Assembly: GCA_002422025.1 (NCBI GenBank)
Contig: DISV01000005.1
Location: 290,948-354,947, forward strand
Direction of reading: 5' to 3'
DNA length: 64,000 nt
Source: Patescibacteria group bacterium UBA6201
GTDB taxonomy: Bacteria > Patescibacteriota > Minisyncoccia > Phycocordibacterales > UBA918
Below the pieces are notes generated by a model, which made no database searches, was not told the origin of the DNA, and saw only the letters and a program-made list of their open reading frames with translations. Below, in pieces: positions 1 to 64,000 of the stretch (its first letter is position 1; every line of letters starts with the position of its first letter). Both the position numbers and the translations under genes were made by a program.

Positions 1-504
1 CATTACACCATTAACAATAGCAACAAAGAGACACATCATACCTAGATAGGCTAGGAGGAACTGCATAAAGGTAAACGAAGTCAGTCCTAGTGATACCAAT
101 GCAAACATGATGCCTAAGGTGTACCATGATCCACCTTGGATACCTGGACCTAAGATAGAAGGGATCCAGTGCTTAGTCATTGCGAGAGCATTAACAAATA
201 ATACTGCGATTATAAGCCATAGGGCGAGAGTGAAAGTGTTCCAATACTGCTCCATGGCCATTCCTTGGAGATTAAGGATATACCAAACCATTGCCATATG
301 TGCGACTGTAGTAACAAGGATCAGACCCATCGCTACTCGCAATACTATGTATACAACTTCCATCATACGACGCTCAGCCTTATCAATTTTCCCGTCTGCA
401 ATTGCAATAAAAAATTGAGTAATGGCGATGGTCGAACTACCTACTCCTAAAGATACGCCGATTGATTGTAATACTGCGATTACGATAATTATTGCTGTTT
501 CCAT
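1..504 (-). CDS. Multi-pass membrane protein of unknown function (runs off window start)
   Basis: Not in the ORF track. Manual translation from ATG at 504 gives METAIIIVIAVLQSIGVSLGVGSSTIAITQFFIAIADGKIDKAERRMM..., open to position 1 with several hydrophobic helices. Confidence 0.8.
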   Translation of the reverse strand, partial: METAIIIVIAVLQSIGVSLGVGSSTIAITQFFIAIADGKIDKAERRMMEVVYIVLRVAMGLILVTTVAHMAMVWYILNLQGMAMEQYWNTFTLALWLIIAVLFVNALAMTKHWIPSILGPGIQGGSWYTLGIMFALVSLGLTSFTFMQFLLAYLGMMCLFVAIVNGVM

Positions 505-648
505 ATACCTTACATCATAGCAATAGCTTCACCCTAGGAAAGCAGTAGCTGTGCACAATCCTAACTGACATTTGCTAACTCACAGCAATATCCATTCAAA
601 TGGATTATGAAAAAAATCTACTGATGATTAAATTTATCTCCACTTCTT

Positions 649-891
649 TTAAATGAGTATCGTCGCGTGATTATCACTCATTTCAAGCGTGCCTGAGGTA
701 ATAGACACACTCTCGTCTTCCCCATTCTCTTTTTTAATTAGAATAGTTCCCCCTTTAAGCGGAGAGATAATAGAAGTGTGATTGGCAAGTATTGTCATCT
801 CACCAGACATACCAGGCACAGTCACAGAAGCTACCTCACCATCAAAGACAGGTAGGTCAACACGTGAGATAGTTAGGTTCAATAGTTTCAT
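649..891 (-). CDS. atpC: F1Fo ATP synthase epsilon subunit (beta-sandwich only, 80 aa)
   Basis: VFDGEVASVTVPGMSGEMTILANHTSIIS motif; follows atpD; start moved to MKLLNL. Confidence 0.9.
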   Translation of the reverse strand: MKLLNLTISRVDLPVFDGEVASVTVPGMSGEMTILANHTSIISPLKGGTILIKKENGEDESVSITSGTLEMSDNHATILI

Positions 892-913
892 ATATTTTAA
901 AAAACTACGCAGC

Positions 914-2367
<1,454 letters not shown>

Positions 2368-2371
<4 letters not shown>

Positions 2372-3273
2372 GAACCCATTGCCTCAACACCAGCGGTTAT
2401 TTCAGACACCTCTGCAGTAATGGCTGCTTGACGAGCCTTGTTGTATTTAATAGTCAGACTCTTAATCAATTCCTTGGACTTGTCAGTAGCGTTTTTCATC
2501 GCCACCATACGAGCTGAGTGTTCAGATGCCTTACTCTCAAGTAGTGCGTGATAAATAATAATCGCAACCAATTGAGGAATAAGTGTATTAAGTACCTCTT
2601 CAGAAGATGGTTCAACTAAATAATCAGTAGGTGTTCCAACACTATTTTCTATCTCACTCCACTTTCCTGACTTTGGTTTGATACCATCCATCATTAATTT
2701 AATTTCATCAGGATTGAGTGGTAACACTGTGCGCAAAGTCGGCACTTGCTCGAAAGTTGAAAGAAAGTTCTGGTAGATGATAGATACCTTTTGATACTTT
2801 GGTGACTCGTAGAGGGACAGGACCTTGTCGGCCATGCTAGTAACCTCCACTAAAGAGACGCCGTCAGCAACGTTTATATAATCACCAACTAAAGTAACAT
2901 TCTCTCTCACTGCGTACTCAACCGCCTTGCGGCCAATAGCTAATATCTCGACACTGTCTCCCGCAGCAATAATTTCATCCACTCTTTTCTGCACGGCACT
3001 ATTAACACTACCCGCTAAACCTTTGTCACTGGTCACCATCACTAACAGGTGTTTGCCTTCTGGTCGAACTTCCGCAAAAGGATGCGAGAGTCCGTCCTGT
3101 GAAGCACTGAGGCGTGACAGGATATTAAGTGCCGAGCGCACATAAGGGCGACCGACAAAGGCACGCTCCTGGCTCTTACGCATCTTAACCGCAGACACAG
3201 CCTCCATAGCCTTAGTTACTTGACCAGTTTTCTTGGTGGCAATTATTTTGTTTTTAACTTGTTTTAAGGCCAT
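2368..3273 (-). CDS. atpG: F1Fo ATP synthase gamma subunit
   Basis: VTKAMEAVSAVK, TSDKGLAG, ASEHSARMVAMKNAT, NKARQAAIT; start MALKQVK. Confidence 0.97.
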
Positions 3274-3312
3274 GATTGATTTAGTACACGATACACAGCA
3301 GTTGCTTTGCAA

Positions 3313-4878
3313 CTAAGCTGCGTAAAACTGTGCATGTGATTCTTTATAGTCTTTAATTGCCTTATTAAGCTGATCTACTACTTCGTCGGTTAATTCACGA
3401 CCCTTCTCAATAGTGATCATCGTTTCCTTTCGGTCACGAGTGACAAAATCAATAAAGCTTTTTTCTATTTCTCGCACCTTCTCTGGAGTGGTACCTTCGA
3501 AGAGTCCGTTATTAGCACCATAGAGTGACACCACCTGTTCATAAAATGGCATCGGGTTACTTTGATTTTGCTTTAAGAGTTCTACATACTTACGACCAGA
3601 ATCAATACGTGACTTAGTGTCCTCATCTAGGTCACTAGCAAACTGCATAAAGGCTTCTAGTTCACGAAACTGTGCAAGTTCCAAGCGAATCTTTCCTGAC
3701 ACTTTCTTCATCGCCTTAGTTTGCGCCGCACTACCCACACGTGACACAGAAATACCGACGTTGAGAGCAGGACGGATACCCTTGTTAAAAAGATCCCCCT
3801 CCAAGAAAATCTGTCCGTCAGTAATAGAAATAACGTTAGTTGGAATATATGCTGAGACGTCACCTTCCTGAGTCTCAATAATTGGCAAGGCAGTTAATGA
3901 ACCTCCTCCAAGTTCTTTTGAGAGTTTGGCACTGCGTTCCAAAAGACGAGAGTGAAGGTAGAAAATATCTCCCGGATAGGCTTCTCGACCTGGTGGACGG
4001 CGGAGCAAGAGTGACATCTGACGATAGGCATTGGCGTGCTTAGAAAGGTCATCGAATACTACGAGAACGTCGCGACCCTGCTGCATAAAGTATTCACCAA
4101 TAGCAGCTCCTGCAAAAGGTGCTAGGAAAAGTAACGGAGAGGCTTCAGAAGCAGAGGTTGCAACAATGATGCTGTATTCCATTGCGCCAGCTGCTTCAAG
4201 CTTGGCCTTAAGGCTCGCGGTCTTTGAGCGTTTTTGTCCAATCGCTACATAAATACAAATTGGACGTTTGTCCTTCGGTTCATATTTCTGGTTAATTATT
4301 GTGTCGATAGCAATAGTCGTCTTACCAGTACCACGATCCCCGATGATGAGTTCACGCTGTCCACGACCGATTGGAATCATCGAGTCAATGGCTTTAATAC
4401 CGGTATGTAGTGGCTCGTTAACCGCGGATCGATCCATTACTCCGTAAGCAACGCGTTCAATCGGCATTTCTTTTTCAGCTTTTATATCTCCAAGCCCATC
4501 AATAGCTACTCCGAGAGGATTAACCACGCGACCGATAATATCTTCGCTTACTGGCACTGATAAAAGACGCCCAGTTTCCTTTACAACCATACCCTCTCGC
4601 ACTCGGCTTGAGTCACCCAAGATTACCGCCTTTACCGAATCCTCCTCTAGGTTGAGTACCAAACCGTAGAGTTCCGAAGTATCTTCGAGCGTATCCTTGA
4701 GGCTTTTACCTCCAGAAACATCAAAGGCCACCATCTCCATCATCTTGGCTCCCAAGAGACCTTCGATTTCCACGATACCATCAGATACCGCCGATACTAA
4801 ACCGACTCTTTCGGTTTTGGTTTCTGTGGAGAGACCAGCTATTTCTTGTTTTAGTTTTTCTACGATATTGGTACTCAT
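3313..4878 (-). CDS. atpA: F1Fo ATP synthase alpha subunit
   Basis: [29 protein letters not shown]. Confidence 0.99.
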
Positions 4879-4910
4879 AAATTTTGATCAATTAAAGTTC
4901 TAAGCTGTCG

Positions 4911-5282
4911 TTATTTGATTGAACGACGATACCACGTGAGCAGTTTAGTCTTATGACTATCGTCAATACGCTTCCAATCCTTGGTTAAAATGTGACCCCC
5001 AACAATACTTTTATCCACAATAACGCGAGTGTCTTGAGTCGCTTCAGTTTTTGTAAGAAAAGATTTGGCATCACTCTCCGAAGCTACCACTAGGACAGGG
5101 GCTCCGGTTACACGATCCTCTTCCAAACTACGCAAAAGCGAGCGCAGTATATTTGGATAAATCTTGCTATGGCCGTGCTTCTCAAGCGTTAATTTCAAAC
5201 CACTAAAAATTGACGCCGGAGTAGCTCCTTTCTTTATCAATGCTTTTGTAGCCAACAAATACTGTTTTTGTGTGCTATTCAT
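4911..5282 (-). CDS. atpH: Divergent F1Fo delta subunit
   Basis: Lies between atpF and atpA; C-terminal VDKSIVGG...IDDS resembles the delta/OSCP C-terminus; start MNSTQK overlaps the atpF stop. Confidence 0.75.
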   Translation of the reverse strand: MNSTQKQYLLATKALIKKGATPASIFSGLKLTLEKHGHSKIYPNILRSLLRSLEEDRVTGAPVLVVASESDAKSFLTKTEATQDTRVIVDKSIVGGHILTKDWKRIDDSHKTKLLTWYRRSIK

Positions 5283-5727
5283 TACTATGATTTTTAAGAA
5301 TTTCCTCTGCAGCCAAAACAGCAATTTTCGCCACCTCAGACTCACTCTTCTTTCGCGCTTCCTCTATCAAAGCCTCAGCGCGAGACTCAGCTTGCTGGAG
5401 CTTGGCAGCATTGGCAGCATCAGCCTCAGCTCTGAGTGCTTCAGCTTTTTCTTTAGCGTGTACTTCAGCACGCTTCTCAACCGCCTCAGCTTCTTGGTGA
5501 GCCAAAGAAAGTATTTCCTTCTTCTCACCCGCTGCTCCCTCTAGCGTTTTCTTGGCGTCTTCTGCGTCTTTCAAACCTTGCTTAATCTTACCTTCACGCT
5601 CATTAACCAATTTCAAGATTGGTTTGTACAGAAAATAAGTCAACAAAGAAGCCAATATTACGAAGTTAATTACCTGAATGGTAATTAGTCGTACGTCGAT
5701 GCCAAAGGCTTGAATAAGTGAGTCCAT
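5275..5727 (-). CDS. atpF: F1Fo ATP synthase b subunit
   Basis: N-terminal TM (IQVINFVIL...FLYKPI), ERE motif, long Ala/Glu/Lys coiled coil. Confidence 0.95.
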   Translation of the reverse strand: MDSLIQAFGIDVRLITIQVINFVILASLLTYFLYKPILKLVNEREGKIKQGLKDAEDAKKTLEGAAGEKKEILSLAHQEAEAVEKRAEVHAKEKAEALRAEADAANAAKLQQAESRAEALIEEARKKSESEVAKIAVLAAEEILKNHSNE

Positions 5728-5778
5728 TGTTAGTTTTTAGTTGTTAGTTGGCAGTTTTTAGTGTCAATCGAAGTGTTT

Positions 5779-5958
5779 TAAACTTAAGAAATTGGATGCA
5801 TATGTGCGGGTTGAAAAAATTTTTCGAGAGAGCGACCAAGAAAATAAAGAGTGTTCACACGACTATATTTTCTAAAGTACTCTCTGTGGTGCCTTAGATG
5901 ATCTAAAGTGACCGAAAAAAATTTTGAAACTCGTGCAAAAGCACCAATTTATAGAGTT

Positions 5959-5961
<3 letters not shown>
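5779..5961 (-). repeat. Stop-codon-anchored structured repeat, divergent copy after atpE
   Basis: Minus strand TAAAACTCTATAAATTGGTGC...GTTTCAAAATTTTTTTCGGTCA aligns with the copies at 26331-26449 and 54872-54999. Confidence 0.7.
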
Positions 5962-6210
<249 letters not shown>

Positions 6211-6347
6211 TTAGTTTCTAGTAGTTAATGTCTGACACTATCAACTAATAACTAATAACTTACTACTGAATAATGTTCTGCTCACGGGCAGACAGGAACC
6301 AATCAAAATGACTGACTCCTGTCCGCCTGCGATTTCTGACCTCGTGG

Positions 6348-7136
6348 TTAATGAGGTTCCTCAATCGCTAGCTTAATGAAGAACAGTGTGAGAATAGCAA
6401 AAATGAAAGCCTGAATAAAGCCCACAAAAAGTTCATAAGCGATTAGCGGTACCGGTAGCACGTACGGTGTAGCCAGGAACATGACCACCAACAATAATGT
6501 CTTGCCGGCGAAAATATTTCCAAATAGACGGAAAGAGAAAGAGATTAAACGAGCCATCTCGGAAAGGAGTTCAATAATACCAATTACGAACGCCAGGGGT
6601 GACCTGAAGTTTATAAACTTCCCAACATATTTAAAGAAGCCAAGAATAGTTACTCCAGCCAATTCAATTGCAAAGAAGGCAACCAAAGCAAAAGCAATCG
6701 TGATGTTTAGATCTGTGGCTGGCGGGTGAAAGAAAGGAACTAATTTGGAAACCACTTCTTCATGAGATTCAACATCCTTATATATACCAATAGAATCAAC
6801 TCCAGGCAGAAGACCAACCCAATTCATCAGAAGAATGAAGATGAAGATGGTCATCACGAGCGGAAAGAAACGACGTGCTAAGCTGGTACTTTCTAACACC
6901 TCAGACATATAGTCAAAAACCGAGACAATCAAGAGTTCCACCACGTTTTGTAACTTTCCTGGAACTAAAGACAATCTAGTATTAACAACTAGAGCTACTA
7001 AGAGCAATATAGCCATCGTTAGCCAAACCGTCAAAAGTGTATTGGTAACTGGTATACCAAAAAGCGTGGCCACGGAATCCGGGGCTAGGTGTATAGATAA
7101 ACCTTCAGCAGCATGAGCTGTTTGGGCAAATAACAT
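6348..7136 (-). CDS. atpB: F1Fo ATP synthase a subunit
   Basis: SFSFRLFGNIFAG, FIQAFIFAILT, PATDLN. Confidence 0.97.
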   Translation of the reverse strand: MLFAQTAHAAEGLSIHLAPDSVATLFGIPVTNTLLTVWLTMAILLLVALVVNTRLSLVPGKLQNVVELLIVSVFDYMSEVLESTSLARRFFPLVMTIFIFILLMNWVGLLPGVDSIGIYKDVESHEEVVSKLVPFFHPPATDLNITIAFALVAFFAIELAGVTILGFFKYVGKFINFRSPLAFVIGIIELLSEMARLISFSFRLFGNIFAGKTLLLVVMFLATPYVLPVPLIAYELFVGFIQAFIFAILTLFFIKLAIEEPH

Positions 7137-7301
7137 AACAAATGCAAGCTATCTTAGCATAAATGCCACTATCTTTAAAGCAGACGTCTTGGGAAAAATA
7201 AGGACTTTAGATAGGAAAATAAGTCAGCTTTAAATTAAAATACTCTTGGACAAGATATCCAAGAGTATTTTAAAAGTGTTTATTTAGTGGATTAGTGTTA
7301 A

Positions 7302-8015
7302 CTATGCTACCGAATTTGGTGAAAAGGAAACCGAAGCTTCAGGCGTAGTCGCTGGAAGGGTTTTAACTTCCTTATAAAGTAGATACACGTACACTACAGC
7401 TATCGGAGTTAGTAATACTGTGAGTGCAGTTACCAATGCCTCAGTAACTACATGATTAGGCAAAAAGACAGAAATTGTAGAAATAAGCATACTAAGTAGC
7501 AAGACGAATACACTCATCGCTATTAGACGACCAAATATTGCCCACCATTTGCCACGTGTATATTCTCGACTTTTTTTCAAGGACTCCACAATTGCTCCAT
7601 TCTCAAGCACTAAAACAAAAGTGGCAAATGCGAACCAGACAGAAAGAATGATGCCAGGAATAATAAGTAGCAAGAAACCAACCATCATTATAATGGACAT
7701 TAGTAGTGATAGACCGATGTATCGCCAAAAATATGGCCATGCACGTCTATAGGCCTCCTTGGCCGTTATAGAATTATCATTAATAGCTAGAATCAGAGCG
7801 ACTGTCATCAAGACACTAAGGACAACATAAATAAACATCAACACTACATAGACTATAGACTCAGAAGTAATCATTATTCCCGTTGCCTTATTTGGGGCAA
7901 AAAGAGCAGTGAGAAATGAAACTACAATTGGTATAAACAAAATAGATAGGAACAAGAAAAAATTAGCACTCACTATCGCTAATGAATTCTTGAATAGTTG
8001 AATTGGTCCAGGCAT
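7302..8015 (-). CDS. Integral membrane protein of unknown function
   Basis: About 6 TM helices, LLIIPGI and ESLKKSREYTRGKWW patterns. Confidence 0.8.
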   Translation of the reverse strand: MPGPIQLFKNSLAIVSANFFLFLSILFIPIVVSFLTALFAPNKATGIMITSESIVYVVLMFIYVVLSVLMTVALILAINDNSITAKEAYRRAWPYFWRYIGLSLLMSIIMMVGFLLLIIPGIILSVWFAFATFVLVLENGAIVESLKKSREYTRGKWWAIFGRLIAMSVFVLLLSMLISTISVFLPNHVVTEALVTALTVLLTPIAVVYVYLLYKEVKTLPATTPEASVSFSPNSVA

Positions 8016-8270
8016 ATTTAATGCTTAATTAATATACTTGAATTATAGCACTTTAGGGGTGCGCGGTAGGAGTTTTGCACAGGGATGGATTGGATGACCC
8101 GAGAGGATTCGGTCACAACTCTGGTGTTTACACACCAGGTCGCGACCTCGCCTCGCTTGCCTGCGGCATCGCTCCGGCCTTCGAATCCTCACGCAAGCAA
8201 AGCAGTTTGCTTGCTTCGGGTCCACATGAAAATCAAAAGCCACACTTGCGTGTGGCTAAGATTTTCTATG

Positions 8271-8343
8271 TGGACCCGAGAGGATTCGAACCCCCCGCCT
8301 CCTCAGTGCAAATGAGGCGCTCTACCAAATGAGCTACGGGCCC
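8271..8343 (-). tRNA. tRNA-Ala(TGC)
   Basis: GGGCCCGTAGCTCATTTGGTAGAGCGCCTCATTTGCACTGAGGAGGCGGGGGGTTCGAATCCTCTCGGGTCCA; cloverleaf with anticodon TGC; CCA not encoded. Confidence 0.95.
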
Positions 8344-8556
8344 AGTTAAGTACTGAACGAACTAGCTAGGCCACCCTGCTCAAGGTGTAGGGCTCATTTG
8401 CACTACGTGCAAATGATTCGAAAGCCTACTAGGCTTTCTCACCCCCACCACATAAGCTACGGGCCCAGTTAAGTGTTGGGCACTTTTATCAGCATTTACT
8501 CTGGTATAAAAGTTCAGATATATTACTGATTTATGCACCTAAAGTCAAAGGGTAAG

Positions 8557-9102
8557 CTACGGCATCAACCAAGGTGTGCTACTACTAAGTGACAAAACGC
8601 CTCCAATACTTAAAGTATTGTCTGGTAGCCAAAATGAAGATTTGGCGACAGCGTTGTCTGACATAACAAGATTTTCTTTGTTCTTAACTGGATAAACCAT
8701 GTCCTCACTAACCACATATATAAAGTGGTAGCAAGAATCGCTATCATCCATGCTAGCGCAATAATGAACCATTGTGCCATCGAGTGAGACCGAAGAGGAA
8801 ACCACCTCTCGATGAAAACCAAATTCAAGATCCTCTTCGGAGCCTTTGGCACTAATTATTCGCTGCCTTTCTCCATTTGTCACAAATAAACCTTCATCGG
8901 TAACAATTGTTTCTACAGCACCATATGCTGAGGCTTGTTGAACTACTCGACCTTCAGACTGACTATTGTCTTCCTCAAAATACTTTGGACTAACGTCATT
9001 TAATTCAAAAGCAATATAGGCAGTAGTGAATCCTATTAAATAAGCTAAACCGATCAATATAGCTTTAGTATGATCAGTTACAGGAACTGTCTTTTTCTTC
9101 AT
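8557..9102 (-). CDS. Hypothetical membrane-anchored protein
   Basis: 181-aa ORF with an N-terminal TM and a beta-rich ectodomain. Confidence 0.7.
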   Translation of the reverse strand: MKKKTVPVTDHTKAILIGLAYLIGFTTAYIAFELNDVSPKYFEEDNSQSEGRVVQQASAYGAVETIVTDEGLFVTNGERQRIISAKGSEEDLEFGFHREVVSSSVSLDGTMVHYCASMDDSDSCYHFIYVVSEDMVYPVKNKENLVMSDNAVAKSSFWLPDNTLSIGGVLSLSSSTPWLMP

Positions 9103-9155
9103 TATTATGATTATGCATTTGAACCAGCAAATAGTCTATATAAAACTGTGCATAA

Positions 9156-10118
9156 TTAGCTCGCACTAGCTACTAAATGCAAAACGAAATCATCGTAAGA
9201 GTGACCAACAGCAGATAATGCTTTAGGTAGGAGCGATTCATTAGTCAAGCCTGGTAATGTGTTGGTTTCCAAAAAATAAATACCATTCGGACTCACAATA
9301 AAATCACTGCGAGAGTACTGTGACAAACCTAAATGATGATGAGCTTTTAAAGCGGCATCGCTTAAGGCATCTTTTTCCTCACGAGAAAAACGACCCGGGC
9401 AAATTTCTTCGGTTGCTCCATTATATTTAACTTCATAATCAAAAAATCCGTTTGCAGGTGGTGGCACAATCTCAATAACTGGTAGACTATAGTGTTTTTG
9501 ACCTCGGAGGTTTTCCACGATACCAACAGTGGCTTCACGGCCATCGATACATTTTTCTACTAGTACCTCTTCCCTTTCTTTAAGGGCGCGAGTTAATGCA
9601 TTAACTAGCTCATGAATACCATGGGCCTTGTAGGTTGCAATGGAAGAACCGCCGTTTACTGGTTTAACAAAATATGTTGGCCCAAAGAGTGACTCGATAC
9701 CAGCAGCTACCCGACGTACATCGGTACTGGACCGAGTGACACGTAAGTGTGGTGCTGTCTTCACGCCAGCAGAGCGGAGAATGTCCTTGGTAAGAATTTT
9801 GTTCATAGTAAGTGCAGAAGGATAAGCACGACTGCCGGTATAACGTATACCAATGCGATCCAAAATCCTCTGCACAGTTCCGTCCTCACCATACGCTCCA
9901 TGCAATGCCACAAAGGCGACGTCTGATGTAGAAAGTGCTGCTGCCGGCTCTTTAGCAAAACCATGAACCATCCATTCACCCTGTTTGTTAATAATAACGT
10001 CCACAGTAGAAAGACCTTGCCGAGCCAAAGCAGACAACACCTCAGCTCCCGTCTTCATCGAGACGTCGTACTCCTCACTGGTTCCACCGCGCAAAACTGC
10101 AACTCGCAGATTTTTCAT
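9156..10118 (-). CDS. ddl: D-alanine--D-alanine ligase
   Basis: GGTSEEYDVS, LHGAYGEDG, KPVNGGSS, LETNTLPG. Confidence 0.95.
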   Translation of the reverse strand: MKNLRVAVLRGGTSEEYDVSMKTGAEVLSALARQGLSTVDVIINKQGEWMVHGFAKEPAAALSTSDVAFVALHGAYGEDGTVQRILDRIGIRYTGSRAYPSALTMNKILTKDILRSAGVKTAPHLRVTRSSTDVRRVAAGIESLFGPTYFVKPVNGGSSIATYKAHGIHELVNALTRALKEREEVLVEKCIDGREATVGIVENLRGQKHYSLPVIEIVPPPANGFFDYEVKYNGATEEICPGRFSREEKDALSDAALKAHHHLGLSQYSRSDFIVSPNGIYFLETNTLPGLTNESLLPKALSAVGHSYDDFVLHLVASAS

Positions 10119-10220
10119 CCCGTTAGAAATTATTGATGGCTTTTAAACTTCCCGTAACGCGACCTTGAACTATCTCAGAGCAATACATATGGTATGTCTC
10201 TTCATAATTTCTAACGGGAT
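10117..10220. mobile_element. MITE-like element with 17-bp terminal inverted repeats at the ddl start
   Basis: ATCCCGTTAGAAATTAT (10117-10133) and ATAATTTCTAACGGGAT (10204-10220). Confidence 0.6.
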
Positions 10221-10258
10221 TCATACCCTCATTATATAACAACTCTTTAGATAACTCT

Positions 10259-11488
10259 CTAGAAAAGAGAACGGTTTCTTCTTTGTCTATGGAAACCGAT
10301 GGAGAAACGATGAGCTTCTGCATTAGCCAGCAAAATTGCATCGTGGTGTTTTTTAAGAATACTGGCAGGCCCTAAAACACGTACTGGACGGTGACGATCA
10401 TCTTTAACGACAGCCACTACCGGAATTGCTAAATTAAACTTTTTTAGGACAATTAAGGCTATGTTCTTCTGAGCAGTACTGCCATCAACAGCAATCACCT
10501 GCGGTAATGGCCACTCGTCGTGCCCGAGGCGTCTCTCTAACACTTCACGCAAGGCAGCGGTATCGTTAGCTTTATCGACCGAGTTAATCTTAAATTTTCG
10601 GTAGTCAGACCGCCGAATTTCCCCACCTTCAACTACAGTCATCACCCCCACCATATTCTGTCCAGAGAGGTGCGCTATATCGTAAGCTTCGATACGTACA
10701 AAATTTTCATCGCGGTAAATTCGAGAGTCGTCTTTTATTAAAGCAACGTCATGAATATGAGTAAGAGCAAAAATTTTCTTCTTGACTATATTGGCTTCTT
10801 CAAACTTTTGTTCCTTGGCAAAAACTTTCATTTCATTCTGCAGGTCTTTAATGATTTGTTGCTTCTTGCCTTCAAAGAAAAGTCTGATGTGTTTGATGGT
10901 ACGTAAATAATCCTTTTGATTACCTTCAGTTGGATACAAGCCAATTTGGCGATTAAAATCAATTTTGCCACGTGCCATTTTTGACTTCTCGTTTCCAAGT
11001 GGAATTTTGGTGTCATAGAACTGGAACAAACGTCGAACTATTTTCAAAGCTTCTCTAAATAGTTGTCCGCTCGGAAAAGGTCCAAAATGATAGAGAATTC
11101 CGTCCTCATTCATAGTGACCAAGTCTTTACCGCGCACCACCAATACTCGTGGCCACTCTTCGTCGGTAATAACAAGATGATTGTAGCTTTTGTCATCCTT
11201 GGCTAGAGTGTTGTACTTTGGCTTATGAGAACGAATGAGGTTAGTCTCGAGAATCATCGCCTCAAGCACGGAGTCGGTCACTGTTATATCCACCCCTTTT
11301 GCTTCCTTGACCATCTTTTCAATGAGAGCTGAGCGCTTCTCCTTAAGATCAGGAGCAAAATAACTCCGTACTCGGTTCTTAAGTGAAGTGGCCTTGCCGA
11401 TATATAACACTTCCTTGTTCCGCCCAAGGAAAAAATACACGCCAGGCGTATCAGGTAATTTCTTTTTTGCTAAAGCTTCCTTGGTCAT
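10259..11488 (-). CDS. uvrC: Excinuclease ABC subunit C (short form)
   Basis: GIY-YIG (PGVY..LYIGKA), UVR motif FEEA, RIEAYDIAH, VDG; no obvious C-terminal HhH. Confidence 0.9.
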   Translation of the reverse strand: MTKEALAKKKLPDTPGVYFFLGRNKEVLYIGKATSLKNRVRSYFAPDLKEKRSALIEKMVKEAKGVDITVTDSVLEAMILETNLIRSHKPKYNTLAKDDKSYNHLVITDEEWPRVLVVRGKDLVTMNEDGILYHFGPFPSGQLFREALKIVRRLFQFYDTKIPLGNEKSKMARGKIDFNRQIGLYPTEGNQKDYLRTIKHIRLFFEGKKQQIIKDLQNEMKVFAKEQKFEEANIVKKKIFALTHIHDVALIKDDSRIYRDENFVRIEAYDIAHLSGQNMVGVMTVVEGGEIRRSDYRKFKINSVDKANDTAALREVLERRLGHDEWPLPQVIAVDGSTAQKNIALIVLKKFNLAIPVVAVVKDDRHRPVRVLGPASILKKHHDAILLANAEAHRFSIGFHRQRRNRSLF

Positions 11489-11542
11489 ATCACAAGAATA
11501 TACCTCGTGGAGGGTGACGATACAACATTGACGTAAATATTA

Positions 11543-11572
11543 AAGGCCACGCGACAAATGTCGCGTGGCCTT
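11543..11572. terminator. GC-rich hairpin, likely terminator
   Basis: AAGGCCACGCGACA-AA-TGTCGCGTGGCCTT immediately after the 11579-11803 ORF. Confidence 0.65.
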
Positions 11573-11578
11573 GGTTCT

Positions 11579-11803
11579 CTAGGTTGGAAGCTGAAGCCTT
11601 TCCTTTTCACGATTCACGACATCGAGAAAGGCTGCAGGTGCCATCCGAGCAGACATCGCCGAGTAGCGAAGGATATCTTCGTCATTAAAAGCATTTTCAT
11701 CTAAGCGCGTCAGATAGTCTTGCACGATCAATCTGAGTGATTGATACCTTTCTAACTCCCGACGCTCTTCTTCAAGATGCTCTTTCTCCTTGTCCACATT
11801 CAT
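11579..11803 (-). CDS. Small hypothetical protein
   Basis: 74-aa helical ORF with a purine-rich RBS-like sequence upstream and a hairpin downstream. Confidence 0.55.
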   Translation of the reverse strand: MNVDKEKEHLEEERRELERYQSLRLIVQDYLTRLDENAFNDEDILRYSAMSARMAPAAFLDVVNREKERLQLPT

Positions 11804-12071
11804 CCCCTTTTGTTGAGACTCTCTAAAAGTAAAGTATATAAGTCTTCCTCTATCTCTTCAATGCTTTCCAGAACCAATCTCAAACAGAATGACTAGAAAT
11901 CACACCCAAAATCCGAGAGAGAAATGTGCGACACGAGGATTCATAGATACATCTGGAGACGAGTGGCAAGCATTTCGTAGCCGGATTTTTGGTGTTAGTT
12001 CAGTCAAGCCTATCGTCTTTTTAAATGAGTCTACTTAGACTCATTTAAAAAGACGACTCTGGTTGGGGATT

Positions 12072-14705
12072 CTATTTGAGATGGGTTCTAAGATATTGAC
12101 CAGTATATGACTTCTCATTACGTGCAACTTCCTCAGGAGTACCTTTGGCAACCAAGTTTCCTCCTCCCTTGCCACCCTCCGGGCCAATATCCAGTATATA
12201 GTCAGCACTCTTCACTAAATCAAGGTTGTGTTCAATTACCATAACGGTATTACCACGGTTCACAAGCTCTTGAAGAATTTCTATCAACTTCTTTACATCT
12301 TCATAATGGAGTCCAATGGTAGGCTCATCGAGTAAGTAAATAGTTTTTTGGGTATGTGGACGATAAAGTTCAGAGGCAATCTTCACACGCTGTGCTTCTC
12401 CACCAGATAAAGTAGTAGCACTCTGTCCCAACTCCAAGTAACTAAGTCCAACATCAAGTAAAGGCTTTAGACGTTCAGCAATGGCAGGGATGTCATTGAA
12501 AAACATATAAGCTTCCTCAATGGTCATATGAAGCACATCATGAATACTTTTCTTTCTGTAAGTCACCTCGAGTGTCTCTTTAGTAAAGCGCTTTCCATCA
12601 CAAACATCACAAGTCACATACACGGTCGGCAAGAAGTGCATCTCAACCGCTATCTCACCATTACCTTGACAAGCTTCACAACGCCCACCTTTCACATTGA
12701 ATGAAAACCTCCCAGGCTTCCAACCACGAGCACGTGCTTCGCTAGTAGAAGCAAACATATCGCGAATGTGCGTGAAGGCTCCAGTATAAGTAGCTGGATT
12801 AGACCGTGGAGTACGACCAATCGGTGATTGATCAATTAAAACTGTGCGTCCTAGATATTCAGTACCATCAAATGAAGTACAGTTGTGAATCTTGGCTGAA
12901 CGATACTGACGCTCCAAGCGAGCCCTTAGATTCTTGTGGAGAATCTCATACATAAATGTCGACTTGCCACTTCCAGACACACCAGTTAAAGCGATTAGTC
13001 TGCCTAGTGGTATATCTACATTCATGTTCTTTATGTTAAAGGCCTTTCCTCCTCTAATCTTTATTGAACCTTTCTCACTCTGCCGACGTTCTGGAATCAC
13101 AATTTTTTTGTCACCGCGCAAATAATCAAGTGTAATAGAACCAGACTCATTAGTCTTGGCTTCCAAAAGTTTTGGAAGATAATCAGCCACAACGACGTTG
13201 CCACCATGCACGCCAGCGCCAGGACCGATATCAATCAAATAGTCAGAGGCGTAAATAGTATCCTCATCATGTTCTACTACAATGATGGTATTACCGAGGT
13301 CACGAAGCGACGTTAGAGTTTTAATCAAACGGTCGTTGTCACGCTGATGAAGTCCAATAGTTGGTTCATCAAGTACATAAAGTGCTCCCACTAGGCCAGA
13401 ACCAAGCTGTGAAGCCAATCGAATACGCTGTGCTTCACCACCAGAGAGAGTGTTGGCGCGACGGTTAAGTGTCAGATATTCAATACCGACGTTCTGCATA
13501 AATTCCAAGCGCTCGATAATCTCGCGCAAGGCGGGCCAAGCAATCTCTTGATGTTTCTTAGAGAGTTTAAGTTGCGCAATAAAATCACTAGCCTCCTTTA
13601 CTGTCATATTAGTAAAGTCAACAATGTTTTTTCCAAGTGACTTCCCTTCACCGCCGAGATAAACACGAAGTGCTTCTGGTCGGAGGCGCGCCCCTTTACA
13701 TACCGGACACTCGTCATTCTGAAAGATACCCACAACCCCTAACCCGTTACACTCAGGACACGCACCGTATGGTGAGTTAAAGGAGAACAAGCGTGGTTCT
13801 ACTTCAGGAAATGATGAGCCATCAATTGGACAAATAAACTTTGCTGAGAGTGTACGTTCACTACCATCTGGACTTTCTACCTTTACCAAACCGTTAGACT
13901 CTTTTAGAGCCATTTCCACAGCCTCACTCAAACGCTCCTTTGAACCTTTAGGATCATCGGTGAATTCAGAAACGTAGATAGAATCAACCAACACGTCAAT
14001 ATCGTGTCTAGCTGTCTTCTTTAACTCAATACGTTCACGCAACTGTTTAATTTGTCCATCGATTTTAACGGTTTCGTATCCTTTATTTAAAAGGTCATAA
14101 AGAAGCTGGTAGTACTCTCCTTTTCTACCTACTATCAAAGGAGCAAAGATTCCTACCTTGCCCTTAGATAGTTCAATACCAAGTACCTTTTCTTTCTTAG
14201 CTTCAGTAACCTCCTTATCTTCAATTGATTTAAGAACAATACCGAGAATTTCGTCTTGCGAAAGCTTTTCAATCGGCACGTCAGTATCTAAACAGTATGG
14301 CTGACCAACGCGTGCATAGAGAATACGCAGATAATCATAAATCTCTGTAATAGTCGCAACAGTCGAACGTGGGTTACGACTGGCTGACTTTTGGTCAATG
14401 GAAATAGCTGGAGAGAGACCACTAATCTCATCTACATCTGGCTTCTGGAGTTTATTTAAAAATTGTCGAGCATAGGCAGAGAGCGACTCAATGTATCGCC
14501 GCTGACCTTCGGCGAAGATAGTATCGAAAGCAAGTGACGACTTACCACTTCCAGAAGGTCCAGTAATGGCAATTAGTTTACCGCGAGGCATTTCAACGGT
14601 AATGTTCTTTAGATTATGGGTACGAGCGCCCCGCACCACGATTTTATTACCGCTTTCACCTTCGCCTTTTACATCCCACTTGACTTTAGTTTTTTTCTTT
14701 TCCAT
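12072..14705 (-). CDS. uvrA: Excinuclease ABC subunit A
   Basis: Two ABC ATPase domains ([26 protein letters not shown] twice), Zn-finger CxxC motifs. Confidence 0.98.
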
Positions 14706-14791
14706 ATAGCGACGCCTCCGGTTGGAGCCGAAGGTTTAATAATGACGAGTATAACTCAATCAGCAAAAAACGACAAAGTCGTATAGTAGCG

Positions 14792-16828
14792 CTATTTCTT
14801 CTTAGCTTTTTTTGCGACTGTTGCTTCTAAAATATTTATCTCGTCGCGAATAATAGCGGCAGTTTCGAAGTCGAGAATGGCTACCGCTTCATTCATCTGA
14901 CTCCTCTTTTCTTTCAAGACTTTCTTGGGATTCTTCTTAAACAACTCCATATCGACAGTAAGCAAGGTATGTACGGTTTCTTCATGCACACTACGAAGCT
15001 GATCAGCAATACTTTTAATCTCCTTCTTGATAGTGGCCGGAGTGATGTTATGTTCTTTGTTGTATGCCAATTGACGATCGCGGCGACGGTTCGTTTCACC
15101 AATTGCATATTCTAATGACTTAGTGATGACGTCAGCATATAGAATTACGCGTCCATTTACGTTACGGGCAGCGCGACCAATGGTCTGAATGAGCGCCGTC
15201 TCACTACGAAGGAAACCTTCTTTGTCAGCATCGAGGATGGCTACCAACTCCACTTCCGGCAAGTCGAGTCCTTCACGAAGCAAGTTAACTCCGACCAAAC
15301 AATCAAACACACCCTTTCTAAAGTCGGTCAAGATCTCAATACGCTCCAAGGTCTCCACATCACTATGGATGTACTTGGTTTTCATCCCCTTTCCTTCTAG
15401 GAACTCAGCTAGGTCTTCTGCCATTTGTTTAGTGAGCACAGTGGTGAGTACACGAGCTCCAGAAGCAATCACTTTTTCTGCCTCCAGGATAAAGTCTTTC
15501 ACCTGTCCTGGATAATCACCCTTCTCCACGATTGGACGAACCTCAATCAAAGGGTCAACTAGTCCGGTTGGGCGAATGATTTGTTCAACCATTTTAAAAG
15601 AAGTGGTCTCTGCCTTTTCATACTCATACTTACCTGGAGTGGCTGAAGTATAGATACGCTGTCCAACCCGCTTCTCAAATTCATCAAATTTTAGTGGGCG
15701 ATTATCCTTGGCACTTGGCAGACGGAAACCGTAATCAACCAGAGTTTCTTTGCGTGCTCGATCACCAGCATACATTCCCCCAATCTGTGGAATAGTGACA
15801 TGTGACTCATCAATCACTGTCAAAAAGTCAGCCGTACCATCAGCCTTATGTGGAAAGTAGTCGAGCAAACTATATGGTGGCTCACCGGCGGAGCGTCCGT
15901 CGAAGTGGCGTGAATAGTTTTCAATACCATTACAATAGCCAATCTCCCTAATCATCGCTAAGTCGTACTCAGTACGACGCTTGATTCGCTCACTCTCAAG
16001 TAGCTTTCCTTCCTTCTTAAACTTCTTGAGTTGTTCATCGAGCTCTTGTTTAATATCCACAATGGCGCGGGCACGCTCAGCCTCAGGTGTCACGAAGTGC
16101 TTAGCTGGGAACAAGTAGAAGGTATCCGGCTCTTCGATAATGGCGCGTGTAGTAGCATCAATCTTAGTGATAGCCGAAACAGTATCTCCTACGAAGTTAA
16201 GTCGAAAAATAACCTTCTCATTAGTTGGCATTATCTCCACAGTATTCCCAATCGCTCGGAAAGCGCCGGGGGTAAGATCAGCCGGTGTTCGTTCGAAGTA
16301 CATAGATACCAAAAGCCGAAGCATCTCTTTACGGTTGATTGTAAATCCTTTTTCTATTTTCTTATGGACTTTTTCGTACTCAATTGGAGAACCAAGACCG
16401 TAGATACAAGACACCGAAGCGACAATAATTACGTCACTGCGGGTCAAAAGAGCTTGAGTTGAGGCGTGGCGTAGACGATCAATTTCTTTGTTAATTTGTG
16501 CCTCCTTCTCGATGAAAGTATCAGAGACTGGCATATAGGCCTCCGGCTGGTAGTAGTCGTAGTATGAAACGAAGTAGTGAACTGCGTTATTAGGAAAGAA
16601 GTCTCGGTACTCCTGCGCCAACTGAGCTGCCAGAGTCTTATTGTGGGCAATCACCAAGGTCGGCTTCTGGATAGCATTAATGACATTAGCAACAGTGAAG
16701 GTCTTACCAGAGCCAGTCACACCTAAAAGCGTCTGATGCTCGGCACCAGCTTTAAGTCCCTCCAAAAGCTTTTTTATAGCCTCAGGCTGGTCTCCATCTG
16801 GAGTCTTATCTGTTGCTAACTTAAACAT
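14792..16828 (-). CDS. uvrB: Excinuclease ABC subunit B
   Basis: GVTGSGKT, YYDYYQPEAY, DESH, QTIGRAARN; start moved to MFKLATD. Confidence 0.98.
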   Translation of the reverse strand: MFKLATDKTPDGDQPEAIKKLLEGLKAGAEHQTLLGVTGSGKTFTVANVINAIQKPTLVIAHNKTLAAQLAQEYRDFFPNNAVHYFVSYYDYYQPEAYMPVSDTFIEKEAQINKEIDRLRHASTQALLTRSDVIIVASVSCIYGLGSPIEYEKVHKKIEKGFTINRKEMLRLLVSMYFERTPADLTPGAFRAIGNTVEIMPTNEKVIFRLNFVGDTVSAITKIDATTRAIIEEPDTFYLFPAKHFVTPEAERARAIVDIKQELDEQLKKFKKEGKLLESERIKRRTEYDLAMIREIGYCNGIENYSRHFDGRSAGEPPYSLLDYFPHKADGTADFLTVIDESHVTIPQIGGMYAGDRARKETLVDYGFRLPSAKDNRPLKFDEFEKRVGQRIYTSATPGKYEYEKAETTSFKMVEQIIRPTGLVDPLIEVRPIVEKGDYPGQVKDFILEAEKVIASGARVLTTVLTKQMAEDLAEFLEGKGMKTKYIHSDVETLERIEILTDFRKGVFDCLVGVNLLREGLDLPEVELVAILDADKEGFLRSETALIQTIGRAARNVNGRVILYADVITKSLEYAIGETNRRRDRQLAYNKEHNITPATIKKEIKSIADQLRSVHEETVHTLLTVDMELFKKNPKKVLKEKRSQMNEAVAILDFETAAIIRDEINILEATVAKKAKKK

Positions 16829-16950
16829 GGTCACAGTGTAGCTGAATAAGGGAAATAAAAAAAGTGTATGACACATTAAGATCACCCGAAATAGCCATGG
16901 TCGCACATTCAGGGCTGAACAACCGAAGACCCTGAACTAGTATTGGCCTA

Positions 16951-18165
16951 TTACAATATATGTCCTGTCAAAATACTCTCCCTCAACTTCTTTGTGAAAT
17001 TTACAATCGTATAAAGATTGTGTATTGAAGCAAGGTGTCCGCCAAGAATCTCGCCGGAACGTAGGAGGTGCGAGAGATATGCTTTGGTGTAGCGTTCACA
17101 CACAAAACAATCACAACCTTCATCAACACGAGAAAAGTCTCGTTGATACTCAGCATTACGTAAATTAGTTTTAACTATTCCCTCTCTCTTATGCTCATAG
17201 ATAGTACCGGTGCGTGCAATACGGGTCGGTGCTACACAATCAAAAGTATCACAGCCCAGTTGTACTCCTTCCATAATGTCTACAGGTTCTCCGATTCCGA
17301 GTAAGTGTCGTGGTTTTTCCTCTGGTAGATTTTCATTGACCACCTTAAGAGCATCCCCCAAATCTTTCTTAGAAAAACTACCACCAATACCAAAACCATC
17401 AAAATCCATCTCTGCCAAAGTTTGTGCGCTTTCTTTGCGCAAATCTAGGAAGCGTCCACCCTGTACCACACCGTAAAGCCCCTGCTTCTTTAAGGCTTCA
17501 TAGTTCTGCTTATGTGCCATTATTGAGCGCTTGGCCCAACGGTGAGTTCTGTCCATCGCCTCCCTCTGGTAATCGTAGTCAGCCGACGGACTGGTGCATT
17601 CATCAAAAGCTACAATGATATCAGCCCCAATAGCGTGCTGTATCTCAATCGAGCGCTCTGCAGTAAAGCGGTGCATCGAACCATCATGATGTGAGGTAAA
17701 AGTTACACCTTCCTCGTCAATCACACAGAGCTTGCCGTGGCTTTCAGCCAAGGTTTTTGAATAGACATTAAGACCGTGAACGATTGGCTTCGCGTCTTCC
17801 TCAACCTCACCGGCCGCAAACTTCGTAACACCTTTACCGAAAGCCGCACCGAGCGAAAAAACCTGAAACCCACCAGAATCGGTCATTAATGGTAGATCGA
17901 GATTGGCAAATTTATGTATCCCTCCGGCTTCTTTAATTGTCTCGTGCCCAGGCTGAAGATAGAGATGATAGGTATTAGCGATAGCCACCTGAGCCTCTAC
18001 TAGGTCTTTTAAGTCTTCTGACTTAAGACTCTTCACTGTGCCTTTGGTTCCCACTGTCACAAAAGCCGGAGTTTCAATGTCTCCGTGTGGAGTATGGATG
18101 ATACCCGCTCTAGCCATAGAGCCAGAGGCGCGTTTAACAACTTCAAAGGAAATAGGAGAGGACAC
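16951..18165 (-). CDS. tgt: tRNA-guanine transglycosylase
   Basis: NTYHL, TDSGGFQVFSL, FDEC, VVQGG, FDCVAPTR, CxCxxC...H Zn site. Confidence 0.95.
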   Translation of the reverse strand: MSSPISFEVVKRASGSMARAGIIHTPHGDIETPAFVTVGTKGTVKSLKSEDLKDLVEAQVAIANTYHLYLQPGHETIKEAGGIHKFANLDLPLMTDSGGFQVFSLGAAFGKGVTKFAAGEVEEDAKPIVHGLNVYSKTLAESHGKLCVIDEEGVTFTSHHDGSMHRFTAERSIEIQHAIGADIIVAFDECTSPSADYDYQREAMDRTHRWAKRSIMAHKQNYEALKKQGLYGVVQGGRFLDLRKESAQTLAEMDFDGFGIGGSFSKKDLGDALKVVNENLPEEKPRHLLGIGEPVDIMEGVQLGCDTFDCVAPTRIARTGTIYEHKREGIVKTNLRNAEYQRDFSRVDEGCDCFVCERYTKAYLSHLLRSGEILGGHLASIHNLYTIVNFTKKLRESILTGHIL

Positions 18166-18257
18166 TGGTGAGATAATTTAAAATATAAATCTAAAAATCA
18201 AAATGAGAGTGTAGAAGTAAATTTATGTTTTTATTTCTAACTTTCTACTCTGAAATT

Positions 18258-18803
18258 TTATTTTTCAACTTGCAATAATTCAATAGCGTAAACGACGGTG
18301 GCATTACCTGGGATCGGGCCATAACCCTCACTTCCATAAGCCATATCAGATGGAATAATGATAATTCTTTGTCCACCCATCTTCATTCCTACCATTCCTT
18401 TATTCCAGCCTTCGATTATCTTGTCGTCACCAACCTTAAAAGAAAAACTAGTTCCCTTCTTGTAGCTATTATCAAACTCCTGACCATTCTGGAGAGTACC
18501 GATATAATTCACAGTTACAGTGTCTCCGACAGAGACTTCATCACCCTCACCAATTTGAACATCAGTCACAACCAGCTTATTGACTCTGTTTCCTACCAAA
18601 GCGTCCCCAATAGCATCTCCCACGCCCTCAACACCATCTTTAGCCATAATAACATTGGCTGCTTGGTCGTTCTGCTCAGCACTTCGAGCCAAGATGCTAC
18701 CTGCGTCAATAGAACCATCTAGGCGCATCAAGAAAAGAGCCAAGGCCATCGCTCCAACGCTTAGTCCCACACCAATTACTTCATATTTGTGAATCTTGAT
18801 CAT
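18258..18803 (-). CDS. FKBP-type peptidyl-prolyl isomerase, membrane anchored
   Basis: VTVNYIGTL..G..FDNS, IIEGW..GM, AYG, IPGNA. Confidence 0.92.
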   Translation of the reverse strand: MIKIHKYEVIGVGLSVGAMALALFLMRLDGSIDAGSILARSAEQNDQAANVIMAKDGVEGVGDAIGDALVGNRVNKLVVTDVQIGEGDEVSVGDTVTVNYIGTLQNGQEFDNSYKKGTSFSFKVGDDKIIEGWNKGMVGMKMGGQRIIIIPSDMAYGSEGYGPIPGNATVVYAIELLQVEK

Positions 18804-18838
18804 AAGTCTTATGTGTCGCTTAGCATAGGCTAAACCCT

Positions 18839-19897
18839 CTAAAATTGCAACAATATTCTACCTTTAGCAATATCATTAAGGAGGTTTGCGGAACTACGAC
18901 TAGCTAAATCATCAAGAAAGGCTTGTCTCGCCTCTCCAAGCATCTCATGTGGCTGAACACGCACCGTAGCGCTTTCTACTGGTATGAGCTCCACTTTCCA
19001 GCCTAAGGCATCGACCATAAGCTTTAATACCAACCCTTCTTGCACCGTTGAAGTCCAATACTGGTCAAATATGAAGTTGCCAAGCGAGTAAAAGATGAGT
19101 CCATCTTTGTAGCTCTCTATATTCTGAACAACATGTGGATGATGTCCAACTACTAAATCAAAACCGCTGTCGATAAGATTGTGTGCTAGATTTTCTTGAG
19201 TCTCATCATTTAAAGGCTCATATTCTGTCCCCCAATGAATATATGCAACCTTCAGGTCTGCCGGACCAGCAGAATCCAGTATATCTTCTATCAAAGAAAC
19301 ATCTGGGCCACCATAAGTAGCATTGGCGTGAAGCACTAATACTCTCTGAGCTTTTTCTTCGATTATCGATAAGGAGGAGGTTGAAATTTGTGTTGCGTGA
19401 CCAAAAGTTTTAAAGCCTACATCCTCTAACACCTTAATGGTATTACGGTACCCCATTACACCATAGTCCAAAGAGTGATTATTTGCTAAAGATAGATATA
19501 CGGGACTTCTAAGTAAGAGCTCACTAACAAGATCGGGTTGCACTGAAAATCTCATTTCCATAAATTGTGTCTGTATATGACTCTCTGGTATTGATGCTTC
19601 GAAGTTCATCAACACCGCATCAGCAATCAACACATCCCTAAGCGCAGACAAGGCATATCCTTTTTCTTCTTGCAGTAGCCTCATCTCTACATCCCTAGCC
19701 AACATAACGTCACCGGTAAAAATGAGACTAAGTGGCTCCTCAACTTCTTCGGGAGACAAACCAGTCGGCTCATTTGCAGAGAGGATTGGGAGACTGATTA
19801 TTTGCTCACTACCAAAATGGAGAACAGCGTATGTAAAAGTCACTCCGCTAAAGACAGTGGCCAGAAATATAGATATCAACAAAACTCGTATATGCAT
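18839..19897 (-). CDS. CapA/PgsA-family metallophosphoesterase
   Basis: GDVML, LANNHSLDYG, HWGTEY, GHHPHV, YSLGNFIFDQ. Confidence 0.92.
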   Translation of the reverse strand: MHIRVLLISIFLATVFSGVTFTYAVLHFGSEQIISLPILSANEPTGLSPEEVEEPLSLIFTGDVMLARDVEMRLLQEEKGYALSALRDVLIADAVLMNFEASIPESHIQTQFMEMRFSVQPDLVSELLLRSPVYLSLANNHSLDYGVMGYRNTIKVLEDVGFKTFGHATQISTSSLSIIEEKAQRVLVLHANATYGGPDVSLIEDILDSAGPADLKVAYIHWGTEYEPLNDETQENLAHNLIDSGFDLVVGHHPHVVQNIESYKDGLIFYSLGNFIFDQYWTSTVQEGLVLKLMVDALGWKVELIPVESATVRVQPHEMLGEARQAFLDDLASRSSANLLNDIAKGRILLQF

Positions 19898-19974
19898 GCG
19901 CTACTTATACCATCTCAAAATAATGCTTACCACTAACAGCGAGCAAAGTTTTGTTATTACAGAATGTGGTTAAT

Positions 19975-20397
19975 TTAGTATGGTCTTACGTACGAAGGAT
20001 GAAAAATACCAAATGCGCCCATATACATCATTCCCAGTATAAAAGTAATAGCAATTAAAATAGCAATTATAAAAATTGATAAAATTTGCCAACGAAAAAG
20101 GTTACGCCGACCAACACGGAGAGTCTCAAGTTCATCAGAGTTAACTTGGACGTCAATACCGAGTAGTGAATGAATCGCTTCAGGGCTCAGTTTTTTATCC
20201 GTCAAGAACACGTCATGTAGCGTATCTACTCGACTCTTGTGAGTATTAATATTCTCACGCAACACGGTAATTGCAGTCTCTACATCTTCTTTATTCCAAC
20301 GGGCCGAAATAAGCACAGAGCGAATCTCTTCATCAGCTGCAGTAGGGGCCAGACCATTTAATTTCAATATCTGCTCGATATGCGTTCGATCAATCAT
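19975..20397 (-). CDS. Hypothetical protein with C-terminal TM
   Basis: 140-aa ORF in operon-like arrangement with 20412-21446. Confidence 0.75.
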   Translation of the reverse strand: MIDRTHIEQILKLNGLAPTAADEEIRSVLISARWNKEDVETAITVLRENINTHKSRVDTLHDVFLTDKKLSPEAIHSLLGIDVQVNSDELETLRVGRRNLFRWQILSIFIIAILIAITFILGMMYMGAFGIFHPSYVRPY

Positions 20398-20411
20398 ACT
20401 AATTTATATTA

Positions 20412-21446
20412 TCAAATCCTACCATCGGCGTTAGCTACATGTTGTGAGTATATTTCTAAAAGCACAATGAACACACTAGTAATAACTGGACCGACAATAA
20501 ATCCAATCGGACCAAATAGCGCCAGGCCTCCCAACACTGAAAGCAATATCAAAAACGGATGCATTGGATGAGAACGACTCATCAAGTATGGTCCAAGGAT
20601 ATTGTCCAGTAATGAGACTGCTACCAAATACCAAACTAGAATACCGACACCAGTTACATAATCACCAAATACAAACGAGTAGACAGCAGCTGGTACGAAG
20701 ACTACGGAAGGGCCAACACCTGGCACTAAGGCAGTAATAGCTACTATGGTACCGAACAAAATTGCTCGGTCGAATCCGAAAATAGAAAAACCAATCGCCG
20801 CAGAGACACCTTGAATAATTGCTACTAGTACCGTCCCAGTGGCCACACCTCTCACAGCAGAGGCCATCCGTCGCAATATCAAGCCATCTTCAATGTCTGC
20901 CAAAGGACTAATTTCAATTAGTTTATTAGTAAACTTTTCTCCATCTCTAAAGAAGTAAAAACAACCAAATACAGCAATAAAGAAGGAAAATAGTGTCGAG
21001 GCAGTACCAACAAAAATGGCACCAAGGTTTCCGGCAAACCACTGTGCACCTTGCCTTAGGTAACTTGCTAGATCTATTTGCAAACCAGGAATTAGGTTCT
21101 GTAGCAAGTTTTCAAAATTATTTAGTGTATCTGCAAGAGAAAACTGATTACTATCAAGTATACGATAAATAGAGATGGCTTCACTGACGAGCATTGATGT
21201 AATCCAAAAAAGTGGGATGACAAAAATGATGATTACAAGCACAGTTGAAATGAGCGCCGCAGTGGTTGGATTATGTCTTGGGGTATAAGCCAACACCTTT
21301 CCGTAAATAGGATAAGAAATAGTGACAATGACGGCCGATAAAGCTAAAGCTGTGATAAACGGAGACATCATCTGCCACAACAAGTATCCTACGATACCCA
21401 TTAGGCCGAAAAAGAATACGTACTCAACAACTCTATTCAGTAACAT
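20412..21446 (-). CDS. AI-2E family transporter
   Basis: Multi-TM; FYFFRDG, DNILGP, HPFLILLSVLGG, GFIVGP motifs. Confidence 0.9.
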   Translation of the reverse strand: MLLNRVVEYVFFFGLMGIVGYLLWQMMSPFITALALSAVIVTISYPIYGKVLAYTPRHNPTTAALISTVLVIIIFVIPLFWITSMLVSEAISIYRILDSNQFSLADTLNNFENLLQNLIPGLQIDLASYLRQGAQWFAGNLGAIFVGTASTLFSFFIAVFGCFYFFRDGEKFTNKLIEISPLADIEDGLILRRMASAVRGVATGTVLVAIIQGVSAAIGFSIFGFDRAILFGTIVAITALVPGVGPSVVFVPAAVYSFVFGDYVTGVGILVWYLVAVSLLDNILGPYLMSRSHPMHPFLILLSVLGGLALFGPIGFIVGPVITSVFIVLLEIYSQHVANADGRI

Positions 21447-21495
21447 ATATCGATATTATCACATTTTTGAACTTGCACCCCACACAGGGGTGCTC

Positions 21496-22521
21496 CTACT
21501 TTAACAAACTCTTTACATCCTTAATCTCCTTTTTTAGTAGTTGTTCGGACACATTGAGGGCCTTATTTAGACCATCAACTGCCTCCTTCTCCTTTTTGGT
21601 CAAGCGAGTTTTGCGATTAATTGCACCGATTTGGTCATATATTTCTTCTCGAAGAGCTGTAAATATCTTGAGCATCTGTGACTGAATTTCATCAGCCTCA
21701 CGGCGCAAATCGGTCACAGCAGTAGCATAACGCTGGCGTTCGTAGACTAGGTAACCAAAGATTAGAAGCATCAAAGCAGCCATAATTGCAACCAGTAATG
21801 AAGCAGGTTCGCTCGCCACATATCCGATTGGGTCCATACTGGGATTGATACTTTCTGGCGGAAGTGACAAGACGGGAGTGGTTTCAGATCGCATATTTCC
21901 AGCCTTGTCATAGGCTGTCACTTTTATGCTGTGTGTACCCTCACCATTTACGTGCATGAAATAACCTCGACGTGCCTCCTCGATACTCAATTTTTGTGGA
22001 GTATCTCCATTTACCGACAATTCAAAATGAGACAAACCGGAAAGCTCATCAGTAGTTTCTGCGGTAATTATTATTCCTCTTTGATCGCCTTGATGCGGGG
22101 TAACCTGAACACTGAAAGGGGCTGGGGCAGTATTATCAATCATCACCTTGTGAGCAGTGAAAGGTCCCCATTTATCAGCGTTCTTAAATTGAACAGTTAA
22201 GTACTGAATTCCCTCCTCCCATTTATCTACCTCAATACTTAGAGAACTAACCGGTGGGCGATAAGTTTTCATCGGCTCAGTTTTTGAATCACTCGTTAAT
22301 TCAGCTGCTACTGCCACCACCTCCTCAGGAAGAGACCAAGAGAAAGATGCACTATCTGCTTTGTACCACTGTTCTGGATTTGGATAATCTACAGAAAGAA
22401 TAGTGGGAGCCTCTGGACCACCCGCATAAAGCTCAGCGGGAATTGGCTCACTAATTTGTGCCGAAACAATAATCGGCATCACCACGTAAGAAATTAAAAA
22501 TACAAATGCAAGAACACGCAT
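21496..22521 (-). CDS. Surface protein with Ig-like domains, TM and cytoplasmic coiled coil
   Basis: Signal peptide, IDNTAP, DELSGL, AYDKAGN Ig-like signatures. Confidence 0.75.
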   Translation of the reverse strand: MRVLAFVFLISYVVMPIIVSAQISEPIPAELYAGGPEAPTILSVDYPNPEQWYKADSASFSWSLPEEVVAVAAELTSDSKTEPMKTYRPPVSSLSIEVDKWEEGIQYLTVQFKNADKWGPFTAHKVMIDNTAPAPFSVQVTPHQGDQRGIIITAETTDELSGLSHFELSVNGDTPQKLSIEEARRGYFMHVNGEGTHSIKVTAYDKAGNMRSETTPVLSLPPESINPSMDPIGYVASEPASLLVAIMAALMLLIFGYLVYERQRYATAVTDLRREADEIQSQMLKIFTALREEIYDQIGAINRKTRLTKKEKEAVDGLNKALNVSEQLLKKEIKDVKSLLK

Positions 22522-22580
22522 GAATTTATAATTTAATTATCACACACTTCACACGCAAAACTAAAAGTGAAGTGGATAAA

Positions 22581-23828
22581 TTATCGCAGTCTCATTATTT
22601 CACTCCAACTTGTTGTGTATCGTGACGACTGAAAATTATGATTACTACCCCAAGACTCTTTGTAGCGTGCGCGCCCAATAGTGATACTATCCTTACCTAA
22701 ATTTTTGTTTACCGTGTCGATGACTGACATTAGTTTATTATCACTAACTTGCTGTGAGCCAAATAAATCTAATTGTAGGTGGTCATCAGCGGTTATCTGA
22801 CTCAAGACCACCCCAGCCTTCTTGTAAGGTACATCTTTCACAAATATAGCGCGTGCCAATCTTTCCACCTCTCTTAACAACACGATAGTATCGTTGGTTG
22901 GATAAGGAAGTACGGACTCGGAAGTAGCACCTTGGAGCACCCATTCACTATGGCGATTAGTACCGAGCATTATGGAAAGCTTTCCGGCTTTAGAGTGACT
23001 AGATCGGAGTTCCTCCGAGGCGCGAGCCGTATGATAAGCGAGCGCCTCCTCCAAAACGGCTAGAGAGGTGGTGGTTTTAGAGAAAGAGCGTGTGCTCATA
23101 ATGCTCTTTTGTTGTGCCTCATCATTCTCTGGCATTTTGGCAGGTATACCTCTAAGCTCAGAGCCTAATCGCGTTCCATTAACACCAAAAATTTTTTCTA
23201 TTCTTGAATTGTCGGCAGAAAGGAAGTCAGCCACAGTGATTAGATTATGCTCACGCATTTTTTGAGTCGTGGCGCCGCCCACTCCCCATATTTCAGACAA
23301 AGAAACCGTGTCTCTCTGTACCTCCCAATCTTTCATAGTTAATACTGACACTCCACTACCTCGCTTTTCTAGTTCACTGGCATACTTCGCTAGTGTCATT
23401 GTGGGTGCTAAACCAAAAGACAACGGTACACCTACATTCTTTTGTATCAGTGTTTTCAAACGAGCAAGTTCAATTTTGGCCTCCTTCACACTCTTCACCT
23501 CCATTGTGAAGAAAGCTTCGTCTACGGAATACTGATAAATCACGCCGAGCTCCTCATGCAGGGTATCCATCACTCTTTTTGAAATGTCGCTATATAAATC
23601 AAAGTTAGATGAAAAAACTTTGGCACCGGCCTTTTCTAATTCATCGCGCACCTTAAAGTACGGCACACCCATCGGCACACCGAGCTTTTTAACCTCCTCA
23701 CTTCTAGCTACAATAGCGCCGTCATTAGAAGACAAAACCACTACTGGGCGACCCCAAAGATCGGGTCGAAACACCCTCTCACAGGAAACAAAAAAGTTAT
23801 TACAATCTGCCAAACCGATGTATTTCAC
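22581..23828 (-). CDS. umuC: Y-family DNA polymerase V subunit UmuC-like
   Basis: DCNNFFVSCE, VVLSSNDG, YSVDEAF, C-terminal SRYTTSWSEI (DUF4113-like). Confidence 0.92.
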   Translation of the reverse strand: MKYIGLADCNNFFVSCERVFRPDLWGRPVVVLSSNDGAIVARSEEVKKLGVPMGVPYFKVRDELEKAGAKVFSSNFDLYSDISKRVMDTLHEELGVIYQYSVDEAFFTMEVKSVKEAKIELARLKTLIQKNVGVPLSFGLAPTMTLAKYASELEKRGSGVSVLTMKDWEVQRDTVSLSEIWGVGGATTQKMREHNLITVADFLSADNSRIEKIFGVNGTRLGSELRGIPAKMPENDEAQQKSIMSTRSFSKTTTSLAVLEEALAYHTARASEELRSSHSKAGKLSIMLGTNRHSEWVLQGATSESVLPYPTNDTIVLLREVERLARAIFVKDVPYKKAGVVLSQITADDHLQLDLFGSQQVSDNKLMSVIDTVNKNLGKDSITIGRARYKESWGSNHNFQSSRYTTSWSEIMRLR

Positions 23829-23908
23829 CGTTATATTATACGCTTCCTCTCAACTGTATTGATATATATACATTTGTATGTCAATGTGCAGCACAAGAGA
23901 TATCCACT

Positions 23909-24259
23909 ATGTCGAATAAACATTCAAGGTCGGGTGGAAAATTTAACGGTAACCACACTACCCTTATACCGGCTGCTTGCTGCGTGGCTGATATCGCAGA
24001 GTCTTGCACCGCGGTTACGAAAATTTCACCAGGATTCATAAAAGCAGGCCTGAAGTCAGTCAACGGCATAAGGCGAGTCAAAATAACTGACGACAAATTG
24101 TGTCTATTGCTCTCCGTGCGAGACAATACTTCACACCAAGAAATTCGTATTTACGTTAATGATATACAGGCAGCCAAGCGTACAATCATAAAGGGTGCAA
24201 AGTCAGCAGGACTCAACGTATCATTTGGTGGTGAAAAAATACAAAGGTCACACAATTAA
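23909..24259 (+). CDS. DUF2103-like protein
   Basis: KFNGNHTTLI, KISPGFIK, LLLSVRDNTSHQEI resemble DUF2103 (from recall). Confidence 0.6.
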   Translation: MSNKHSRSGGKFNGNHTTLIPAACCVADIAESCTAVTKISPGFIKAGLKSVNGIRRVKITDDKLCLLLSVRDNTSHQEIRIYVNDIQAAKRTIIKGAKSAGLNVSFGGEKIQRSHN

Positions 24260-24313
24260 ATATGAACACGGTCTCAACAATACCTTTCTACAAAACGTGC
24301 TACCGGTCCTACT

Positions 24314-24736
24314 TTAAAATGTCTGTATTGAAAGATAAGTCACCATCGGAATCACCCAAGTGAGCCAGTCAACTACTCCTTTCTGTCTAGATTGCCCATA
24401 CCGCTTTGGATGCAAATGGAACTCTTGAATAAACAAGACAACAATCGCCGTGGCCATCAGTACGTAAAGCGCTCTGTCACTTCCGAATAATTTTTGTGAC
24501 AGGAGTGTAGCAAATATAATGAACAAGACTGCACCAAGGAGATGGAAGGAAGCTCGATAGAAAGTCAGCTTATAGCCAAGACGTTGCGGACCATAGGTCA
24601 GAAAAGCATTATTAAGCGCGTTCAAGTAAGAACGCCTGCCTCTGACCCAACGTCCCTCAATCTCGTTAGCAAAAGGATAAAGGCGATCTGGTATTGTTTC
24701 TATAAACTCGTAGATTTGGGAAAATAGTTGTCGCAT
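24314..24736 (-). CDS. Hypothetical membrane protein
   Basis: About 3 TM helices; start moved to MRQLFSQ to avoid overlap with the upstream gene. Confidence 0.65.
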   Translation of the reverse strand: MRQLFSQIYEFIETIPDRLYPFANEIEGRWVRGRRSYLNALNNAFLTYGPQRLGYKLTFYRASFHLLGAVLFIIFATLLSQKLFGSDRALYVLMATAIVVLFIQEFHLHPKRYGQSRQKGVVDWLTWVIPMVTYLSIQTF

Positions 24737-24770
24737 ATCACTCTCAATATTATAGATAATTGTATTTTTA

Positions 24771-25877
24771 TTATTGGTACTGGATATAGATCGGTGACGG
24801 TGTGAGGTCAAGTACTTCCTTTGGAGTCATAAGGCGAGTACTTGGCGCACGGAGGTCATTTTTATAGAATAATTTAAATCCCGTGAATTGAACTGGTTCA
24901 GGAGTAATTACGCGGGCATAGGTGTTTACTTTTTTGGCTGGCTCACCCCAACCATCCATATCGATTACCATTTGCACCTCGGGAAGTAGCTTAATATCAT
25001 CGTAGTTAGTGAGCATATTTTGTGTAAAGCGGTGGAGGAGTAGGATCTTCGGTGGCAGATTATGTTCCTTCACAATCCCTGCAAGATATTCTGCTGCCCA
25101 GTTCACGTCCTGTGCATCCATACTTCCCATGTACTCTCCTGGTGCCTGTCCCGCCCTCATATAAAATTCTGGATCAATCGCAAGATGTACCTCAGGCATC
25201 GCCAAATACTTCTCCAGGAGTGGAGCTTCAGTACGAATATTGCTGAGCCCAACCTGTAGGTCTATGAATACTATACCGTCAACCTGCTTAGCAAGTTCAA
25301 GGGCATAATCTATCTGACTATCTGGCATACGGAGACGATACTTACCATCATCTCCAGCGCTACCCTGAGCAGTCACCGCTATGTAGTGGATAGCGGGAAT
25401 TACTGGAGTATCAGGGTCTGCAGCCTCCCATTTTGCTACTTCAGCCTTAAGCATTGAGAGCATTTCTCTCTCTGAATACTCACCCAATACCCCCATGCCT
25501 TTAGAATAAAAGTTTCCGTAATATGCGACGATGCGGTTAAACGGCAATAGCGCTCCTGGTAACGGGTATGATGCATTGCTATTCGCCCAACGCTCCTGTA
25601 ATGATGTCATCTCTGTACTACTTCCGACGCTGGTCTTATCAACTACAGAAAGGTGTGCCAATCGTCGCATCCGCAAATCATAGTCAGCCTTATCTAGTTC
25701 TGGTTGTAGCTTTTCCGAGATTTGAGAATCAACTCCCGCCTCCACCTCGAGCACACGCTCATATGTCACAGTTGAGAGTTGTGTCAAAAATTGAAAGATG
25801 AGTATCATTCCGACAAATAAAGCGATTGTCGAGACTGCTATTACTGTGTATTTTTTACCGCTCAAATAACGCCACAT
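24771..25877 (-). CDS. Membrane-anchored extracellular protein, possible glycoside-hydrolase-like barrel
   Basis: N-terminal TM; RIVAYYG, HLAIDPEF, DMDGWG, GFKLFY motifs. Confidence 0.7.
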   Translation of the reverse strand: MWRYLSGKKYTVIAVSTIALFVGMILIFQFLTQLSTVTYERVLEVEAGVDSQISEKLQPELDKADYDLRMRRLAHLSVVDKTSVGSSTEMTSLQERWANSNASYPLPGALLPFNRIVAYYGNFYSKGMGVLGEYSEREMLSMLKAEVAKWEAADPDTPVIPAIHYIAVTAQGSAGDDGKYRLRMPDSQIDYALELAKQVDGIVFIDLQVGLSNIRTEAPLLEKYLAMPEVHLAIDPEFYMRAGQAPGEYMGSMDAQDVNWAAEYLAGIVKEHNLPPKILLLHRFTQNMLTNYDDIKLLPEVQMVIDMDGWGEPAKKVNTYARVITPEPVQFTGFKLFYKNDLRAPSTRLMTPKEVLDLTPSPIYIQYQ

Positions 25878-25970
25878 GATTACCTAGTGTATCCTATGTA
25901 CTCACGTAAAGCCAAAACAACTTGTTTGTTATCCTAATTTTAGGAATTTCCGTATAGAGAATCGAAATAA

Positions 25971-26279
25971 CTAACACAAGTGTCGAAGCAAGCCCGTTAT
26001 CACGCCCCATAAGGTGACATCTTCTTCCAAGTTACTCCCTACGGAGTGTCTCTGGACCTTAAGTTCCCCGTCTTCTGCGACCACCAGAATACTGCCACGC
26101 TTAGGACTAAGTGAGCGATCTACTACTAAGGTATCTCCAGCTTTTATATCCGTACCCTCAGGACCATCCGACTCCATCTTCATAAAAAAAGTAGAGCTAG
26201 GGTGCTTGACCATCAAATCGTGGATGTCGAGTGGTCTTTCTTCCCCACTATTTTTCATTACATCAAAAACTTTTCCCAT
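25971..26279 (-). CDS. umuD: UmuD-like S24-family protein, N-terminally short and catalytically degenerate
   Basis: LDIHDLMVKHPSSTFF, GDTLVVDRS, DGEL, WGVIT align with UmuD. Confidence 0.8.
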   Translation of the reverse strand: MGKVFDVMKNSGEERPLDIHDLMVKHPSSTFFMKMESDGPEGTDIKAGDTLVVDRSLSPKRGSILVVAEDGELKVQRHSVGSNLEEDVTLWGVITGLLRHLC

Positions 26280-26330
26280 ACTTTATTCTAGTTTAAAGTT
26301 TTTAGACTCAGAGTGAACTTCACTAAATTT

Positions 26331-26449
26331 TTTAAATCGAATGCAGTTCTGATGGTTGGAGAAAATTTTATGAGGGAGACGTATACGACATACGATGACT
26401 GAATAAAATTTTTGAAACCACAGAAATGCATCGATTTTAGAAGTTTTAG
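26331..26449 (-). repeat. Stop-codon-anchored structured repeat after the CAP gene
   Basis: Close match to 54872-54999; long imperfect self-complementarity. Confidence 0.85.
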
Positions 26450-27492
26450 GCTATGAGAGCGCCAGAAGAGGCAAGCAAATGAACCTGAAACAACACAATC
26501 ATCATCAAAAGCATAACTGTCGCATAAGCAATCTGTATCGGATGATGCCTTCTCCACTCAATAATGATGGAAGCTAGTAAAGCCCCAATTATAAACAAAC
26601 CGAGAATAGAATAAATGATCTGGAGCAACAGGCGCGGAGAGGTCAAAATACGCCAAAAGGTTGAAGGCCTTGAAGTGATATTGTCAGTCGGTGCAGAAAT
26701 TATCTCTTCAACATTCTCTACTGCCGTGGCAGCAAAACTTTCATAGACCACGGTTCCATCACTGGTTACACTCGCATTTATCTCGCTGTCTTCTGTAACA
26801 CCGGCGACCTGTGCAGGGATAACAGGCTCTGTTTCCTCTACAATTACTTGCTCAGGTTCAGTCAGCACAAGTTCAGTTTCTGTAATTTCAGGAACCACCT
26901 CAGACACTGTTGCTGGTGCTGCTACCGCAACCGCTGGAGTACCAAACATCTGTACAACAAAAACTGTGTCAAAACCTTCGTATTCACCCTTTGCTGTTCC
27001 GATACCAATCTCAGTATACTTGGTGTTCATAATATTCTCGCGGTGTGTGGGAGACTTAAGCCAAGCATCAACCACTACAGTTGAGTCAGTGAAGTGTACA
27101 GCCAAGTTTTCACCAGCGTGAATGTAGGAATAACCAGCTTCGGTAAACCAATGCCACGGAGAGACACCAGCGGGACTCCAGTGGGCAAAGTAGCCATTCT
27201 TCGCCATATCTTCGGCCTTAAGGCGTGCTGCCTCGTCGAGAACTGGGTTTCTAACTAGTGGAGACTTACCCTCTTCAACACGAGCAGAGTTGGTGGCGTC
27301 GGTCACAACAGCTGGCAAAATTGTAGAGACCAACCATTCAGAACTGACCCAAAGAATTGATTGCAGATTAGCAATGGAAAAGGAGATGAGGACCAAGCCC
27401 ATCATACCAACCAAAGCCGCCCGTTGAAGGACGTGCGGCTTAAAGTCGTTCTCAGCATTCGGAACAAAAAACTTTTTCAGCCAGTTTTTCAC
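26446..27492 (-). CDS. CAP (SCP) domain membrane protein
   Basis: AARLKAEDM..GYFAH, AGENLA, WLKSPTHRENI, EIGIG. Confidence 0.92.
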   Translation of the reverse strand: MKNWLKKFFVPNAENDFKPHVLQRAALVGMMGLVLISFSIANLQSILWVSSEWLVSTILPAVVTDATNSARVEEGKSPLVRNPVLDEAARLKAEDMAKNGYFAHWSPAGVSPWHWFTEAGYSYIHAGENLAVHFTDSTVVVDAWLKSPTHRENIMNTKYTEIGIGTAKGEYEGFDTVFVVQMFGTPAVAVAAPATVSEVVPEITETELVLTEPEQVIVEETEPVIPAQVAGVTEDSEINASVTSDGTVVYESFAATAVENVEEIISAPTDNITSRPSTFWRILTSPRLLLQIIYSILGLFIIGALLASIIIEWRRHHPIQIAYATVMLLMMIVLFQVHLLASSGALIA

Positions 27493-27631
27493 CTGGTCAT
27501 TATAACACTACAAAATCGGAAACGAGAGTCCGCTAGATAGTGGTTATTTCTATCGTCAAAGCTAAATAAGCTTTTAATTATTTTAGATTATGGTGACGGT
27601 TTGTCGAATAAGTAGCAGTGACATAAGTACA

Positions 27632-27670
27632 TAAGAAAAGGCGCAGGTCTCAGACCTGCGCCTTTTCTTA
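27632..27670. terminator. Intrinsic terminator-like hairpin
   Basis: TAAGAAAAGGCGCAGGTCT-C-AGACCTGCGCCTTTTCTTA after the 1278-aa gene. Confidence 0.8.
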
Positions 27671-27688
27671 AGCTAGTTGCTTACCTCC

Positions 27689-30600
27689 TTATTCAAGACT
27701 CCAGAAGTAGGCAGTAATAGCTCCAATGGTCACTATTAGTGACGGCCAGAAAGCTCCTACCAGTCCGAAGAATACTGCACCAGCTAATAGTAGCAAGGCG
27801 ACAGCCATAAATGTGCTCTGTACTGCCCTCATAGCCATAGTCTCAGGATATTCGTTTCTTCTCCAGAGTGCTACAGCAGAAGCTAGTAACCAGAGAAGCA
27901 CTAGTAGCCAGTAATAATTCTGCCACGAGCTAAGTATGGCTCCTTCAGAATCTTCATCTTCTTCGTTTACAGTCATCTCGGTAATCTCATTCTCTTCTTG
28001 TCCTTCAGCATCTTTTGCTTCTTGTACGAGCTGCAAGTCAGCTTGTGTGATTGAATCACCCAATACAACACCTGATGACTGACCTGCTGGACTTTGAGCC
28101 GAGACATAGGAAGCAAGTAGGAACTCAGCTAGACGATTCTTAATTTGTTCAAGCAAATCGTATATTTCTCCGTCCGTGCTAGCACCAAGTACTCGAGGAG
28201 TAGCACTTCTATTTGTTCCTCCACCTCCTCCACCCCCACCTCCGTCAGTATCAGTGTTAGTTTCAGGGATAACTGTGTTAGTAGTTGGTTCGAAGTCATA
28301 TGCCTCAGTATGAGTATTATTGCCAGTCTTAATACCGATTACAAAGTTATCAATATTACCTGTAAACCCACCTGGATAAGGCTCTCCTACTCGAACACCA
28401 AGGAATGAGTCAGTTGTACGAGTACCTGCGTTAGGGAATGCGGCCTTAATTTGATTCCATGTCTTTGTTACTGAACCAGAGTCACCACCAAGCTCTGCTG
28501 GCCAATTAGCTCCGGAATACTTCCAAAGAGCATTGCCTCCATTTATAGCATCCCACTCTTGCCAAGTATCTGCCAATACAGTGCCATTGTCTCTTGGTAC
28601 ATAAATAAGTCGTCGTTGCCAAGTATCAGTGCCATTAAAGTCAACATTGAAGTGCAAATAAGGTGCTGCATTTACACCAGCGCCGTTTCCAGCCGACTGA
28701 GAGTAGGTTGAGAATTTAAGGTCAGTAATATCAGCCAACTTTACGTTACTGAACTGATAAGTGGCCAAGTTGCGTCGTGCATTGGTACTAGACGCAACCT
28801 CTACAGGCACACTGATTTCAACACTACCTAGACCTAGTAGCACTCCAGCAGGACCAGTCACAAATGAGCCCAAACTGTTGTTGACTCCTTCAGCTCCATC
28901 AATACTTCCTGTCTGATCATTATAGAAGAACCAATTAGTTGATGAGAGATCTTCAGCTTCAACTGTAGTAGTGCCAGAAGTAAATGATGGTGGAGTAGAT
29001 GGAGTGGTTTTGTAGACAATAGTGAATTCATCGCTGCACTCTGATTCATGACCGCCGTTATCGACAGCAATAATACAGAAGTAGTGAGTCCCCTCTCCTT
29101 GGTTAAAGGAACCTGAGCGTGAGTTTGCAGAACCATTGTTCACCGTCCAAGCAGTAGATGTACTGTTGAAAGCAGAGGTAGAAATGTTGTTCCAGTACTT
29201 GTATATGTAGTGACTAAAGTCTGGTTCGGTATTAGCGTCCCAAACTGCGGTACCAGAAACCAACTCGGTTGTGCCACCGTCAGCCACAGGGTTACTGTTT
29301 GAGTCGTTCCATCCTAGACCGGTTGGGACAGCTGGAGTGCCGTTCATTGGGCCTGAACCATCTACATCGTAGTAGTAGTGAACAGGGTCACTCCAACCAC
29401 TAACGTTGCCGGCATTATCAAAGGCACGAACCCAGATGGTCACACCACCTTGTTCAGAAGTTGAAGGAATATGATTGCGAGAAGTGCCGTCTACGTCACG
29501 ACAACCTACCCAATCTCCATCAATAGTTACGTCTGGACAGGTAGAAGCGCTAAACGTATGTCCATCGTCATAACGGTAAGCGATTTGGTAATAGTCGATA
29601 CCGCTAGCATCAGTGACTACAGTCCATTCATTTAGAATCGGAGCAGTTGTAAAGATTTGTTCAGGATTTGGAAAAGTTATTTCTGGTACAGATGGTCCAG
29701 TAGCATCATAAGTAACTACAAAAGGATCAGAGTAGTTAGAACAATCATCAGAGGAATTACAGGCACTGAATGCAAAATAATGAGTCCCCTCACCTTGAGT
29801 GAAATTGTCGTTATACACTCCAAGACTAGATGAGTGAAGTGCTAAGTTGGTTGGATTCCAAGGAGTAGCCTCTTTAAAGACTGACCCGACGATATCATTC
29901 CAATACTTAAGTTGATAACGATTAACATCAAGTGAGGACGAGAGGTCAAAGGTAAAGTATTGCTCTTGAGTATACCCGCCATTAGACACGACTGTATTGC
30001 TCGGAGTTGCAGTGAAGATTGCTGTTGGAATTGTGGGAGTCTCTGTAACTTCACCAAGTTCAAGGTCAGACCAGATAGTTGTGTAACTTTGCCCACCATT
30101 GAAACTATTAAATATAGTCTCATTAAACTGATTGAAATTATGTCCATCAATTATAGAACTGTACGAATGAACAAGACTTCCATCAACAAAAAATTCAAAT
30201 TGATTAGTATATGGGTTTTGTAACACTTCAAGACTTACACTTGTACCATAGGTACTTGATGCCACATCAGTCCAGCCACCATTTGCTGTATCCCATACTC
30301 GAATCCGAGGATTCGCTTCAAGATTTGTAAACTCAATGATTGGCCAAGCCAAAGAACCAGTGGTTGTGGCAGACAAAACGCCCCATAAACCAGCACGCAC
30401 ATCTGTTACAGAACTCCATGAACTGTCGATATACAGATTTGCTTTGACGCTATTATTGCCACTTGGGAGAGTCGCCTTTACTCCTTCCGTTTTATAGTAA
30501 CCTTCAGGACTTGCAGAAGGACCATGTACATTAATAACTAACTGATCGGGTGTAGCAGTCCATCCACCAGTTGGGTTAGTACGGTCAGGCGACCAAGTTA

Positions 30601-31525
30601 ATCCGCCGAATTCTTGTGGTGTATGCACTACCACGAAAATCGTAAAGTGATTAAGTTCAGAAATCGTTACAGTATCTTCTGATGCTTGAACCTGAACACT
30701 ATCATCAGAAATGATATCAGCGTTGGAGAGTTGATCTACACTTTCAGCATACACAATACTTGGGACTTCATTTGCACTAGACGGCAAAGGTAATTCGAGA
30801 TCATAAGCAAACATACCATTCTCCATCGAAGAAGTAATATCGTAAGCAACATTACTTATAGCCCCCAATGAAGCCACCTGTTCGTCAGTCAAAATAACCT
30901 CCTCAATAGATAGACTGCCAGCAACTTCTGGGAGGCTAGTGAAAGTAACTTTTACTTGGGAGTTTTGTGGAGCAACATACGCCACACCTAATTTAACGTT
31001 ATCGACTGTAGCAACACCATTCTCGCCGAGCTGAAGGGTTACTTCTTTATTCCCAGAAAAAAGATCAACTGCTTCTTTTACTATTGCAGAAGCTGCTTCA
31101 ATCACTGTCGAAACAATACCTTTATTTTCCTCATCAACTACATCATCTGAACTAGATGCAACTTCTTCCGAACTAGATGCCACATCTTCTGTAGTAGTTG
31201 CACTTTCGTTTTCATCAGAAATAGTTGGAATATTCTCCACTTCATCAACCCCACTTTCTTCGTTATCAATAATTTCTGTGGCCTCTTGTTGTTCTGCGAC
31301 TTCTTCAGAAGCTTCAACCTCCTCAACAAGTTCCTCAGAATCTTCAACTTGCTCAGAACTTTCCGATACAACTTCTGGAGTTGAAATTTCTGTCGGCTCT
31401 GCATTAACTTCCTCAGCGTAAGTAGTTAACACACCAATCGGCAAAGATGTTACCAAGAGTGAGGCTATAGCTAATAAAGCGGCGGTCTTTCGTAGTGAAT
31501 TTGGGATTCTGTGTGTGTAGTTCAT
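27689..31525 (-). CDS. Large multidomain cell-surface protein (Ig/FN3-like and lectin-like domains, C-terminal TMs)
   Basis: Signal peptide, acidic linker, repeated YWN...F(T/N)QGEGTHYF module, AFDNAGN, poly-Gly + VLGAST, three C-terminal TMs. Confidence 0.85.
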   Translation of the reverse strand: MNYTHRIPNSLRKTAALLAIASLLVTSLPIGVLTTYAEEVNAEPTEISTPEVVSESSEQVEDSEELVEEVEASEEVAEQQEATEIIDNEESGVDEVENIPTISDENESATTTEDVASSSEEVASSSDDVVDEENKGIVSTVIEAASAIVKEAVDLFSGNKEVTLQLGENGVATVDNVKLGVAYVAPQNSQVKVTFTSLPEVAGSLSIEEVILTDEQVASLGAISNVAYDITSSMENGMFAYDLELPLPSSANEVPSIVYAESVDQLSNADIISDDSVQVQASEDTVTISELNHFTIFVVVHTPQEFGGLTWSPDRTNPTGGWTATPDQLVINVHGPSASPEGYYKTEGVKATLPSGNNSVKANLYIDSSWSSVTDVRAGLWGVLSATTTGSLAWPIIEFTNLEANPRIRVWDTANGGWTDVASSTYGTSVSLEVLQNPYTNQFEFFVDGSLVHSYSSIIDGHNFNQFNETIFNSFNGGQSYTTIWSDLELGEVTETPTIPTAIFTATPSNTVVSNGGYTQEQYFTFDLSSSLDVNRYQLKYWNDIVGSVFKEATPWNPTNLALHSSSLGVYNDNFTQGEGTHYFAFSACNSSDDCSNYSDPFVVTYDATGPSVPEITFPNPEQIFTTAPILNEWTVVTDASGIDYYQIAYRYDDGHTFSASTCPDVTIDGDWVGCRDVDGTSRNHIPSTSEQGGVTIWVRAFDNAGNVSGWSDPVHYYYDVDGSGPMNGTPAVPTGLGWNDSNSNPVADGGTTELVSGTAVWDANTEPDFSHYIYKYWNNISTSAFNSTSTAWTVNNGSANSRSGSFNQGEGTHYFCIIAVDNGGHESECSDEFTIVYKTTPSTPPSFTSGTTTVEAEDLSSTNWFFYNDQTGSIDGAEGVNNSLGSFVTGPAGVLLGLGSVEISVPVEVASSTNARRNLATYQFSNVKLADITDLKFSTYSQSAGNGAGVNAAPYLHFNVDFNGTDTWQRRLIYVPRDNGTVLADTWQEWDAINGGNALWKYSGANWPAELGGDSGSVTKTWNQIKAAFPNAGTRTTDSFLGVRVGEPYPGGFTGNIDNFVIGIKTGNNTHTEAYDFEPTTNTVIPETNTDTDGGGGGGGGGTNRSATPRVLGASTDGEIYDLLEQIKNRLAEFLLASYVSAQSPAGQSSGVVLGDSITQADLQLVQEAKDAEGQEENEITEMTVNEEDEDSEGAILSSWQNYYWLLVLLWLLASAVALWRRNEYPETMAMRAVQSTFMAVALLLLAGAVFFGLVGAFWPSLIVTIGAITAYFWSLE

Positions 31526-31584
31526 AAAATTTCTAATATTCTGAATAAAACCAAATTATTTATGCTGAAATAAGATCAAGATAT

Positions 31585-31683
31585 AAAAAACGGGCCACAC
31601 ACGAAATCGTATGCGGCTTTAAACCGTCCCCCTCCAATATCCTACCCCTTTACAGTCAGCATTCATTAGTATTTTTAACACTA
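31585..31683 (-). promoter_or_regulatory. Candidate attenuator/riboswitch-like leader A
   Basis: -10-like TAGTGT, ATGAATGC, stem GACTGT/ACGGTT, TAAAG, hairpin and T6, ending about 60 nt before the start codon. Confidence 0.55.
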
Positions 31684-31839
31684 CACTCTTTTTTCCTCTT
31701 ATGCCAATTGACACCAAGAATTAATTATGTGATATGTTGCTCCTATAAAGATTCAGTGCCTAAAGTAAACTTACTGTTTTGTTGTCTAACCCTCCGTTTT
31801 TGTAGTAATTAAGGTGCTCTTACTCTCTTGGACCCTACT

Positions 31840-32964
31840 TTATCTAGAAAATATACCCTTGAACCAATTCCATACACTACCGAAGAAGCTAGTTCCTGCC
31901 GAGACAGCAGAAGCGGTCTGCTCTTTAACGGTAGTGGCAGCCTTTTGACCCATACCTACAACCTCTTCGACTGTACTAGTCACCCCTTCCACTATTTCTT
32001 TACCGCTGGAAAATGGATCAGAAGTAGATTGACCACTAGAGCTACTTTGACGATAGGTTATACCCTGATTACGATACCAGGCTATCTCGGACTGCTGATC
32101 AGTGGTTAAAGGAAATTCTTGAGCAAATTCGCAGTATATCTCATTCACCATCTTGCGGGTTGTATAGTAGACGAACCGAGTTGGCAGAGGCAATCCCCAG
32201 GGTGTCAGTACTCTATCCGAGTACTTTTGCTGGAACTCATACACTGCCTGCTGAGTCGCTGCGTCGTACACTCCATTGACCTCCAAATCAAAGTGGCCCT
32301 CGAGATCACGAAGGAAAGTCTGCAGCTTGATTACCTCAGACACATCGTTCTGACGATTAGGATGGATATAGCTATAAAGCAGCTGTTCACAAGTATCAGT
32401 TGTTTCTCCAAGCACCTGCGGAGTGGCTTCTACGACAGCTCGAGATCGAGTCGAACGACTACCACCCCCACCACCGCCACCAGTATCATTTGTCACCACT
32501 GGAACAATTACGGTTGAACCTTCTTCAAACCCAACAATTAAGTCAAAGCCAAAGTTTTTCCCCATCAAGGGGTCCTGTGGAGCATCTGTTTTGAGCGTAA
32601 GAGTGATGGTGTAGTTGTGTGTTCCGCCATCAGGAATAGTGGATAGCTCAAAAGGATTAATTAACTCACCTAGCTCTCCACTGGCTGAGAAGTCTCCAGT
32701 AATCGTAAAGGTCATCTGATCAGCAAACAGAAGGAAGTCGCCAGTCGTGGACGCTACTTGTATTCCCGCCTTTTGCGTAAAGCCAGTAGTGTTTTCGACT
32801 GCAAAGCTACCACTCGCTGATGAGTTAGGCACCATATTAGTAGCTGTGATCGGCATATCAGAAGTGGTAACAAATGCCTCAACAATAGCCGGCATAACCA
32901 AAGCAGCCATAACTAACAGAGTCAAAGCATAACGTGTAGTAAAGTTTTTAAGAGATACGTTCAT
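31840..32964 (-). CDS. Secreted protein: TasA/CalY-like domain plus peptidoglycan-binding domain
   Basis: NMVPNS..FAVEN..YTITLTL..GKNFGFDL; VIKLQTFL..GVYDAATQQAVYEFQ PG-binding signature. Confidence 0.7.
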   Translation of the reverse strand: MNVSLKNFTTRYALTLLVMAALVMPAIVEAFVTTSDMPITATNMVPNSSASGSFAVENTTGFTQKAGIQVASTTGDFLLFADQMTFTITGDFSASGELGELINPFELSTIPDGGTHNYTITLTLKTDAPQDPLMGKNFGFDLIVGFEEGSTVIVPVVTNDTGGGGGGGSRSTRSRAVVEATPQVLGETTDTCEQLLYSYIHPNRQNDVSEVIKLQTFLRDLEGHFDLEVNGVYDAATQQAVYEFQQKYSDRVLTPWGLPLPTRFVYYTTRKMVNEIYCEFAQEFPLTTDQQSEIAWYRNQGITYRQSSSSGQSTSDPFSSGKEIVEGVTSTVEEVVGMGQKAATTVKEQTASAVSAGTSFFGSVWNWFKGIFSR

Positions 32965-32968
32965 AAAC

Positions 32969-34984
32969 TTATTCGGTTTCAGTTACTGATTCTGGTTCCG
33001 GAGCTGGCTCTGGCTCTGGTTCTGGTTCAGGTTCTGGTTCAGTATCAGTTTCTGGAGTTGTTTCTGGTTCTGACTCAGTAGTTTCCTCGGTCTCTGGTTT
33101 TTCTACCAACGCATCCCCGCTTCCATCCTCTGGATCAATTACTTCTACCTCCTCTTCCTTCTTACCATCACCTTCAGGATCAATCACTCCCTCATCCACA
33201 CCCTCCCCATCTTCCTTCACAGGTTCATCACCCTCTATACCCTCTTCCGTAACGGATTCAATTGGAATTTCACCAGGATCAGTAACAGCAGCTTCGTCAG
33301 TCGGTTCAATTACTGTATCACCTCCGCCTCCATCTGCTCCTGCTCCTTCTTCATCAATCTTCTCCTCGTCTGCTTCCTCTATGGCCTCAACAGTCTCCAC
33401 AATCTCAACTGGAGGAGTTTCAACCACTAGCTCTACCTCCTCTTGAGACTCTTCACCTATTAGATACTCTCCGCGTGAGGTTAGTAATGCCACCATTCCT
33501 TCTATCATTTCATCGGAAAATCCAGAATCAATCAAATCTTGACGAGAAAAGCGGTTTTCCTCACCTGGAGTTGGTTCTGGATCTACCCAAGGACCAATAC
33601 CGTCAATAAACCGCGCAAATGATTTACCCTCAGGAACGTTACTGGCATTACATACACCCACTGTATCATTAGTGTTTGGATTGTCTGGTGTAGGGTCATT
33701 TTCACAAGCAGTTGAGTCTTCGCCATACTCGTACTCATCTTTAATTTGATCTAATGAGTTGTATAACTTCACGGTATCGCCTGTGTTGTTGAGTATAGGT
33801 TTATTCATATAAACCACCATAAATCCGTTGGCTGGAATAGTTGTAGTACCTGATGATATATGAGTAACAGCTGTCACAGAATTTATTTCTATGGTGTTAC
33901 CAGTACCACCGCTATAATCAGTAACATACCAGTCAGTCAAGTCTACTTCAAAATCCTCATTGTTATATATCTCAACCCACTCTCCATCTGGCATGTTGGC
34001 ACTATCATCGTCACTGTTCGGTAAGAACTCGTTTAAGACCACATCACCATCGGTAGGTACAGACACTTCACTTTCTGCGGTTGGCTCAAAGTCGAAGGTA
34101 CGGGTATGAGTAGAAGCACCAGAATCAATACCAATAGTGAACGAGTCAATATTCTCAATATAACCATCTACATAAGGCTCGCCCACCCGAAGACCCAACC
34201 ATGAGTCGGTAGCTCTTGTTTGTATGCTTGGGTAGGCTGCAAGAATATCACTCCATTTTTGAAATTGAGCAGTTGGGTCAACAAATGGTGTACCTGTCTC
34301 CGCAGGCCATGAGGTAGCAGCCCCTCCGCAACCAGACATACCAGACCAGCACCAGAGAGCCTCTCCTCCCGCTATTGCATCCCATTCTTGCCAGCTATCT
34401 TGGATAACAGTTCCATTTTGATTCGGCACAAAAGCCAATCGTTTCTGCCAAGTGTCAGTACCATCAAAGCTGACGTTGAAATTTATATAGGCAGAACGGT
34501 CAAGACTACCGCCATTTCCGGCTGACGGATTATAAGTAACGTAAGACATCTCAGTAATGTCTGCGAGCGCAACATCTCTAAACATATATGTTGCTATATT
34601 GCGTCGCTCAGTACCACTCACACCAATTTGAGCGCTACCTGAACCATAGAAAGGTGTGCCGGGACCATCGACGAAAGAACCTAGAGAATTATTAATTGTA
34701 TCTGTCTCATCATTGTAGAAAAACCAAGAAGTAGGATTGAGTAATTCTGTTAACTTATCGGTTCCTAAGTCTTCAGCCATAACTACGATTGTTTCTTCTG
34801 TGTCAGAAGACCAAACACCTGTAGACACACTATTACCTTCAATGGAGGTGCTGGCTTGCCAAGCGGCAAAGGTGGTTTGAATTGCTAGACCACTCGAGTT
34901 CATAAACATAGAGCAAACTAAAAGTACCTTTGCCCAAAACGGCAAATGTTTGCTACTAATTCTGAATAATGAGTGTTTTTGCAT
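32969..34984 (-). CDS. SipW-type signal peptide protein with lamin-tail domain and acidic Pro/Glu tail
   Basis: TTFAAWQ..IEGNSVSTGVW; VVLNEFLPN..EWVEIYN..VDLTDW..LNNTGDTV; PTPG; (EP)n tail. Confidence 0.8.
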   Translation of the reverse strand: MQKHSLFRISSKHLPFWAKVLLVCSMFMNSSGLAIQTTFAAWQASTSIEGNSVSTGVWSSDTEETIVVMAEDLGTDKLTELLNPTSWFFYNDETDTINNSLGSFVDGPGTPFYGSGSAQIGVSGTERRNIATYMFRDVALADITEMSYVTYNPSAGNGGSLDRSAYINFNVSFDGTDTWQKRLAFVPNQNGTVIQDSWQEWDAIAGGEALWCWSGMSGCGGAATSWPAETGTPFVDPTAQFQKWSDILAAYPSIQTRATDSWLGLRVGEPYVDGYIENIDSFTIGIDSGASTHTRTFDFEPTAESEVSVPTDGDVVLNEFLPNSDDDSANMPDGEWVEIYNNEDFEVDLTDWYVTDYSGGTGNTIEINSVTAVTHISSGTTTIPANGFMVVYMNKPILNNTGDTVKLYNSLDQIKDEYEYGEDSTACENDPTPDNPNTNDTVGVCNASNVPEGKSFARFIDGIGPWVDPEPTPGEENRFSRQDLIDSGFSDEMIEGMVALLTSRGEYLIGEESQEEVELVVETPPVEIVETVEAIEEADEEKIDEEGAGADGGGGDTVIEPTDEAAVTDPGEIPIESVTEEGIEGDEPVKEDGEGVDEGVIDPEGDGKKEEEVEVIDPEDGSGDALVEKPETEETTESEPETTPETDTEPEPEPEPEPEPAPEPESVTETE

Positions 34985-34991
34985 AAAAATT

Positions 34992-35540
34992 TTAATCTTG
35001 TCTTTCGGTTTCGTTTTCTTTAACTCCTTCTCTACTCGTTCTTATCGATACCATTATCTTCTTAACCTCATCCACTATGACCAGAAACGCAGGAATGATA
35101 ATAATGGCAAGAAACCCCCAGGGTGTCTTGGCTACATCGAGTAGGTAGCCAATAAATGGTAAGTGAAAAATCACTTTGCCATAAATCTCGCTTTCGAGGA
35201 CAGGATTGCGATCCGCATAGTCATTGGCGTCGCCTTTAGTGGTGAACTCGCGTTCGTCTCCGTCACCTTCGGCAGCTGCAACAATTCGGTGCGTAATTGG
35301 CACCTCCAAGCTACTCTCTATTCTTTTGAAGGTGACTATATCACCCTCAGCATAATCGGCTTTTGGATAAATGAAGACTACGCTCCCAGTAGGGATAGCT
35401 GGCTCCATTGAACCAGTCAAAACCGTACGGGAATCAAGAGGAAAACTGGGAATGGAAAGGATAGATATGAGAAGCAGGGTCGCGACAGCCAAAAAGACCG
35501 TCACAACGATATAAAGAAGGATGTTAAAGAACAATTTCAT
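34992..35540 (-). CDS. sipW: Signal peptidase I, SipW/ER-type
   Basis: VLTGSMEPAI (Ser), ITHRI (His), TKGDAN..D. Confidence 0.92.
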   Translation of the reverse strand: MKLFFNILLYIVVTVFLAVATLLLISILSIPSFPLDSRTVLTGSMEPAIPTGSVVFIYPKADYAEGDIVTFKRIESSLEVPITHRIVAAAEGDGDEREFTTKGDANDYADRNPVLESEIYGKVIFHLPFIGYLLDVAKTPWGFLAIIIIPAFLVIVDEVKKIMVSIRTSREGVKENETERQD

Positions 35541-35617
35541 AACGCTTTATGCCAAAAGGTCTCTAGACCTTTATCCTCAAGCCCACCGAAGTGGTGAGCT
35601 TGAGAAAAAGGTTTGGA

Positions 35618-36286
35618 TTAGGAAGGAAGTTCGTCAGGCAGAGTTCCTACAAATACTTCAGTCCATGCACATTCACCATTATGAAGACCGTAATCAGCAT
35701 CTTCTGCAAATCCGCCCATTTGACGCATCGCAATCACCTCACCAGGACCAAAACCATTAGATCCATCGGCAATCTTAACTGCATTTGCTGCACCATAGAA
35801 TGCACTTACAAGTGTGAAGGTACCATTGTCAGGATCACCAGCATCACCGACATTTCCTACGCTAGAACCTGTTTCATATGTTGTGTTATCTATTGCTGTG
35901 CCATAACCCATCCAGTTTGATCCATCACCTGGGGTACTAGCACGCCAGGCAATCTTTGTTGCATCACAGGCCCCTGGATTACCTGATACAGGATCAATAT
36001 AGAACCATAGATCAAGTTCCATTGAGCTGTCGTTTGTAACCTCTGCTCGTTCCGCCGGAGAACTCTTGAAGCCAGGAAGGACCTCAGTTTCTATAATCGG
36101 CTTTGACTCAGAACCATACGCTGCCACTCCTTCAGCTGTAATCCCAAGTACAGCGGTACTGATTGTATTACCTTCAATACCATCAGTTGCTTGCCACGCA
36201 GCGTATGTAGCACCTAGGACAAGGGCTGTCATTGCTACTATCACGCTTGCTGCGAGCAGTACCTTTTTGTTTAAAATTGCTGTCAT
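35618..36286 (-). CDS. TasA/CalY-like protein with SipW-cognate signal peptide
   Basis: LVLGATYAAWQ..IEGNTISTAVL; VLPG..VTNDSS; directly upstream of sipW. Confidence 0.75.
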   Translation of the reverse strand: MTAILNKKVLLAASVIVAMTALVLGATYAAWQATDGIEGNTISTAVLGITAEGVAAYGSESKPIIETEVLPGFKSSPAERAEVTNDSSMELDLWFYIDPVSGNPGACDATKIAWRASTPGDGSNWMGYGTAIDNTTYETGSSVGNVGDAGDPDNGTFTLVSAFYGAANAVKIADGSNGFGPGEVIAMRQMGGFAEDADYGLHNGECAWTEVFVGTLPDELPS

Positions 36287-36366
36287 AAAAATTTTTATTT
36301 TTACTTAATTTAATAAATTACTAATCCAGCAATGCTGGCTGTGAGTACTGTGAAAACATAGTAATT

Positions 36367-36470
36367 AAAAAAGACACCGCACAAAATTGCGCGGTGTCTT
36401 TTAAGACTGTATCTACCGGAATGGTTTCACCATTCATTACACAGACTGCATTCATGGTTTCTTCATTGTA
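36367..36470 (-). promoter_or_regulatory. Candidate attenuator/riboswitch-like leader B
   Basis: -10 TACAAT, ATGAATGC, stem GTCTGTGT/ATACAGTC, TTAAAAG, hairpin AAGACACCGC/GCGGTGTCTT and T-run. Confidence 0.6.
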
Positions 36471-36530
36471 CGCTCATGTATTTCGACAGCAACGTTGACA
36501 TGTGAATTACTATGTATCGGGATAATGACT

Positions 36531-37487
36531 TTATCTTACACCTCTGAAGATTGGGTGGTTGGCACAGAGAGATTTTTTTGCCACCTCAATTACAGTTTCA
36601 GGTGTTGTGGTGGAGAGGTTCGGACGCGATGACAAAACTACGTCGTCATCCTCCACCACCTCCTTGATATCTTCTAATAGATCCAATAATTTCGCTCTAC
36701 GTTCTTCAACCTCCTCCACAAAATTGTTGCGCTCCTCACGCCATTTAGTCACACCTGGTGCATCATCTAGTATCCACGGGAATACTGCGCAAGCTACCAT
36801 TCCATCACGCACATCTTCGGTTGTGGTAGCGACCAACATACGCACCTTACGTCCAGAAAGTAGTAACTCAGAATCTTTTGGACGTAACTCGGTTATGGTG
36901 ATATTCCACTCTTCGTTCTTAACATCAATAAAGCGTACCTGCTCTTGATCTCCATACTCCAATCTTTTAACTGCACCTAACATGCGTCCAGCCAATGGAT
37001 TTTGCCACATTTGTGCCTCAAATTCTGCTCGAGATTGATAGCTTTCTAACTGCTCTCCCATATATTGATCAAGATAGAAGCCTGCTCCAATTGAATGAAG
37101 CATCATCGCACCCACCACACTAAAACCAAAGCTACTGCCAACCACAAGGTATAAAGGATATTTATATCCTCTCTTAGTGTTGCGAAGGTTGAAATAGGCG
37201 ACCAAGGTGAGCGAGCCAAAAGCCAAAAGCCACAGATAGGGCAACGTATCGAGGAAGAAGGTTAAGAAACTTTGGTGGGTCGCCTCGTAAAGCGAGTAGC
37301 CGATATATAGGGAAGTAAAGGATAATATTGCTAAAGCCACAGCTCCCAGAATCACTGACAAGACCCAGGCGGCCCAAAAAGCGTATTCATAAGATAGCCA
37401 ATACAGCCGAGAATGAGGGGTGATTCCCTCCCTTTCCAGACGGTCTAAGACACTCTGCTTTATTTTGTTATTCATAGATTCACTCAT
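36531..37487 (-). CDS. Membrane protein, probable anti-sigma factor
   Basis: Overlaps the stop of the ECF sigma gene; 3 TMs plus an extracellular domain. Confidence 0.6.
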   Translation of the reverse strand: MSESMNNKIKQSVLDRLEREGITPHSRLYWLSYEYAFWAAWVLSVILGAVALAILSFTSLYIGYSLYEATHQSFLTFFLDTLPYLWLLAFGSLTLVAYFNLRNTKRGYKYPLYLVVGSSFGFSVVGAMMLHSIGAGFYLDQYMGEQLESYQSRAEFEAQMWQNPLAGRMLGAVKRLEYGDQEQVRFIDVKNEEWNITITELRPKDSELLLSGRKVRMLVATTTEDVRDGMVACAVFPWILDDAPGVTKWREERNNFVEEVEERRAKLLDLLEDIKEVVEDDDVVLSSRPNLSTTTPETVIEVAKKSLCANHPIFRGVR

Positions 37488-38056
37488 ATATCTAATGACT
37501 CAAGCTTTTGCTTTAATTGCTTCTTAGCGCGGTGTACCAAGGTACCTACCGTACCAGTCGGTACATGAAGGACATCAGAAATATCTTCATACTCAAGATG
37601 TTCAAAGTAACGCAAAATTAGCACTTCACGGTACTTGTCGTCGAGTTGTTCTAGTGCACGCAGGAGTAGTTTATTACTCACCTGTTGGTCAAAAATGGCT
37701 TCCGGATCAACATTATCAGCTGCGATTAACTTCACAATATCATCTCCTTCAGATACAAGATAACCTTCCGGACGTGACTGAAGTTTACGATACCAGCTAA
37801 TAGCTTCGTTGTGCGCAATGCGATATATCCATGCGGAAAAAGAAAGACTTTGGTCGAAGCTGTTTAGATTACGATACACTTTGATAAAAATTTCCTGCAG
37901 CACATCAGCTCTATCGTCTGGATTACGAACACCGAGACGGGTGATGTACCGTTCGAGACGTGCTTCATAACGCTCCACCAGATTCCCAAAAAACGCTCGG
38001 TCGCGTAGCGAATGTGTCACCAGTTCATTGTCGGTTGGGGCCGAAGATTCGGGCAT
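37484..38056 (-). CDS. ECF RNA polymerase sigma factor
   Basis: DVLQEIFIKVY, FSAWIYRIAHN, LRYFEHLEYEDI, GTVGTLVHRAK. Confidence 0.95.
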   Translation of the reverse strand: MPESSAPTDNELVTHSLRDRAFFGNLVERYEARLERYITRLGVRNPDDRADVLQEIFIKVYRNLNSFDQSLSFSAWIYRIAHNEAISWYRKLQSRPEGYLVSEGDDIVKLIAADNVDPEAIFDQQVSNKLLLRALEQLDDKYREVLILRYFEHLEYEDISDVLHVPTGTVGTLVHRAKKQLKQKLESLDI

Positions 38057-38116
38057 ACCCAGACATTATACGCTTTATAGGCTTATTTGTTTCAAGTCGG
38101 TGATATAATCGAGGTA

Positions 38117-38824
38117 ATGACAGTTCGTTTAAACAAATACTTAGCAGACAGAAAAATTGCCTCTAGGCGCGAGGCGGACGTACTGATTGCTGAAGGTAAA
38201 GTACTCATAAATGGCAAAAAAGCCATAATTGGACAAAAAGTGACTGATGACGATATTGTTCGTCTATCACCGAACGCCACAAAGGCCAAGACCTATCTCG
38301 CCTATTATAAAGGTGCTGGCATCATCACTCATTCACCAGACAAGGAAAAGGGCGAGGTTGATATCGCCACCAGAATGAAGAAGGATTATGGAATCAAGGA
38401 CGTTTATCCAATCGGTCGTCTTGATAAAGCCTCAGAGGGGCTCATTATCCTCACCAATGACGGTCGAGTGACTAGTGCCCTCCTGGACTCAGAGAACGAT
38501 ATAGAAAAAGAATACGAAGTTACTGTGGACAAACCAGTCACTGGAAGACTTTTGAAAAAGATGGCCGAAGGAGTGAATATAGAAGGTTATGTAACTAAGC
38601 CAGCCCTCACTGCTCCCAAGTCTGGAAAATCGTTCAAGATTATTTTAACCGAAGGGAAAAAACACCAGATTCGTCGCATGTGTATGGCTCTTGGTTGGCA
38701 AGTAAAGATATTGAAACGTGTGCGAGTGGTAACTATAAAACTCGACAAACTAAAGCCTAATCAATATCGAAAGATAGTTGGTAAGGAACTACAGACGTTT
38801 TTGCAGGAACTGGGTTTGAGTTGA
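38117..38824 (+). CDS. rRNA pseudouridine synthase (RsuA/RluB/RluF family)
   Basis: S4 domain (RLNKYLA..SRREAD), GRLDKASEGL, EGKKHQIRRM. Confidence 0.93.
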   Translation: MTVRLNKYLADRKIASRREADVLIAEGKVLINGKKAIIGQKVTDDDIVRLSPNATKAKTYLAYYKGAGIITHSPDKEKGEVDIATRMKKDYGIKDVYPIGRLDKASEGLIILTNDGRVTSALLDSENDIEKEYEVTVDKPVTGRLLKKMAEGVNIEGYVTKPALTAPKSGKSFKIILTEGKKHQIRRMCMALGWQVKILKRVRVVTIKLDKLKPNQYRKIVGKELQTFLQELGLS

Positions 38825-38852
38825 GGTATATCAATTGAGCAGACAGTATATG

Positions 38853-38897
38853 GTAAATAGAAACGGCCGGCGCTATGCGCCGGCCGTTTCTATTTAC
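38853..38897. terminator. Bidirectional terminator-like hairpin
   Basis: GTAAATAGAAACGGCCGGCGC-TAT-GCGCCGGCCGTTTCTATTTAC between convergent genes. Confidence 0.85.
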
Positions 38898-38932
38898 TAG
38901 TAGCTAAGTGCCAAGAAGCCAAGAGCTATAAA

Positions 38933-40720
38933 CTACTTCCCTCCCTTCTTTCGATCAGATTCCTTCAACAAGGCCTTACGTAAACGCACACTGTTTGGAG
39001 TTACCTCCAAGTACTCATCATCAGCCATGATTTCAAGTCCTAACTCAATCGTAAGTGGACGATAAGGTACCAAATCAATAGCCTCATCAGAGCCAGAGGC
39101 ACGAACGTTAGTGAGAGCCTTTCCCTTAGTAGGGTTTACCATCATTTCCTCACCCTTTGAAGTATTACCAATCACCATTCCCTCATAAACTTCAGCAGCT
39201 GGACCGATGTATAAAACACCACGATCTTGCAGGTTCCAAAGAGAGAAACCAAGCGCCTTACCAGTCGCCATCGAAATCATACTACCAACCTGACGCTTCT
39301 TGATTTCACCCACATGTGGCTGGAAGCCAATGAAGTGTGAAGCCAAAATACCCTCTCCTCTAGTATCAATAATAAACTGGCCTTTGTATCCGAGGAGTCC
39401 ACGAGTCGGACCAACGAAAGTCAAACGCACTTGCGTAGCGTGCATGACCATATTCTGCATAATGAAGCCACGATTAGAAAGCTTCTCAATCACTGCTCCC
39501 TGGAATTCAGAAGGAACATCAGCAATTACTTCTTCGAATGGTTCAAGCTTCTTACCACCTTCCTCCTTAATGATTACTTGTGGCTGAGACACGGCCAATT
39601 CGTAACCCTCACGTCGCATGTTCTCAAGCAATATAGAAATATGCATCTCTCCACGACCAAACACTTCGAAACTATCTCCTTGAGAGAAGTCCACTTTTAG
39701 ACCAACGTTAATTTCTAGTTCTTTTTCAAGACGCTCCTTAATCTGACGGCTCGTTACATACTTACCCTCTCGACCTGCAAATGGTGAGGAGTTGGGCATA
39801 AAGCGCAAACCAATGGTTGGTTCATCTACTTTAATTGCAGAAAGTGGTGGAGTGTTCTCATTGTCGGTCAAAGTCTCTCCAATATCGATATCAGCAAACC
39901 CAGCGATAAGTGCAATGTCCCCCGCGTATACAGTTTCAGCCTCTACTTGAGCAGTTCCTTTAAAGGTGGAGATTTTAACAACCTTCCCCTTCTTAGTTTC
40001 CTGACCTTCATGAGTAATGAAAAGGTTCTGCCCCTTACTTAGCTTTCCACTATATACACGAGCTACTGCTAGACGACCCAGGAAGTTGTCGTAACCGAGG
40101 TTGAATACCTGTGCAGCGAGTGGGTCACCCTCTTTGAAGACAGCAGCTGGCTGAACCTGCTCCAAGATAACGTCAAGAAGCGGAGAAAGGTCTTTAAACT
40201 CATCTTCCAACTTGCGTTTTGCCACTCCTTCACGACCAATGGCGTAGACAGAGGTGAAGTTAGACTGTTCATCAGAAGCCCCCAGCTCTAAGAAAAGTTC
40301 CAAAACCTGTTCTTCAGTACGGTGTGGATCAGCCGCAGGCTTGTCCACCTTATTAATGACTACAATCGGCTTAAGACCGAGCTCTAGTGACTTTTTTAGT
40401 ACGAAACGTGTCTGAGGCATCGGACCTTCCTGTGCGTCAACCACTAAGAGCACTGAATCGATAGAACGAAGCACACGCTCCACCTCACTACCGAAATCGG
40501 CGTGACCTGGAGTATCCACAATGTTTATCTTGGTATCCTTATACTCGATAGAGGTATTCTTGGCATAAATAGTAATACCACGCTCTTGTTCAAGAGCGTT
40601 ACTGTCCATTGACTGACCCTCAGCACGAGAGCCGGTCTGCTCCATCAAAGCATCGGTAAGAGTGGTCTTACCATGGTCCACGTGGGCAATAATGGCGATG
40701 TTTCGGATTTCTTTGGACAT
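38933..40720 (-). CDS. typA: Translational GTPase TypA/BipA
   Basis: AHVDHGKTTL, ERGITI, DTPGHADF, GRGEMH, NMRREGYE. Confidence 0.97.
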   Translation of the reverse strand: MSKEIRNIAIIAHVDHGKTTLTDALMEQTGSRAEGQSMDSNALEQERGITIYAKNTSIEYKDTKINIVDTPGHADFGSEVERVLRSIDSVLLVVDAQEGPMPQTRFVLKKSLELGLKPIVVINKVDKPAADPHRTEEQVLELFLELGASDEQSNFTSVYAIGREGVAKRKLEDEFKDLSPLLDVILEQVQPAAVFKEGDPLAAQVFNLGYDNFLGRLAVARVYSGKLSKGQNLFITHEGQETKKGKVVKISTFKGTAQVEAETVYAGDIALIAGFADIDIGETLTDNENTPPLSAIKVDEPTIGLRFMPNSSPFAGREGKYVTSRQIKERLEKELEINVGLKVDFSQGDSFEVFGRGEMHISILLENMRREGYELAVSQPQVIIKEEGGKKLEPFEEVIADVPSEFQGAVIEKLSNRGFIMQNMVMHATQVRLTFVGPTRGLLGYKGQFIIDTRGEGILASHFIGFQPHVGEIKKRQVGSMISMATGKALGFSLWNLQDRGVLYIGPAAEVYEGMVIGNTSKGEEMMVNPTKGKALTNVRASGSDEAIDLVPYRPLTIELGLEIMADDEYLEVTPNSVRLRKALLKESDRKKGGK

Positions 40721-40959
40721 AATTTAAAAATAGAAAATGCGCTCACGCGCTTTAGGTTTAGAGTTCAAAGTGCGCTGTAGAATACCTCAGATTGAACTGT
40801 TTGTAAACCCACAACACCACCTTCTTATGGTGTTGCTTTGCCTTTAATAAGCGTTTCTTCGTTCAAATATTACTATTATCAGCAATTTGACCCTCCCCTT
40901 TGGTCTATTTATACGTAAAACTACGATGGAACTAATGTCTGGGAGAACTAGACTGACAC

Positions 40960-40995
40960 AAAAAGCCGGTGGGCAAGATGACCTACCGGCTTTTT
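40960..40995 (-). terminator. Intrinsic terminator
   Basis: AAAAAGCCGGTGGG...CCTACCGGCTTTTT after 41025-41705. Confidence 0.7.
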
Positions 40996-41024
40996 AAGCT
41001 TGTAATTTATCTTTCCACTACCTT

Positions 41025-41705
41025 CTAGTCTCTCTCCTCCCACTCTTTATCTTTTAAATGTCCAAATCCCTTTTCATCACCCATACCTTCATCGTGACCC
41101 CCTCCACGATGTTTGAACTCAAAACCAGATTCAACTCCTGCTTCATCTAATATTTCTCGTACACGCTCGCGGTCCTTATTCTCCATTGCCTCCCGAAGCG
41201 CTTCCTTTTGTTCAGTATTTAGAAGACTCATAAAGTTTGGTCTCATATTGTCTTTGGAATTATCCATTCCAAAACCAGTCAAACCAAGTTCGTCAAAAAT
41301 GTCCTTAGCACCTTCTCTATCGCCGTCCCTCATCAACTCGTAGGCTTCAACTAATCTATCAAACTCTGCTTCACTATCAATCATGTCAGCGAAGGCAGAG
41401 CCCTCAATCGCTTCTTTAAAGGCCTCATAGTCTCGGGTGGCAATGGCGCTATGGATATCATTTTTATGCTCGCGCATGGCTTCACGAACTTGCTTAATAA
41501 CATCTTCGTCGACTCCGGCAGCTAAGAGAACATCTCGTGCAGCCTCTTTATCACCAGATTCTCTTAGTTCCTTAGCAGTCTCGAAGGCGGCAATCTGGTC
41601 ATCATTTAGGCCAGCTCGTTTAAGCATATCGCCACTAAAGGCACTTGCTCCTGTCACCGTGACCGCGAAAGCGGCCAAGGGAATAAGCAGAGTTTTCATA
41701 AGCAT
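41025..41705 (-). CDS. Secreted alpha-helical repeat protein of unknown function
   Basis: Signal peptide; three repeats of the type LRESGDKEAARDVL / MRDGDREGAKDIF / MENKDRERVREIL. Confidence 0.8.
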   Translation of the reverse strand: MLMKTLLIPLAAFAVTVTGASAFSGDMLKRAGLNDDQIAAFETAKELRESGDKEAARDVLLAAGVDEDVIKQVREAMREHKNDIHSAIATRDYEAFKEAIEGSAFADMIDSEAEFDRLVEAYELMRDGDREGAKDIFDELGLTGFGMDNSKDNMRPNFMSLLNTEQKEALREAMENKDRERVREILDEAGVESGFEFKHRGGGHDEGMGDEKGFGHLKDKEWEERD

Positions 41706-41859
41706 AATTTTTTAATACAAATTTAAAGTAAATAAACGTCTTCAAAACGAAGTGTGGTTAAATAAGGAACAGCAAAGCCGCCCGCGAAGGCGGCTTCACT
41801 TTAGGGCCAGTAACATTTCTTTCTGGAACTAACCCTTTATGTACTCCGTTCCATTTTTT

Positions 41860-41887
41860 ATTACGTGGCGGAGTTATAAATATTTCA
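41860..41887 (-). promoter_or_regulatory. Candidate ECF-sigma promoter
   Basis: TGAAAT-N16-CGTAAT, close to the SigW-type consensus TGAAAC-N16-CGTA. Confidence 0.45.
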
Positions 41888-41921
41888 CACTTAATGAACC
41901 TTCAGTTCACTGAGCGAAATA

Positions 41922-42497
41922 CTAATTCGCACCAATCCTTTCATGTAACCAATTCTCAGCCCAATCAGAAAAGTTACCCACGGGTCTTCCACCACCTTCT
42001 AGTTCTGACCAAACCTCTCGTAGCAACACTGCCAGTTCACTACTCTGCCCAAGTGCTGTCTCGCAAGTATCCAAAAGATAAACTGTATTATCAACTGTGA
42101 AGCGATACTCATAATCATACCCGCCCTGAATTGAAGGACAGTCTGGCGCTAAGGGCGCATAAGTATAGGCAACCAATTCATCATCATACTCACGTAAGTC
42201 ACGCATCAGGCCTACTGAGAGCTTACCTTCAATCGGAGATAAAGCTGAGTCACTGTTCCCACCTGGCAGGTATATATAATTTCTGTCTGACAAGACTCTA
42301 AACGACGGTTCTACATAGCGAGAACTGCCGTCACTATAACGCTTCGCGACCAAACTCCACTCACCTGCCTCAGCTTCGGTGTCATTTAAACTGTCCGGCA
42401 CGTAAATAGGTTTAAAAGCCATCAAGTAGACATACATACCGATAGCCAAACCAGTTAGGAAAGTTAGGGAAAGCAACATCCAATCATCGCGTTTCAT
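41922..42497 (-). CDS. Hypothetical membrane-anchored protein
   Basis: N-terminal TM; start MKRDDW follows TATAAT by 7 nt. Confidence 0.7.
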   Translation of the reverse strand: MKRDDWMLLSLTFLTGLAIGMYVYLMAFKPIYVPDSLNDTEAEAGEWSLVAKRYSDGSSRYVEPSFRVLSDRNYIYLPGGNSDSALSPIEGKLSVGLMRDLREYDDELVAYTYAPLAPDCPSIQGGYDYEYRFTVDNTVYLLDTCETALGQSSELAVLLREVWSELEGGGRPVGNFSDWAENWLHERIGAN

Positions 42498-42615
42498 TCT
42501 CTCAATTATACACGGCTCTATCATCAGCTTAAACATAAGAATGGTGAGATCAAATCATTCATCGCTTGTTCCAAGAATTACCTTCAAGCGACTTAGGGCG
42601 TGTTAAAATTTCCAG

Positions 42616-44700
42616 ATGGAGTTATTTTCATATCTTGGATTACACACCGCATACCTCTTTGTGTTTTCTGTTAGTTTAGGTTTAGGTATTGGTACATCTG
42701 TATTGAGTCATAGTCTTTTTTTACTTGCTGCTAAAGACAAAAAAGTGTCACGCGATGAGTTTAAATTACTAAACCTATCACGCAAAGTGAGTTGGGTGGC
42801 AATCCTTATGTATGGTTTCAGCGGTATCGGTCTTTTTACCCTTGCCTACGAATCTATGATTGAGCTTGGAATATTCTATGCCAGCATGACGGTCGCTGTA
42901 ATTCTAGTCACAAATGAAGTGCTGTTTTCGTTTTGGCATTTGCCACGTATACAAAACACCAAAAATGGTGTGGCTGTAGTTGATGCTTTTGTTTTAGTAA
43001 GCGGTGCTGTCTCTGCCGTGTCATGGATATTTTTAATGTTCCACCATGTCATTTATCGAACCGATATTGGATACTTTCCATTCATGACCCTATACACAAT
43101 AGCGGTCATTTTGGCACTACTACTCACTTGGTTTATATTCAGAAATTCCGTACACAAACATGACGGCCTTATACTCAAACGCTCTTTATTGACTGCAGTT
43201 TTGCTAACAATTATTTTTATTGGCGCTTGTTATTCCGATATTAATCTAATAACCAAAACGATTAAGGTTGAGGAAGTGGTGCCTCCAATATCAAGTGATG
43301 CAACATACACTATTGATGATGTGGCCCTCCATAACAATTCTGAGGATTGTTGGCTAATTATAGATAAGAAAGTATTCAATGCCACCGAAGCGTCACGCCT
43401 ACATCCAGCCATGTTCAACTGCGGTGAGGATGTGAGTGAGAACTATCATATAAATCATGGCGAGACTATTCGTGACAAGATGATGAAGTTTTATATAGGA
43501 GAACTTAGTGACGGGAAAGGTATCACAAATGTCGATGTACCATTTACAAAAAACCTTACCCTGGAACCATATCGTGAACTATATGTAGATGAAGGATCCT
43601 GGAATCCACATAACCTGATGTTAGTGGTGGAAAAGGACGCTGAGAAGCTTCTAGCAATTGACGGAACTACACACGAAGTAATTGGACGTGTCCACAATGT
43701 TGGTTTTCAGCCACATACATCAGTCTTTTCTTCAGATGCGAAGTTTATGTACATCATCTCGCGCGATGGTTGGCTAACAAAAATAAGCCTTGAAACACTT
43801 GAACCAATTAAATCAGTGTTGGTAGGTGAGAATTCTCGCGGTACTGCGCTGACCGATAATGACAAATACATTGCGATTGGCAATTACGCACCGGGAAATC
43901 TAGTGATTCTCGATACTGATACGATGGAAATCCTCAAGACTATTGCACTTAATGTCACAATAGATGGTAAAGAGATTGAGTCGCGAGCAGGTGCAGTAGT
44001 CGAAGATGGTAACAGAATTATCGTAGCCTTAAAGGATGCAAATAGCGTATGGGCCATTGATACTGACCAGTCGGATTTTCCAGTCACTGATAAATTTGAA
44101 AACATTGGCGAGAATGTACCTGCACTACATGACGCCTTCCTTACTCCCAATGGAGAATACTACATAGTCGCATCCCAAGGTTCAAAGACTGCCTGGGTAC
44201 TTGATTTAACAACAATGAAACCAATCGCTGAGATAGAGACGGGAGAAACACCTCACACCGGCCCTGGAGCTGCCTGGGGCGACTACATCTACGTTCCAGC
44301 TCTCGGAGAAGGTTTAATAACAGTTATTGATACTAAAACCTGGAAGCCGGCGAAGTACATAAAAACAGGTGGGCCAGGACTATTTGTGCGCAGTTACAGC
44401 AAAGATCCATCGTATCCATATGTCTGGGCCGATACTGCCTTTGGCGATTATAAAGATGAAATATATGTGATTGATGCAAGGATTAACGAAATCGTTGAAA
44501 CAATTGTCCCAGTCGAAGGCGAAAGCTCATGGCACCCTGAATTTACCTACGATGGTAAGTCTGTCTACATCGTTTCTCAAACAGCCAACGAAGTAGAAGT
44601 ATACGATGCCTACACCTTCGAAATAGTTAAAAGAATTGAAGCTAATACTCCATCAGCAATATCTAATGTTGGTCTTCGAATCGAGGAGCCTGGACTCTAA
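42616..44700 (+). CDS. Fusion: multi-TM domain + cytochrome b5-like domain + cytochrome cd1 heme d1 beta-propeller (NirS/NirN-like)
   Basis: YTIDDVALHN..DCWLII..VFN..HP..CG.D..H (b5); GFQPHT, SRDGW, ESRAGA, LHDA, TPHTGPG, GGPGLF, HPEFT, TPSAISNV (d1 domain). Confidence 0.85.
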   Translation: MELFSYLGLHTAYLFVFSVSLGLGIGTSVLSHSLFLLAAKDKKVSRDEFKLLNLSRKVSWVAILMYGFSGIGLFTLAYESMIELGIFYASMTVAVILVTNEVLFSFWHLPRIQNTKNGVAVVDAFVLVSGAVSAVSWIFLMFHHVIYRTDIGYFPFMTLYTIAVILALLLTWFIFRNSVHKHDGLILKRSLLTAVLLTIIFIGACYSDINLITKTIKVEEVVPPISSDATYTIDDVALHNNSEDCWLIIDKKVFNATEASRLHPAMFNCGEDVSENYHINHGETIRDKMMKFYIGELSDGKGITNVDVPFTKNLTLEPYRELYVDEGSWNPHNLMLVVEKDAEKLLAIDGTTHEVIGRVHNVGFQPHTSVFSSDAKFMYIISRDGWLTKISLETLEPIKSVLVGENSRGTALTDNDKYIAIGNYAPGNLVILDTDTMEILKTIALNVTIDGKEIESRAGAVVEDGNRIIVALKDANSVWAIDTDQSDFPVTDKFENIGENVPALHDAFLTPNGEYYIVASQGSKTAWVLDLTTMKPIAEIETGETPHTGPGAAWGDYIYVPALGEGLITVIDTKTWKPAKYIKTGGPGLFVRSYSKDPSYPYVWADTAFGDYKDEIYVIDARINEIVETIVPVEGESSWHPEFTYDGKSVYIVSQTANEVEVYDAYTFEIVKRIEANTPSAISNVGLRIEEPGL

Positions 44701-44710
44701 TTAAATATAT

Positions 44711-45247
44711 TTAAGCTGTTTTAGTTGAAAGAATCCTTACCCCACTAAGGACAAAGGCGATTTCAATGGCACCCACAAGAACCAAGGTGTAAGCAATATC
44801 ACCAAGTAGCATATTCCTCAAAAATGGTAGGCCAAGCTCATAAGCATAGAGGAGTCCAAAAATAGATTTCTCATACCATGGAGAGAACAACCAGACTGCA
44901 GCATTGGTAAACAAAAAGAAGACTAGCGAACTGGCAACAACAGTGACCCCAACCGAAGAGAAGGAGTTATACTTTCGACAAACCCAACTAAGGAAACCAA
45001 TTAGGATAAACGAGCCGTAGACTGAAAGCATTATTCTCCAATCGTAAAACCCTATAAGCAAATCAGACAGTAGGAGGGCCACAAGCGGAAGAATAATTGA
45101 CCACCTTCTTCCGAGATACAAACTACCCACAAACGCTAAGGCGGCAATCGGTGTTGCGTTCGGAGCGTGTGGCATAAGCCTTATCATTATCCCGAAAGAA
45201 ATTAGTGCGCACGCTATTAAAATAATCTGATTTCTATTCAAATTCAT
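44711..45247 (-). CDS. Putative vitamin transporter S-component (DUF6580-like)
   Basis: RLMPHAPNATPIAALA, SDLLIG, FFLFTN..VW, YELGLPF; last gene of the nrdJ-pduO operon. Confidence 0.75.
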   Translation of the reverse strand: MNLNRNQIILIACALISFGIMIRLMPHAPNATPIAALAFVGSLYLGRRWSIILPLVALLLSDLLIGFYDWRIMLSVYGSFILIGFLSWVCRKYNSFSSVGVTVVASSLVFFLFTNAAVWLFSPWYEKSIFGLLYAYELGLPFLRNMLLGDIAYTLVLVGAIEIAFVLSGVRILSTKTA

Positions 45248-45249
45248 AA

Positions 45250-45681
45250 TCAAAATTGTGATTTTTCATAGCGCCATTCTACAGAGTCTCTGTCTTTAAG
45301 CTCTAGTTTATCGGCTCCGACTTGTGGCATAGTGTCGTTAACAAAATACTGCCAATATTTGTCCTCCACTCCATTTACCTTTCCATTTATACCCTCAACC
45401 AATATTCCAAGCCCTGGATACTCTTTGGTGATTAAGAGAAACTCTGGGTCTTCTTGATTTAGTGCCTCTAGAGCATCATAGACAGTATCACCCACTGCTA
45501 CAGTTACTGATTTATTTGTATAAACACCTTCAACACTTAGGGAAATGTTGATGACTTCTTGAACATCTTCAGTCGGTACATTTTGTAGATTGGTCTGTCT
45601 GTCTGTATACGCAGACAGACCAAAGATTAATGCCAATACAACAGTACCTAACCCTAATATTTGCAAGACTTTATTATTCAT
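45250..45681 (-). CDS. DUF4430 / transcobalamin beta-domain-like protein
   Basis: TVYDAL, GILVEGING, YWQYFVN..VGAD..L.D.DSVEWRY. Confidence 0.85.
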   Translation of the reverse strand: MNNKVLQILGLGTVVLALIFGLSAYTDRQTNLQNVPTEDVQEVINISLSVEGVYTNKSVTVAVGDTVYDALEALNQEDPEFLLITKEYPGLGILVEGINGKVNGVEDKYWQYFVNDTMPQVGADKLELKDRDSVEWRYEKSQF

Positions 45682-46226
45682 ACACTTTTTAAATTATCTT
45701 TATACGAAGGCGATAGTTCTCTTATATTCTTCCTGACCGCTACATATCGTGCAAGTACGTATAGAAGACTTGAGAGTCGATTGAGATACGCTAGAGTCTC
45801 GGGCGACACTGCCCTATCTGACAAAGCAGCGATGACTGTACGCTCTGCTCGACGCGACACTGCTCTAGCAAAATCAAATAGTGCTGAGTGTTCTGTCACC
45901 CCTGGTACCACAAAGGAATGAGGGTTTGTTATTTCACTCTCAAAATCTTCAATCGTCTGTTCAAGACTGTCTATATGACTTTGTTCAAGTGTTTCGGTGA
46001 CTCCCGCCAACTCTGCCTGCACAATAAAAAGACTTTCTTGCGCCTTTAGTATCTCATTACTAATTCGTTTGTCTTTTTTAGCAAAACGAGCCCTGCAAAT
46101 ACCGAGTAATGAGTTGAGCTCATCAACCGTACCAAGTGCTTCAAAGACAAGACTATCTTTAGATAAACGCTCTTTAGTCCCAAAGAGTCCTGAAGTGCCA
46201 CCATCCCCTTTACGCGTATATAGCAT
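45678..46226 (-). CDS. pduO: ATP:cob(I)alamin adenosyltransferase, PduO type
   Basis: YTRKGDGGTS, GTVDELNS, RAVSRRAER, YLNRLSS. Confidence 0.93.
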   Translation of the reverse strand: MLYTRKGDGGTSGLFGTKERLSKDSLVFEALGTVDELNSLLGICRARFAKKDKRISNEILKAQESLFIVQAELAGVTETLEQSHIDSLEQTIEDFESEITNPHSFVVPGVTEHSALFDFARAVSRRAERTVIAALSDRAVSPETLAYLNRLSSLLYVLARYVAVRKNIRELSPSYKDNLKSV

Positions 46227-46231
46227 AGAAT

Positions 46232-48556
46232 TTACGCAGTAGTTACATCAGAGGGTACCAACATATCAATATCACAAGTACCACCCACACAAGCCAACTC
46301 CTTCTTCTGCTCCGTCTCATCAGTATGCTCATAGGTGACCAACTTTGAGTAGTCGATTGAAGGAAAGCCAGCTAATAGTTCATCATATCGTTTTTTATCA
46401 ATTGTCTCATAAGGAGCCAGACGGTAAACATGATCAAAGCGTGGCAAGAATGATAAACCGCCGATAATACTCCAATTTTTCTGCACCCAATCTACAACAC
46501 TAATCCACTCATTTTCGCCGACTGATATCGTGGCCGATGGATTATGTTCCGTATAGTTAAGCTTTACTGTCTTCCAATATTCTAATTGTTCCAGTGCAGA
46601 AAAATCATCTTTAAAAACAGAATCACTTGGTGCCTCGACTGGAAACTCCAAAACATAAGTACTAGCGCTTTCGAGAGATTGCCCAACTTCAGGGTAGTAT
46701 GGTACGCCTTGGTCCTTCAACATCTTGAAGAGTGAGTCAGTGGCAGAGATTCGGACACGACGGATATAGTATTTTGAGTGACGAGGATGTATACCAGAGG
46801 AACAATTGAAGGTTTGTGACACAGTACCAGACGGTTTAACTGCTGTTACTGATAGTGATTGCTTTATTCCTAGTCGTTTGGCGTACAGAGCGTTTGTCTC
46901 TATTGCCATATCACGCATCGCACGTAAAGTTTCTGGTTCGCGCGCAACGTCACTATCCCACTGACCAGTCACTGAAACACCAAGCAAATGCTCATCTTCA
47001 CAATGCTTCTGCCAGTCTTTCGAGATGTAGTTAAATTTCGTCAAGGAAGATTGATAAGTTCCAAGGAGAGAAGCAAGACGCGCCTTACGCACCAAACTCT
47101 CTTTAGTGTCATCCGCTCGCGCTATAACTTCAGAGAGGTTACAAAATTGTTTTGATTGGAGGATTATCTCTCCACACGGATTCGTACCAATTGGACCCTC
47201 TACTACCCCATCTTCTCCTAGGAAGCCTACCTTCTTAAAATACTTAGCACGACGCTCCGGTAAAGTGTTGGCCAATGCTCCACGGTTAAATATACCTCTC
47301 TCTCCTGACCCACTTTTCATAAGTGCCACCCACTCTTCCATTAATTCCGTATTTGATGGAGTTGTTTCGTATACGGCAGAGTTATTAGCAACTGACCGAT
47401 GTGGTTCTGTTAAATAAAACTGTCCCTTTTTAGCATCACGTAGGTCAGCGTCATCAAGATCAGACAGACTTATCATTGCGGTCCGACGTACTCCTCCTGA
47501 GACCACACACTCACCAATCTTGCAGATAATATCGTGAACATCGAGTGGTCTCAGGCGACGACCTTGTCGTTTCTGTATCTTTTCTTTAGCAAAATCCAGT
47601 AGCGAACGTAGTGGCTCAGGACCAGAGGCTTTGCCACCCATAGTCATCAAGCGGGCACCCGCTGGCCGAATAAGAGAGTAATCAAACTGAATATCCTCTC
47701 CGGCATACCAAGTCTTTAGCCCTAAAGTGAGCGCATCACACCACCCTTCTTTAGAATCTTTAACTCTGTGTGTGGGCTTCACTTTTTTAGTTAGTTTTTT
47801 AATCTGTGGCATCTGCTCAACATTCTGACTCTCAACAGAAAATCCGACACCACACCCTTGCATTGAGAGGTACATAATTTCGGCATAATCTTCAAGTGAA
47901 GCTGGAGCAATAAATGTGCAGTTATATGCACAGGTGTTGCAACGGCGAGCTGGGTCACCAGCAAATTGCATCAGTCTCATAGAAGGCATCACTTCTTGCT
48001 TAAGAATTGCTTCACGAAGTTCAGAATACTCCTCTTGTGAGAGCTTATTGCCAAGATTTTCTCTCATAAATGAAATATAACGATCAACCGTCTCAATCCA
48101 TGTCTCACGTCGATTTTCCTCCTCAATCCATCGTGCGTAGGTCCTCAGATATACGAATTCGCCAAGAGCATTATCTTTAAAATACTTTTTGCTTTTTTCC
48201 GCCAGGACCCGCACATGTTCTGGCACCTCACCTCTTTCCAAGCGTCTCTCTGTTCGCTCCGCTCGGTAGAGGATGTATGATTTGGCAGATTCAAGGAACC
48301 CCAAAAGCATAAGTTCTTTTTCCACCTCATCTTGCACCTCCTCAACAGTGGGAGTAAATGCTGAATTAGTTTTTTTATTTGCCGCCAACTTCTTTTCTAC
48401 TGCATTAGCAACCATCTTTGCTGCTCCATCACTAAATTCTCCAACGGCCTTCATTGCTTTGTTTACAGCAACGATAATTTTGTTTTTATCAAAATCAACG
48501 GACGAACCGTCTCGTTTAATGATGGTAGTTAGCAATGGTGATTTGGTTTTTGGCAT
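46232..48556 (-). CDS. nrdJ: Class II (AdoCbl-dependent) ribonucleotide reductase with N-terminal ATP cone
   Basis: IIKRDG ATP cone, VMPSMR, YNC, VVSGGVRR, TNPCGEI, KPSGT, C-terminal CVGGTC; pduO adjacent and no nrdB in the window. Confidence 0.9.
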   Translation of the reverse strand: MPKTKSPLLTTIIKRDGSSVDFDKNKIIVAVNKAMKAVGEFSDGAAKMVANAVEKKLAANKKTNSAFTPTVEEVQDEVEKELMLLGFLESAKSYILYRAERTERRLERGEVPEHVRVLAEKSKKYFKDNALGEFVYLRTYARWIEEENRRETWIETVDRYISFMRENLGNKLSQEEYSELREAILKQEVMPSMRLMQFAGDPARRCNTCAYNCTFIAPASLEDYAEIMYLSMQGCGVGFSVESQNVEQMPQIKKLTKKVKPTHRVKDSKEGWCDALTLGLKTWYAGEDIQFDYSLIRPAGARLMTMGGKASGPEPLRSLLDFAKEKIQKRQGRRLRPLDVHDIICKIGECVVSGGVRRTAMISLSDLDDADLRDAKKGQFYLTEPHRSVANNSAVYETTPSNTELMEEWVALMKSGSGERGIFNRGALANTLPERRAKYFKKVGFLGEDGVVEGPIGTNPCGEIILQSKQFCNLSEVIARADDTKESLVRKARLASLLGTYQSSLTKFNYISKDWQKHCEDEHLLGVSVTGQWDSDVAREPETLRAMRDMAIETNALYAKRLGIKQSLSVTAVKPSGTVSQTFNCSSGIHPRHSKYYIRRVRISATDSLFKMLKDQGVPYYPEVGQSLESASTYVLEFPVEAPSDSVFKDDFSALEQLEYWKTVKLNYTEHNPSATISVGENEWISVVDWVQKNWSIIGGLSFLPRFDHVYRLAPYETIDKKRYDELLAGFPSIDYSKLVTYEHTDETEQKKELACVGGTCDIDMLVPSDVTTA

Positions 48557-48966
48557 AGTCGGCAAAGATTACATAGATAATGGTCTATCTATAGTAATAT
48601 AGATAATTATCTATGTATAAGAAAATGATGTGGAGAAGAGATACGGACACGAAAGATAGGCCCTGACAAGTACACATTGCCCCACCTAGTTGAAGAGACT
48701 AGTTAAGATAGGGCATTTTTTTCCAAATTGACCTAGTTTATTGCCACACCTGCGTTGGTATTCAACATACATATACGTTATGATAACGACCGCATACGGA
48801 GGGTTCGCATAGTGGATGAGTAGCAAAACATTTTGCTACTCATCCGGTCCCGAGTGAAGCGAGGGATTGTCCGATGTTTTAGACGAGGACAAAGGTGGAC
48901 TAGTGCTAGGCATTTCTATCACTTAGTTTGTAACTGGACCGAGAAGTCATTAAACTAGGAATTTAC

Positions 48967-49053
48967 GGAGGGTTCGCATAGTGGCCTAGTGCGCCGCCTT
49001 GGAAAGGCGGTATCGGGGAAACTCGATCGAGGGTTCAAATCCCTCACCCTCCG
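48967..49053 (+). tRNA. tRNA-Ser(GGA)
   Basis: GGAGGGTTCGCATAGTGGCCTAGTGCGCCGCCTTGGAAAGGCGG, long variable arm, GGTTCAAATCCCTCACCCTCCG; CCA not encoded. Confidence 0.95.
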
Positions 49054-49387
49054 CAGATGAACGAAGTGAGACAAGGTGGGTGAAAGAAACAGTCTGGGTG
49101 AGTAAGTGTTGCACACTTCCACAAGACTCATTGAGATAGTTATGACCAACGGGAATAAATATCCAATGAGTAGACAGCTCCTGTAAGGAGACTGTTTCTT
49201 GGGATTTGAAAAGGTTGCCCGTTGTTTTGGGAATACTTGGACTAATATAACTATAATCTGTATTGAAACTATAAGTTTCAAATCTCTCAACTACTTATAC
49301 ACACCCCACCTTTACACACCTCAAAAAATGTTTCGAGAAGAGTACAATATAGATAGCACGAAGTTATTAACATTAACTTAATGAATT

Positions 49388-49780
49388 ATGGAAAGTACTA
49401 CTATGTTCCTCGCCAGTCTGTGGGGACCGGCCATTCTGGCTGTTGGTGCAGGGTTTTTTGTGAGTCGTGAACACTACCTCCGAATATACAGAGATATCCA
49501 AAGAGAACCGTTTGCTTTATTAGTATTTGGAATGGCTGGTATTGCCGCTGCCATTGTCCACATCAACACTCATAATGTTTGGGGGAATCTACCGGAGATG
49601 ATTATCAGCTTCTTAGGCTGGGCATTACTCCTTAAGTCACTAACCTTGATGATAATGCCAAATATCACGGACAAATTAGCTGGCCGTATAGCCACCAATT
49701 CAACTCTGATTACCATCGTTGGAATCACGATGTTACTGGTCGGTGGATATCTATCATGGTTGTCCTACTTTGTTAATTAG
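49388..49780 (+). CDS. Small 4-TM membrane protein
   Basis: 130-aa hydrophobic ORF with HNVW and LGW..LKS motifs. Confidence 0.75.
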   Translation: MESTTMFLASLWGPAILAVGAGFFVSREHYLRIYRDIQREPFALLVFGMAGIAAAIVHINTHNVWGNLPEMIISFLGWALLLKSLTLMIMPNITDKLAGRIATNSTLITIVGITMLLVGGYLSWLSYFVN

Positions 49781-49791
49781 TATGTAGGGAG

Positions 49792-49830
49792 AATCAAAAA
49801 CGGCGCGTCACGGACGCGCCGTTTTTGATT
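49792..49830. terminator. Bidirectional terminator
   Basis: AATCAAAAACGGCGCGTC-ACG-GACGCGCCGTTTTTGATT. Confidence 0.85.
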
Positions 49831-49843
49831 ATCTGTTTTGTTT

Positions 49844-50197
49844 CTAGTGCTTACACTTCCCTCGCACAGTTAACTCTAAAGATTCGGGAGTAAAACCTGG
49901 AACCTTAATCGATTTCATAATCTCAGCATCCGATACATTAAAGTGGATTACCTTATTGCAATCAGTGCAGATGGCATGATGATGATTTGCTTCTTTATAT
50001 TCATACATCGCCTCGTCTTTATCAAGGTCAAGTTTTTTTATCAAACCATCCGACACAAAGAGTTCTAAGTTCCGATATATGGTAGTCAGGTCAATCTCCG
50101 GAATTTTCTTATGAATTTCAGCCGCAGACAAAGCACAGTGCGCGTCTTTCAGCACTTTAAATATTTTTTCACGCTTTGGACTGTGGCGACGATTCAT
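49844..50197 (-). CDS. Fur-family transcriptional regulator
   Basis: LSAAEIH, TTIYRNL, HHHAICTDC. Confidence 0.92.
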   Translation of the reverse strand: MNRRHSPKREKIFKVLKDAHCALSAAEIHKKIPEIDLTTIYRNLELFVSDGLIKKLDLDKDEAMYEYKEANHHHAICTDCNKVIHFNVSDAEIMKSIKVPGFTPESLELTVRGKCKH

Positions 50198-50205
50198 AAT
50201 TGAAT

Positions 50206-51105
50206 CTATTTACTCATGTCCCTTAATATCCTGATTCTTTCCGCTGCAGGTGGGTGAGTTTGGAAAAGATTAGAAATTTTCTGCCCAAGCGTACGTTTTT
50301 CAGAACCAAATGGATCGGCAATGAAAAGGTGTGCAGTAGCGTTATTAGCTCGCTTCATCGGCTGACTATAATGACTAATTTTTTCGAGCGCAGAAGCTAG
50401 ACCCTCCGGATAGCGAGTAAGTAAAGCGCCAGAGGCGTCAGCTAAATATTCACGTTTCCTAGAGATGGCTAATTGAATCATCTGCGCAGCAATCGGAGCT
50501 AATATAATGCCAACGATACCAAGTACCAAGAAGATTACTCCTGCCTTACTATCGCGATCATCACCTCCACCCCACAGCATTGAGCGCATAAAGAGGTCAG
50601 CAATAATGGCAATGAATCCTGCAAGGACAACAGCGACAGTTGAGACCAACATATCGCGGTTTCCGACATGAGAAAGCTCGTGTGCCATAACACCCTCGAG
50701 TTCAGTACGATCTAAAACCGCTAAAAGGCCAGTTGTAGCGGCCACTACAGCGTTCTCAGGATTGCGACCAGTAGCAAAAGCATTCGGAGCCGAATCATTC
50801 ACGACATACACTTTAGGCATTGGTAGACCAGCGGTAATAGAGAGGTTCTCCACGATCTGAATCAGGTCTCGGTATTCACGTGGGTCAGCCGGTTTCGCTC
50901 CCGTCATTGCAACAACAAGCTTATCACTCCACCAGTAACTGCCGACATTCATAAACAGCGCAAATGCGATGGCAACATACATTATTGAAGGATTACTGTA
51001 GTACCAGTTAAGGAAGTACCCAATAGCGATAACCAAGGCAAAGAACATCGCCATCAAAAACCAGGTCTTACGAATATTTTCAGATTGATGTGTATACAGG
51101 GTCAT
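50206..51105 (-). CDS. htpX: Zinc metalloprotease HtpX (M48)
   Basis: PNAFATG, AHELSH, SRKREYLAD, THPP; start MTLYTHQ. Confidence 0.95.
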   Translation of the reverse strand: MTLYTHQSENIRKTWFLMAMFFALVIAIGYFLNWYYSNPSIMYVAIAFALFMNVGSYWWSDKLVVAMTGAKPADPREYRDLIQIVENLSITAGLPMPKVYVVNDSAPNAFATGRNPENAVVAATTGLLAVLDRTELEGVMAHELSHVGNRDMLVSTVAVVLAGFIAIIADLFMRSMLWGGGDDRDSKAGVIFLVLGIVGIILAPIAAQMIQLAISRKREYLADASGALLTRYPEGLASALEKISHYSQPMKRANNATAHLFIADPFGSEKRTLGQKISNLFQTHPPAAERIRILRDMSK

Positions 51106-51108
51106 AAT

Positions 51109-51145
51109 TAGTTGCTTAGTACACAGTACGCAGTACACAGCACGT
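51109..51145. repeat. 7-nt tandem array (AGTACRC)n, downstream flank of the four-helix-bundle gene
   Basis: TTAGTACAC AGTACGC AGTACAC AGCACGT. Confidence 0.85.
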
Positions 51146-51153
51146 CATTCTTA

Positions 51154-51507
51154 CTATACTGAGAGACTAGTTATCAGCTTATTAAGCATTTTCCGTACTA
51201 CAGTTGTCTGCTCCTGTATTCTATCAAATTCTGCGCCTCCTACTAAACTTAACTTTTTAGAGATAATAAGCTGCGTTTCTAATTCAGCACTGGACCCATA
51301 CGAAATACGAAGGAAGCGAACAAAATCTCCACTACTCTTCCTGGCATGACCCTCAGCAATATTCGATGGTATTGATACAGCACTTCTTCTCATTTGGTTA
51401 ACTAGACCGAATTTTTCACTATCAGGAAAATCGGCAGTTACTGTATATATCAATGTAACTAATTCAATACTTCTCTGCCAAACTAGAAGGTCTTGATAAA
51501 TTTCCAT
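51154..51507 (-). CDS. Four-helix-bundle protein (23S rRNA IVP / bAvd-like family)
   Basis: YQDLLVWQRS, FPDSEKFGLVNQMRRSAVSIPSNIAEG, FLRISYGSSAELETQL. Confidence 0.93.
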   Translation of the reverse strand: MEIYQDLLVWQRSIELVTLIYTVTADFPDSEKFGLVNQMRRSAVSIPSNIAEGHARKSSGDFVRFLRISYGSSAELETQLIISKKLSLVGGAEFDRIQEQTTVVRKMLNKLITSLSV

Positions 51508-51517
51508 AAATTTTGTT

Positions 51518-51578
51518 ACGTACTGCGTCCCAACGTGCTGCGTACTGTGTACTGCGTCCTGTGTACTAACTACCAACT
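51518..51578. repeat. 7-nt tandem array (GYGTACT)n, upstream flank, inverted relative to 51109-51145
   Basis: ACGTACT GCGTCCCA ACGTGCT GCGTACT GTGTACT GCGTCCT GTGTACT AA. Confidence 0.85.
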
Positions 51579-53267
51579 TCCCCCACCACCACCCCCTGCG
51601 CCACCGCCCGAAGAACCTCCACCAGAAGAAGCTGAGACAGATGCTCCGGTAGAAGCTACTGACGAAGAAAATGTTCCCAAGCTGTTGGTCAAATAAAGCG
51701 CGGAGAAAGTAGAGCCATTCTTATCTTCGTACCAGGAAGGATTTGGGATAGTAATTCCTTCAAAAACTTTAGCCCATTCCTTCTCAACCTTAAAAGCAAT
51801 AGCATAGGGAAGATATTCCATGAATTGTTCCGGGCTTTTCTTCGGCGCATTATGGAAAGCAAAACGCTCCTTATCAGTGACCGAAAGAAATGTTTTGAAG
51901 CCTTTAAGGTAATCAAGAGCCTCATATCCCTTGCGTGTCCGGCGGCGGTAGAAGAAGGTCGCAATCACGGAACTCACCACAAAAGTAATTACGGCAATTG
52001 CAGTTGGCGTAACCATTTCTGCACCAACAATAAAGGTAGCGCCGAGCAACAACAGTAATGTAATAAGGAGAGAGGACGACAACTTAAGTGGCATTTTCCA
52101 CTTATGCTCAAAGAAACCTTGCAGAATTAAATCTGACTCGGCCGCAGACTTTAACTCTGTTAGTAATTTGTGGTTTTTTGTCACCTTACTTGTATCCTTA
52201 GCAATCTCACTTAACACGATAGTACTACCCACTGTCGCATCTTCAGCAAACAGTAAGGTAAATATTTTCTTTTGTAACTCAGTCGGAAGCTCCTCGTAGG
52301 GACGCAAAAGGGTTATCTCGTAATCATCAGTCTCTATAAAAAAGAACACCTTTCGGCCAATGTGTTTGATTTTCAGGAAACCTTGTTCAGCCAAGTAGAC
52401 AATACCAGCAGTGATATCGTGTGGGTCAATACGACCATCAAACAAGAGTCCGGTGTACATCGGCTTGAAATCTTCATATGGCTCATACTGCGCAATTATA
52501 GAAGCATCCGTTCTGTGTGCTACGTAGTACCTATATAAGAACCAAGTAAGCCAAATGAACCACAAGAATGCACCTATGAGCCACAATGGCCAAAGTGACA
52601 ACCGCTCCATAATTAATCTATCCACTAAGGTTGGATCAAGTGACAGAGCGACCGTTAGTCCCTCACCAGAATCAAGAGCCACTGGACCAAAATCAAACGC
52701 ACCCTTACCAAGTATCGAAGGACACTCGTCTGTCGAACCAGTAGGGCCGAAGTAACAGTGGTATTCGGACAAGACAAGACCTTCCTGGTCGTATACCCTC
52801 ACTAAAGCATTTTCGATTGGAACTTCCCAACCGTTACCAGTCGCATTCCAGTACAAATCCACCCCTCCCTGGTCGTAGTAAGTGAGACCACCTTCAACTG
52901 TGTAGTTAATGATATAAGTATGCTCACCACTAATGGTCTGGCTCGGGTCACCAATCTTTATTTCCAACTCTCCAATATTCTCGCTCCGCTCAAATATAGC
53001 AGTCTCACCATCTACTGACACCGAGAAGTTCACTATCTCCAGATACCGCTCTTTGAACCATTCCTCGCTTTCTTGAAAATGTTTTGTCGGTATAAAGCGA
53101 AATATTCCGTGTTTATCTTCAGACTCAAAATCGTAAACAATAGTTTCACTTACAGAGAAAGAACCATCACTTTCTAGAGTAATCTCTGAAATAAACGAAT
53201 GTATAGTCTCTGCCCTGACCGATATCGGTACTAGAATGAGGACCAATAACAGGATAAGTTTTTTCAT
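51570..53267 (-). CDS. DUF2207 family membrane protein
   Basis: HGIFRFIP, LYWNATGNGW, YLPYAIA, Gly-rich C-terminus GGGAGGGGGGSW. Confidence 0.92.
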   Translation of the reverse strand: MKKLILLLVLILVPISVRAETIHSFISEITLESDGSFSVSETIVYDFESEDKHGIFRFIPTKHFQESEEWFKERYLEIVNFSVSVDGETAIFERSENIGELEIKIGDPSQTISGEHTYIINYTVEGGLTYYDQGGVDLYWNATGNGWEVPIENALVRVYDQEGLVLSEYHCYFGPTGSTDECPSILGKGAFDFGPVALDSGEGLTVALSLDPTLVDRLIMERLSLWPLWLIGAFLWFIWLTWFLYRYYVAHRTDASIIAQYEPYEDFKPMYTGLLFDGRIDPHDITAGIVYLAEQGFLKIKHIGRKVFFFIETDDYEITLLRPYEELPTELQKKIFTLLFAEDATVGSTIVLSEIAKDTSKVTKNHKLLTELKSAAESDLILQGFFEHKWKMPLKLSSSLLITLLLLLGATFIVGAEMVTPTAIAVITFVVSSVIATFFYRRRTRKGYEALDYLKGFKTFLSVTDKERFAFHNAPKKSPEQFMEYLPYAIAFKVEKEWAKVFEGITIPNPSWYEDKNGSTFSALYLTNSLGTFSSSVASTGASVSASSGGGSSGGGAGGGGGGSW

Positions 53268-53359
53268 AACTTGCTACCTTGATGACTATTCATCAACAAA
53301 GCCACTTCTTCTAGGGCCGAGTCAAATATTGATCCGACCGTGTCAGCTTTCGTGGTGGA

Positions 53360-53947
53360 TTAGAATTGAACTTTCACTGGCTCTTTAGCTGCCTGTTCAT
53401 TTTCACCTAACTCAAAGTACTCACGTTCCTTGAAGTTGAACATACTACCAATTAAGTTTGATGGGAAAGATTGTAGCGCAATACCAAGGTCGCGTACGTT
53501 GCCGTTATAGAAACGACGTGCGGCTTGAATTTTGTTTTCAGTGTCAGTGAGTTCTCTTTGTAGTTCAATAAAGTTCTGGTTAGCCTTTAGATCAGGGTAA
53601 TTTTCAGCAATTGCCAAAAGTTTACCTAGTGAGTTAGTCAAAGCACCCTCAGCAGCAGCCATAGCCTGAATCTGCTCTGGAGTGATATTAGATGGGTCCA
53701 CGTGCACCGCGGTAGCCTTGGCACGCGCCTCGGTCACAGATTCAAGTGTACCTCGCTCGTGAGAAACATAACCTTTGACACTCTCAATTAAGTTTGGAAT
53801 AAGATCATAGCGACGCTTAAGTTGCACATCAATGTCCGCCCAAGCCTCCATAGCTCTTTGAGTGAGCGAAACGAAACGGTTGTATGCCCAAATAGCCCAA
53901 ACAACCACAACGGCCGCCACAATCAATAAAATAGTCATTAGTTCCAT
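53360..53947 (-). CDS. lemA: LemA family protein
   Basis: IDVQLKRRYDLIPNL, ENYPDLKAN, ENKIQAARRFYN. Confidence 0.96.
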   Translation of the reverse strand: MELMTILLIVAAVVVVWAIWAYNRFVSLTQRAMEAWADIDVQLKRRYDLIPNLIESVKGYVSHERGTLESVTEARAKATAVHVDPSNITPEQIQAMAAAEGALTNSLGKLLAIAENYPDLKANQNFIELQRELTDTENKIQAARRFYNGNVRDLGIALQSFPSNLIGSMFNFKEREYFELGENEQAAKEPVKVQF

Positions 53948-54046
53948 AACACAATGTGTATTAACTGATACACGAAAATTCTACCATAAGTTGACAGCCT
54001 CTGGAAATGTTATACTATTCGTCTCTGGATCAACAAGGAGGTTTTA

Positions 54047-54445
54047 ATGCCCTTAGTAGTGTATATAGGTGATGAGAAGGATGCTGAGAAATTAGCGACC
54101 GAACTCGGCCGAGGTGAATGCCAAGTGGGCTATTTCAGCACCAATCTGGAAAAAATGGACTGGCTCTTGTCTTTCGAGCCACCCGGCATCATGATCTGCG
54201 AATTGGATGCCGTAGAAAAGGCATTCCAGAATGACTCTGAAATCGCAGGGTACATCCAGGACGTCTCTCAAACAGATGTCCCTATCGTGCTTCTCGTGAA
54301 TGAAGGAGATTTTTCAAACACGACACCGCGCTTTACCGGTACCAGTAACGCTCGTATCAACCTTTGCATCAAAGGCGACGGGGACACAACCAGGCTCGTG
54401 AACCACGTTCATGCAGTACTTGGCCAGAAATGCCAAACGCATTAA
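54047..54445 (+). CDS. Hypothetical protein, possible degenerate receiver domain
   Basis: AAGGAGG RBS; LVVYIGDE / PGIMICEL / VPIVLLV / CIKG follow CheY-like strand spacing. Confidence 0.6.
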   Translation: MPLVVYIGDEKDAEKLATELGRGECQVGYFSTNLEKMDWLLSFEPPGIMICELDAVEKAFQNDSEIAGYIQDVSQTDVPIVLLVNEGDFSNTTPRFTGTSNARINLCIKGDGDTTRLVNHVHAVLGQKCQTH

Positions 54446-54448
54446 GAA

Positions 54449-54476
54449 CAGCCGGAGGCGCTAGCGCCTCCGGCTG
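54449..54476. terminator. Perfect 28-bp palindrome between convergent genes
   Basis: CAGCCGGAGGCGCTAGCGCCTCCGGCTG. Confidence 0.65.
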
Positions 54477-54540
54477 AATTTTTATTTGGACCAAGCCTTT
54501 TGAATCTAAGATCGTTACTGATAAGTTTTTATACAGTAGT

Positions 54541-54825
54541 TTACTTTGAACCCTCACCTTCACTATTCATCTTTAACGGACTAATCACAGGCTCATCAGA
54601 AAGCCCTAAGTCTCTAATCTCTTGGCCAGTTTTTTGCTCAATCTCCTGAATTTGTTTAGTCAGAGCACGAGCAAATGTCTTCGAGGCAGATAACGGTAAA
54701 GCAAACCTAAATTCTTCTTCGCCAGAACCAAAAGAAATGACATGCAGACCATTCAGTATGCGACAGTGAAAACTCTCTACCAAAACTTTCATCGGTCCCT
54801 TTCCTGGTCTAATAGGCTCATCCAT
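54541..54825 (-). CDS. Small hypothetical protein
   Basis: 94-aa ORF downstream of groEL. Confidence 0.65.
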   Translation of the reverse strand: MDEPIRPGKGPMKVLVESFHCRILNGLHVISFGSGEEEFRFALPLSASKTFARALTKQIQEIEQKTGQEIRDLGLSDEPVISPLKMNSEGEGSK

Positions 54826-54871
54826 AAATTAATTGTGATAGTTATTAGTTGTTTTAGTAGCCTTAGTAAGG

Positions 54872-54999
54872 TTAAAACTTTAAAATCGAATGCAGTTCTA
54901 CGAGTCGGAAAAAATTTTACGAAGGAGGCGTATAACGAAATACGATGACTGAGGAAAATTTTTGAAACCACAGAAATGCGTCGATTTTGGAGGTTTTAG
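54872..54999 (-). repeat. Stop-codon-anchored structured repeat after groEL
   Basis: Close match to 26331-26449. Confidence 0.85.
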
Positions 55000-56636
55000 T
55001 ACATTCCCCCCATATCTGGCATCATCGCTGGAGACTTAGAATCTTCAGGCTCATCAGCTACAGCGGCTTCGGTGGTCAACAATATTGCAGCTGCCGACAC
55101 CGCATGCTGCACACAAGCTCTCTCTACCTTAACTGGATCAATGATACCGGCCTTAATCATATCGTCGACAAACTCACCCTTGAAAGCGTCATAACCTGCA
55201 TTACCTTCAGAGCTCTTCACCTTATCAACAACCACCGCACCATCTATCTTGCCAGTATTGTCAGCAATCTGTCGTAGAGGTACCTCAAGGGCCTTCAATA
55301 CTATATTATAGCCAACCAGCTCCTCACGTCCTAGATCTTTCTTACCCAAAAGATTCTTCTCGACAACAGCAGCCGCGCGAGTGAGTGAAGTCCCTCCACC
55401 TGGAACAATTCCTTCCTCAATGGCGGCTTTAGTAGCGTTGACAGCGTCTTCTATCTTCAATTTTAGATACTTCATCTCCATCTCTGTTGCAGCACCAACA
55501 CGCAACACAGCCACTCCACCCCCAAGCTTAGCGATTCGTTCCTCTAACTTTTCCTTGTCATATTTAGAAGTAGTGTTCTCTAGCTGGCTCTTCAAGGCAG
55601 ACACTCGATTCTCAATTTCAGTCTTTTCGCCTGCGCCTCCAACAATAACAGTCTTGTCCTTTGTAGACATCACGCGGCTAGCCTTACCTAATTGAGAAAT
55701 TTCAGTATTTTCCAACTTCAATCCAAGTTCTTCAGTAATAACCTGACCACCCACCATAACGGCGATGTCATTTAATACCTCCTTCTTTCGGTCACCAAAG
55801 CCAGGAGCCTTGATAGCTAACACTGAGAATCCACCCTTTAATTTATTGATGACAAAAGTGGTGAGCGCCTCGCCGTCAATATCATCAGCGATAATAACGA
55901 GTTCCTTACGACCAGTTTGAGCGATTTTCTCAAGCAGTGGAAGAATCTCCTTTACTGAAGACACCTTTGCGTCCGTAATAAGAATTTGTGCATCCTTGTA
56001 CTCAGCCTCCATTCGTTCACCATTCGTTACCATATAAGGAGATACGTAACCCTTATCGAATTCCATACCTTCAGTAAACTCTGTTTCAATACCGAAAGAT
56101 TGACCTTCTTCCACAGTCACGACACCATCCTTACCGACCTTCTCTATAGTTTCAGCAATTTTTTCACCAATTTCAACATTCTCGGCAGAGATGGTAGCAA
56201 CTTGCTTGATTTCATCAGTCGACTTTATCTTAGTCGACATCGAGCGTAAGGCCTCCACCACATCTACAGCAGCATGCTCCATTCCGGTCCGCACAGCCAT
56301 TGAGTTTAGACCCATTGAAGTTTGACGTAGACCTTCATTGACCAAAGCTTGCATCAACACGGTCGCAGTAGTCGTACCATCTCCAGCTAGTTCATTGGTC
56401 TTGTTTGCTACCTCTTTCACCATCTCAGCACCCATATTCTCAAACTTGTCCTTAAGGGTGATTTCCTTAGCGATAGAAACGCCATCGTTGGTAATGGTTG
56501 GTCCTCCATAACCCTTATCGAGAATTACATTCCGTCCTCGCGGACCAAGAGTAACCTTTACAGCATTAGCTACAGTATCAACACCTTTTTTCAACTTCTT
56601 CTTTACTTCTTCATCAAAAATTACTTGTTTGGCCAT
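54996..56636 (-). CDS. groL: Chaperonin GroEL
   Basis: [26 protein letters not shown]-terminal MGGMY. Confidence 0.99.
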
Positions 56637-56639
56637 AAA

Positions 56640-56716
56640 TTAGCGCTTAGTTATTAGCTCTTGGCACTTAGTTTAGAAACGAGCCCTAAGGACTAAGTAC
56701 TACGAGCTATGTGCTA
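56640..56716. repeat. Inverted 7-nt tandem arrays forming an intergenic hairpin
   Basis: TAGCGCT TAGTTAT TAGCTCT TGGCACT TAGTTTA ... AGCCCTA AGGACTA AGTACTA CGAGCTA TGTGCTA. Confidence 0.75.
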
Positions 56717-57022
56717 GTTAATAATCGCGAGTATGTCACCCTCTGACAATATCCAATATTCCTTCTCATCAAGCTTGGTTGGGTCACCCCAGGTACGAAA
56801 TATTACCTTGTCTCCTTCCTTAACTTCCATAGGAATTCTCTTTTCTCCATCCTCATCCCATTTTCCAACACCAACCGCCACCACAATTCCTTGCTCTGGC
56901 TTATCTTTCTTTGCAGTATCCGGAATAATAATGCCTGAAGCGGACACATTTCCCGCCTCTTCATCACTCAGTGAACGAACCACGACGCGATCTGCGAGGG
57001 GCTTTATATTGATCTCTGACAT
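56714..57022 (-). CDS. groS: Co-chaperonin GroES
   Basis: IKPLADRVVV, SGIIIPDTAK, VAVG.G, DILAII; start MSEINIK. Confidence 0.97.
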   Translation of the reverse strand: MSEINIKPLADRVVVRSLSDEEAGNVSASGIIIPDTAKKDKPEQGIVVAVGVGKWDEDGEKRIPMEVKEGDKVIFRTWGDPTKLDEKEYWILSEGDILAIIN

Positions 57023-57247
57023 AGACAAAAAAGCTAAATTAATTAAACAACTTCGGATTAGACCACTCCCTACTAACCATTGGACACTTATCTCGAAATC
57101 TCGAAATCTGCTCCTTTCAATCACGTTAATCGGGGTCGGTCTTAGAGTAACATTTTCGTGACAGATAACCCAATTATCCGAAAGTTGCGGTGATTATAAT
57201 AATTAGACTTTGCGTTTTCAAGTCTACATGCTATCATCTTCCGTGAC

Positions 57248-57490
57248 ATGGAATTCGTCAGATCAGTCGTGATTCCGATACTGCCCTACATACAGATAGT
57301 CCTCTCCATTCTCTTGGTAGCAGCAATCTTGCTCCAACAGAGAGGTTCTAGTCTTGGTGGCGCCTTCGGAGGTGATAACTTTAGTGCAGCCTTTCACAAA
57401 CGTCGTGGTGGGGAGCTTTTCCTATTTCGCCTTTCAATCATACTAGCAGTTTTGTTTGTACTCTCTGCTTTGATTCACATCATTGTCTAA
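57248..57490 (+). CDS. secG: Preprotein translocase subunit SecG
   Basis: ILLQQRGSSLGGAFGG, RRGGE, two TMs. Confidence 0.92.
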   Translation: MEFVRSVVIPILPYIQIVLSILLVAAILLQQRGSSLGGAFGGDNFSAAFHKRRGGELFLFRLSIILAVLFVLSALIHIIV

Positions 57491-57549
57491 ATCAACTAAC
57501 CGCCAACTGACTTCGCGGTTCCACGCTTTTAAAAGCCTATAATTATTGT

Positions 57550-59295
57550 ATGAACTTACGCTCTCCGAAACTCTTCGGAACTTCCCTTTTTGACAAATTC
57601 TTTTCCTACCTAGACTCACTACAACCAGTGGACCGTATTATTTTTGGTACCTTATTGCTGATTTTCTTCGTTGCTACAACATATAATTTTTATGTTTTTG
57701 CCAGCGGATTTCTAGTAAAAGTACCAGTATCTGGTGGGACCTTAGTGGAAGGCACTGTTGGAAGTCCGCGTTTTATCAATCCAGTCTTAGCTATTACACG
57801 GGCTGATAACGACCTAGTTGCATTAACCCATAGTGGTCTTCTTCGTCTTGGAGAGGACGGCGTACTAGAAAACGATTTAGCTGAAAGTATTACTGTCTCT
57901 GAAGATGGTCTGGTCTATAACATCATCATGCATAATGACCGTTATTTCCACGATGGTGTCAAAGTCACAGCCGATGACGTAGCATTCACTATAGGCCTAA
58001 TTCAGAAGGCGTCTTTAAAATCACCCTTACGGGGAAACTGGAGCGGTGTAACTGTTGAAGTAATAAACAGTCAGGAACTTAATCTAGTATTAGAAAATCC
58101 ATACACCCCCTTTCGAGAGAATCTAACTCTAGGAATCCTACCTAAACACATCTGGCAAACTTTGAGTGACGAGGAATTTCCTTTTAGTCAACATAATGTT
58201 GAGCCAATTGCGAGTGGACCTTACAAAATCTCCGCCATCGCTCGTAATTCGGCAGGTTTAGCTTCAGAATATCAACTTGAACTTTCTGAAGGTTATCGCC
58301 AGGAGGGTCATATTGAAAATATTACCTTTCGCTTTTATCAAAACGAAGAAGAAATTATTGCCGCTTTAAACGCTGGCGAAATAACTAGTGCAGCCTCACT
58401 TAGTGAACGTTGGCTCACAGAGTTGGACCGAGAAAAATTTAACTTTATTTCCGAACCACTACCGCGCGTTTTCTCTATTTTCTTTAATCAAAATCGTAAC
58501 CCCGTTTTGCGAGATGAATCAGCAAGAAAGGCACTGAATTTAGCCATCGATCGCGACGAACTCGTCTCACGTGCTGTCAGTGGTTTTGGGAAACCAACAG
58601 ACACACCAATACCAGCCGGCTGGGTAGAATTAGAGACTGAAGAAAAACCACACAAGACAAAGGAAGAAAGGATGGCTGAGGCGGCACAGGCACTGTCAGA
58701 TGGAGGTTGGGTACAAAACCAAAACGGCCGTTGGGAAAAAGAGATCGATGGTGCTTCTATGCCATTAGTTATAACAGTACGTTCCGCTAACGGTATACTA
58801 TTTGAAAGAATGGCTAGTTATCTAAGTGAGACCTGGCAATCATTAGGTGCTGAAGTGACCTTTGAATTTTACGAACAGAGCGACCTAGTACAAACAATCA
58901 TTCGTCCCCGCGATTACCAGGCACTTTTATTCGGGATGGATATCGGACGTTCTCTCGACCTCTATCCTTTCTGGCACTCAGCCAGTCGGGAAGATCCAGG
59001 ACTAAACGTCTCACTATATGCAAACATTACTGTAGATAGGCTTGTGAACGAAATGCGTATTGCTACATCGACAGAGGCACGAGATGGGATTATCCAAAAG
59101 TTTGTAACTGAGATAGAGAGTGAACAACCAGCCATCTTTCTTTTTACTCCCTCATTTGAGTACGTCACCACCAAGAACATAATCGTTGCGCCAATGAAAA
59201 AAATTCAGAAGCCAAGCGAACGATTCAGTAATGTGAGAGACTGGTACATAAATCAAAGTGGTGTTTGGCCAATATTTGTAAAAAATAATAATTAA
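57550..59295 (+). CDS. ABC transporter substrate-binding protein, family 5
   Basis: GGTLVEG..GSPRFINP, DLAES, FHDGVKVTADDVAFT, GPYK, AIDRDEL. Confidence 0.9.
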   Translation: MNLRSPKLFGTSLFDKFFSYLDSLQPVDRIIFGTLLLIFFVATTYNFYVFASGFLVKVPVSGGTLVEGTVGSPRFINPVLAITRADNDLVALTHSGLLRLGEDGVLENDLAESITVSEDGLVYNIIMHNDRYFHDGVKVTADDVAFTIGLIQKASLKSPLRGNWSGVTVEVINSQELNLVLENPYTPFRENLTLGILPKHIWQTLSDEEFPFSQHNVEPIASGPYKISAIARNSAGLASEYQLELSEGYRQEGHIENITFRFYQNEEEIIAALNAGEITSAASLSERWLTELDREKFNFISEPLPRVFSIFFNQNRNPVLRDESARKALNLAIDRDELVSRAVSGFGKPTDTPIPAGWVELETEEKPHKTKEERMAEAAQALSDGGWVQNQNGRWEKEIDGASMPLVITVRSANGILFERMASYLSETWQSLGAEVTFEFYEQSDLVQTIIRPRDYQALLFGMDIGRSLDLYPFWHSASREDPGLNVSLYANITVDRLVNEMRIATSTEARDGIIQKFVTEIESEQPAIFLFTPSFEYVTTKNIIVAPMKKIQKPSERFSNVRDWYINQSGVWPIFVKNNN

Positions 59296-59313
59296 AAAAT
59301 TAACAATAATAAT

Positions 59314-61353
59314 ATGAACGATACTAATACCAATAACACTGGGTCTACGAATGCTGGGGGCCGACGCCGAAGCTTTGCTTACCGAGGGAGAAACCAACAC
59401 GGTTCTGCCCCACGCAGTTCCCGTCCACAAGCCACCAGAGGAGCTACTGCACACAGTAGCAATGCAGTTCAGGGCACTGGACCTAAACCTACCGGAGGCA
59501 GCAGGTTAGGTGGCTCAAACCGTGGTGGCTCAAATCGCCCTGGCGAAAGAGGTGGTTCTGCTCGCAAGTCATCACCTCGCTTTAACAACAAGCGCCGTTC
59601 AACAAAAGCTCCAGCTCTACAACACCGCATCAGCACCACTGATGAACGTTCTCCTAAACTGCCAGAGATATTAGATGACGACACTGTTCGCATCATTCCG
59701 ATTTCTGGAGTAGAAGAAATCGGTCGAAATATGACTGTCATTGAGACTAAAGACGATTTGATTATCTTCGACATCGGTTTCCAGTTCGTGTCTGAAGAAT
59801 CAAACGCTCCCGGTATCAACTACATATTGCCTAACACGCAATATGTAGAAGAAAGAAAGCACAAGATTCGAGGACTTGTAGTGACTCACGGCCACCTTGA
59901 CCACATCGGTGGTATTCCTTTTGTAATGGAGCGTATCGGTAACCCACCAATCTACACTCAATACCTGACTTCATTAATGATCAAAAAGCGACAAGAGGAG
60001 TTTCCTCACCTTGATCCAGTGGACATTCATGTCGTCAAAGAAGGAGATTCTTTCACACTTGGAAAAATTAAGATTAAGACCTTCCCGGTTACCCACTCTA
60101 TACCTGACGCCATGGGTGTGTCTGTAGAGACTAAACACGGAGATATCGTACTCACGGGTGACATCCGTCTTACTCAAGAGAGCAACGGAGAAGTAGCTGA
60201 TGATGAGAAGGCAGACTGGGAGAAGGTCGGACAAAACAAGAATCTTGCTCTTATTTGCGACTCAACTAATGCTGACAAAGAGGGTTTTTCAGCTCCTGAA
60301 GCAGAGGTATTAAATACTCTCGAGAGTATTATTAAAAATTCTACTGGCCGATTAATTGTAGGTACTTTTGCCTCACAATTTGAGCGTCTCACTGCCATCA
60401 TTAAATCCTGTGAGAAGTACGGCAAAAAAGTAGTACTTGAGGGACGTAGTATAAAAACCAACATCGACATAGCGCGCACCGCTAAGTTAATGGAGGTAGA
60501 CGATAAGACATTTATAAACGCTCAGGATATGGGAGATTACCCATCTGACCGGATTGTAATCCTTTCAACCGGTGCTCAAGGAGAAGAGTTTGCCGCCTTG
60601 ATGCGCATGGCAACCGATAAGCACAAATCTATCACTCTTAATGAGCGTGACACACTCGTACTTTCTTCTTCAGTAATTCCAGGAAATGAGATTGCAGTTC
60701 AGAAGCTTAAGGACAATATTTATCGCAAGAACGTACGAGTTATCAATTATCGCACTACAGCTGTTCACTCCTCAGGACACGGTAATGCTGGTGAATTGAC
60801 CTGGGTCCGCCAAACAGTCAAGCCAAAGTTCTTGATTCCGGTACATGGTCACCACTATCACTTAAAGAGTCATATGTACTCAGCGATTGAGAATGGTTTT
60901 CCTCGTGAAAACATTGTGGTGCCAGACAATGGTTCTTTGATTGATATCAAGAACGGTACTGAAATAATTGTACACAAAGAAAAGGCGCCGACTGAATTAG
61001 TGATGGTGGACGGCTTTACCGTTGGTACTAAACAGGAAGTTGTATTACGTGATCGTCAAAGCTTGTCTGAAGACGGAATGTTTGTCATTATCGCTACAGT
61101 TAACACCAAGACTGGAAAATTACGTAAGTCCCCTGACATTATTTCTCGTGGCTTCGTCTATCTTCGAGAAAACCAACAGCTTTTATCTGAAGCTCGTACA
61201 CTTATTAAGCGCACCGTGGAGAAACACACCGAGAAGATGAATCCAGTTGATCTCGACTACGTCAAAGACGAACTCTCAAAGACTGTCAGCGGATTCTTGA
61301 TGCAGAGAACCAACAAGACACCGATGGTGATACCAGTATTAATCGGTATCTAA
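59314..61353 (+). CDS. rnj: Ribonuclease J with long disordered N-terminal extension
   Basis: GVEEIGRNM, THGHLDHIGG, HSIPD, DSTNA, HSSGH, PVHG. Confidence 0.96.
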   Translation: MNDTNTNNTGSTNAGGRRRSFAYRGRNQHGSAPRSSRPQATRGATAHSSNAVQGTGPKPTGGSRLGGSNRGGSNRPGERGGSARKSSPRFNNKRRSTKAPALQHRISTTDERSPKLPEILDDDTVRIIPISGVEEIGRNMTVIETKDDLIIFDIGFQFVSEESNAPGINYILPNTQYVEERKHKIRGLVVTHGHLDHIGGIPFVMERIGNPPIYTQYLTSLMIKKRQEEFPHLDPVDIHVVKEGDSFTLGKIKIKTFPVTHSIPDAMGVSVETKHGDIVLTGDIRLTQESNGEVADDEKADWEKVGQNKNLALICDSTNADKEGFSAPEAEVLNTLESIIKNSTGRLIVGTFASQFERLTAIIKSCEKYGKKVVLEGRSIKTNIDIARTAKLMEVDDKTFINAQDMGDYPSDRIVILSTGAQGEEFAALMRMATDKHKSITLNERDTLVLSSSVIPGNEIAVQKLKDNIYRKNVRVINYRTTAVHSSGHGNAGELTWVRQTVKPKFLIPVHGHHYHLKSHMYSAIENGFPRENIVVPDNGSLIDIKNGTEIIVHKEKAPTELVMVDGFTVGTKQEVVLRDRQSLSEDGMFVIIATVNTKTGKLRKSPDIISRGFVYLRENQQLLSEARTLIKRTVEKHTEKMNPVDLDYVKDELSKTVSGFLMQRTNKTPMVIPVLIGI

Positions 61354-61390
61354 AAAAATATTCTATTTTAAAAGAATGATACAAGGACAA

Positions 61391-61424
61391 GAAAAAGGCC
61401 GGCGCAAGAGCGCCGGCCTTTTTC
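61391..61424. terminator. Bidirectional terminator
   Basis: GAAAAAGGCCGGCGC-AAGA-GCGCCGGCCTTTTTC. Confidence 0.85.
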
Positions 61425-61430
61425 GTTAAA

Positions 61431-62066
61431 CTATTTCCCCCCTTTCAAATACCCGCGTAACATCAAAGGCAACAAACTTCCAAATACCATCACTACACCT
61501 CCCGTCATCAGTACCCATTGATAACCAAACTTCTCAGCGGCGAAGCCTCCAACAGCGAGAAATAAGCCAATACCGAATGAGTAAAGCATTTGATAAACTC
61601 CGACCGTCTGTCCAAGCTGTCCTTTTTCAATGTTGCTATAGAAAAGTATTCTCCATGAAGCGTAATTCATAACGGCGATAATACCGAGGAAAAACATTGC
61701 TGTATACAGCTGCCAAATCTGCGTTGAAAAACTAAGTAGTATGTATACAAAACCGGCAGCCATAGAGGCTAACGAGAGACCATATACTTCGTCTATGAAA
61801 CCCTTGTGCTTATCGAACCATCTACCAATCGGCACAGAAGCCATAGCACCCACCACACGATGAATCATTAAGGCGATACCGACATTCAATACTGTTGCAC
61901 CCTCAATTGAAGAAACAACAAAGAGTGCTAAGGCTACAGAAATGAAGGCATCAGCACCCCACACAGTAACGTCATTGGCGGTTAATATCTTGATGATGCT
62001 GGTACGCTTACCAACCGCGCTTAGGGCGGAACCAGCAATATTTAATTCATTTTTTTCTATTTCCAT
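61431..62066 (-). CDS. Half-size (6-TM) MFS-like transporter
   Basis: PIGRWFDK (motif A-like), QIWQLY..FFLG, GGFAAEKFGY. Confidence 0.75.
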   Translation of the reverse strand: MEIEKNELNIAGSALSAVGKRTSIIKILTANDVTVWGADAFISVALALFVVSSIEGATVLNVGIALMIHRVVGAMASVPIGRWFDKHKGFIDEVYGLSLASMAAGFVYILLSFSTQIWQLYTAMFFLGIIAVMNYASWRILFYSNIEKGQLGQTVGVYQMLYSFGIGLFLAVGGFAAEKFGYQWVLMTGGVVMVFGSLLPLMLRGYLKGGK

Positions 62067-62202
62067 ATTTTATTCCAGTTTTTAGTTTTAAGATTAAATT
62101 ACTAAAATATTTCCAAGTGAGGTGCAGATGCGCACCATAAGGGTATTTCTATTTTATAGTCGCTATCGCTCCTTGAAAATTGGTCACTAGTTTAAATAAA
62201 AT

Positions 62203-62391
62203 CTACTGGGGCAGTAGGATCCAAGCAATTAGATACATCAATAATCCCGGCATTAGTCCAGTAATGAGTAGGAAGAAAACAAACCCTAGTCTCCATATTG
62301 TAGGGTCCTGATCAAAGTACTCGGCCATACCTGCACAAATACCAGCTACCAGTACATTATCGCGACTTCTCATCAATCTTTTTGTAGACAT
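62203..62391 (-). CDS. PspC domain protein
   Basis: KRLMRSRDN..AGICAGMAEYF..DPT..R, YLIAWILLP. Confidence 0.92.
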   Translation of the reverse strand: MSTKRLMRSRDNVLVAGICAGMAEYFDQDPTIWRLGFVFFLLITGLMPGLLMYLIAWILLPQ

Positions 62392-62409
62392 AATTTAACT
62401 ATAGTATAT

Positions 62410-63096
62410 CTATAATTCATAAATAACATCCTTTCTTTCCACAACTACTGGCCAGTCCAATCGCTTTGCATGATTAAACAATGCCAGATTTGGATTAAAA
62501 CAAATTGGACGCTCTACACTTTCTAGGAGAGGAATGTCTCCCTCAGTATCACCAACACCAATCGACCTTTTACTAGTTAAAGACACATCCTCTAAAACTC
62601 TAGCAATGATATTTGCCTTATTGGCAATCAAATGTTCATCCGTCACTTCACCTGTAAAGCGGTCTTGTGGACCCAGTTCATACATCCGACCATAGACCTT
62701 ATCGAAACCGTACTGACGACAGAAGTCATCAAGAATCGTTTTAGGAGATTGTGAGATAGCTACCAGAAAATAGCCCTCGGCTTTTAAGTCTTGAATCAAA
62801 TCACGAGTATAGCGATAGACTCGCTTATTTCTTTCAGCAACTACTTCACGACCAATGTCAGCTAGGTCGCCATAAAAAACACCTTTCAGGTTTTGCCGAA
62901 ATACTTTAACAACAGCATTTATATAACTGTCGTATTCTCCTTCCCTATCTTGCCAACGACGTTTCAATTCAGCAAACTCCTCTTCAGCTCCTTTAGGAAA
63001 CACTCCCGCGTCTAACAACCTATCTACCAACTCTATTAAAAGACTGGACCGAAAAAGGGTCCCATCGATATCAAAAAAAGCCACTGGTTTCTGCAT
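62410..63096 (-). CDS. HAD-IB family hydrolase
   Basis: FFDIDGTL, ISQS, K, GDTEGD. Confidence 0.92.
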   Translation of the reverse strand: MQKPVAFFDIDGTLFRSSLLIELVDRLLDAGVFPKGAEEEFAELKRRWQDREGEYDSYINAVVKVFRQNLKGVFYGDLADIGREVVAERNKRVYRYTRDLIQDLKAEGYFLVAISQSPKTILDDFCRQYGFDKVYGRMYELGPQDRFTGEVTDEHLIANKANIIARVLEDVSLTSKRSIGVGDTEGDIPLLESVERPICFNPNLALFNHAKRLDWPVVVERKDVIYEL

Positions 63097-63238
63097 GCCT
63101 ATATTTTACCCCCACACCAATATTTTCATAGTGCCTTACACGGGAATGAATTCCCAATGAAAATATAGGTGTGGGGGTGTAGCAGAAACTCTTGTGGCTT
63201 GTGGGGGCATCGCCGTGACACCCCCAAAGAACTGTTGT

Positions 63239-63619
63239 TCAGAAGCACCGTCCATCATACATTGATGACTTGCCGAACGTCATCTGCCTCTGATTCGGCA
63301 GTACCACGACCACCGAGTCATGGTCGTCGCCCCGTCCTGATATTTTGGACGGGGCGAAAGAACGGCTCAGTCCCAGACTGACAACTTCATCATTGACGCT
63401 TTCGTAAGCAGGGGAGAACCCCATCTCAATACACTGCTGTCCCGGCACCCGAGCTTCCCAGGCCAGGATTTCTTTCCTGGTGAAAGCACGGACACCCAAA
63501 TCCGCTCCTTTGTGATTGATGACTCGGCCCTGGGGACAATCATCAACCGCGGATAGACCGCTGAAAATCACCCGTTTGGTAATTTTCCCATAGGCACGAT
63601 ATATAAGTTCAATCGGCAT
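63239..63619 (-). CDS. Hypothetical protein
   Basis: 126-aa ORF with AAGGAGAG RBS; no recognisable motif. Confidence 0.55.
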   Translation of the reverse strand: MPIELIYRAYGKITKRVIFSGLSAVDDCPQGRVINHKGADLGVRAFTRKEILAWEARVPGQQCIEMGFSPAYESVNDEVVSLGLSRSFAPSKISGRGDDHDSVVVVLPNQRQMTFGKSSMYDGRCF

Positions 63620-63693
63620 TTCGCTCTCCTTTTTTCACAAAAACGCCTGAGGGTTCCGCCCTGAAGAGACGATAACTTTAATTAGGACGAATG

Positions 63694-64000
63694 TCAAGAC
63701 AGCGTCCGAAATACAAGATAAAGTTTCTGTAGCAGGACACCGATGACCAATATGAGGCCAAGGAATATTATTAGACCACCAAAAAATGGTATATATGAAA
63801 GGAAGATTACTGCAAACACTCCTAACATAACTGAAAGTAAATCAATTCTTCTGTCTTTGACAAAGTAAGACACAATGTACGCACCGAGCAGAATTGGCAG
63901 GATAATAAAGGCGCACAGGAACAGAAGCATAGTCAAAAGAAGAGAAATTATTCCCAGCCAAGCACCAAGTACGGTAGCGAGTAATATGAAACTAAGCACT
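63694..64000 (-). CDS. C-terminal part of a multi-pass membrane protein (starts beyond the window)
   Basis: Open hydrophobic frame reaching the window edge; YIPFFGG pattern. Confidence 0.7.
   Translation of the reverse strand, partial: VLSFILLATVLGAWLGIISLLLTMLLFLCAFIILPILLGAYIVSYFVKDRRIDLLSVMLGVFAVIFLSYIPFFGGLIIFLGLILVIGVLLQKLYLVFRTLS

Follow-up and report, generated by a model that had tools for sequence, protein, structure and literature searches.

A membrane-anchored cytochrome b5–cd1-type propeller protein in a small Patescibacteria genome, from a clade beside NirF

The window analysed here, 64,000 nucleotides of contig DISV01000005.1, carries a gene that joins a membrane domain, a cytochrome b5 domain and a cd1-type propeller (Table 1). 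Pfam matches Cyt-b5 at aa 233-297 (E 2.4e-7; PF00173 bit score 31.1 against a cut-off of 23.7) and Cytochrom_D1 at aa 329-685 (E 2.1e-69). AlphaFold2 models the protein, with a mean pLDDT of 82.8, as six long helices (aa 9-206), a b5 fold and a beta-propeller, which agrees with the roughly 210 aa of transmembrane helices noted in the first-pass annotation. The CPR host suspected there is likewise borne out by the source genome, of 716 kb and 99.3% completeness, and by a same-genus orthologue assigned to Candidatus Nomurabacteria. Against that orthologue the gene shows dN of 0.02-0.09 and dS of about 1.0 and, on these rates, is kept by purifying selection; the membrane domain is less conserved than the C-terminal domains. 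Recent transfer, as judged by base composition, was rejected, as the GC3 of the gene (0.36) lies inside the range of the genome. The extended -10-like box is likely a leaderless promoter belonging to this gene; a TANNNT ends 5-7 nt 5' of the start at 16 of 21 homologous loci, against 5% of random positions. A sigma-70 and terminator scan, with two hexamers, missed this box and performed at chance level.

Table 1. Positions in the window of the propeller gene, its domains and its convergent neighbours.
Feature	Position	Strand	Remarks
Extended -10-like box, TG-n-TAAAAT	42601..42609	+	ends 6 nt 5' of ATG
Membrane-b5-cd1-type propeller gene	42616..44700	+	694 aa, no internal stops
Six-helix membrane domain (aa 9-206)	42640..43233	+	weakly DUF2269/DUF2214/CopD-like
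Cytochrome b5 domain (aa 230-298)	43303..43509	+	His263 and His281 predicted heme ligands
Eight-bladed cd1-type propeller (aa 329-685)	43600..44670	+	His367 proximal; His505 and His547 distal
C-terminal GLRIEEPGL	44671..44697	+	Arg-x4-Gly-hydrophobic end, same length as NirF
Convergent operon facing the propeller gene	44711..48565	-	four genes
DUF6580 gene	44711-45253	-	member of convergent operon
DUF4430 gene	45250-45681	-	member of convergent operon
Cobalamin adenosyltransferase	45678-46226	-	member of convergent operon
Class II (B12) ribonucleotide reductase	46232-48565	-	member of convergent operon
Two perfect ATAGA-N6-TCTAT palindromes	48573-48588, 48599-48614 (span 48573..48614)		upstream of ribonucleotide reductase

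The membrane domain, with His10, His143 and His144 predicted on its outer face, may resemble HemJ (His/Lys ligands). It comes in two forms, of His17/Lys90 type and of His10/His143/His144 type. Profiles of DUF2269/DUF2214/CopD/HemJ-like families gave no match to the protein's own domain, and its stand-alone relatives matched DUF2269 (2e-4), DUF2214 (1.5e-3) and CopD (1e-2) below the cut-offs. For the ancestral form, an AlphaFold model (pLDDT 93) was similar to generic four-helix bundles (Z <=12.6), returned no Foldseek match below 1e-3 and had no sequence match in the PDB; ESM Atlas matches to the domain were all <0.9 and no families were assigned. In the b5 domain, Cys245, Cys269 and His278 are invariant, and a Cys245-Cys269 disulfide is possible. 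A one-electron carrier or an oxidase domain, be it b5, cupredoxin, multicopper oxidase or cytochrome c, always fills the N-terminal slot of propeller relatives, from which it follows that swapping of the electron-input domain is general. One independent b5 fusion, P0199, lies outside the NirF-adjacent clade, and many relatives have stand-alone b5 proteins.

The propeller retains a complete two-histidine pocket. His263, His281, His367 and His505 are present in 120/120 aligned family members, and His547 and His640 in all members covering each site (118/118 and 117/117), while His367, His505 and His547 align with the axial and the two distal histidines of NirS. These results uphold the b5 domain and the d1-type propeller that had been read from the sequence at first, together with the lack of CXXCH, a motif found in none of 121 family proteins, with b5 at the place of heme c. 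Lys340, Arg383, Arg408, Tyr424 and Arg457 line the tetrapyrrole site and are invariant (74/74), as are Arg688, Gly693 and Leu694 of the C-terminal end. In d1-type hemes, the oxo groups and ring A/B acetates are bound by residues that match Lys340, Arg383 and Arg408. Motif VI, listed as diagnostic in the supplement of Pold (2024), is LHD here, containing His505; in NirF it is PyD, in NirN LDD. Motif VII reads PHTGPG in the b5 clade, PHPGPG in a cupredoxin-fused sister group and PHpGpG in NirS.

By score, the nearest relative is NirN, both in phmmer (4e-54) and in Foldseek (NirN 2e-30, NirF 3e-27, NirS 1e-24, YVTN propeller 2e-18); in phmmer, the NirN and NirF matches exceed the YVTN match by 30-45 orders of magnitude. 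The trees rule NirN out as nearest kin. They place the b5-propeller clade, including cupredoxin-fused archaeal relatives, beside NirF (99/99), as the sister of a NirF clade of its own (100/100) and outside it. Grouping with canonical NirS (p-AU 0.011; 0.0105) and with NirN (p-AU 0.037) is rejected, so that the NirS membership or NirN closeness proposed in the first-pass annotation is not supported. The histidine of HPEFT, taken there as a sign of NirN/NirF affinity, loses its force because the NirS of Thermus and of Azospirillum carry it too. From these alignments and trees, the clade is a separate, undescribed branch, neither canonical NirS nor generic YVTN; a literature search found no published description of it. 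LHD is common to most of the tree's branches; it is probably the ancestral state, so that kinship with NirF does not carry NirF function. The propeller alignment left out 44 of 150 representatives as too partial or too long, the first tree dropped 7 further rows as too gappy, and the 73-, 38- and 41-row trees were built without degenerate NirN-like rows. A metagenome scan aimed at the cupredoxin-fused sister clade yielded mostly cytochrome c-type relatives (40 loci), and the gene context of that clade was seen at L095 only.

Compared with NirS (P. aeruginosa 1NIR, P. pantotrophus 1QKS), the protein shares the eight-bladed d1 propeller with its axial and distal histidines and LHD, equivalents of Arg216, Arg243 and Tyr263, and an N-terminal electron-transfer heme domain, the heme being predicted here. 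It differs in having b5 for heme c, a six-helix membrane domain, PHTGPG, a proline (Pro550) for Arg372/391, where Arg372 of NirS binds a heme d1 carboxylate, and another C-terminus, besides its separate clade and carriers in which d1 biosynthesis was not found. NirF (P. aeruginosa 6TV2), the nearest characterised clade, has counterparts here of His48, His238, His325, Arg65, Asp185 and Arg372, and a C-terminus of equal length ending in Gly-hydrophobic. Unlike NirF, the protein has LHD for PyD, Arg408 for Ile90 and Gln655 for Arg340, is devoid of the Tyr234/Lys235 loop, of which Lys235 is essential in NirF, is fused to b5 and membrane domains, and was never found with nirJ. NirN has a distal Tyr with a recognised role. 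With NirN (P. aeruginosa 6RTD) the protein shares the two-domain plan of carrier plus propeller and the His of the HxEF position, but it has His505 for Asp, Ser683 for that Tyr, and no heme c. The non-canonical NirS-like proteins, namely the Chloroflexi C1-C2-NirS and the Halobacteriota cytochrome d proteins (without heme c), have LHD, PHxG(P)G and HPEF motifs in common with the present protein, likewise swap their electron-input domains and in some cases adjoin nirK; in the trees built here they fall outside the NirF-adjacent clade, and they take their input from cytochrome c or cupredoxin and, P0199 excepted, have neither b5 nor the membrane bundle.

Heme d1 is regarded as indispensable to cd1 nitrite reductase, and Patescibacteria are credited with almost no heme redox chemistry. 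Synthesis of heme or heme d1 was not found in about 30 carrier genomes, NirJ was above cut-off in 0/30 of them (the control set contained no positive) and HemC in 0/32, and the source genome gave no match to NirD/L/G/H/J/E. Cytochrome c maturation genes were found in none of 5 carriers tested. The early remarks, on the absence of nir biosynthesis genes from the window and on a general lack of heme synthesis and cytochrome c maturation in CPR, are thus supported for the genome and its fellow carriers, which appear to be heme auxotrophs, and no heme transporter recurs among the neighbours of the gene. The further suggestion, that b5 avoids the need for maturation, fits the carrier genomes, but relatives fill this slot with cupredoxin, multicopper or cytochrome c domains, so the swap is not peculiar to them. 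In the source genome, neither NO reductase nor heme-copper oxidase nor quinone prenyltransferase was found.

The convergent operon recurs at two further loci (L016 and L018). Its two palindromes, likely operators of a five-cysteine ArsR, are the only perfect copies in the source genome, and none stands upstream of the propeller gene there. This ArsR is rare, being found in 10/28 Patescibacteria carriers and 0/400 other genomes. The operator that it likely binds stands before ribonucleotide reductases of classes Ia, II and III and, in four genomes other than the source, before the propeller gene, which we infer to be under ArsR regulation in those genomes. A dedicated B12 role was rejected as a general account, because reductases of classes Ia and III have the same operator. 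A ribonucleotide reductase lies within the fetched flanks of the gene in 8/28 carriers; by comparison, 45 of 777 ORFs (5.8%) in the source genome lie within 8 kb of one. By analogy, class II ribonucleotide reductase of Pseudomonas is induced by Anr and Dnr, which regulate denitrification (PMC4860495). The first-pass annotation had made no link to ribonucleotide reductase, the cysteine-rich ArsR or nirK.

A second association is with nirK, present in 11/28 Patescibacteria carriers against 35/401 genomes of the class, an enrichment of about five-fold. In 7/28 carriers nirK lies inside the fetched flanks, and at five loci (L020, L022, L035, L036, L037) it follows the gene co-directionally, in the operon-like order arsR, propeller gene, nirK in L035 and L037 and propeller gene, nirK in L036. 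Elsewhere nirK and nirS are found together in only 5.3% of assemblies; the 39% co-occurrence here may for this reason reflect a complementary role with another reaction. An obligate NirK partner was ruled out, as nirK was not found in 17/28 carriers, the source genome included, and the propeller gene is absent from 34/35 nirK-positive genomes of the class draw. These co-occurrence counts exclude G470 (a duplicate of G238), G476 (a 1.9-Mb bin with a TGA-recoded COX1) and two non-CPR genomes, G480 and G481. Kinship and mobile islands inflate the counts.

The reading we favour, with a probability of roughly 0.4, is that of an outward-facing heme enzyme reducing nitrite to NO. The positive-inside rule and the signal-peptide and single-anchor forms point to the outward topology. 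Electrons would start at a membrane bundle that likely binds heme or metal, pass to the predicted b5 heme and from there to a heme predicted in the propeller, where nitrite would likely become nitric oxide, with cofactors obtained by scavenging. Both NirS distal histidines are kept, which NirF and NirN do not have, the NirN Tyr and the NirF Lys235 loop are missing, the tetrapyrrole-binding residues are invariant and the slot always holds a carrier or an oxidase. The nirK enrichment and adjacency, a more distant propeller of LHD/PHPG/HPEF type, found in L099 alongside nirK, nosZ and a gene of the heme-copper superfamily and in L124 adjoining nirK, and the Anr/Dnr analogy also favour it. That the propeller works like NirS despite its separate clade falls somewhat short of an even chance. 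Against nitrite reduction stand the missing d1 supply, the rejected NirS grouping, PHTGPG and Pro550, as well as a source genome with neither nirK, nor an operator upstream of the gene, nor a quinone prenyltransferase. The active-site tetrapyrrole may be heme b, heme d1 or another isobacteriochlorin. Nitrite binding and NO release are favoured by heme d1 and not by porphyrin, and an enzyme with heme b might thus suffer inhibition by the NO that it makes; moreover, as the source genome yielded neither NO reductase nor heme-copper oxidase, NO would endanger the cell's own radical enzymes.

A broader proposal, which we put forward tentatively and would bet against, joins these threads. The clade would be a fourth cd1 branch, sister of NirF with a probably ancestral two-His site and free of d1, serving heme-auxotrophic Patescibacteria as a single-chain electron wire from membrane to surface, run on stolen heme b, that removes NO or nitrite, while the five-cysteine ArsR would couple both this wire and NirK to the ribonucleotide reductase that a given cell has, of any class. 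If true, DNA-precursor synthesis would be tied to nitrogen-oxide stress. A conserved predicted heme enzyme in cells in which no heme synthesis was found raises the questions of whether a cd1 propeller can run on heme b and whether Patescibacteria symbionts take heme from their hosts. The family also bears on nitrite and NO handling in nirK-bearing Patescibacteria without NO reductase, and its place beside NirF on how d1 biosynthesis enzymes arose from a reductase.

Cytochromes cd1 also reduce O2 and hydroxylamine, and globins provide a precedent for b5-supported NO dioxygenation. A sink for NO or O2, in which the propeller would remove either with scavenged heme b and b5 would re-reduce the iron (as NO dioxygenase, O2 reductase or hydroxylamine reductase), is doubtful, though the likeliest of the rivals. 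In cells devoid of NO reductase it would shield ribonucleotide reductase and act as a complement to NirK. The b5 domain needs heme b anyway, and a d1 pathway was not found. Consistent with it are the ribonucleotide reductases near the gene and the operator before all three classes, the nirK enrichment, and an FNR-type flavoprotein adjoining the gene in L021 and L025, whose best match is a flavohemoglobin reductase domain, below cut-off. The many carriers and nirK genomes in which the two do not coincide argue against it, as do co-occurrence counts raised by kin and mobile islands, and Lys340, Arg383 and Arg408 match binders of d1 acetate and oxo groups that heme b does not have.

NirF acts together with the cytochrome NirC to oxidise a d1 precursor. 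Processing or capture of a tetrapyrrole in the manner of NirF or NirN, with host or environmental heme, siroheme or corrinoid as substrate and b5 as a NirC-like acceptor, is unlikely. The NirF sister position, the C-terminal length and Arg, His640 at the place of His325, the apparent heme auxotrophy and the B12 uptake operon converging on the gene (in the window, L016 and L018) agree with such a role; yet His505, lost in both known modifying enzymes, is kept, the NirF loop and the NirN Tyr are absent, LHD is probably ancestral, the regulatory link reaches B12-independent reductases and no heme transporter recurs. Less likely still is a wire or docking partner feeding NirK with the propeller heme as relay, which the operon-like gene orders and the lack of maturation genes would suit: the two genes mostly occur apart, the invariant distal pocket is what catalysis would predict, and the stand-alone b5 proteins of many relatives could be carriers.

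A generic surface propeller of the YVTN/YncE kind, with no heme site, suggested by weak YVTN, YncE and PQQ-repeat matches and by source names such as 'YncE' and 'YVTN', is scarcely credible in view of the Cytochrom_D1 match (E 2e-69), the wholly invariant pocket, the better conserved C-terminal domains and the Foldseek and phmmer results, which set the propeller with NirN, NirF and NirS, so that this check, named beforehand as a possible refutation, went in favour of the cd1 assignment. In databases, the family's genes are named YncE, YVTN, NirF or hypothetical, and for this reason surveys of nirS miss or mislabel them.

The b5-propeller protein has the architecture proposed by the first-pass annotation, with membrane helices followed by cytochrome b5 and a d1-type propeller. 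Pfam located Cyt-b5 at residues 233-297 (E 2.4e-7) and Cytochrom_D1 at 329-685 (E 2.1e-69), and in the AlphaFold2 model six long helices at the N-terminus precede a b5 fold and the propeller. Sequence matches to solved structures were best for NirN (4e-54), followed by NirF (7e-44), NirS (2e-19) and a YVTN surface protein (6e-9), the same ranking as obtained with Foldseek, which sets the propeller apart from generic YVTN proteins. From the Lys/Arg counts in alternating loops of the membrane domain (7, 0, 2, 1, 4), b5 and propeller are predicted to lie outside the cell, in agreement with relatives bearing a signal peptide or a single N-terminal anchor. A -10-like box ending 6 nt upstream of the ATG, likewise placed in 16 of 21 homologous loci versus 5% at random, supports the annotated start and suggests a leaderless transcript.

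Coordinates of the features discussed (L, fetched loci; G000, source genome, with contigs C1 and C4; G472, another genome)
Feature	Location	Strand	Remarks
b5-propeller gene	window 42616-44700	+	ORF, 694 aa
Two family-less exported or membrane proteins	window 41025-42536	-	226 and 204 aa; divergent from b5-propeller gene; synteny kept in L016
Sigma-factor-like gene and membrane partner	window 36531-38056	-	farther away
Class II ribonucleotide reductase operon with cobalamin adenosyltransferase, DUF4430, DUF6580	window 44711-48614	-	two perfect ArsR-type palindromes in front
Second cluster	G000 C1:3083-10674		five-cysteine ArsR 4193-4519; two near-perfect operator candidates
ArsR divergent from class III reductase and activase	L089:8187-14948 (G472)
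Cytochrome b5 gene (single anchor) with DUF2214-like membrane gene directly behind it	G000 C4:7548-8465; L015:962-1905
Haloarchaeal cd1-type propeller gene, Natrinema plasmid	L045:10001-11112		unannotated, frameshifted; LHD and HPEF
Deep-branching NirF adjoining nirJ	L131:2918-4105

Four unrooted propeller trees (125, 73, 38 and 41 sequences) recovered the b5-propeller proteins as a clade with support of 100/99-100. Its sister is a cupredoxin- or multicopper-fused group, which includes one Heimdallarchaeota protein, and NirF is the joint sister of both (96/97 with LG+G4, 99/99 with LG+C20+F+G4). An independent character shared with NirF is the C-terminus, Arg-x4-Gly-hydrophobic-stop, of the same length in both. 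Grouping with canonical NirS (p 0.011) and with NirN (p 0.037) was rejected by AU tests, which are supporting and not final, because the groups were named after viewing a first tree and the NirF stem is long. The NirS or NirN membership considered earlier thus gives way to a separate clade beside NirF and, judged from these alignments and trees, the protein is a real, conserved variant of the cd1 family that is by membership not NirS, NirN or NirF. Since LHD, PH and HPEF are also carried by most other branches, the NirS-type pocket probably represents the ancestral state, with separate losses in NirF and NirN. The deep-branching NirF in the table has a bit score of 222 against the b5-propeller protein and of 290 against Pseudomonas NirF, and the distant protein P0199 is an independent b5 fusion.

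In the literature searched, with most subscription papers outside its coverage, neither the b5-cd1 fusion nor the clade was found described. In Pold et al. (PMC10999283), NirF and NirN serve as outgroups, in which the present unrooted trees differ, and some of its divergent clades may overlap the b5 clade. PMC12577380 gives one line, with no detail, on nirK and nirS enrichment in Saccharimonadia; further background appears in PMC8756737, PMC10548856, PMC12569097, PMC11052009, PMC6054029, PMC13168839, PMC4860495, bioRxiv 2020.02.12.945543 and bioRxiv 2020.01.13.904656.

The active site was compared with NirS, NirN and NirF from annotated plasmids. The three histidines highlighted earlier align with the NirS-type site: His367 takes the axial position, and His505 (LHD) is matched by His only in NirS, NirF having Tyr and NirN Asp at that position. 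These two, as well as His547, Lys340, Arg383, Arg408, Tyr424 and Arg457, are unchanged in all 74 members aligned. Not only NirN and NirF but also the NirS of Thermus and Azospirillum have the equivalent of His640, so that the HPEFT histidine, once read as a possible sign of NirN/NirF affinity, is not diagnostic. Ser683 takes the position of the distal Tyr of NirN, and Pro550 stands where NirS has an Arg binding a d1 carboxylate. Among the NirS motifs of Pold et al. (PMC10999283), the protein carries VI (LHD) and departs from I (without heme c) and from VII at its proline. Lys340, Arg383 and Arg408 are counterparts of residues that grip d1-type hemes by the acetates and oxo groups on rings A and B, which favours an isobacteriochlorin; alternatively, a flipped heme b could place its propionates at the acetate/oxo sites.

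The electron path would start in the membrane domain, run through b5 and end outside the cell at a five-coordinate heme in the propeller. The most likely chemistry, with a probability of about 0.4, is the reduction of nitrite to NO, given the invariant NirS-type His pair, the absence of NirF/NirN catalytic residues, the way relatives interchange their electron-input domains, and a context linked to nitrite; the protein would most likely be NirS-like in chemistry. Next, and not far behind, comes a sink for NO or O2, somewhat unlikely, which is favoured by the lack of heme d1 in carrier genomes, poorer NO release from porphyrins, no NO reductase found, high nirK co-occurrence and the tie to radical enzymes. 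In the 99.3% complete source genome, no match was found to NirD/L/G/H/J/E, HemC/D/N, SirB, NorB/C, NosZ, NapC or NirK, nor to the COX1, ALAD, ferrochelatase, CcsA, UbiA and ferric reductase families, which extends genome-wide the absence of nir biosynthesis genes seen in the window and agrees with the expected lack of heme synthesis. Among carrier genomes, many of them incomplete, none of 32 yielded HemC and none of 30 a NirJ match above cut-off. Tetrapyrrole processing ranks after the sink and is improbable, and an electron wire to NirK, also behind the sink, is more doubtful still.

Homologue searching retrieved 204 proteins; among the 120 listed, identity was 46-100% and every taxon-named protein was from Patescibacteria. 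The architectures of 156 family proteins were membrane-b5-propeller (98), membrane-b5-b5-propeller (39), b5-propeller (12) and propeller alone (7, including some fragments). In six tandem forms compared (P0079, P0085, P0095, P0107, P0120, P0122), the first His of the first b5 is replaced by Tyr and the second is missing, so that this b5 would be a degenerate or Tyr-ligated heme domain. The same propeller type is also fused to a two-domain multicopper oxidase (P0137), tandem cupredoxins (P0189) and, in P0132, an Ig-containing secreted protein with b5. The gene is accessory, with copies in 4 of the other 36 genomes examined in the genus and in 3 of 400 from the class, and is under purifying selection (dN 0.02-0.09 versus dS about 1.0). 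The copies from a Limnocylindria genome and an Acidimicrobiaceae genome nest within CPR sequences.

Stand-alone relatives of the membrane domain, common in Patescibacteria (144 matches), are weakly DUF2269/DUF2214/CopD-like with invariant His14 and Lys87. Among 137 fused copies (five of them incomplete), 16 keep the His/Lys pair, all without His143/His144; in 116, among them that of the window, Phe or Tyr stands at the pair and the Lys is absent, with His10 and His144 present. This mutual exclusion suggests a metal or heme site retained with new ligands, though the swap may have happened just once, in a single lineage. Among solved folds, structure comparison turned up nothing more specific than a four-helix bundle. 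By their gene order, the tabulated b5-membrane gene pairs represent the unfused counterpart, so that the membrane-plus-b5 combination seems to be a module general to Patescibacteria.

Five-cysteine ArsR occurs in 10 of 28 Patescibacteria carriers versus 0 of 400 other genomes, and NirK in 11 of 28 versus 35 of 401 of the class; naive Fisher values (3e-13 and 3e-5, respectively) are overstated, because related genomes and islands do not count as independent observations. NirK lies in the fetched flanks of 7 of 28 carriers, and all six copies scanned exceed the TIGR02376 cut-off. In 8 of the 28 Patescibacteria carriers the flanks contain a ribonucleotide reductase, which is of class II in six and of class Ia in two, against a background of 5.8%. 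The source genome has two classes, with class II in the window, where DUF4430/DUF6580 likely serve B12 capture and uptake, and class Ia, with an ATP-cone on the beta subunit, in the second cluster, alongside divergent PNPOx-like and rhodanese-like genes and a nitroreductase-like gene. In L089, genes resembling cysteine desulfurase, NifU and FNR come after the reductase and activase; nirK lies behind ArsR, and a heavy-metal P-type ATPase adjoins.

Across 329 kb of loci the palindrome ATAGA-N6-TCTAT was counted 12 times, versus 0.4 in shuffles; it lies, mostly in pairs, upstream of arsR, class Ia/II/III reductases and a PNPOx-like gene, and is likely the operator of the five-cysteine ArsR. Of 22 upstream regions, 4 (L026, L029, L030, L031) have a perfect copy 48 nt ahead of the start of the b5-propeller gene, with ArsR found in only one of these four genomes, and another perfect copy lies within the shared divergent promoter in L022; in L035-L037 the gene is directly behind arsR. 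In the window both perfect palindromes precede nrdJ, with none upstream of the b5-propeller gene.

The neighbours of the gene vary, many copies being single insertions amid housekeeping genes and some lying near serine recombinases. Such recombinases are present in L021 and L032 and adjoin the gene in L017 and L026, which, with similar sequence on either side of it in L017, suggests a mobile cassette in the latter two loci.
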